A stretch of DNA of 32,000 nt from Candidatus Brocadia sp. (GTDB lineage: Bacteria; Planctomycetota; Brocadiia; Brocadiales; Brocadiaceae), in NCBI GenBank assembly GCA_021650915.1, contig CP091279.1:3330001-3362000 (forward strand), written 5' to 3'. The notes under the pieces were generated by a model. That model worked only from the letters and a program-made list of their open reading frames with translations. It did no database searches and had not been told where the DNA came from. The translations under genes were made by a program, and so were the position numbers. This document shows, in pieces, positions 1 to 32,000 of this stretch (positions are counted from its first letter, which is position 1; the number at the start of each line of letters is the position of its first letter).

Positions 1-341
1 AGGCTAATCGTCTCGGATTTCCCAAAGGCCACACCCCTTTCCCCTTCTCCCCCGGCATGTTCCCGGCTAATCAGATGGCGTTCCACGAGAAAGAGCCGGT
101 CTACGGGATCAATGTCCGCAAGATTGATATACCTCAGATCCGCGGTGATTTCAGCTTCTTTGATTTTATCCCTTACGATCTCTTCCAGCTCTCTCTTCTG
201 CTTTATATTAGCCCGGGAGAGAAAAGGAAACCGCGCCACATTCCGCGCCAGACGGATTCTGCTGCTGATAACAATATCCGACTCCGCCCCTGTTCCTCTC
301 AGCCATTCCCCGGTATTGTCCGCCAGATCGCTAATCTTCAT
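1..341 (-). CDS. mcsB: Protein arginine kinase McsB (ATP:guanido phosphotransferase), N-terminal ~113 aa; gene runs off the window
   Basis: Absent from the ORF track because it is truncated by the window edge. My reverse-strand translation from the ATG at 339-341 reads MKISDLADNTGEWLRGTGAESDIVISSRIRLARNVARFPF...LFLVERHLISREH. This matches the conserved McsB N-terminus (SDIVxSSRIRLARN, E+HLIS). The start overlaps the mcsA stop by 11 nt. Confidence 0.85.
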   Translation of the reverse strand, partial: MKISDLADNTGEWLRGTGAESDIVISSRIRLARNVARFPFLSRANIKQKRELEEIVRDKIKEAEITADLRYINLADIDPVDRLFLVERHLISREHAGGEGERGVAFGKSETIS

Positions 342-828
342 TGGTGTCGCCTGAAAGTTCGTAAATCCTATCCCGTAGCTCTGCAGCCTTTTCGTAGTCC
401 TCTTTTTCCACCGCCTTATTCAGTTCGCTCCGCAATTGCATGAGCTCATTCTTTTTAATCAGTTCTTTTCCGGCCCGTGACGGCACTTTCCCCACGTGCT
501 GAGTGCTTCCGTGCATCTTTTCAAGCAGCGGGATCAACCCTTTTCTGAAAATCGTGTAATCCATGGGGCAACCCAGCCGGCCATGAGAACGAAACTCCAG
601 ATAGGACAGTCCGCATACCGGACAAATGATCTTGGACATCTCATTAATTTCCGGGGCAACCTGATTGATGAGGCTTGTCAGTATTTCGGTGGGAGAAGGT
701 ATTTTGGCAATCTGTTTGTTAATACCCTGCGCACAGTCTTCGCAGAGATGCCGTTCCTTTTTCATCTCACCAATAATCTCCGTTAAATGCACTGTGGCGT
801 GTTTTTTATTACAGGATTCACATTTCAT
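331..828 (-). CDS. mcsA: McsA-like activator of protein arginine kinase (zinc-ribbon plus UVR motif protein)
   Basis: 165 aa. Paired Cys motifs (CESC...CEDC, CPVC...GCP) and a C-terminal UVR-type helix (EKEDYEKAAELRDRI). Lies directly upstream of mcsB and overlaps it. Confidence 0.8.
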   Translation of the reverse strand: MKCESCNKKHATVHLTEIIGEMKKERHLCEDCAQGINKQIAKIPSPTEILTSLINQVAPEINEMSKIICPVCGLSYLEFRSHGRLGCPMDYTIFRKGLIPLLEKMHGSTQHVGKVPSRAGKELIKKNELMQLRSELNKAVEKEDYEKAAELRDRIYELSGDTNED

Positions 829-869
829 TCGTTGGATGCCTTAACTGAATCTTTCGTGCTCTCTTTCAT

Positions 870-2159
870 TCATCTTCTCTCCCATTTTAACACATCCATT
901 ACTTTTCCTAAAGAACTTTTTTCAGATACAATCTCTTCCCGTATCCTGTTTTCTCTTTCCAGGCAGTCCATCCCGTGATTAACCCAGACGTCAGCCTCTG
1001 ACAGAGGAATTACCATTAATCCGTCATCATCTCCCAGAATCCAGTCTCCGGGATTGATCCGTATCCCCGACAGGGAAAGAGGAATATTGATTTCCCCAAA
1101 TCCCTTTGGCTCACCCGCGCTTGGCATTACCATCCTGGTAAAGACGGGGAATTTTAATTTTCTGATTTCCGCCGAATCTCTCACCGCCCCCCAAACCACG
1201 ACGCCGCTGATCTTTTTCTGCAATGCGCTGTGGGTTGCCAGTTCTCCCCACACCGCCGGGCCTGCTCCGCCTGCATCAATGACAATCACGTCTCCCTCTT
1301 TTGCCAGATCGATAGCCTCAACAGGCTTTGCCCAATCGCCCGGATAGGTGCGAACCGTGACTGCATTCCCGGCGATTTTGATGTCCGGGTACAGGGGATA
1401 TAGCTCAGTAATACCCTGCGCGCGATGACTGCCATCAGAAATATTCGCAGTAGAAAGTTTTACAAGGGCTTCACGAACTTCTTCACGCGCTACCCGCTTG
1501 AAGAGGGTTGTGGGAATCTTCCGGTTTTCCAGAATAGCGCTTTTGATGCTTTCTGCCGCCGCCTTTGCGTTCCTGGCCTTGGTAATAGATCCGCCCACGA
1601 TGATAATGCTTGCCCCGGCATGTACCGCATCCACAACATTTTCAGAATTTATACCGCCAGCAACCGCAACCGGTATCTTTACCCTGCCGGAAATGCGCTG
1701 CAAGACGGCGAATGGTGTCTTGCCCCGCATTTGATCATCTATAGCGGTATGAACTGAAAGGCAGGCTGCCCCCCATTTTTCTATATCGGCAGCGCGCTCT
1801 TCGATCTCGGCATCATGGATACAATCTACGCAGATTTTTATGCCGTAGTTTTTCCCCGCTTCGATACACTCCCTGATAGTTGAATCCTGGGCATCCGCCA
1901 TGACTACCGCAATATCCGCGCCCGCCTTGGCCGCCATCTCCATTTCTGCACGGCCGGCATCCATGGTCTTCATGTCAGCGACCAGGGTAGTGTGGGGAAA
2001 TAACGACCTCATATGACGTATCGCATTCATCCCTTCGCTTTTGATGAGCGGCGTGCCAATCTCCAGCCAGTCCACTCCCCCCTCAACCGATTCCTTAGCG
2101 ACCCTGACTGCCCGGTGAAGGTCAACAAAATCAAGGGCCACCTGTAATATTACCGTCAT
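870..2159 (-). CDS. Two-domain protein: N-terminal 3-hexulose-6-phosphate synthase-like (OMPDC fold) fused to a C-terminal RraA/class II aldolase-like domain
   Basis: 429 aa. The N-half has HPS-like motifs (ILQVALDF, DWLEIGTPLI, VADMKTMDAG, PVAVAGGI). The C-half has RraA-family motifs (GDVIVIDAGG...AVWGELA, GVVVWGAVRD, GDWILGDDDG). Confidence 0.75.
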   Translation of the reverse strand: MTVILQVALDFVDLHRAVRVAKESVEGGVDWLEIGTPLIKSEGMNAIRHMRSLFPHTTLVADMKTMDAGRAEMEMAAKAGADIAVVMADAQDSTIRECIEAGKNYGIKICVDCIHDAEIEERAADIEKWGAACLSVHTAIDDQMRGKTPFAVLQRISGRVKIPVAVAGGINSENVVDAVHAGASIIIVGGSITKARNAKAAAESIKSAILENRKIPTTLFKRVAREEVREALVKLSTANISDGSHRAQGITELYPLYPDIKIAGNAVTVRTYPGDWAKPVEAIDLAKEGDVIVIDAGGAGPAVWGELATHSALQKKISGVVVWGAVRDSAEIRKLKFPVFTRMVMPSAGEPKGFGEINIPLSLSGIRINPGDWILGDDDGLMVIPLSEADVWVNHGMDCLERENRIREEIVSEKSSLGKVMDVLKWERR

Positions 2160-2188
2160 AATTATAAACTCTGGTTGTTAAAGAACTG

Positions 2189-2554
2189 CTATTCAAAATA
2201 CGAGGCGCCGCAACGGTCTGATTCCCAGGTCGTAACCTTTTCTACCTTTACGCCCGCGGGAAGCTCCCGCCTTAATTCTTCATATAATATTTTCGACAGA
2301 TTCTCGGTCGTGGGATTTACCTCTGCAAAATCTGCGAGTTCATTTAAATAGATATGGTCAAATCTATTGATAATTTCTCCCACAACCCGTTTTGCGTCCC
2401 GAAAATCCATAACCATACCCAGGGTATCTAACTTTTCCGCTTTTAAAATAACTTGTACCTTCCAATTGTGACCGTGGAGTCTTTCGCATTGGCCTTTATA
2501 TTCACGCAAATTGTGCGCTGCAGAAAAATCCGTTTCAATAATGAGCTCGAACAT
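2189..2554 (-). CDS. queD: 6-carboxy-5,6,7,8-tetrahydropterin synthase / 6-pyruvoyl-tetrahydropterin synthase family
   Basis: 121 aa, typical QueD/PTPS size, with the signature FSAAHNL...CERLHGHNW. Confidence 0.85.
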   Translation of the reverse strand: MFELIIETDFSAAHNLREYKGQCERLHGHNWKVQVILKAEKLDTLGMVMDFRDAKRVVGEIINRFDHIYLNELADFAEVNPTTENLSKILYEELRRELPAGVKVEKVTTWESDRCGASYFE

Positions 2555-2731
2555 ATCTTTTCGTATGGCAAAATGCCACAGCTTTCCCCGTTGTTTCCGA
2601 CCAAAAAAGGATCAATTACATAAAAATCTTATCACCCGTAAAAATGAAAGTCAAGATTATTTTGATTGTTTATATTGACTTAAACGCTCATTATTACAAA
2701 ACATAGGATGGTTTAAAATTCATCAGACGCG

Positions 2732-4654
2732 TTATTTCCTCTTAAATTGTTTTTGCAATTCGCACAGCGAGAAAAACAAGGTGGTGGGTCTTCCGTGCGG
2801 ACAATTATTGGTGTATGCATGAATGTCTTTTTTCATTTTCAAAAGCTCCTCAATCTCCTGCGGTTCTAGCCGCTGCCCTGCCTTAATTGCGCCTTTGCAT
2901 GCCATGACGCTGATTAATTTGCTTACAATCTTGTCTTTGCCTTTGAGTTCCTTCTCATCACTGAATTCAGTCAGCACGCTTTCGATAAATTCCTTGCCGG
3001 GCAAATGTCTTAGCATCTGAGGAAAGGAACGAATTACGATGGTGCGTTGTCCGAACTCCTCAATTTCTACTCCCAGATCCCCAAGGTATTGTTTTATGCT
3101 GGTAACGGAAAAGAAATCCTTCGGACTTAACTCAATCATTTCCGGTATTAACAACCGCTGGCTCGCTGATTGAGCTCCCTGCAGGTTCCTTTCTATTTCA
3201 TGGTATAAAATAATTTCGTGCAATGCGTGCTGATCAATAAGGTTGAATCCGTCGTCGGTTTCTTCGACGATAAAGGCATCGTGAATCTGAAACGACACTT
3301 TTTTTTTACCGATAACCTCCACCGGAGATCTGTTTCCTGCCGGTTCCGGGGTTTTTGACATTTGCGCGTTGACAGATGCTTCGGATTTTTCTGCATGTAA
3401 AACCCCTTCGCCTCTTTCCTCGCAAGGTCTTTCTGGAGGTGAAGAGAGGATATTCCTGTCATCGAAAGGGGTAAACGCGTCCAGGTTTCTTATGCGGTCA
3501 CCGGATGGCGGGATATCCGCATTTCCCTTTGTATCCTGTATCTCATCCGTTTTTCTGTACGAAAACGGTTCCCATAACGATCTTTTCGTGAATCCCGCCT
3601 CATCCGCTTTTCCTGATTCCTTTCCCGGTATCGGGGCAAACGTTGCTATTCCCGAAGGCTTCGGAGCCGCTTTATGCAAACCTTCTTTTAATGCCGCCAT
3701 GACATAGTTATAGATCGAGGAGGTGTTTCGGAAGCGCACCTCCGTCTTTGTCGGATGAACATTCACGTCTACTTCGGACGGGTCTACCTGTAAGAACAAA
3801 AACACGATCGGATACCTCCTGTGCATCAATTTCCCGTGATAGGATTCATTTATGGCGCGGAAGATAGCGCTGTCCTTAATGTAGCGGCCGTTTAAAAAGA
3901 TAAACTGCATTCGGGCGTTCGCCTTGTCAAAAAAGGGGGGTGCAATATATCCGGAAAGGGAAAACAGCGCTTCCCGGAGAAATACCGGGATGAGATGCTT
4001 GCTCATCTCATCACCAAAAAACGTTGCAATTCGTTCGGCTGTTTCCCGAACGGGGGGGAGGTTAAACACCGTCCTGGTATTATGCATAAGGGTAAAGTGA
4101 ATTGCCGGATAGGCGATTGCAAACCGCGTAAGCACTTCCGAGATGTAAGCCATTTCTGTTGGTATTGTCCGTAAAAATTTCTTACGGACCGGCACGTTAA
4201 AAAAGAGATCTTTCACCGTTACCTGGGTTCCTTCCGGCGCCCCGCATTCCTTTATCTGACTCAATACTCCGCCGTCGATGCTTATTTCCGCGCCTTGTAT
4301 CGCCCCTTGCGTCCTGGAGATGATACTGGCGCGCGAAACGGCTCCGATGCTGGGTAATGCCTCACCTCTGAAACCGAGTGTGTGGATTGCAAAGAGATCG
4401 TCTGCGTTGAGGAGTTTACTGGTGGCGTGGCTTTGAAACGCAAGGGAAAGATCTTCGGCGTCCATCCCTATGCCGTCATCCGACACCCGGAGCATTTTTC
4501 GCCCCCCATCCTCCAGATAGGTATCAATCTTTGACGCCATGGCATCAATTGCGTTTTCTATCAGTTCTTTTACGACCGCGGCTGGCCGGTCAATGACCTC
4601 GCCGGCAGCAATCTTATTGATAACCGATGCGGGGAGAACCTTAATATGCGACAT
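2732..4654 (-). CDS. mutL: DNA mismatch repair protein MutL
   Basis: GHKL ATPase motifs (VVKELIENAIDA, DDGIGM, GFRGEAL) and a C-terminal domain with DQHALHEIILYHE and CPHGRP. The ORF track starts at a TTG (4675). I prefer the ATG at 4652-4654 (MSHIKVLP), which has AGGA 9 nt upstream. Confidence 0.95.
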   Translation of the reverse strand: MSHIKVLPASVINKIAAGEVIDRPAAVVKELIENAIDAMASKIDTYLEDGGRKMLRVSDDGIGMDAEDLSLAFQSHATSKLLNADDLFAIHTLGFRGEALPSIGAVSRASIISRTQGAIQGAEISIDGGVLSQIKECGAPEGTQVTVKDLFFNVPVRKKFLRTIPTEMAYISEVLTRFAIAYPAIHFTLMHNTRTVFNLPPVRETAERIATFFGDEMSKHLIPVFLREALFSLSGYIAPPFFDKANARMQFIFLNGRYIKDSAIFRAINESYHGKLMHRRYPIVFLFLQVDPSEVDVNVHPTKTEVRFRNTSSIYNYVMAALKEGLHKAAPKPSGIATFAPIPGKESGKADEAGFTKRSLWEPFSYRKTDEIQDTKGNADIPPSGDRIRNLDAFTPFDDRNILSSPPERPCEERGEGVLHAEKSEASVNAQMSKTPEPAGNRSPVEVIGKKKVSFQIHDAFIVEETDDGFNLIDQHALHEIILYHEIERNLQGAQSASQRLLIPEMIELSPKDFFSVTSIKQYLGDLGVEIEEFGQRTIVIRSFPQMLRHLPGKEFIESVLTEFSDEKELKGKDKIVSKLISVMACKGAIKAGQRLEPQEIEELLKMKKDIHAYTNNCPHGRPTTLFFSLCELQKQFKRK

Positions 4655-5109
4655 AGAATATTTCCTGAAAGGCAATTGTCAGTTCTTGAATCTTGCCTCA
4701 CAAAGGTTGTATTGATGATTACAAAACATGCAGTGCCCATAAAGCATGCCGTTCGCACATCTTGTAGTATACCCTTGTGATGACGCCGCCTAAATAATAT
4801 CACGTAAGGCAGGGAAATCATAATTAAATTATGAGTGGGGTGGCGCAGGGCTACGTCAAATATAAGTGCGAGTAATTGTCCGCAAAAAAGAAAGGAATAA
4901 ACTGGCTTTTTCAAAAGGGTTTTTTTACCATAGAGTCGTGAACCATACGATATAAGACGCTTGGGTGTATAAAGTCATAGGCATAATGGTCACAGCGCTT
5001 GCAGCAACTCAGGGTGCGGGTTGCTGGTTTGATCTCCCGAAAAGGTTTGTTGGTATCTGTGGGGTTGGCAAAAAAACCAGAAGAGGAAAAAGAAAGACAA
5101 GCGGCTCAC

Positions 5110-5349
5110 GGTTAAAATTCATAGCGCGGCACCGCCGCAAACAATTCCCCGTTGTGAAAGCGGGAGATTGCTTCGGACAAGACCCTCGCAATGACACTGG
5201 CTATGTTTTTGATGACATACGGTACGTTGTCATTGCAAGCGAAACGAAGCAATCCTTCTCTCATAAACAAACTGCACCTTCTGATAAAGGGTAAATAGGG
5301 TCGCGAAAAAACTTACAAAAAAAAGAAGTTTTTACACAGTAATATTATA
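5110..5349. repeat. ~240-bp repeat copy A, in inverted orientation relative to copy B at 11636-11864; carries an internal imperfect palindrome
   Basis: The reverse complement of 5110-5349 aligns by eye along its whole length with 11636-11864. Shared blocks include tattactgt.taaaaacttcttttttt.gtaagttttt, gattgcttcg.ttcgct.gcaatgacaac, gtgtcattgcgagggtctt.tccgaagcaatctccc and gcgg..gtgccg.gctatg. Internal arms: gattgcttcgg...ctcgcaatgaca versus tgtcattgc.ag...cgaagcaatc. Confidence 0.8.
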
Positions 5350-5447
5350 AAAGAGGGAGGTGCATGCTTCAAGTGATGCGTAAAATCTGATTATAGTATA
5401 TTTCTTAAAGGTTTTGTTTTTGTTTATTGACGAGAGGAGTGTTAGCT

Positions 5448-6410
5448 ATGAGCAAGAAAAGAGTATCATTTTTTAAAAACCCTGCCTTGGTTTCAGGAAT
5501 GATCGGCCTCGCCGGCGTCGTGCTTTTTTTGGCCGGCTGTGCCGCCCCAAATGCGCAAAAGAGAATCGCAGCCTTTTCTACGGCATTATCTATTGCCACG
5601 ACAAATACAACGGAAGCCTTTGAAACCGTGGATCAAAAATTTTACCGCACCAAGGTGGCATTATTGGTTAATAACTATGACGAAAAAGGCTTTAACCCAA
5701 ACACCGAAATGCATTTTCTCACCGGGCAGGATCTGGCGGTGCGTGAACAATTATTTAAGGGATTGCAGCGCTACGCTCAAAAATTGGCAGATATCATGAG
5801 CGATGCACAGTTGAAAGAATTTGACGCCGAAACAAAGGCGTTCGGGAAATCTCTGCAGAAATTGAGTGAGAATGACGCCTTTAAAAATATAAACAGCGGG
5901 GCTTCTAAGGCAAATATCGATGCCTTTGTCACGGCGGTTGATGTCGTTGGACGTTTTTTTATTGACTACAAACGGGAGAGGGGTGTCAGAGAAATAGTTG
6001 CCGACATGAAACAACCCATCGAAAATATCTGCAACACGCTCATCTCAGATATCGGACAACCCATGGATAAAACCGGAGCAGGTGGCTTTGGATTAAGAAA
6101 TCAATCCTGGATCCAGTATGACGTCATGTTAAAGGAACACATCAGCTTTATCGACCGCAATAAGGACAAGTTTGATCCTGTGACAAAAGCGGAAGCAATC
6201 GCAAAACTTCCGGCTATCGTTGAAGAACAGAGCAAGGCGGATCTGACCCTGAAGGCAACGCAGGATACCTTAAAAAAGCTCAGGATGACACATGACGAAC
6301 TGGTAAAGGCATTTGATAAAACATGTCCAACATTGGAGAATCTTATTGCCGAACTTATTGACGAGGGAAAAAGGGTAGGTAAGTTTTATAAGAGTCTTGC
6401 AAAAGAATAA
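5448..6410 (+). CDS. Predicted lipoprotein, all-helical, function unknown
   Basis: ATG at 5448 with AGAGGAG upstream (the track start at 5427 is a TTG). Signal peptide plus lipobox: MSKKRVSFFKNPALVSGMIGLAGVVLFLAGC. The remainder is charged and helical with no motif I recognise. Confidence 0.7.
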   Translation: MSKKRVSFFKNPALVSGMIGLAGVVLFLAGCAAPNAQKRIAAFSTALSIATTNTTEAFETVDQKFYRTKVALLVNNYDEKGFNPNTEMHFLTGQDLAVREQLFKGLQRYAQKLADIMSDAQLKEFDAETKAFGKSLQKLSENDAFKNINSGASKANIDAFVTAVDVVGRFFIDYKRERGVREIVADMKQPIENICNTLISDIGQPMDKTGAGGFGLRNQSWIQYDVMLKEHISFIDRNKDKFDPVTKAEAIAKLPAIVEEQSKADLTLKATQDTLKKLRMTHDELVKAFDKTCPTLENLIAELIDEGKRVGKFYKSLAKE

Positions 6411-6582
6411 CGGAAGATGACAGTACGATACAGCTACAACCACATCCCTCTGGCAATGAGATGACCCTTTCCTGAATACCCGCCTGTTTGTGGGGAGCTA
6501 AAGGGGTTGTGAAAAAACGTGTTAAAGCAGCGAGATCGTGCGTGCTAATACGATAATTTTTATACCATAAGGAGGATAAGCC

Positions 6583-6939
6583 ATGGCAAAGGAAGGAAAG
6601 AATGAATTGGCCCAGCAGGAAATCCGTGATATTTTCGGTGAGCTTTATAAGGCTCTTGACGATGCGTACTGGAGCGCAACGACGATTATCGATAAGGACC
6701 GCATCAGAGGTGCACAAGAAGGTATATTTGATATCCTTACTGAGTTGAACAGGGCACACATTCAATCAAACACAGAAAAGCTTAAAGAATTAGCTTCAAA
6801 AGTTGGTGATGTAAATAAGCGGCTTGATGCGTTAAAAAAGGATATCGATAAGGTTGTTCAGCGAATAGAAGTCGCCACGCGTGTGGCGAAGGCAATTGAT
6901 AAGGTGCTTACCCAGGCGGCCAAGTATTTTAAGGTTTAG
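6583..6939 (+). CDS. Small helical/coiled-coil protein, function unknown
   Basis: 118 aa with a strong RBS (AAGGAGGATAAGCC-ATG). Heptad-like charged sequence (KLKELASKVGDVNKRLDALKKDIDKVVQRIE). Confidence 0.55.
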   Translation: MAKEGKNELAQQEIRDIFGELYKALDDAYWSATTIIDKDRIRGAQEGIFDILTELNRAHIQSNTEKLKELASKVGDVNKRLDALKKDIDKVVQRIEVATRVAKAIDKVLTQAAKYFKV

Positions 6940-6973
6940 GTAGTGCACCAAGATTAAATTCCAACCATTCTTG

Positions 6974-7000
6974 CGGGAGCAGGCTTGCCGCCTGCTCCCG
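6974..7000 (+). terminator. Perfect 10-bp stem hairpin downstream of the 118-aa gene (possible intrinsic terminator with a weak T tract)
   Basis: cgggagcagg (6974-6983), loop cttgccg, cctgctcccg (6991-7000), followed by gttcttcc. Confidence 0.4.
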
Positions 7001-7234
7001 GTTCTTCCCGTGTACTTTATACCATCCAATTTTAGTGTTATTAAGGGTCTCATAATTGTATTGATTCGTCGTATGCTTTCCTTCTCCAATATTGAAGCGC
7101 TAAACGGACAGCTTAATGTGTGTTCTATTATGAGACGATTAATAAGTACAAAAATTAAAAAATGAACACCCTTTTAAACCAGAATATTTCAGAGATTATT
7201 GCTGAGACAGCAAAAAGCCGATGAGGAGGGAAAA

Positions 7235-8392
7235 ATGGCTGTTGAATTTGAGGTTTTGAATGCTGAAGGAAAGAGACTCAAAGACGATATAACGGTACAA
7301 CGCAGAAAATTAGAAACTGTATCGCTGAATTATGACGAGTTTAAAAAGAATACGGAAACCACGCTTAAAGACCTAGACGATAAAATAGATGCCCTTCTAA
7401 AAGGTCCTTTATTGTCTAAGGATACGTGGGACACGCATCCGCAGCAGGACGATGTAATCAGAAAAGTTCGTAATGACCTGCACGACAATTTAGAAACAAG
7501 AAAAGTTAGCATTGAACGGGTAGTGAATCTGTTGGTTCCTGACGTAAAGATACCCAAAAGGTTGACTATAATTGGCATTACTATTTTACTACTCATGATT
7601 GGCGGTTATGTCGCACTTCATAAATACATTGACACCCCGACGTACAAAAAAGAAAATGGGGAAAAATTATTTGCGGCAATCGGGAAACTCAAGGCGCATA
7701 TTTTAAATCCAGAGGTGAAGTTAAATGATATGCCTGATTTACCGGATTTTAATCCTTTGACGGCAAAGAAAGGGCCGCGTTCAGATGATCCTGAAAAGAA
7801 AGAAAAAGGCAATGACGCTACAGGCCCTGCTACTGCGCCAAGTCAAGATGCTTGGGCATTAGTATTTGCAGAGAGAATTAGCAGCTTCAACGGTTTTGTA
7901 TCAGTCGTTAAAGCCGGCACCACTACGGGAACTGGTTCTGTTATTGTAAAAAGCCAGGTTGATAAAATAAAGGAAGAGCTTGAAAAAATAGAGAAGGATG
8001 CCCTGATATTTTCAAAGAATGATGGATTTTTTTGGATAACTGGTTATTGGAGATGGCTGGAGATTGTATTTTGGGGGGAATTTGGGGTGATTGTTGGAAT
8101 CCTTGCATGGATTTGTACACAGGCGGAGGTGGGGGGGTATACAAAGGGAAAGTATGAGAAAGAGTTACCTTGGTATATAGCGGAAATGGTTATGGGTCCG
8201 GTTATTGTTGTGGCAGTCTTTTTCCTGTTGAAACAGTTTGTTGGGACATTTATCGCCGGAGTTGCAGAAGAAGACGTTCGAAGTTCAATATACCTAACGC
8301 TGGGTATCTCTTTTGCGCTTGGGCTTTTTATAAGAAGGACACTCGGTGTTTTTAATTTTATCAAGGATAAACTACCACTTCCAAAGGAGTAA
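7235..8392 (+). CDS. Membrane protein: N-terminal cytoplasmic coiled coil, one TM, low-complexity linker, then three C-terminal TM helices; function unknown
   Basis: ATG at 7235 preceded by GAGGAGGG (the track start at 7199 is a TTG). Hydrophobic segments: LTIIGITILLLMIGGYVAL, WLEIVFWGEFGVIVGILAWIC, IAEMVMGPVIVVAVFFLL, IYLTLGISFALGLFI. The coiled-coil N-terminus reads LNYDEFKKNTETTLKDLDDKIDALL. Confidence 0.7.
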   Translation: MAVEFEVLNAEGKRLKDDITVQRRKLETVSLNYDEFKKNTETTLKDLDDKIDALLKGPLLSKDTWDTHPQQDDVIRKVRNDLHDNLETRKVSIERVVNLLVPDVKIPKRLTIIGITILLLMIGGYVALHKYIDTPTYKKENGEKLFAAIGKLKAHILNPEVKLNDMPDLPDFNPLTAKKGPRSDDPEKKEKGNDATGPATAPSQDAWALVFAERISSFNGFVSVVKAGTTTGTGSVIVKSQVDKIKEELEKIEKDALIFSKNDGFFWITGYWRWLEIVFWGEFGVIVGILAWICTQAEVGGYTKGKYEKELPWYIAEMVMGPVIVVAVFFLLKQFVGTFIAGVAEEDVRSSIYLTLGISFALGLFIRRTLGVFNFIKDKLPLPKE

Positions 8393-8658
8393 TAGTTAAG
8401 GATCTCTCAGGGTCTGACCTTGGCAGGTTGTCCGAGGACGTGGCATCTTGGTTTTCTTTCATAAAACCATAAAAAACGGGCCAGAAACAGTTACGAAGCA
8501 GTAGTTCAATGATATAATAAAACTCGATGAAAGCACCACGGCAAAAGTACGCCAAGCAGTTAAAACTGTAGTTGCCTTTTAGTGTGTTCATCGCTTTTTA
8601 CAAGGAGACGACCCTGGAAGAGAATAAGCAAAAGAACGATATAGCGGCTGCGTCCGTA

Positions 8659-9060
8659 ATGCCTCAAGCACAGCAGCAACAGAATGTGTTAGCGCCACCC
8701 CAAAGCCAGTCAGGCTTTCATGAGCTGATGAAATTGGTGATCACAGACACGAATCTCCAGCCCGTGGAGAAGAAGAAACTTCTCAATGAATTGCGCAAGA
8801 GTAGCGGCGCCGATCGCTGGACGTATAGATCAGCAATCTGGATTCTGGGGACCGTCGGTCTACTTACCGTCGGTGCGATCTGGTATCTCAGTATCAGTAA
8901 TGGTTTCAAAGCGGAAAACATTCCCCAAGGGCTCGTAGCTATCGGGTCGAGTGCCGTGGGCGGGCTAGCCGGTCTACTAACCCGACTTTCGCAATTCGCG
9001 TCCAAAAAAGTTTATTTTTGGGCAAGAGTCGCCAGGAAACCCGTGATATTCAAGGGGTGA
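8659..9060 (+). CDS. Small 2-TM membrane protein, function unknown (start uncertain; frame is open from 8572)
   Basis: Q-rich N-terminus, then two hydrophobic helices (AIWILGTVGLLTVGAIWYL, LVAIGSSAVGGLAGLL). The stop lies 10 nt before the left boundary of the IS-like element. The first ATG is at 8659. An AAGGAG at ~8602 is followed only by non-ATG candidate starts. Confidence 0.5.
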   Translation: MPQAQQQQNVLAPPQSQSGFHELMKLVITDTNLQPVEKKKLLNELRKSSGADRWTYRSAIWILGTVGLLTVGAIWYLSISNGFKAENIPQGLVAIGSSAVGGLAGLLTRLSQFASKKVYFWARVARKPVIFKG

Positions 9061-9070
9061 ATTTTCAAAA

Positions 9071-10620
9071 CGGCTTGTAGTGCCGACCTACCCTCTTGAC
9101 GCATGCAGGAGGAAGTGCGAAAATGCTCGCATGTTTCTCCGAGAAAAGACACGAACGAAGGATGGGAAAACCCACCGGTATTGGAGTGTGGTAGAGAACT
9201 GCCGGGTTACCGGAAGAAGGGTGGTGCAGCGGCAGGTTCTCTATTTGGGAGAACTCAATGACAATCAACGGGCTGGGTGGGTTCGGACGATAGAGGCGGT
9301 GTCGGGTAAAGAACCCAGGCCAAGACAACTGGCGTTGTTTCCCCGGATGACCGGGAAGCCATGCCGATACCGGATGGTGAGACAGTTCGGGTGAGGTTGG
9401 ACAAAATAGAGCTGCGCCATCCACGGGAGTGGGGAGCAAGCTGGTTGGGATTGTATGTATGGAATATGCTGGAACTGGACACATTCTGGAGGATGCGTCT
9501 GCCGTCAAGCCGGAAGGGGACAAGCTGGTTGAATATACTGAAGGCGCTTGTCTGTTACCGGTTGATCGATCCGGGAAGCGAATTTCGTTTTCACCGTGAG
9601 TGGTACGTGCGGAGCGCAACAGGCGATCTGCTGGGAGAGGATTATTCTGGCGCAGAAGGACAAGGCGTATCGTTGTTTGGATTTGTTGCTTGAGCATCGA
9701 GACGAGCTGTTTGCCTATTTAAAGGAGAAGTGGGGCAAGCTCTTTGGGGCGAAGTACGATGTACTGCTGTATGATTTGACGAGTACGTATTTTGAAAGTG
9801 ACCCACCTCCGACTGGATCGGGGAGTAAGAAACGGTTTGGATATAGCCGGGACAAACGTTCGGGTTGCGTGCAGGTGGTAGTGGCGTTGGTATTGACGCC
9901 GGAAGGATTTCCCGTTGCCTACGAAGTGTATCCGGGCAATACCAGAGACACCGCAACGCTGGAGGAATTTCTGGATCGGATCGAAAAGCAGTATGGGAAA
10001 TTCCGGCGTACCTGGCTTATGGATAGAGGTATTCCAACGGAGGAGATGTTGGGGAAGATGCGTGAGCGAGGGAGAGCGTCCGCGTGAAAATTCTTTGGCA
10101 GGAATCGGAGTTTTACGTTTACGTGGAGAGCCATGGCCGGGGGTCTGAGGAGCGTGCCATGCGTCGGCGCGAGGGGCGTTATTTGCTTCGTTCCAACACG
10201 CAGGCCACCGCGCTAGAAACCGTCTGGGAAAATTATTTGCTGTTGACGCGGATAGAACAGGCATTTAAGGACTTGAAGGGGTCTCTTTCCGTCCGCCCCC
10301 TATGGCATCAATTGGAACGGAGAATTGAAGCCCATATCTTTGTTTCCTTTTTGGCTTTTTGTCTCCACACGACACTGCGCAATCTTGCGCGGGGGAGGGC
10401 CGGAGGGCTGACGTCTGAAGCGATTTTGGAAAAACTGTCGGGCATTCAAATGATAGACGTTCATTTACCGACCACGGATGGCCGTCATATTGTCATGAGT
10501 CGTTATACCCAGCCGGAGAAGGACGTTTTACTCCTTTTGGCGCAGTTGGGATTAACGCTTCCTGAACAACCGCCGCCCAAGGTTTACGCATCCGGACAGG
10601 TCGGCCTGTAGTGCCGACCT
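9071..10620 (+). mobile_element. Decayed IS1634-family insertion sequence (boundaries approximate)
   Basis: Bounded by a 19-nt direct repeat with one mismatch: cggcttgtagtgccgacct (9071-9089) and cggcctgtagtgccgacct (10602-10620). The interior encodes only fragments of an IS1634-type DDE transposase. Confidence 0.75.
9131..10611 (+). pseudogene. IS1634-family transposase, disrupted by at least 3 frameshifts and an apparent internal deletion
   Basis: Four consecutive ORF pieces alternate between frames 2,1,2,1 (9080-9394, 9361-9693, 9596-10087, 10084-10611). The N-terminus MFLREKTRTKDGKTHRYWSVVENCRV...VLYLGEL is the hallmark start of IS1634 transposases. The DDE region reads YDLTSTYFES...WLMDRGI. 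ERAMRRREGRYLLRSN looks like a junction that is missing the usual intervening segment. Confidence 0.8.
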
Positions 10621-10624
10621 TTTT
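10598..10624 (+). terminator. Hairpin plus T-run at the right end of the IS-like element
   Basis: aggtcggc (10598-10605), loop ctgtagt, gccgacct (10613-10620), then tttt. The right arm belongs to the 19-nt direct repeat. Confidence 0.35.
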
Positions 10625-10640
10625 ACATGACCCCTTGATT

Positions 10641-10907
10641 TTACTGGCTTAGCGGGTTGTATACCCCTCGAATTGCGAAAGTCGGGCTAAGCGCCTTTTC
10701 AGAAGGAGGAACTGCAATCAGGTGTATATGGTTTGGCATCAGGCAATAGGCCCATACTTCAACATTCCAGTGTGTACACCACTGAGGCATTAGGTCTATG
10801 TATGCCTCATAGTCCTCGTCACAGAAGAATGTCTGTAAACGTCGATTTCCCCGCTGAGTAACATGATGTGGAACTTCCGGTACGACTACACGAGCAATTC
10901 TGGACAT
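10641..10907 (-). pseudogene. REP-associated tyrosine transposase (RAYT, IS200-like Y1 family), N-terminal ~75 aa only
   Basis: MSRIARVVVPEVPHHVTQRGNRR...YCLMPNHIHLIAVP carries the HUH-type motif (NHIHL). The sequence loses similarity after VPPSEKALS and stops, so the region that should hold the catalytic Tyr is absent. The 3' end abuts the IS-like element. Confidence 0.7.
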
Positions 10908-10926
10908 GCACACATCTTAACTATTT

Positions 10927-11077
10927 GTAACACTTTAGTTTTTTGAAAAATTGCAATAATAACAATGTTACCGCACGGTGTAAGGGCGAAGCATTTGCCA
11001 TAAATTGATATAAATGTATTCACACCCCAAGCAGGCAAATGCTTCGCCCCTACTTTTTCAAAAAACTAAAGTGTTAC
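10927..11077. repeat. Nested perfect inverted repeat (REPIN-like) directly 5' of the RAYT stub
   Basis: Outer arms are 24/24 nt: gtaacactttagttttttgaaaaa (10927-10950) and tttttcaaaaaactaaagtgttac (11054-11077). Inner arms are 16/16 nt: gggcgaagcatttgcc (10984-10999) and ggcaaatgcttcgccc (11034-11049). Confidence 0.8.
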
Positions 11078-11120
11078 GAGATGTGCCCCTTTCTTATCGT
11101 TGGAAATTATTCCTCGACGA

Positions 11121-11444
11121 TTACTGCATTCCGCCGCTTAGACGCAACCCGATCATGCCAAGTACAATCAGCACGATTGAAATTATCTTTAGAGCGTTTA
11201 AGGGCTCCCTAAACCATACAATACCCACCGTTGCGATAAGGATTGTCCCCAGTCCCGACCATACTGCGTAGGCAACGCTTACATCCACCTTTCTGAGGGC
11301 GAGAGAGAGCGCAGTAAAGCTGAATCCATAGAAGATAAAGAGCAATACCGACGGCACTATTTTCGTGAAACCCTGGGACAATTTCAGGCACATCGTGCCT
11401 GAGACTTCTAAAAGTATTGCCAAGACCATATAAAGCCAACTCAT
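11121..11444 (-). CDS. Small multidrug resistance (SMR) family transporter (EmrE/QacE/Gdx-like)
   Basis: 107 aa with four TM helices and the conserved membrane Glu in TM1 (LAILLEVSGT). SMR-typical motifs: SVAYAVWSGLGT...IVLGMIGL. RBS AGGAGG. Confidence 0.85.
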   Translation of the reverse strand: MSWLYMVLAILLEVSGTMCLKLSQGFTKIVPSVLLFIFYGFSFTALSLALRKVDVSVAYAVWSGLGTILIATVGIVWFREPLNALKIISIVLIVLGMIGLRLSGGMQ

Positions 11445-11533
11445 GGAATACCTCCTATTTGGCAGGGCTATTGAGCATGGATACGTATCCTATTTTCCTG
11501 ATGTTACTCAATTTGTAATACTGACAAGTCAGA

Positions 11534-11562
11534 ATTATAGGAGTGAAAATTTTCTATGTCAA
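11534..11562 (-). promoter_or_regulatory. Consensus sigma70-type promoter for the SMR gene
   Basis: The minus strand reads TTGACA, then a 17-nt spacer (tagaaaattttcactcc), then TATAAT. A second TTGACATA sits 12 nt upstream (plus-strand coordinates 11569-11574). The predicted leader is ~90 nt. Confidence 0.5.
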
Positions 11563-11635
11563 TATTTATGTCAATTTCCCTTGATTTACGCTGCGCAATT
11601 TTGTTTGATAACAGAAAACTTGTTAATGAAGTTGT

Positions 11636-11864
11636 TATAGTATTACTGTATAAAAACTTCTTTTTTTGTAAGTTTTTCACAAACCCCTTTTCATGAGGTA
11701 CCGTTTTTTATGAGTGAAAGATTGCTTCGCTTCGCTCGCAATGACAACATGCAGTGTGCCATCAAAGTGCAAGGTCGGTGTCATTGCGAGGGTCTTTTCC
11801 GAAGCAATCTCCCCGTTTTCATAAAGAAAATTTGGTTGCGGCTGTGCCGTGCTATGGTTTAACC
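11636..11864. repeat. ~230-bp repeat copy B (inverted partner of 5110-5349)
   Basis: See copy A. Internal palindrome arms: gattgcttcgcttcgctcgcaatgaca and tgtcattgcgagggtcttttccgaagcaatc. Confidence 0.8.
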
Positions 11865-12019
11865 ATAAATACCAATTTGTGCTTACTCCGTTATTCTCGG
11901 AGAAATCAATATGATCCTCTCTTTCACTCCTTTGGGGTTTTTTATACTTCTTTGTCCAGGGACTTTACTCCTGGCTTTGCCCTTTCTACCCGTTGGGCAT
12001 AGATCTCATTTAGGAAGCA

Positions 12020-13186
12020 TCAACTTGCCCGAAGGGCATCCACAATATTCATGCGTGCCGATCTGAATGCAGGCAGCACGCCGCCGAGAAAGCCCATGAT
12101 CAGCGAAAACAGAAGGGATTTATAGATGATGCCAAAGGTAAGGGAAAAGGTGAAGGCGAGTTCGGAAAAGGTCTGAAAATTCATGGTGGAGATGGTAAGG
12201 AGCTGCATGAATGACGCACAAAACAGTCCTGCACAGCCGCCCAACCATCCGATCATCAGGGACTCCATGAGAAAAGCGCCTACGATATTCCTTCTCTGAA
12301 AGCCAAGCGCCCGGAGTGTTCCAATTTCCTTTGTGCGGTTTGCTACTGCTGAATACATGGTAACCATGGCGCCAATGATCGCACCCAGCGAAAAGATGAT
12401 CGTGAGCGACAATCCCATAATGCGCAGGAATTTTGCCATCATCTTCGATTGATCCTCGTAGTAGGTGACCTCCCGTTTTGCCTCAACGGTCAGTCGCGGA
12501 TCGCTTTCCGTGCGCGTCTTGAATTTTACAAACTCAGAAGAATCCCGTAACCGAAAGAGGACTGACGAATACACCGGACGGCGGAATGCCTGCATGAGCT
12601 GATCCACATCCCCCCATATCTCAGAATTAAAACCGGTATTCCCCGCATCAAGCACCCCCACGACCGTCCAGTCCCTCATGCCAAAACGGAGCGTCTCGCC
12701 GATGCCTCCGCCTTTAAATCTTTTTGCGATGCTTTGCCCTGCAATGATCTCGGATGATCCCGTCCGGGGCATGCGACCCTCAGCAAGCCTTACCTGGGGA
12801 CGCAACGAGAGAGAGCTTTCCGAGATTCCCCTGATAACCACATTTGACGGTTTATTGCTTCCCCGTTTTGGAAGATTGATCAGCACCACCAGTTCTTTTG
12901 CCAGCAACCGTCTGCCCTCTGCCCCGAAAGCAACCTCTGTCTGGGTCTCTACGATCGATGCCTGCTGCCGGTCAATGCCACTCTGCACTTCAGAGGCGGC
13001 AGCCTTGCGGATTACCACCACGTTGTCATAGGAACCGGTATTTACCAGAGTTTTCCGCAATCCCTCGGCAAGCATTAAGATCGATGCAAATACGAATACC
13101 ACCAGCGCCATGCCGGACGCCGTAAGTGTCGTGGTCAGCCGGCGCGTCAGGAGATTGCGAAAACTGTATAAAAACGGTATCCTCAC
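12020..13186 (-). CDS. ABC transporter permease, FtsX/MacB-type (second of two)
   Basis: 388 aa. N-terminal TM, a large periplasmic domain, then a C-terminal FtsX-type 3-TM bundle (IGTLRALGFQRRNIVGAF). Starts immediately after the stop of the upstream permease. Confidence 0.85.
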   Translation of the reverse strand: MRIPFLYSFRNLLTRRLTTTLTASGMALVVFVFASILMLAEGLRKTLVNTGSYDNVVVIRKAAASEVQSGIDRQQASIVETQTEVAFGAEGRRLLAKELVVLINLPKRGSNKPSNVVIRGISESSLSLRPQVRLAEGRMPRTGSSEIIAGQSIAKRFKGGGIGETLRFGMRDWTVVGVLDAGNTGFNSEIWGDVDQLMQAFRRPVYSSVLFRLRDSSEFVKFKTRTESDPRLTVEAKREVTYYEDQSKMMAKFLRIMGLSLTIIFSLGAIIGAMVTMYSAVANRTKEIGTLRALGFQRRNIVGAFLMESLMIGWLGGCAGLFCASFMQLLTISTMNFQTFSELAFTFSLTFGIIYKSLLFSLIMGFLGGVLPAFRSARMNIVDALRAS

Positions 13187-14344
13187 TTATCCCATCCTTC
13201 TCAGGCCGTCAGCAATCCGGATTTCTATTGCGCGCCAGGTTGGGATAATTGCCGCAACCAGGCCAACCAGGAGAGATGCGGCAATATCCAGGCAGATGGT
13301 CTTCGTTGCCACATGAAACACCGGAAAGAATGTCCCCATGACGGCGCCAAAGATTTTTGCTATCGGGAAGGTGCAGGCGATACCAATGGTGCAGCCGATG
13401 AGGGAGATAAACAGGGATTCACCGAATATCAATGCCGCAAGATACCGGGCCCCAAACCCCAGCGTTTTCAATATTGCATATTCTCCGATTCGTTCGCGGG
13501 CAGTCATTGCCATGGTGTTGGCCAGCACCGCCATGATTATGATAATTACCACAAAGGAGACCAACTGTATGGCGACAACAATCGCTTCACTCATGGAAAC
13601 AAAACTCATTTGGAATGCCTTTTCGGTCTCGGTCAGGGTTTCCGCGAGGGAATTTTTAAAGGTATGGTCAACCGCCACGGAGACTTCCTCAGCAAGGTCA
13701 GGGTTGTCCACCCCGATGAGATAAAAACCGGTTTGATCTGCCCGACGGGGAGCAGATATTTTCATCATTTCATTCAGATAGTTCCAATGGAAAAAAAACT
13801 GTGTTTCGTCGGTGCTTTTGTCTCTGCCCCGATAGATTCCGCGCAGGATAAACTCCCAGTTGCCCGGGAAAATGGTTCCCTTCAGGGTAATGGCATCGCC
13901 CAGCTCCCAGCCATATTTTATTGCCAACTTCTCTCCGGCGATGGCTGCCCTCCGGTCCCGCAGAAAAGCAGCCATCTGATCCGGCAAAAGCAGGTATTCA
14001 GGATATAATTCCAGGTAGCTTTTCGGCTCCACCGCGAAGTTGGCAAAAAAGTTTTTCTCATCGATATAGATGCCGCCAAACCAGTTTCCGTACGAAACAA
14101 TCTTTACTCCCGGTATCTGCCGTATCTTTTCCTTATAAGAAATCGGAAGTGAAAAAACCAGCGATATGGAATTTCTGGTCACCAGGCGGCTCGCTGAAGA
14201 AGCCTCTACCCCCGCATACCAGGCGCTCACTACGGTTCTCAAAAGGCCAAAGGCAAGAATGACCACGGTAACGCCGAGAATCGTGAGTGATGCGCGAAGT
14301 TTGTGGCGAAAGGTATTTTTAAAGATGATCCTGAAGAGATGCAT
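13187..14344 (-). CDS. ABC transporter permease, FtsX/MacB-type (first of two)
   Basis: 385 aa with the same architecture (IGEYAILKTLGFGARYL). Overlaps the ATPase gene by 26 nt. Confidence 0.85.
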   Translation of the reverse strand: MHLFRIIFKNTFRHKLRASLTILGVTVVILAFGLLRTVVSAWYAGVEASSASRLVTRNSISLVFSLPISYKEKIRQIPGVKIVSYGNWFGGIYIDEKNFFANFAVEPKSYLELYPEYLLLPDQMAAFLRDRRAAIAGEKLAIKYGWELGDAITLKGTIFPGNWEFILRGIYRGRDKSTDETQFFFHWNYLNEMMKISAPRRADQTGFYLIGVDNPDLAEEVSVAVDHTFKNSLAETLTETEKAFQMSFVSMSEAIVVAIQLVSFVVIIIIMAVLANTMAMTARERIGEYAILKTLGFGARYLAALIFGESLFISLIGCTIGIACTFPIAKIFGAVMGTFFPVFHVATKTICLDIAASLLVGLVAAIIPTWRAIEIRIADGLRRMG

Positions 14345-15020
14345 TGAAGATGCCTTTTTCCAGATGCTTTATCAAATGGGCCTTCTCTGCCGCATGGGGA
14401 TCATGGGTAACCATGATAATGGTCTTGCCGAGCTCGGTATTGAGGCGACCTATGAGTTCCAATATCTCGTTTGCCGAAACCCGGTCGAGATCGCCCGTTG
14501 GTTCATCCGCCACCAATATGGTCGGGTCAGTAACAATAGCGCGGGCTATGGCTACCCGCTGTTGCTGTCCACCGGAAAGCTGGCTGGGGTAGTGATGCAA
14601 CCGGTCGGAAAGGTTGACCATCTGAAGCGCTGCTTCCGCATGCTCTCTCCGTTCCTTTCGGGAAAGTCGGGTCAGAAGCAAGGGCAATTCAACATTCCCA
14701 AAGGCGGTGAGAACCGGAATTAAGTTATAAAACTGGAAGATAAATCCCACGTTGGCGGCGCGCCATTGAGCGAGTTCCGTTTCTGATAGCGCGGCAATAT
14801 CGACGCCTCCCACGGTAATAATGCCGCTGTCCGACTTGTCAATACCGGCAATCAGGTTTAACAAGGTGCTCTTTCCGGAACCCGAAGGACCCATCAACGC
14901 CAGAAACTCACCTTCCGCAATATCGAAGGTAATGTTTTCCAATACCGGCACCACCTGATTGCCCCTGCGGTAAGATTTGTTCAGATTCTTTATTTCAACA
15001 AGAGGCGGCTTATCTTTCAT
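14319..15020 (-). CDS. ABC transporter ATP-binding protein (MacB/LolD/DevA-like)
   Basis: Walker A GPSGSGKST, Q-loop, signature LSGGQQQRVAIARA, Walker B ILVADEPTGDLD, H-loop VTHD. Confidence 0.95.
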   Translation of the reverse strand: MKDKPPLVEIKNLNKSYRRGNQVVPVLENITFDIAEGEFLALMGPSGSGKSTLLNLIAGIDKSDSGIITVGGVDIAALSETELAQWRAANVGFIFQFYNLIPVLTAFGNVELPLLLTRLSRKERREHAEAALQMVNLSDRLHHYPSQLSGGQQQRVAIARAIVTDPTILVADEPTGDLDRVSANEILELIGRLNTELGKTIIMVTHDPHAAEKAHLIKHLEKGIFNASLQDHL

Positions 15021-16233
15021 TCTTTACCTTTATCTTTGAACCGTCTCTCAATTTGTTTACCGGTTTAACCGCTATCTTGTCGTCGTGCTTTACACCGTCA
15101 AGGACTTCGATCATATCCCCGATCGTAATTCCCGGTTTAATTGAAGTTTGCACCACGCGGTTGTCTTGTATGAGAAAAACAAAATGTTTGCCGTTCCGGG
15201 TTACAATTGCGCCCGGATTGATGGCCGTCAGGGGTTTTTGCTCTTCCCTTTCGATTGGCCGGGAGAGGAAAGCAACCTTTGCGCTCATTTCAGGCAGGAT
15301 ACGGCTGTCGTTTTCAAGAAAACGCACCTTGACCATGACCGTCGCCTTGCTCCGGTCGGCGGTTGGCACAATCATGTGCACCTCCCCCCGGAAGCGGGAC
15401 CCCGGCAGGGCGTCAAGCTGTATCTCACAGGGTTGCTTCATTTTTACCATTTCCAGATTTGATTCGGAAACGTCCGCCTCAACCTGGAGTGAGTCCATGT
15501 CGGCGATCGTGACAACGGCAGCCTTTGCGTTGGCAGCAGCCCCAATAGGGGTAACGATGTCACCGATATCCGCATTTTTTGTTAAGACCACGGCATCAAA
15601 GGGCGCCCGGATGAGGGTATATTCCAACGAGACCTTAGCCACCTGAAGCGCCGCTGCTCTGGCTTTAATGGAGGCGTTTGCTCCGGCAACGGCAGCCCTT
15701 GCTTTCTGGTAACGGGCTGTGGCCGCATCGTATTCCGCCGGTGTGGTGATCCCCTTTGCCAGCAAATCTTTTTCACGGCGGAAGGAAACCCGTGCATCGT
15801 TCAGTTCGGCTTTTGCCTGCAGAAGGTTGAAGCGCGCAACGCTCAGGTCAGCAACGGCCTGATTCCTCAAGGCAAGGACGTCTTCATTTTCGAGACGGGC
15901 AATGATCTCGCCCTCTTTTACTCTGCTTCCCTCCTCAACGGAGAGCGCGACAAGACGACCGGTAATTTTGGAAGCCACAGCGGCCCTGCGCTGGGCTACC
16001 ACGTAGCCGCTGGCATTCAACAAGGTAAGGGCCTGAGAGGGGTACAACCTGGTAACACTGGCAACTTCAACGGAGATCGCCGGCGTCAGCGCCCCGCTAA
16101 GGTAAAGGAAAACCATTCCTGCAATCATAATCACTGCCAGCGCCGTGCGATAGTATGGTTTTTTATGGCGTACCGGACGAATGCCCTTTATCGACTTATC
16201 GATCGTTAATTTTAAAAGGTCTTTCTGTGACAT
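15010..16233 (-). CDS. Efflux periplasmic adaptor (HlyD/MFP family, MacA/DevB-like)
   Basis: 407 aa. N-terminal TM anchor, a lipoyl-like domain, a coiled-coil hairpin (LLQAKAELNDARV...AAALQVAKVSLEYT) and a beta-barrel region. Overlaps the ATPase gene by 11 nt. Confidence 0.9.
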   Translation of the reverse strand: MSQKDLLKLTIDKSIKGIRPVRHKKPYYRTALAVIMIAGMVFLYLSGALTPAISVEVASVTRLYPSQALTLLNASGYVVAQRRAAVASKITGRLVALSVEEGSRVKEGEIIARLENEDVLALRNQAVADLSVARFNLLQAKAELNDARVSFRREKDLLAKGITTPAEYDAATARYQKARAAVAGANASIKARAAALQVAKVSLEYTLIRAPFDAVVLTKNADIGDIVTPIGAAANAKAAVVTIADMDSLQVEADVSESNLEMVKMKQPCEIQLDALPGSRFRGEVHMIVPTADRSKATVMVKVRFLENDSRILPEMSAKVAFLSRPIEREEQKPLTAINPGAIVTRNGKHFVFLIQDNRVVQTSIKPGITIGDMIEVLDGVKHDDKIAVKPVNKLRDGSKIKVKNER

Positions 16234-16237
16234 GGAT

Positions 16238-17350
16238 CTATCGAATTTCTCTCGTTACTCCTTCCATCTCTTCCAGCTTTCCTTCGATAATCTCTCCTTC
16301 CAGTTTGACCACCTCACGGAAGGCGATCCCTTCCCGCCAGAGGAAAAGAAAGCCCATGATCGTAGAAGGAAGTATGCTGATGGCCCATAAAACAATGGCA
16401 TAACTCTGAGCAGCGGTAGTTTCTATTCCAAAGAGATGCAATGATTTCAGCACGGCGATATGGAAGACACCGATATAGCCGGGAGCCTGGGGCAGGGCAA
16501 CTGCCAGCGCAAGACACACAGCGACGAGACACGCCGCAACAAAGGGGAGATGCATGTGGAAGGAAAAACCAAGGAGATAGATTTCCGCCCCTCCGAGGAT
16601 CCAGATGAAGATTGAAAGCGCCATGGCCCATCCTGCCTGCGTCTTGTCTTCCAGAATTTTCAGGCCGTAAACAAAAGATTCGTACATGCCCAAAATCCTG
16701 TCTTTCAGGGTATGCGGAAGAAAGAAGCAAAACTTTGAGAGTAATTGCCTGAAAAAATCGGGTTTCATAACAACGGAAAAAAGCGAGGCAAGGGTGATGA
16801 CCCCTAACGCTGCGAATACTTCGGTCCATTTTTTCAGGGAGGGAAGTATTGATTCATTTACAACACCCACCTGATTTGCGGAAACGCTTGCAAGTGTGTT
16901 AGGCTGTGGCGCAGAGGGGTGCGGAAGCAAGGCAATGACAACCACGGTAAACAAGATGAGCCCCAGCATGTCAAAAATCCGCTCCATAATCACCGTGGCG
17001 AAGGAGGTTGAAAATTTTATATTCTCTTTTTTCGTCAGGATAAACGGCCTTAAAACTTCTCCCACCCGCGCGGGGAGAACGTTGTTCGCCATAAAACCGA
17101 TGCAGGTAACCGACAACAAATTGAGCACCGAAATGAGTTTGATATGCGACAGCAATCCGCGCCAACGGATCGCCCTCACGACGTACACCAGCAGCGTTAA
17201 AATGATCGTTGGGATGATGAACCAGTAGTTCGCATCCAGCAAGGCGCTTTTCAGAAGTCCCCATTCGATATTTCTGATAAATAACCATGTGCAGACAATG
17301 CTGATTAGAATACTGAAGATAAACAGGATGTTCTTTTTGCTAAGTTTCAT
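16238..17350 (-). CDS. Polytopic membrane protein, UPF0104 / lysyl-phosphatidylglycerol synthase TM-region-like (flippase-like)
   Basis: 370 aa with ~8 predicted TM helices. Family-typical features: RAIRWRGLL, NNVLPARVGEVLR, APGYIGVF. The stop is 4 nt from the adaptor start. Confidence 0.65.
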   Translation of the reverse strand: MKLSKKNILFIFSILISIVCTWLFIRNIEWGLLKSALLDANYWFIIPTIILTLLVYVVRAIRWRGLLSHIKLISVLNLLSVTCIGFMANNVLPARVGEVLRPFILTKKENIKFSTSFATVIMERIFDMLGLILFTVVVIALLPHPSAPQPNTLASVSANQVGVVNESILPSLKKWTEVFAALGVITLASLFSVVMKPDFFRQLLSKFCFFLPHTLKDRILGMYESFVYGLKILEDKTQAGWAMALSIFIWILGGAEIYLLGFSFHMHLPFVAACLVAVCLALAVALPQAPGYIGVFHIAVLKSLHLFGIETTAAQSYAIVLWAISILPSTIMGFLFLWREGIAFREVVKLEGEIIEGKLEEMEGVTREIR

Positions 17351-17512
17351 GATAACCTTTCATAACAGGAGTTGCGGGAATTTTCCATTTTGGACGTGGA
17401 GACTTTGTTGTGAACGCTCAGTCGAACGATGAATATGATACACAGGAGAAAGACCTTGCGGTTGCCGATGAGTATCGAAGAAAACTTGTTCACCCATAAA
17501 ACAGATGGGTAT

Positions 17513-20338
17513 TCAGGAAAAATACGGTTTCAGGTATCTCCCCGTGTGGCTTGCCGCTATGCGCGAGATCTCTTCCGGCGTACCGCATCCGACGAGATAT
17601 CCACCCGCACTGCCGGCCTCTGGACCAAGGTCAATGATATAATCGGCAGATTTAATGACGTCGAGATTATGTTCCACGACAATGAGGGAATGGCCCGCCT
17701 GGATCAATCCCTGAAAACATTTCAGCAGTTTTTGAACGTCGTCCATATGCAGTCCGATAGTCGGCTCATCGAAGATAAAAAGCATGGTATCAGGATTTTC
17801 CTGCGCCAGATAGGCAGCAATCTTTAATCGTTGCGACTCTCCGCCTGACAAGGTCGTGGCAGGTTGTCCTAGCCTCAAATAACCCAAACCGGTGTTTTGA
17901 AGAAATTTTAATCCCTTTGTGACACGGGGAGAATCGTAGAAGAAGATGAAGGCCTCATCAATGGTCATTTCGAGCACATCATGGATATTTTTGTTTTTAT
18001 ATTTTGCATCAAGCACCTTCTTCGTGAACCGTTTTCCGTCGCACTTATCGCACGTGACGTAGATATCTGCAAGAAACTGCATGTCAACCTTGATGGAGCC
18101 CGCGCCTTCACACTGTTCGCACCTGCCTCCCACGACGTTAAACGAAAAAGAGCCGCTGTTCAGATTGCGTATCTTCGCATCCCGCGTCGATGCGAAAAGT
18201 TTCCGGATTTCATCAAATATCTTTACATAGGTTATAGGATTGGAGCGAGGGGTGCGCCCGATGGGAGACTGGTCAACAAGGACAACGTCATTGATAAGCT
18301 GTGCGCCTTTAATACCTTCATGTTTTCCCACGAACCCCGTATACCCTTCCCGCTTTTTTTTGATTGCCCCATACAGGGTGTCCTGGACGAGGGTGCTTTT
18401 GCCTGATCCTGAGACTCCCGTAACGCACACCAGCAGGTTCAGGGGAAAGGTTACCTCCAGATTCTTCAGATTGTTTTGTGAGGCGCCTTTCAAAATCAGC
18501 GCCTTTCCTCCAGGCGCTCTTCGGTGTGAAGGAACCCTCATTGCCTTATTACCCTTTAAGTACTGCCCCGTGAGCGAACCATTCCGGGCCGTTAAATTCT
18601 TAAATGAACCCTGATAAACAACTGCGCCGCCATTTTCACCAGCGCCCGGCCCGAGGTCAATGATCTCATCGGCTGCCCTGATAACCTCCGGATCATGCTC
18701 CACGACCACGACCGTATTGCCGATGTCCCGTAATCGCTCAAGTATCTGGATTAACCGGTCGGTGTCCCGCGGATGGAGACCAATGCTGGGTTCATCCAGG
18801 ATATAGAGGGTATTTACCAGGGAAGAGCCAAGGGACGTGGTAAGATTGACCCGCTGGGCTTCTCCGCCGGAAAGCGTACGCGTCATACGGTCGAGAGTGA
18901 GATATCCCAGACCCACCTTAATGAGGTAGTCCAGCCGTTTTCGTATCTCCTGCAACAACACATGCGCAATCGTTTTTTCATATTCCGTAAGCTGAAGCCC
19001 TGCGAAGAATTGACATGCATCGTCAATTGTCATCGCACAAACGTCCGCGATGTTTTTCTGGTTTATGGTCACATTCAGCGCCTGGCTCTTCAGGCGCTTT
19101 CCGTTGCAAACGGGGCATACGGTATATCCCCGGTATTTACTCAAAAACACACGGACATGCATCTTATATTTTCGCTGTTCCAGCCATGCAAAAAAGCCGC
19201 GAATACCGCAGAAATCTTCCGCTCCTTCCCAAATCAGCGTTACCTGCTCTTTCGTCAGCTTGCGGAAGGGCGTCTCCAGCGGGATGTGGTGTCCGGCCGA
19301 CGCCTTTTCCAGCGCCTCATACATGGATCGGTACGTGGGCGTGTTCCACGGGGCAATTGCCCCCTCGTTCAGCGTCTTTTCCTTATCCGGTATGACGCTA
19401 TCCATATCAATCTCAATCGTGAAGCCAAAGCCCTGACAGTTGGGGCAGGCGCCAATGGGATTGTTAAAGGAGAATAACGCCGGAACCGGTTCGGGATATT
19501 CCAGGGCGCAATAACTGCACAAGAATTGTTTGCTGTATTTGAGCTCAACCCAGGGAGCGCCCTGGATCGTCAGCGGGTTCCCTTGTGCCTGCATTTCGGA
19601 ATGGAGAGAAGCGCCCTGAAGATTGAGGAAAACACTTAGGTGCCCGGAGCCAAAGCGATATGCCGTTTCCAGTGCGTCCGCAAGACGCTCCTTAATCACG
19701 TCTTTCACGGTCAGACGATCAATAATTCCGTAAACAGCCTTTGCATCTCTGATATCCCAGTCCGGTGTCGCTGCGGTGATATCAACGATGGCGCTATCCG
19801 CAAGAATCCTCACCAATCCTCGCTCTCTGAGAAGGTCAATCTGCTCCTGCCCTGATACCTTCTGGCTGACGTTAATCGGAAAGGCAACCTGAAACCGCGT
19901 TCCTTCCGGCAGTGACAGCACGGTTTCCATGATATGGGAAATGCTGTCGATCTGAACGTGCCGATTGCAACCGGCGCAGTGGGTCTCGCCAATCCGGGCA
20001 AATAACAGTCTCAGATAATCATTGATTTCCGTGGCGGTGCCAACGGTTGAACGCCGGTTTTTGACCGGATTTTTCTGCTGAATGGCTATTGCCGGTGGAA
20101 TTCCTTCAATGTGGTCGATATCGGGCTTGTCCATCTTTTCCAGGAACTGGCGCGCATAGGCAGAAAATGATTCTACATACCGTCTTTGCCCTTCCGCAAA
20201 GAGGGTATCGAATGCAAGGCTGGACTTGCCGGAACCACTGACACCCGTAATTACCACAAATTTTTTATGGGGGATTTCGATGTCAATGTTTTTTAAATTA
20301 TTTACCCGTATGCCACGGGCAATAATGGACTTTTTCAT
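17513..20338 (-). CDS. uvrA: Excinuclease ABC subunit A
   Basis: Colinear with canonical UvrA. Two ABC modules (GVSGSGKSSLAFDTL, LSGGEAQRV, YILDEPSIGLH; GVSGSGKSTLV, LSGGESQRL, FIFDEPTIGLH) and all the Zn-finger Cys pairs. I prefer the ATG at 20336-20338 (MKKSIIARG) over the track start at 20395. Confidence 0.9.
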   Translation of the reverse strand: MKKSIIARGIRVNNLKNIDIEIPHKKFVVITGVSGSGKSSLAFDTLFAEGQRRYVESFSAYARQFLEKMDKPDIDHIEGIPPAIAIQQKNPVKNRRSTVGTATEINDYLRLLFARIGETHCAGCNRHVQIDSISHIMETVLSLPEGTRFQVAFPINVSQKVSGQEQIDLLRERGLVRILADSAIVDITAATPDWDIRDAKAVYGIIDRLTVKDVIKERLADALETAYRFGSGHLSVFLNLQGASLHSEMQAQGNPLTIQGAPWVELKYSKQFLCSYCALEYPEPVPALFSFNNPIGACPNCQGFGFTIEIDMDSVIPDKEKTLNEGAIAPWNTPTYRSMYEALEKASAGHHIPLETPFRKLTKEQVTLIWEGAEDFCGIRGFFAWLEQRKYKMHVRVFLSKYRGYTVCPVCNGKRLKSQALNVTINQKNIADVCAMTIDDACQFFAGLQLTEYEKTIAHVLLQEIRKRLDYLIKVGLGYLTLDRMTRTLSGGEAQRVNLTTSLGSSLVNTLYILDEPSIGLHPRDTDRLIQILERLRDIGNTVVVVEHDPEVIRAADEIIDLGPGAGENGGAVVYQGSFKNLTARNGSLTGQYLKGNKAMRVPSHRRAPGGKALILKGASQNNLKNLEVTFPLNLLVCVTGVSGSGKSTLVQDTLYGAIKKKREGYTGFVGKHEGIKGAQLINDVVLVDQSPIGRTPRSNPITYVKIFDEIRKLFASTRDAKIRNLNSGSFSFNVVGGRCEQCEGAGSIKVDMQFLADIYVTCDKCDGKRFTKKVLDAKYKNKNIHDVLEMTIDEAFIFFYDSPRVTKGLKFLQNTGLGYLRLGQPATTLSGGESQRLKIAAYLAQENPDTMLFIFDEPTIGLHMDDVQKLLKCFQGLIQAGHSLIVVEHNLDVIKSADYIIDLGPEAGSAGGYLVGCGTPEEISRIAASHTGRYLKPYFS

Positions 20339-20481
20339 CGTTGGAACAAGACAATAGAGAGCCAGGAGAAAAACGGGTAACGGAAGATAAAACAAGATCG
20401 GTTTCTCATTGCTTCATCTTTACATTTTGAAAGCTGGAAAATCACCCTGATGAAATTCTCACTGCTCAATATAAGATTTTT

Positions 20482-20940
20482 ATGCAATATTCTCAAGACA
20501 ATTCTAAGACAGCGTTTGATAACATTGATGCCGTCAAAGAAGATAGATATCGTATGATTGCAAAAAGTATGGAGGGCTGGGGGCAGAAATATATTATCGT
20601 ACAATCTGCAGGAATTGGAGAGTTTTCCCGTTACCCTGAGTATTCTCAGAGGGCGTGGAAGCCCTTCGGCAGAAAGAAGGATGGATATGCTTGGCAAGAA
20701 AATCAGGTAATCAAGAAGGGTGTTATCGGGGCTTACAAGCATGACGATACACGAAAGAGTGTCGTTCCTGTGGAACGTGCCTCGTATGACGCATCGAAGC
20801 CGGAGATGTACGCTATGATCCGCGCCGTGATCCTCAACCCGTATGGGCCGGCAAGGTTGAGCATGCCCTTTGAAGTTCCACGGTATCCTTCATATCTACG
20901 ACAGAATCCGACACATTGCTCTGCTGCGTTTCGCGGCTGA
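20482..20940 (+). CDS. Hypothetical protein (152 aa); may not be a real gene
   Basis: ATG-initiated ORF with no obvious RBS and no motif I recognise. It sits between the uvrA promoter region and the island. Confidence 0.3.
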   Translation: MQYSQDNSKTAFDNIDAVKEDRYRMIAKSMEGWGQKYIIVQSAGIGEFSRYPEYSQRAWKPFGRKKDGYAWQENQVIKKGVIGAYKHDDTRKSVVPVERASYDASKPEMYAMIRAVILNPYGPARLSMPFEVPRYPSYLRQNPTHCSAAFRG

Positions 20941-20975
20941 ACTGCAGGTCGTTAGTCAAAAATTAATTGTGCCTC

Positions 20976-21005
20976 TTGACACATGTCATTCATTTGTAAT
21001 ACAAT
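20976..21005 (+). promoter_or_regulatory. Sigma70-type promoter that would give a leaderless transcript for the DUF3368-like gene
   Basis: TTGACA (20976-20981), an 18-nt spacer, TACAAT (21000-21005). The ATG at 21012 is 7 nt after the -10 box and there is no RBS. Confidence 0.35.
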
Positions 21006-21011
21006 TGTAGT

Positions 21012-21509
21012 ATGATAGTCTTTGATTCGTCCACGCTTATTCTTCTTGCAAAAACAGATTTACTGGAATTGTTTGTCCTGGATTTTCGTGGGAAAGTTTT
21101 CATTCCTCCGAAAGTCAAGACAGAGGCATGCATAGAAAAAAGAGAAGAAACCCCTCTGATCGTTACATTAATTAAGGATAAAAGGATTGAGGTCCTGGAA
21201 GCAAAAAACAGCAGGCAGATAAAGAAATTTATGGATGATTTTAATATAGACGCTGGCGAGGCAGAGGCATTAACCCGTGCTATTCAGGAGGGTGCCGGCA
21301 TCGTTGCGACAGATGATAGAAATGCCATAAGGGCATGCAAGATTTTAAAATTAGATTTTGTTAGTGCAATTGCTGTTTTGATAAGAGCATTTGAAAAAAA
21401 TCTTATTGATAGAGATGAGGCCGTTGTCAAATTGCAAAAACTGGCATCTATTGGCAGATATAGCAGGACAATAATAGAGGATGCAATAAAAAAGATAAAG
21501 GAGATATAG
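21012..21509 (+). CDS. PIN-like nuclease-fold protein (DUF3368/COG2405-type), putative TA toxin
   Basis: 165 aa: MIVFDSSTLILLAK...IDAGEAEALTRA...VATDDRNAIRACK. This acidic-residue pattern is typical of DUF3368 PIN-like proteins. Paired with a UPF0175-type gene. Confidence 0.65.
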   Translation: MIVFDSSTLILLAKTDLLELFVLDFRGKVFIPPKVKTEACIEKREETPLIVTLIKDKRIEVLEAKNSRQIKKFMDDFNIDAGEAEALTRAIQEGAGIVATDDRNAIRACKILKLDFVSAIAVLIRAFEKNLIDRDEAVVKLQKLASIGRYSRTIIEDAIKKIKEI

Positions 21510-21513
21510 AAAA

Positions 21514-21813
21514 ATGGCTACCAAAACGTTAAGCATACGCATAGATGACGACGATTATAAATTTCTTTCCGTTCTGGCGAAAGAAGAAAAGGAAGATGTT
21601 TCAAAGACAGTAAGAGAACTGGTTGATCTCGGCAGGGTAATGCTTGCCATAGAGAAATATAAAAAATCAGAAGCATCCATTGAGAAGGCTGCAAAGATAG
21701 CCGGGGTTTCTATCTCAAAAATGATGGAAATATTTAAGGAATATAGCGTTGAGGCAAACCTGGAATATGAAGACTATCTGAAGGGGCTAAAGAGCATAAG
21801 AAAAGTCTGGTAG
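21514..21813 (+). CDS. UPF0175 (COG2886)-type putative antitoxin
   Basis: 99 aa. N-terminal RHH-like segment (LSIRIDDDDYKFLSVLAKEE) and a C-terminal HTH-like segment (SIEKAAKIAGVSISKMMEIFKEY), which is the usual UPF0175 layout. Lies 4 nt after the PIN-like gene. Confidence 0.65.
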   Translation: MATKTLSIRIDDDDYKFLSVLAKEEKEDVSKTVRELVDLGRVMLAIEKYKKSEASIEKAAKIAGVSISKMMEIFKEYSVEANLEYEDYLKGLKSIRKVW

Positions 21814-21826
21814 GAATAAAAAGTGA

Positions 21827-21934
21827 TTATATTTTTTGGACAGTGATTTAGCTGACTATGCCAAGAACAAACTACGCAATTCGTTCCGCGGGTATTCAAT
21901 TTTACGTTCAAAAGAGGTCATCTATGCAGCCTGA
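21827..21934 (+). pseudogene. C-terminal remnant (~35 codons) of an MNT-type nucleotidyltransferase antitoxin
   Basis: The open frame reads LYFLDSDLADYAKNKLRNSFRGYSILRSKEVIYAA*. This resembles MNT C-termini (..N.YFR.SIL...EVIY). Its stop overlaps the HepT-like ATG (ATGCAGCCTGA), as in intact MNT/HepT pairs. No N-terminal GS..DxD region is present. Confidence 0.4.
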
Positions 21935-22366
21935 AGACCGCGACGCTGCGTATCGTTGGGGCATGCTGGATTATGCCCATACAATTCTTAAATTCACGTC
22001 AAGATTGAATTATACCTCTTATTTAATGGACAGGAAACTACAGCTCGCTGTTGAGAGGCGCATTGAAATAATCGGAGAATCAGCAAAAATGTCTCGGAGG
22101 CATTTAAGAAAGAACATCCCGAAATTCCGTGGCATTTGATAATTGCCCAGAGGAATGTCATTGTTCATGAGTACGGAGAAATAAAGCAAGACCGCATCTG
22201 GGCGCTTGCTGAAAACAGGATACCTGAACTGGTTGAGTTAATCAAACCGCTATTGCCGTCCTTGGGGTATCTGCCTACTGAAAAAGAGTTGAAAGATGAG
22301 TTAGAGCGTGAAAAAAGAATGCTTGAAACGGAGTTCAAATTGTTAAAATCAAAAGGCAAGAAATAA
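21924..22366 (+). pseudogene. HepT/DUF86 (HEPN) toxin, frameshifted in an A-run
   Basis: Piece 1 (frame 0) reads MQPEDRDAAYRWGMLDYA...VERRIEIIGESAK. Piece 2 (frame 2) reads NVSEAFKKEHPEIPWHLIIAQRNVIVHEYGEIKQDRIW and contains the Rx4HxY HEPN motif. The frames join if the A5 run at 22085-22089 were A6. Confidence 0.7.
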
Positions 22367-22627
22367 GGTATTCAGAAAATACCCAAAATCAACGAAGCAA
22401 CAGATACAGATTTAAAGGTTATTGAACGATTGCAGCAACTCGGTTGGAAGCGGGGAGACACCTTGCTTTATCAGTAGGAGTATGCATTAAGTTCGGAGCA
22501 TCAATAGATGTTCGATGTTCCCACAGTTATTTTATCCCCCGCTTATTTTTTTTTGAGTGATCCAGGGGGTATAAAGGTTTGGAAGAATTAAATATTTTGT
22601 TCTCGAAATTCGGGAAAGAGTTACAGT

Positions 22628-25600
22628 ATGAGTTATTCAACACTCTCCTATGATGCATTTTTAAGGATTACAAGTCAAAATAAGAATCTTGAGTATGTGT
22701 TTCTTTTAGGAGCAGGGGCATCAATTAGTTCTGGAGTCCCATCGGCAGAAGATTGTATTTGGGAATGGAAAAAGGAGATATTTTTAACTAACAACCTTCA
22801 CGACTCAGACCTTTGTGATGATTTGAAATTACAAAGTACGAGAATAAAAATCCAAAAATGGATTGATGCTGATGGCTCTTGTCCTCCATTGGATGATCCT
22901 CAAGAATATTCATTCTTTGCTGAAAGGGCTTATCCAACAGATGAATCAAGAAGAAAATACTTTGAAAATCTCTTTCAGGGAAAAAGTCCTTCGTTTGGTT
23001 ACCATATTCTATGTCTTCTTGCCAAAGAGGGAATGGCAAAGATTGTATTCACAACTAATTTTGACGGACTTTTGACAAGGGCAGCTTACCTAAATAATCT
23101 TACCCCCATTGAAGTCACTATTGATACGGAAGACTATATCCACCGGCAACTAGAAAAAAATCGGATCATGTGCGTTGCATTACATGGCGACTATAAGTAC
23201 GAGAAACTAAAGAACACCGGCAAAGAACTTGATAATCAATCGGTTGAATTTGAAAAAGCCCTGCAGTTTCATTTATACAATAAAAATTTGATTGTTCTCG
23301 GGTATAGTGGAAGAGACAAGTTGCTTATGTCTGCCTTAGAAAAGGCTTATAGTACCAAAGGTTCCGGCGCTCTTTTCTGGTGTAGCTATAAAGATAAAAT
23401 TTCCCAGGATGTTGAAATCCTTCTTAATCGGGCAGTAGAAAATGATCGTAAAGCCTATCTTGTACTCACAAATGGCTTTGATGAAACTCTTCATGATATA
23501 GCCAAATATTGTTTTTCAGATAATAACGAATTGCAGAAAAAACTGAGTGAAATTGTTCAAATAAAGGATATAAATAGCCCCAATGAGGAATTACATATTG
23601 AACCATTATCCACTGTATCAAGCATACTCGTTGATGGATCTCATATTAATATCGAAAAAGAAATTGTTTCCATCGAATCATCTACCACACAACCGTTTGG
23701 TTTTCACGAAAGCGCCTTTTTATCCGAACTGACGATTTCTTGCATTATTGGTGCATGGAACGAATCTGTTGAATCAGATAAGGATGTTATAACCAATTTA
23801 TCAAAGAGGCGTTATATTGACTGGATAGTGGATCTGCGACAAGTTCTACACCTTAGAGAAAGTCCATTAAAAATGAGCAACGGGATTTGGTATGTTATTG
23901 ATCGAAAAGCGCTGTGGAATGCTTTGGGTTCTAGAATATTCGATGACCACTTAGATCAATTTAAAAGATGTGTGACTACAGTGCTTACAGAGCTAGACCC
24001 ACAATTCGAGTTGCCTGTTGATAAACGCTATGCTGTGCGTATTTATGGCAAGGTGCTGAAACATTCATCTGACTTGCGTAAGGGACTGGCGGAAACCCTG
24101 GCATTGCTTGGAAACTACGGAAATGTTTTAAAGAATTGTGCTCAGGATAAGCCGGAGTCTACGGCTATTCTGGCTATACGTGAGATATTTGAAGGGGCAG
24201 ACTGGCGACTCTGGGGCAGCCTTAATGATTTATTACCAACGCTGGCCGAAGCTGCTCCGGGTGAGTTCCTGGATTTGGTAGAAAAAGCGCTTCAACAATC
24301 GCCGTGTCCCTTTGACGAACTTTTTGTGCAGGAAGGAAGTAGTGTTACCGGCAGAAATCACATGATAGGTTTACTCCGGGCGTTGGAATGTTTGGCCTGG
24401 CATGAGGAACATTTAGTGCATGTCGCCATGATTTTAGCCGAGTTAGCATTCCATGATCCGGGTGGAAATTTGGCAAACAGACCGGCCAACTCTCTGACAA
24501 CAATCTTATTGCCATGGCTTCCACAAACGCTGGCGCCCATTCATAAGCGTATTACATCCATCAAGGCAATCAAAACAGAGTTCCCCGACGTTGCCTGGAA
24601 TGTATTGCTCAGTTTATTGCCGAATCAACATCATGTATCAACTGGCACATATAAACCCCGCTGGAGCAACATCCTTCCAGATGACTGGAAGCCCAAGGTT
24701 ACAAATAAGGTATATTGGGAGCAGGTTACTGGTTATGCAGAGATTGCCGTTGAAATAGCATGCAAGGATTTGGATAAACTCAACGAGTTAATTGGCAACC
24801 TTGACAATTTACCTAAGCCATCATTTGACACCGTTTTGGAATATCTGTCCTCCGCTGCAATTACCCAACTTCCAGAAATAGAACGGTTGCCGATTTGGTC
24901 AAGCCTTACAAAGTTTACAAGGAAACACCGCCGTTTCTCCAGTGCAAAGTGGACGCTGGATGATGAGAGTGTTTCCAGAATTGAGGCTACTGCAAACAGA
25001 CTTACACCTAACAGCCCCGAAATCCTGTACCGCAACCTTTTTAGCAGTAGGGATTTTGACCTCTATGAAGAAAACGATAACTGGAAAGAACAACGCAAGA
25101 AGCTCGATGAACGACGCCAGAAAGCTATTCAGGAAATTATAAACGCAAGTGGCATACAGGGAGTTATGGAGTTTGTTGATGCAATTGAATCACCGAGCAT
25201 GGTTGGATGGACTATGGGTACGATTACTCCTAACACAATAGATCCTGTTTTACTGCCGGAATATTTGGATGTGAAAAATATAAAATATCAGCAATTTGCG
25301 GGTGGCTTTGTTTGGAGCCGTTACCAGCAACAAGGGTGGCAATGGGTTGATTGCTTGGACAGAACCAACTGGTCTCTGATGCAGATATGTCAATTTCTGA
25401 TGCATTTGCCTTTCGAGGTTAATACATGGTGTCGTGCAAATAATTGGTTAGGAGATTCTGAAAGCATGTACTGGCAAAAGGTGACGGTAAACCCGCACCA
25501 ATCTGACAGTGATCTCTTGCTTGCAATTGATAAACTATTATCGGTTGCACGTCCGCAGGCAGCAATTGACTGCCTTTATTATAGGTTCTATAAAAAATTA

Positions 25601-26386
25601 CCTTTGGATAGAAAGCGAACAGTAAAAGCTCTCATGGATGCAGTTTCCGTAAAAGAGCTTGTAAATATGGAGACCTATCATATTACAGAACTCATTAAGG
25701 CGTTACAGAATGATTCTGAAACTGAAGAAGATGATTTATCCCGCATTGAGTGGGCTTATTTGCCACTACTGGACCGACATAGTGAAGCCGAGCCCAAATT
25801 GTTAGAGAAACGACTGGCTACCCAGCCTGGGTTTTTCTGTGAAGTCATTCGGCTTGTTTATCGTTCCAAAAATGAACCAAAGACGGATGGAGAACCTGAC
25901 AAACAAAAAGAAACCATTGCCGTTAACGCCTGGAGGCTTTTGCGTGAATGGAAGCGGTCTCCTGGTTTACAAGGGGATGGAACTTTTTCTACACAAGATT
26001 TTGAAACATGGCTTAAAAGCGTTAAAAAATACTGTGCGGAATCTGGCCACCTTGAAGTCGCCATGCTCACAGTTGGAAAGGTATTATTGTACTGTCCTGC
26101 TGATCCTCAAGGGCTCTGGATCGTGCAGGCGGTCGCCAGAGCATTGAATGCCAGAGATGCCGAAGAGATACGAAGAGGATTTGTAAACGAGGTATTTAAT
26201 TCAAGGGGCGTGCATGATGTAGATCCAACCGGGAAACCAGAAAAAGAATTGGCTATACATTGGCGGGAAAAGGCTGACGCCGTTGAGAATGCTGGTTTTG
26301 CAAGATTCGCAGCCACATTACGAAAACGAGCCGAGTCTTACGACCGTGAAGCTGAACAGATAATAAAAGAGCATAGGCAGGGATAA
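22628..26386 (+). CDS. 1252-aa SIR2-domain protein: N-terminal SIR2_2-type NADase-like domain plus a ~950-aa helical C-terminal region of unknown function; candidate DSR-like defence protein
   Basis: Ordered SIR2 motifs: LLGAGASISSGVP (GAGAS at nt 22709-22723), VFTTNFDGLL (N144, nt 23057-23059), ALHGDY (H186, nt 23183-23185), VLGYSGRD. No P-loop anywhere in the protein. The C-terminus is Leu/Trp-rich with no motif I can name. Confidence 0.85.
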   Translation: MSYSTLSYDAFLRITSQNKNLEYVFLLGAGASISSGVPSAEDCIWEWKKEIFLTNNLHDSDLCDDLKLQSTRIKIQKWIDADGSCPPLDDPQEYSFFAERAYPTDESRRKYFENLFQGKSPSFGYHILCLLAKEGMAKIVFTTNFDGLLTRAAYLNNLTPIEVTIDTEDYIHRQLEKNRIMCVALHGDYKYEKLKNTGKELDNQSVEFEKALQFHLYNKNLIVLGYSGRDKLLMSALEKAYSTKGSGALFWCSYKDKISQDVEILLNRAVENDRKAYLVLTNGFDETLHDIAKYCFSDNNELQKKLSEIVQIKDINSPNEELHIEPLSTVSSILVDGSHINIEKEIVSIESSTTQPFGFHESAFLSELTISCIIGAWNESVESDKDVITNLSKRRYIDWIVDLRQVLHLRESPLKMSNGIWYVIDRKALWNALGSRIFDDHLDQFKRCVTTVLTELDPQFELPVDKRYAVRIYGKVLKHSSDLRKGLAETLALLGNYGNVLKNCAQDKPESTAILAIREIFEGADWRLWGSLNDLLPTLAEAAPGEFLDLVEKALQQSPCPFDELFVQEGSSVTGRNHMIGLLRALECLAWHEEHLVHVAMILAELAFHDPGGNLANRPANSLTTILLPWLPQTLAPIHKRITSIKAIKTEFPDVAWNVLLSLLPNQHHVSTGTYKPRWSNILPDDWKPKVTNKVYWEQVTGYAEIAVEIACKDLDKLNELIGNLDNLPKPSFDTVLEYLSSAAITQLPEIERLPIWSSLTKFTRKHRRFSSAKWTLDDESVSRIEATANRLTPNSPEILYRNLFSSRDFDLYEENDNWKEQRKKLDERRQKAIQEIINASGIQGVMEFVDAIESPSMVGWTMGTITPNTIDPVLLPEYLDVKNIKYQQFAGGFVWSRYQQQGWQWVDCLDRTNWSLMQICQFLMHLPFEVNTWCRANNWLGDSESMYWQKVTVNPHQSDSDLLLAIDKLLSVARPQAAIDCLYYRFYKKLPLDRKRTVKALMDAVSVKELVNMETYHITELIKALQNDSETEEDDLSRIEWAYLPLLDRHSEAEPKLLEKRLATQPGFFCEVIRLVYRSKNEPKTDGEPDKQKETIAVNAWRLLREWKRSPGLQGDGTFSTQDFETWLKSVKKYCAESGHLEVAMLTVGKVLLYCPADPQGLWIVQAVARALNARDAEEIRRGFVNEVFNSRGVHDVDPTGKPEKELAIHWREKADAVENAGFARFAATLRKRAESYDREAEQIIKEHRQG

Positions 26387-26632
26387 TAAGGGCAATTGAA
26401 AGGATTATTGTCGAAGTGGGGGAGAGGATAAAAGTATATAATGCTCACGCAATCTGAAGCAGACGCTTTATTTGCAATGCCGAAAAATCTAAATCAAACA
26501 GCCCGATTCCCTTTCTCATGCCGGACGAAAATTGCTTGCTGAGGTGCGACGATATGGATGATATGATGTGGAGATGAAATTATAGATTAAATAGGTAATA
26601 CTATAAACACGACAATTAAAAGGAGGCAAAAG

Positions 26633-26857
26633 ATGAAAGCAATAAAGAAGCTCGCAAAGGTTGAAAAGGACAAAAGTATAACAATCAAGCTTCTCCCTTT
26701 TAAACCCGGAAGCAAGGTTGAGGTGATCGTATTTCCAGCAGGCAAGGAGGAAGATGTTTTCAGTTTCATGGATAAAGTTGTGAAGGAAAAAAAGATTGCG
26801 CCCATGAGCCTGAAACAGATTGAAAAGATAGTACATGAATCACGGGCAGTAAAATGA
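26633..26857 (+). CDS. Putative antitoxin (AbrB/SpoVT-like) of the downstream PIN gene
   Basis: 74 aa with a strong RBS (AAGGAGG). Overlaps the PIN gene start by 4 nt (ATGA). SITIKLLPFKPGSKVEVIVFP resembles a swapped-hairpin barrel strand pair. Confidence 0.45.
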   Translation: MKAIKKLAKVEKDKSITIKLLPFKPGSKVEVIVFPAGKEEDVFSFMDKVVKEKKIAPMSLKQIEKIVHESRAVK

Positions 26858-27257
26858 AGAAACAGATAGTGCTTGATACCAATGTCCTGATATCGGGCTA
26901 TCTGTGGAAAGGCAAGCCCCGTCAGGCAATACAGGTGATTAAGTCTGGAGATTTCGTCTGTTGTATTGTACGGATTCTCTGGATGAGCTTGTCAGGATAT
27001 TGTCGTCAAAGTTCACTCTTGCAGCATCAGAAATATACAAAATCATATTGGATATCAAGAGCATTGGCAGGAGAATTACCATATCTTCAAAAGAGCATCC
27101 AATTAGTGATGACCCCTCAGATAATCTGTTTGTAAATCTGGCTATGGATGGGAATGCTAAAATTATTGTAAGTGGTGATTCCCACCTTTTGAGACTTAAA
27201 AAATATAAAGGCATAGATATTATAACAGTTGCTGAATTTGTAAAACGATTCTTGTAA
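26854..27257 (+). pseudogene. PIN-family TA toxin (TIGR00305-like), frameshifted
   Basis: Piece 1 reads MKKQIVLDTNVLISGYLWKGKPRQAIQVIKSGDFV. Piece 2, in another frame, reads (L)YCTDSLDELVRILSSKF...ISDDPSDNLFVNLAMDGNAKIIVSGDSHLL. Together they reconstitute the family pattern (DTNV...DpdDn...vTGDkhLL). A 1-nt indel near 26958-26961 separates them. Confidence 0.7.
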
Positions 27258-27662
27258 TTATGTCCCATTTTTATGCAGATAGGTTTCAAAATGCACTTAT
27301 CAGAAGCATGCAAGACAGGTTGAAATTCTGAGGCATGGAATTCAACCCCGAACGCCGGAAAAATGAACTTAGCATCTTATAAAAAATATTCCTGCATCGT
27401 CAGGACAATGGCGGGGGATGAACTACCCGCGCTACAGATTCTGGCTTGCTCAAGTCCATGATATTTGGACATTTGACGCAAAAGTATGACACAAATATTT
27501 CATTTGTTGGCTTTCGCTGTGCCAAACCCTATGAAACTATTCTTGCGACCGTCAATAATATTTACATTACTGTTGACAATTAATTTTACATACATTAACA
27601 TAATAACGTAAACAATAGTGTTGTGATGCCGTAAAAAATAAAATTCTATTTTCGGGAGATAT

Positions 27663-28457
27663 ATGGCTAACTATCATATTTCTAAACATTCAAAATTCAT
27701 CCAACAGATGCGCAAAAAGCGCAATCTGACCCAGGAGTATCTGGCGTCAAAGATTGGTGTTTCCCGGCCTACGTATATCCAAATAGAGCAGGGCGAGAAG
27801 GATTTGACAATTTCCTCAGCGAAAACACTTGCAGATATTTTTGGCATTTCTTTTGATGATTTTATAGGCGGCAAAGAGCCAAGGCATGAGGTTATTTTAG
27901 AAAAAGTGAGTGCAGGTAAAAAAACAGATTCCAGTCTTCAAATCCGCGTAACGCGAAAGAATCTTGATAAATTCAAGCAGGTGTTGCTTTATATTCTGGA
28001 AAAAGTCGGCGGCAAGCCAAATGTCGGTGAAACCGTACTCCATAAACTCCTTTATTTTATTGATTTTGATTATTATGAAAAGTTTGAAGAAAACTTAATG
28101 GGGGCGACTTACATTAAAAATCATCACGGACCGACATCGGTTGAGCTGGGAACAATTTTAAAAGATATGCAGAAAAACGGCGAGATTGAAGCGGTAAAAA
28201 GCAAATATTTTAACCATTTGCAAAAAAAATATCTGCCTGTCAAGCGAGCCGATCTTAATGCCCTCTCGGCACGGGAAATTGGTCATATTGAAGAAGTCCT
28301 GGCTCGTCTTTCTGATAAAAATGCTAAAGAAATAGAAAATTACTCTCACGAAGATATTCCGTGGAAAGCGGCGAAAGAAGGTCAGCCCATTTCTTATGAA
28401 AGTGTGTTCTATCGGGACGAACGTTATTCAGTAAGAAACTATGACGATGACCTTTAA
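27663..28457 (+). CDS. XRE-family HTH fused to a Panacea (DUF4065/SocA-like) antitoxin domain
   Basis: The N-terminus RKKRNLTQEYLASKIGVSRPTYIQIEQGEKDLT is an XRE HTH. The C-terminal region KLLYFIDFDYYEKFEENLMGATYIKNHHGP is the DUF4065 core. RBS GGGAG. Confidence 0.75.
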   Translation: MANYHISKHSKFIQQMRKKRNLTQEYLASKIGVSRPTYIQIEQGEKDLTISSAKTLADIFGISFDDFIGGKEPRHEVILEKVSAGKKTDSSLQIRVTRKNLDKFKQVLLYILEKVGGKPNVGETVLHKLLYFIDFDYYEKFEENLMGATYIKNHHGPTSVELGTILKDMQKNGEIEAVKSKYFNHLQKKYLPVKRADLNALSAREIGHIEEVLARLSDKNAKEIENYSHEDIPWKAAKEGQPISYESVFYRDERYSVRNYDDDL

Positions 28458-28779
28458 TGAATTGCCGGAATTTGCCAAAGAATTTAAGCAGAAGATCAAG
28501 AAGTACAAATCATTGTCGGATGACCTGGAAGAGTTTAAACGCGTACTCACCGTTGAGCCTTTGGGTAACAGTAAACATTTTAATATCATAACAAAGAATG
28601 ATCGCTGCACTGTCGTAAAGGCGCGTTTATTTTGCCGCTATCTAAAGGGTTCTTCTCTGCGGATTATTTACGCTTTCCATTGCAATGATTTGAGGGTTGA
28701 CTTTATCGAGATATATTTTAAGGGCGATAAGGAAAATGAAAACTGCGAAAGGATTAAAGCATATCTAAACAGTTTCTAA
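28441..28779 (+). CDS. Putative toxin partner of the Panacea antitoxin, RelE/ParE-superfamily-like
   Basis: 112 aa. Overlaps the upstream gene by 17 nt. SSLRIIYAFHCNDLRVDFIEIYFKGDKENEN resembles the C-terminal strands of RelE/HigB-type toxins (..YRiiY.......i.lieiy.Ksdkenl). Confidence 0.55.
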   Translation: MTMTFNELPEFAKEFKQKIKKYKSLSDDLEEFKRVLTVEPLGNSKHFNIITKNDRCTVVKARLFCRYLKGSSLRIIYAFHCNDLRVDFIEIYFKGDKENENCERIKAYLNSF

Positions 28780-29009
28780 CCCCACCCACCGCCAAATAAA
28801 ATTGAGTATTGTGAGTTCGGTTGAGTGAAGCGAAAAACCAATAACTTACTATAGACTGACAAGAGAATAATGCTATATCGCAGATCTGCCTGTGCGGTAC
28901 ACGCTGACAGGTCACAAGTAAAAGGGACGGCATTCTTCTTTACCGTAATAACCTGCAAGAGAAATGGCATACAATCCGAAAGTGGGCGTTCTTGTGAAAG
29001 AGGGCGATT

Positions 29010-29294
29010 ATGACTTACCAAGAAATGGAGAATAAAGTAGTTTCCATATTAACAAAGTACAATGTCAAGACAATAGGCATCTTCGGCTCTTATGCCAGAG
29101 GTGTTCAAAGACCGGACAGCGATCTGGATGTCCTGGTGAATTTCAAGGAGAGAAAGAGCCTGCTTACCTTGGTGAGAATAGAACGGGAGCTGTCTGAGAC
29201 CATTGGAGTGAAGGTGGATCTTCTCACAGAACAGTCCATAAGCCCATATCTGATCGACAGGATAAAATCGGAAATGAAGGTGATATATCAATGA
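29010..29294 (+). CDS. MNT-type minimal nucleotidyltransferase antitoxin (MntA-like)
   Basis: 94 aa with GIFGSYARG...DSDLDVLV (GSx10DxD). Has an ATGA overlap with the downstream HepT gene. Confidence 0.85.
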   Translation: MTYQEMENKVVSILTKYNVKTIGIFGSYARGVQRPDSDLDVLVNFKERKSLLTLVRIERELSETIGVKVDLLTEQSISPYLIDRIKSEMKVIYQ

Positions 29295-29620
29295 TCAAGG
29301 ATGGCACCGTATTTTTACGGCACATACTGGATGCAATCAATAAGATTCAGAAATATACAAAAGATATGGATTATGAGGGTTTCAGGGCATCCAGCCTGGT
29401 GCAGGATGGTGTAATACGACAATTGGAGATTATTGGAGAGGCTACAAAGAACCTGTCACAGGAAATTCGGGAAAAACATCCTGATATCCCGTGGAAAGAC
29501 ATGGTAGGGATGAGAGACAAACTGATTCACCAATATTTCGGTGTTGATATAGCCGGGGTATGGGACACATTGGAAGAGGATATCCCGACTCTGAAAAGTA
29601 ATCTGATTAAGCTTTTGTGA
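29291..29620 (+). CDS. HepT/DUF86 HEPN toxin
   Basis: 109 aa with EIIGEATKNL and the Rx4HxY motif (MRDKLIHQYFGVD). Confidence 0.85.
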   Translation: MIKDGTVFLRHILDAINKIQKYTKDMDYEGFRASSLVQDGVIRQLEIIGEATKNLSQEIREKHPDIPWKDMVGMRDKLIHQYFGVDIAGVWDTLEEDIPTLKSNLIKLL

Positions 29621-29902
29621 GAAACGGAATAATAGAGTTAGCGACTCTGTTACAAAAACCATTGCCAAACTTGATAAGGAGACGGAGACATTGGAAGGCG
29701 TCCGGCTCTTGCGGCAAGAGGCAGAAAGGTGAATAGTGACAAGAGGGACACATCCCTATTATCTCAGTTACGATAAAGTACACCCGAAAAGATTATAATT
29801 GGAGAGAAAGGAAATATGGTTTTAAAATCAGTTGAATCTGAAAATACAGAATTCAAATCCAGATGGCGGGATGAGGCGGGAAAAAGGGGTTAGCGCAGAA
29901 AA

Positions 29903-30214
29903 ATGATAATCGTTAAATCAAAAAACAATGTTCCCTTACGACTAACAAAGGAACGATGGAACCATATTATTCTTAGACATCCCGAAATGGATGTGCAAAA
30001 GGAACACGTTTTGGAAACCGTGACTATCCCCGATCTGATTCAGGAGGGGGATTTTGGGGAGTTTCTTGCCGTTAAGTTTTATGAGAAAACACCGCTGACA
30101 TCCAAGTATTTAGTTGTAATATATAAAGAGGTCATAGATACCGACGGTTTTATAATAACAGCGTATTACGCTACGAAACCTTCTGAAAGGAGGAAAATAT
30201 TATGGAAGCGATAA
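29903..30214 (+). CDS. Uncharacterised 103-aa protein, putative toxin-like partner of a DUF2283 protein
   Basis: LRLTKERWNHIILRHPEM...GFIITAYYA. Overlaps the DUF2283-like gene by 13 nt. I recall this family only as an unnamed neighbour of DUF2283 genes. Confidence 0.5.
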   Translation: MIIVKSKNNVPLRLTKERWNHIILRHPEMDVQKEHVLETVTIPDLIQEGDFGEFLAVKFYEKTPLTSKYLVVIYKEVIDTDGFIITAYYATKPSERRKILWKR

Positions 30215-30423
30215 AGATACTTGAGAAGAAAGAGAACCTTAACTGGGACTATGATGAAGAGGCAGATGTCCTTTATATAAGTGTAGGAGAGCCGCAAAAG
30301 GCGCTCGGCGTGGACATCGGGGAAGGCGCTGTTGTGAGATATATTGAGGCTACCGGCGAGGTTGTGGGGCTTACTCTGATAGGAGTTAAAGAAAGGGTGC
30401 TTAGGAGTCTAAAATCTAATTGA
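30202..30423 (+). CDS. DUF2283-family small protein
   Basis: 73 aa. DYDEEADVLYISVGE...GEVVGLTLIG is the DUF2283 pattern. Confidence 0.6.
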   Translation: MEAIKILEKKENLNWDYDEEADVLYISVGEPQKALGVDIGEGAVVRYIEATGEVVGLTLIGVKERVLRSLKSN

Positions 30424-30424
30424 T

Positions 30425-30725
30425 ATGACACTTGCAGTTGACAAACCCATATTAAACAATCCTTTCGAAGAGCCAAAGGAATACTGGATTTATGATGAGG
30501 GTCAGCCAAAAAGGATGCCAGGCAGAAGACCTGGCGGGTTACTATTTTCGCACGGGAAAAAGTCAAAACGAGCAAATAGGACTCTTTGTTTCTGTGGGGA
30601 TGCTTACTGAGGGATGGGATACAAACAAGGTAACACAATTTTTGGTATTTTTTCCCTGTGTAATCTGCGAAATCTGTGGTTCCAAACGTGTTTCCCCGTT
30701 TGCACGAGGACAAGTATTGGTCTGA
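30425..30725 (+). pseudogene. Remnant of a type III restriction enzyme Res / helicase-type subunit (N-terminal ~40 aa joined to a C-terminal helicase motif, with a frameshift)
   Basis: MTLAVDKPILNNPFEEPKEYWIYDEGQPKRMPGRRP is Res-type N-terminus. A frame change gives AGYYFRT...GLFVSVGMLTEGWDTNKVTQ, which is the helicase motif VI region. Hundreds of residues that normally lie between them are absent. Confidence 0.5.
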
Positions 30726-30741
30726 GGCTTAGCCTCGCTAG

Positions 30742-31767
30742 TCATTTATTGGGCTCGATGATAACCTTGATGGAATCCTTTGCCTCAGCAACTAACTTGA
30801 AACCTAAGGCGGTATCGGCAAGACCTAACCTGTGAGTGATCAGCTCACGTACTTTTACCCTGCCCGCACGGATTAGTTCGATGGACGCGGCTGTATCATC
30901 CGGCGGACCGGCGTAAGACATGATGATGGAATTACAATTGCGCCAGAGGTCCCAGAGATTCACGGGAGTTATTGCATTGGGTTCTGTGGGGGCAAAAAAC
31001 AGAATCGTTCCGCCCCGATCTACGGAGTTAAATGCCTGCTGAATAGCCGACGTAGCTCCGGTGCATACGATGACGAGGTCTGCCAACCGTCCGTTATTCG
31101 CCTTGCTTAAACAGGCGGGAACATTCTCTTTTGCGTGAATGGTTATATCTGCCCCGCATTGTTTGGCCATTTTTAAGCGGTAGTCAGTAATGTCTACCGC
31201 ACATATTCTTCCCGCCCCAAGGGCGCGCGCCAGCTGGATGTGAAGGAGGCCGGAGATACCGCTGCCGATAACGAGTATACTCTGTCCCGGATGCAGATTT
31301 GCTTTCTTTTGCCCAAGGAGGGTGCAGGCAAGAGGCTCTGCAAAGGTGCCCTCTTCAAAAGAGACCTCATCCGGCAGGATAAAGGTGCCGCGGTCAACAT
31401 TGATCTGGGGGATACGAAGATATTCAGAAAATCCACCGGGATAAAAATTGGTGGTACGTAAGGTGTCGCACACCGAGTACTGTCCGTTCAGGCAATAGTG
31501 GCAGGTATTGCAGGGCACATGATGGGCAACCGTTACCCGGTCGCCCACCTTGAAACGCGTAACTCCTTCACCGATAGCAACGATTTCTCCTGCAATTTCG
31601 TGTCCTAATACCAGGGGGGCTTTTTTGATGCGATACCATTCCATGACATCGCTTCCGCAGATACCGCTTGCCCGTACCTTTACCAGCAATTCGCCTGAAC
31701 CGATGTGCGGAGTTTGCATCTCTTCGATCCTGACATCCCTGTTGTTGTAATACATTGCTACGCGCAT
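30742..31767 (-). CDS. Zinc-dependent alcohol/polyol dehydrogenase (MDR family, sorbitol/threonine dehydrogenase-like)
   Basis: Catalytic Zn motif GHEIAGEIV, structural Zn cluster CNTCHYCLNGQYSVC, Rossmann GSGISG. Confidence 0.9.
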   Translation of the reverse strand: MRVAMYYNNRDVRIEEMQTPHIGSGELLVKVRASGICGSDVMEWYRIKKAPLVLGHEIAGEIVAIGEGVTRFKVGDRVTVAHHVPCNTCHYCLNGQYSVCDTLRTTNFYPGGFSEYLRIPQINVDRGTFILPDEVSFEEGTFAEPLACTLLGQKKANLHPGQSILVIGSGISGLLHIQLARALGAGRICAVDITDYRLKMAKQCGADITIHAKENVPACLSKANNGRLADLVIVCTGATSAIQQAFNSVDRGGTILFFAPTEPNAITPVNLWDLWRNCNSIIMSYAGPPDDTAASIELIRAGRVKVRELITHRLGLADTALGFKLVAEAKDSIKVIIEPNK

Positions 31768-31812
31768 AGTGTTTTTCCCGTTATAAAAATCGCATAAACT
31801 AGAGAAAAATGT

Positions 31813-32000
31813 CTACTTTTTCTTCTCATTCTTCACGGAATGAAACAGGTCGCTGGCCTGTTTAACGGTCGCATTTTCATGGATGATGGCGCGCAGCGCC
31901 CTGATCATGGCTACCGGGTGTTCGTTTTGCCAGATATTTCTGCCCAGGTTTACCCCAATAGCGCCTTTGTTCATCCCATCGTGAACAAACTCAAACACTT
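31813..32000 (-). CDS. Class I aldolase (DhnA/FbaB/LsrF/ADH-synthase family), C-terminal ~60 aa; gene runs off the window
   Basis: GAIGVNLGRNIWQNEHPVAMIRALRAIIHE matches the C-terminal helix region of DeoC/LacD-type class I aldolases. The frame stays open to the window edge. Confidence 0.6.
   Translation of the reverse strand, partial: VFEFVHDGMNKGAIGVNLGRNIWQNEHPVAMIRALRAIIHENATVKQASDLFHSVKNEKKK

Follow-up and report, generated by a model that had tools for sequence, protein, structure and literature searches.

In DSR2, a HEAT-like C-terminal domain senses the phage tail tube, and the response is abortive NAD+ depletion. The NTPase-less SIR2 protein Dsr1 shares its sensor with Avs7; this sensor family comprises 9,097 proteins and is combined with many effectors, HEPN-like ones among them, and the Avs7 and Avs8 sensors are treated as different architectures (bioRxiv 10.64898/2026.01.04.697583). 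Avs8A, for its part, is a direct binder of major capsid proteins with the HK97 fold (bioRxiv 10.1101/2025.07.02.662641). In the Sir2 of the Geobacter SPARSA system, N142 and H186 are catalytic by experiment, and activation occurs through Sir2 tetramerisation, which repositions H186 for catalysis (PMC11452484).

The window, that is, the whole stretch of 32,000 nucleotides analysed here, contains an intact ORF with an ATG start, whose product we read, with a probability of roughly 60%, as a single-polypeptide NAD+-depleting defence protein that would combine sensor and effector and probably act by abortive infection. This product was 100% identical to P0001, named 'MAG: SIR2 family protein [Candidatus Brocadia sp.]', and its full length was covered by homologues of 42 to 69% identity. 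The features discussed below are as follows.

22628..26386, plus strand: complete CDS, 1252 aa plus stop (ORF list, translation); SIR2 effector, linker, winged helix and alpha-solenoid putative sensor.
22637..23692, plus strand: SIR2 (SIR2_2 / 'SIRim') predicted NADase domain, aa 4-355, of the short-pAgo-associated clade (PADLOC, Pfam and PDB matches).
22709..22723, plus strand: GAGAS NAD-binding glycine loop, aa 28-32, at its predicted position; G28, G30, A31 and S32 invariant in 20 homologues.
23051..23065, plus strand: TTNFD, aa 142-146, with the catalytic-type Asn144 (codon 23057-23059); invariant in 20 homologues, aligned with GsSir2 N142.
23180..23194, plus strand: LHGDY, aa 185-189, with the catalytic-type His186 (codon 23183-23185); invariant in 20 homologues, aligned with GsSir2 H186.
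23300..23317, plus strand: GYSGRD, aa 225-230; invariant in 20 homologues, with the identical six residues and identical numbering in GsSir2.
23555..23701, plus strand: linker from the effector to the shared module, aa ~310-358; poorly conserved, low confidence in the AlphaFold2 (AF2) model.
23702..23935, plus strand: start of the family-wide module, with a junction helix (L..IIGAWNE..E.D) and a winged-helix-like unit, aa ~359-436 (AF2).
23936..26383, plus strand: alpha-solenoid (HEAT/TPR-like) putative sensor, aa 437-1252 (AF2, family conservation).
24161..25849, plus strand: part of the sensor, aa 512-1074, colinear with residues 625-1219 of the Avs8/PD-lambda-4_A sensor (hhalign).

The SIR2 motifs lie where the original prediction had placed them (GAGAS at aa 28, TTNFD at 142, LHGDY at 185 and GYSGRD at 225), and the Pfam SIR2_2 search it had proposed gave a match at aa 139-259 (E=1.2e-12, 48.5 bits against a cutoff of 24.5), with the Asn/His pair kept on alignment. 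Residues G28, G30, A31, S32, T142 to D146, L185 to D188 and G225 to D230 were invariant in 20 homologues of 37 to 68% identity. The PADLOC model PDLC02384, which represents the SIR2 part of SIR2-APAZ-pAgo fusions, matched aa 4-355 with an E value of 2.7e-128, the Aga_SIR2 models reached 3.8e-83, and the Geobacter SPARSA Sir2 structures 8jkz and 8in8 were matched at 3.5e-29 with the single sequence and at 3.6e-48 with a profile (8jkz). In the PDB alignment N144 and H186 pair up with N142 and H186 of the Geobacter protein, and GYSGRD lines up as well. Deacetylases appeared in the PDB profile search at E>0.3 at best. Judged from these matches, the domain groups with the immune SIR2 clades, away from deacetylases, and belongs to the short-pAgo (SPARSA) clade, whose SIR2 domain is the closest to it. 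The remaining SPARSA components are absent, since the window protein has no APAZ domain, no nearby pAgo gene and no guide/target nucleic-acid machinery. The SIR2 alignments stopped at aa ~292-355 (PDB, PADLOC), those with SPARSA at about aa 300-355, as against a PDB chain of 584 residues and a PADLOC profile of 1030 positions. A linker follows, with an unconserved consensus and a pLDDT below 50 at aa 330-356 (model residues 1-27).

The ~890 aa past the SIR2 domain gave no match in the Pfam, PADLOC and NCBIfam libraries. This region is rich in Leu (11.6%) and Trp (3.2%), and AlphaFold2 modelled it as an all-alpha solenoid with a mean pLDDT of 88, in agreement with the long helical C-terminus originally expected. 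The predicted lack of a P-loop was also confirmed, the Walker A motif [GA]xxxxGK[ST] having no match in any of the 1252 aa. The protein therefore differs from Avs5 (SIR2-STAND), which likewise carries a SIR2 effector on an Avs-type sensor but has a functional STAND NTPase. At aa 365-436, the order of elements in the model (H-E-H-H-E-E-H) corresponds to a winged-helix-like unit, which is also present in the model of the P74-type subfamily, after a STAND-like NBD and a helical domain. The junction helix was the only segment common to the module and to separately encoded effector genes. Taken together, the winged helix and alpha-solenoid are probably a pattern-recognition sensor, as predicted from sequence and model.

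The original prediction had called the protein DSR-like. One part of this description stood: an N-terminal SIR2 domain with intact catalytic residues is joined in a single polypeptide to a giant helical C-terminal putative sensor, as in DSR2, and the context is defence-like. The homology that the term may imply was not found. Thus, the PADLOC DSR1 and DSR2 models gave no match with the window protein at E<=1, nor with it and 33 family members at E<=0.1-1; no DSR entry appeared in the PDB profile search at E<=10; and Foldseek of the sensor model against the PDB returned generic solenoids only (CAND1, karyopherins; TM ~0.2), with DSR2 outside the top 50 matches. The term 'DSR-like' therefore describes an analogous architecture without demonstrated kinship.

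A sensor relationship was found instead with Avs8. Comparison by hhalign of the SIR2 forms with a verified Avs8 alignment gave a probability of 96% (E=3.8e-9) over 533 columns, and the P74 subfamily gave 96% (E=4.8e-9) over 696 columns that start in the helical domain and extend across the sensor, whereas reversed-profile controls gave 0.1 to 0.2% (E of 0.27 to 0.65). On these colinear profile alignments, the window sensor is distantly homologous to that of Avs8/PD-lambda-4, and it is neither of the DSR type nor entirely new. Identity in the alignments was 15 to 17% and the window protein matched none of the PADLOC PD-Lambda-4 models; ligand specificity therefore cannot be transferred from Avs8.

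The P74-type subfamily resembles Avs8 further. Its order of nuclease-like domain, STAND-like NBD, helical domain, winged helix and sensor is that of Avs8A, its length (1269 aa) is close to that of the PADLOC profile (1283 positions), and the AF2 model of its N-terminus (pLDDT 88, pTM 0.86) best matched Avs3 (8dgc) and Avs4 (8dgf), then AAA+ ATPases. Its fold is STAND-like with the Walker A motif lost, whereas that motif (GxxGxGKT) is kept in 120 of 120 Avs8 homologues. The family thus appears, from these profiles and models, to have descended from an Avs8/PD-lambda-4-like capsid sensor after loss of the ATPase switch. The N-terminal effector varies in both Avs8 and the window family, but that of Avs8 is a Mrr nuclease or DUF676 lipase and that of the window protein is SIR2; moreover, the window protein lacks the NBD and helical domain, the SIR2 form being without any NOD.

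This composition brings it close to Dsr1, in which a large Avs-type helical sensor follows SIR2 directly, without a STAND NTPase, in ~1200 aa (bioRxiv 10.64898/2026.01.04.697583). The window protein could accordingly be a divergent member of the Dsr1 family, with SIR2 on an Avs7-type capsid sensor and only the host being new. The architecture matches (N-terminal SIR2, no NOD, ~900-aa solenoid), and the large Avs7/Dsr1 family with its many effectors resembles the window family in its modularity. We nevertheless regard this as unlikely. The PADLOC PD-Lambda-4_A (Avs8) model matched 7 of the 33 family members in which the DSR models found none, the significant profile-profile match was with Avs8, whose sensor differs architecturally from that of Avs7, and the SIR2 domain falls in the SPARSA clade. 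The window sensor is thus related to Avs8 and not demonstrably to Avs7, the distinction being drawn with the PADLOC models and the published description of Dsr1.

If the window protein is a NAD+-depleting defence protein, its winged helix and alpha-solenoid would act as the pattern-recognition sensor and, as the homology with the Avs8 sensor suggests, would bind a conserved phage protein. Binding may drive or rearrange oligomers of the protein, so that the SPARSA-type SIR2 domains at the N-termini would meet and the His186 loop would align with Asn144, switching on NAD+ hydrolysis; with NAD+ lost, phage replication would cease or the cell would die. By analogy, Sir2 oligomerisation is a likely activation principle common to SPARSA and the window protein. 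NTP would not be needed for activation, because the nucleotide-binding oligomerisation domain is absent, an arrangement for which Dsr1 (SIR2 plus Avs7-type sensor) is the reported precedent (bioRxiv 10.64898/2026.01.04.697583).

The ligand might also be a nucleic acid (foreign DNA or RNA, or a modified base), sensed by the winged helix and solenoid in an echo of the pAgo systems, the apparent source of the SIR2 domain. The SIR2 domain is closest to the nucleic-acid-guided SPARSA systems, the module begins with a winged-helix-like unit, and a distant branch of the family carries an additional N-terminal XRE-type HTH. However, in STAND proteins the winged-helix domain serves the NOD module structurally and does not read DNA, and the P74-type model shows the same order of NBD, helical domain and WHD. 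Since the window sensor aligns, in addition, with Avs8, a direct protein binder, and the APAZ, MID and PIWI domains are absent from the protein, a nucleic-acid ligand seems improbable compared with the phage protein proposed above.

By its module, the window protein belongs to a very large unnamed sensor family that, on sequence comparison, swaps effectors. The family comprises 6768 clusters at 50% identity, occurs in at least 585 species genomes, and is patchily distributed and horizontally spread across bacteria and archaea; Pfam, NCBIfam and PADLOC contained no model that matched its module. About a dozen types of N-terminus were found on it, including SIR2, AlbA_2/Schlafen (E=3e-16), GT4-conflict (E=3e-81), PNP_UDP_1, FRG, DUF4062, Metallophos and HetE-N (E=1.5e-40, encoded as an adjacent gene), together with a weak match to DUF4145 and at least two unnamed types. 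These alternatives are, by their domain assignments, of kinds typical of conflict systems. The N-terminal type switched at least 55 times on a tree of 258 sensors built by neighbour joining, and the nearest sensor relative of the window protein (80% identity) is paired with a different, separately encoded effector.

The three SIR2-fused homologues on long contigs (P0036, P0010 and P0022; 3/3) all lie between hsdS and hsdR in type I R-M operons. Across 80 genome loci, hsd genes flank family members in 14, nine of which have hsdM/S upstream of the family gene and hsdR downstream of it, all on one strand. Insertion at this position is recurrent, in the same orientation as the hsd genes and with stop and start codons that overlap, and the known R-M-locus cargo genes RhuM, AbiEii and Abi_C occupy the same slots. 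This pattern would suit a sensor that monitors the type I R-M complex or its inhibition, with SIR2 firing when a phage anti-restriction factor disables R-M. PrrC, encoded in the prr locus, is a precedent for guarding a type I R-M enzyme. However, operons of this type serve defence genes in general as landing pads. Furthermore, 66 of the 80 loci have no flanking hsd genes (about half of these with under 7 kb of sequence to one side or both). The window copy lacks them too, as do the plasmid copies, one of which lies on a conjugative plasmid beside Abi and SieB genes, and a copy in an E. coli prophage, at its tail-fibre end. A family protein must therefore be able to work alone, and we consider a guard of R-M unlikely. 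A search of 50,697 phage records for the family gave zero matches, which speaks neither for nor against a defence role.

The host of the window protein is an anammox MAG, for which a tractable phage system is absent. The neighbours of the gene are toxin-antitoxin (TA) genes (UPF0175, a split HepT, an MNT and HepT pair, an HTH-Panacea protein and a PIN fragment), and this cluster is flanked by uvrA and an alcohol dehydrogenase gene. Such neighbours point to a mobile island and are not specific to defence. As originally noted, HerA, pAgo and TIR genes are absent among them, and APAZ is absent from the protein; the 'R-M debris' ascribed to the island was not recovered, as tblastn of the window with type I HsdM/S/R exemplars gave zero matches and the neighbours contain no R-M Pfam domains. 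A gene with no part in defence (a sirtuin-like enzyme with a scaffold domain, serving regulation or housekeeping, or else an inert leftover of a decaying island) would fit the broken neighbours (split HepT, PIN fragment) and the lack of promoter or terminator signals above chance at the gene, but is very unlikely given an intact ORF that is full-length against its homologues, invariant catalytic residues, a SIR2 domain placed among immune clades, with deacetylases only at E>0.3, and a patchy horizontal spread (bacteria, archaea, plasmids, prophage, R-M operons) with effector swapping. The AT-rich, TA-containing island itself was as described in the original prediction, with a GC content of 0.37 to 0.46 at 21-30 kb of the window, compared to 0.49 to 0.54 at 12-20 kb, with the exception of a single bin of 0.455 at 17-18 kb.

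The ORF encoding the SIR2-sensor protein was found to be intact, and its product was 100% identical to a database entry from a Candidatus Brocadia MAG annotated as "SIR2 family protein". Pfam SIR2_2 (PF13289), the family named in the original prediction, matched it with 48.5 bits (E=1.2e-12), above the gathering score of 24.5 bits, and a motif scan located the four SIR2 motifs where they had been predicted.

SIR2-sensor gene and SIR2 motifs of its product
22628-26386, plus strand: intact SIR2-sensor gene, 1252 aa
aa 28-32: GAGAS, NAD loop
aa 142: TTNFD, with N144
aa 185: LHGDY, with H186
aa 225: GYSGRD

The residues of all four motifs, including the predicted Asn/His pair N144 and H186, were invariant across 20 aligned full-length homologues (37 to 68% identical). 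When aligned with GsSir2, the Geobacter SPARSA Sir2, this pair corresponded to N142 and H186, both of which are catalytic, with Sir2 tetramerisation moving H186 into place (2024 study, PMC11452484). The best PADLOC matches of the domain were the SIR2 parts of short-pAgo systems (PDLC02384, E=2.7e-128; Aga_SIR2 models, E=3.8e-83). Similarly, PDB searches returned the Geobacter SPARSA Sir2 (8jkz/8in8) far above all other entries, both with the window protein alone (E=3.5e-29) and with a 20-sequence profile (E=3.6e-48), followed by ThsA (4e-4), FAM118B and KomC. By sequence, the SIR2 domain is of the pAgo-associated (SPARSA) clade and not DSR-like. The motif scan found no Walker A anywhere in the window protein, as predicted. 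NCBIfam gave no match to the protein, and its C-terminal ~890 aa were matched in none of Pfam, PADLOC and NCBIfam.

The C-terminal region was modelled with AlphaFold2 (aa 330 to 1252, 33 homologues) at a mean pLDDT of 88. The model consisted of a disordered linker, a helix-strand-helix-helix-hairpin-helix unit at aa ~365 to 436, which looks like a winged helix, and a long all-alpha solenoid, in agreement with the helical-repeat C terminus that had been predicted. A Foldseek search with the sensor model returned generic HEAT/ARM solenoids only (TM ~0.2), a result uninformative on the family. A divergent APAZ-PIWI region was ruled out for this part of the protein, given an all-alpha model and PADLOC and PDB alignments that end after SIR2.

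The C-terminal ~860 aa, which begin with a junction helix at aa ~359, recurred in the homology search behind differing N termini. At E<=1e-3, a profile of this module matched 6768 clusters (50% identity), of which 3854 had E<=1e-30. When each species was represented by one genome, the module was found in at least 585 species, from most phyla of bacteria, from CPR bacteria and from methanogen-related archaea.

N-terminal types joined to the module (Pfam E value, or share of the best-scoring representatives)
"GGGG" domain, ~320 aa, unnamed: ~45%
P74-type domain, ~410 aa, unnamed: ~25%
Split two-gene forms: ~15%
SIR2 N terminus: ~3%; SIR2_2, 1.2e-12 (window protein)
GT4-conflict: 3e-81
FRG: 2.5e-21
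DUF4062: 1.5e-19
PNP_UDP_1: 2e-18
SLFN AlbA_2: 3e-16
Metallophos: 1.3e-9
HTH_3: 7.6e-9 and 5.5e-4 (distant branch only)
DUF4145: 0.0015 (weak)
HetE-N: 1.5e-40 (encoded by a separate upstream gene)

The two commonest N termini carry no family name. Judged by its motifs (TGGGGxxFE, TDDLIVF and GQ[VI]KHS, in this order), the "GGGG" domain is conceivably a Cap4/DUF4297-like PD-(D/E)xK nuclease, and a PDB profile search with its alignment gave nothing meaningful. A literature search for "HetE-N", "DUF4020" or WP_044867624 returned nothing useful. A crude neighbour-joining tree built from 258 sensors showed at least 55 changes of N-terminal type and at least 14 changes of the SIR2 state, and the sensor nearest to that of the window (80% identity, protein P0007) was paired with a different effector. 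In families of immune sensor-effectors, it is typical for a conserved sensor to have its effector domain swapped in this way.

In the apparently stand-alone 860-aa forms, the effector was encoded by a separate, overlapping upstream gene whose end was the junction helix of the module. At two family loci, L001 (5046-6011 and 6001-8592) and L097 (323-1027 and 1017-3626), the effector and sensor genes overlapped by ~11 nt, and the effector genes terminated in the junction helix, LAxAxLLGxW.E..E.D. The fixed position of the break and this shared ending suggest that the two proteins reassemble via the junction helix. At a third locus, L013 (5567-5887 and 5893-8661), the genes did not overlap and the junction region lay inside the 922-aa sensor gene. 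The junction helix was also the sole match between the product of the 234-aa gene upstream of P0007 and the HEPN-like type.

A lead to the origin of the sensor came from the PADLOC model PD-Lambda-4_A, which weakly matched 7 of the 33 members, all of them P74-type relatives (best E, 3.8e-5). PD-lambda-4, now named Avs8, is a STAND NTPase in which an Mrr nuclease is combined with a P-loop domain and a repeat sensor, and the protein binds HK97-fold major capsid proteins directly (bioRxiv 10.1101/2025.07.02.662641). Starting from a bona fide Avs8 of a Lelliottia plasmid (PADLOC E=2.3e-183), homologues were collected, and 21 of them were aligned. Walker A was invariant in this alignment (GLSGVGKTR), and a Walker A motif was present in 120 of 120 Avs8 homologues. 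The alignment was compared with those of the family by using hhalign.

Comparison of family alignments with the Avs8 alignment (hhalign)
SIR2 forms: probability 96%, E=3.8e-9, 533 columns
P74 type: probability 96%, E=4.8e-9, 696 columns
C-terminal module only: probability 94.6%, E=7e-8, 543 columns
Reversed-profile controls: probability 0.1 to 0.2%, E=0.27 to 0.65

For the SIR2 forms, aa 512 to 1074 of the window protein paired with Avs8 residues 625 to 1219, and for the P74 type the match took in the helical domain, the winged helix and the sensor. With these clean controls, and at 15 to 17% identity, the profiles place the sensor as a remote homologue of the Avs8A sensor. The AlphaFold2 model of the P74-type N terminus (pLDDT 88, pTM 0.86) contained a nuclease-like domain, a Rossmann-like nucleotide-binding domain (NBD), a helical domain and a winged helix, and its closest PDB structures were Avs3 (8dgc) and Avs4 (8dgf), with AAA+ ATPases next in rank; a PDB sequence-profile search with the P74-type alignment gave nothing meaningful. 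The P-loop position of the P74 type reads QLKLxTHYPDQVxDFV, and no family member had a Walker A motif there. The simplest reading is a series leading from an Avs8-like STAND protein, through the P74 type with a dead nucleotide-binding oligomerisation domain (NOD), to the effector-linker-winged helix-sensor arrangement of the window protein.

Our most far-reaching reading, to which we assign a probability of about 0.45, somewhat short of even, is that the family comprises NTPase-free pattern-recognition immune receptors of bacteria and archaea. These would have descended from an Avs8-like STAND ancestor whose NOD degenerated (P74) and was then lost (SIR2, "GGGG", Schlafen, PNP and others), with effectors freely exchanged, also with short-pAgo systems, and the protein sometimes split at the fixed junction helix.

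The DSR-like reading of the original prediction stood as far as architecture is concerned, since the window protein, like Dsr1, has no STAND NTPase between its N-terminal SIR2 effector and its large helical sensor, and by analogy with Dsr1 and DSR2 it may work likewise as a one-protein sensor-effector. It did not stand as homology to DSR2, which was found neither by PADLOC (E<=1) nor by the PDB profile search (E<=10) nor among the top 50 Foldseek matches, and PADLOC DSR1 matched neither the window protein (E<=1) nor the 33 family members. Dsr1, itself NTPase-less, has the Avs7 sensor, and the capsid protein triggers both Dsr1 and Avs7; degenerate Walker motifs were noted for KpAvs8 in the same work (2026 preprint, bioRxiv 10.64898/2026.01.04.697583). 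Against membership of the Dsr1/Avs7 sensor family there is indirect evidence from the PADLOC models (no DSR1 match, Avs8 detectable). As for Avs8 itself, the homology of the sensors (hhalign) is offset by the lack of Walker A in the window protein, whose segment from aa 300 to 359 is too short to hold an NBD and which was unmatched by the PD-Lambda-4_A models at E<=1, whereas the true Avs8 scored 2.3e-183. A SPARSA assignment would agree with the clade of the SIR2 domain (PDLC02384, Aga_SIR2, 8jkz), but the protein lacks APAZ, the alignments ending at about aa 300 to 355 of the protein, where they have reached position 352 of the 1030 in the PADLOC profile and residue ~305 of the 584 in the PDB chain, and no short pAgo (MID-PIWI) gene lies beside it, its neighbours being toxin-antitoxin genes, uvrA and an alcohol dehydrogenase gene. 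ThsA and SIR2-HerA can be dismissed, the former with weak SIR2-level matches only (E~4e-4), no SLOG domain, as had been predicted, no Macro domain (Pfam, PADLOC) and no TIR neighbour, the latter with no HerA gene among the neighbours. In the tests run, the window protein was not a member of DSR2, SPARSA, Avs8, Avs5, ThsA or SIR2-HerA. What is new, as far as sequence comparison goes, is the combination of a SPARSA-clade SIR2 domain with a NOD-less, Avs8-related sensor, in a family unmatched in the libraries searched.

As with every function proposed here for the family, we infer how such a receptor would act. The solenoid would bind a conserved phage protein, for which the major capsid protein is a first guess; the specificity of Avs8 is not transferable to the window sensor, because their identity is 15 to 17%. 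Binding would alter the oligomeric state, so that the SIR2 domains pack as in SPARSA, aligning His186 with Asn144 in the putative NADase. NAD+ would then be hydrolysed and the infection aborted. Activation would proceed without NTP, as in the precedent of Dsr1.

Relatives of the window gene were found in defence-like settings. On long contigs, all three SIR2-fused homologues (46, 54 and 50% identical to the window protein) sat in a type I R-M operon, with hsdS on one side and hsdR on the other; the genes pointed the same way, and their stop and start codons overlapped. Next to these homologues were genes for RhuM, AbiEii or Abi_C, and one homologue was on a Tn7-like element. For the whole family, hsd genes flanked 14 of 80 independent genome loci; at 9 of these, hsdM/S preceded and hsdR followed the family gene, all on one strand. 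At two independent R-M-embedded loci, L008 (11753-11872) and L098 (12744-12863), a 39-aa ORF (MNRIAEPAIEKFAIEL... and MTKITESVIEDLAVEL..., respectively) directly followed the SIR2-sensor gene. We take these ORFs to resemble the HsdR N terminus; if so, further cargo (RhuM, DUF6933 and AbiEii) was inserted there just inside the 5' end of hsdR.

The module was present on 24 plasmids; on one of them, a conjugative plasmid from Shewanella, its neighbours were Abi and SieB genes. A "GGGG" member, annotated as "hypothetical protein", occurred in 8 of 5,426 complete E. coli genomes; in E. coli A28 (locus L096, 12001-15543) the gene for this protein, WP_044867624.1, had an IS3 element on one side and lambdoid-prophage tail-fibre genes on the other. 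The window gene found no megablast match in the 5,426 E. coli genomes, and no homologues were found in 50,697 phage genome records. A distant branch (25 to 29% identity; loci L011, 5636-9700, and L012, 152-4264), found on Rhizobium, Shewanella and other plasmids, carried an extra N-terminal XRE-type HTH ahead of the P74-type domains. Its members are annotated as "HTH transcriptional regulator" or "HigA antitoxin", PADLOC "Control_protein" matching the HTH (E=6e-13), and these annotations are probably misleading. On an Adhaeribacter plasmid (L014, 3851-8712), a divergent 1262-aa member directly followed a YhcG/DUF1016 PDDEXK nuclease gene and was also preceded by an HTH and ImmA/IrrE pair; this locus may be a multi-gene variant.

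ATP-driven oligomerisation is thought to be central to NLR-like immunity. If the reading of the family as NTPase-free receptors is correct, the nucleotide switch looks dispensable, and the series of intact STAND (Avs8), degenerate NOD (P74) and no NOD (SIR2 and others) could show how a sensor drives its effector without such oligomerisation. STAND-type sensors would then fire effectors without a nucleotide switch, leaving an activation mechanism to discover and a new ligand specificity, and the Avs7/Dsr1 observation would extend to a second sensor lineage. With 6768 clusters and at least 585 species, the family would be an unnamed immune family, absent from the searched libraries of Pfam, NCBIfam and PADLOC, whose commonest effector is the ~320-aa "GGGG" domain. 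The results also suggest that SIR2 domains are exchanged between Argonaute-based and protein-sensing systems. The anammox host Candidatus Brocadia is not tractable, but the family is open to experiment through its members in E. coli and those carried by Shewanella and Buttiauxella plasmids, with WP_044867624.1 as a convenient candidate.

The SIR2-sensor gene lay in an AT-rich stretch (GC, 0.37 to 0.46, versus about 0.50 in the flanks) bounded by uvrA and the alcohol dehydrogenase gene. The remaining genes of the stretch were toxin-antitoxin modules, some of them broken, so the predicted island of toxin-antitoxin and R-M debris was borne out for its first component; no type I R-M remnants were found in the window by homology search or among the Pfam domains of the neighbours. 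The absence of HerA, pAgo and TIR genes next to the SIR2 gene was as predicted. A scan for promoters and terminators around the gene gave nothing better than shuffled sequences, and the window contained no tRNA genes.

Other features of the window
21514-21813: UPF0175-family ORF, followed by a HepT-like RNase split over two overlapping ORFs
21858-22139 and 22136-22366: the split HepT, covering profile positions 1 to 47 and 83 to 118
26854-27135: PIN_3 fragment, 93 aa, covering profile positions 2 to 41 only
27663-28779: HTH_3 plus SocA/Panacea protein (264 aa), then an overlapping 112-aa ORF with no Pfam match
29010-29620: intact toxin-antitoxin pair with overlapping genes, MNT (nucleotidyltransferase, 94 aa) and HepT (109 aa)
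29903-30423: 103-aa unassigned ORF followed by a DUF2283 ORF (30202-30423)
5000-8400: second AT-richer patch (GC, 0.39 to 0.44) between mutL and ABC-transporter genes
870-2159, minus strand: OMPdecase/HUMPS-like and RraA-like aldolase fusion, 429 aa

The split HepT, which immediately precedes the SIR2 gene, looks from its sequence like a toxin pseudogene with a frameshift, the MNT-HepT pair being the second HepT copy on the island. The pair at 27663-28779 may combine a Panacea-type antitoxin with an unclassified toxin, and the PIN_3 fragment and the DUF2283 region are probably small toxin-antitoxin-like modules or remnants. The patch at 5000-8400, with two sizeable ORFs that have no Pfam match (5427-6410, 327 aa; 7199-8392, 397 aa), may be another small island. 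The aldolase fusion belongs to ordinary metabolism and is unrelated to the SIR2 gene.
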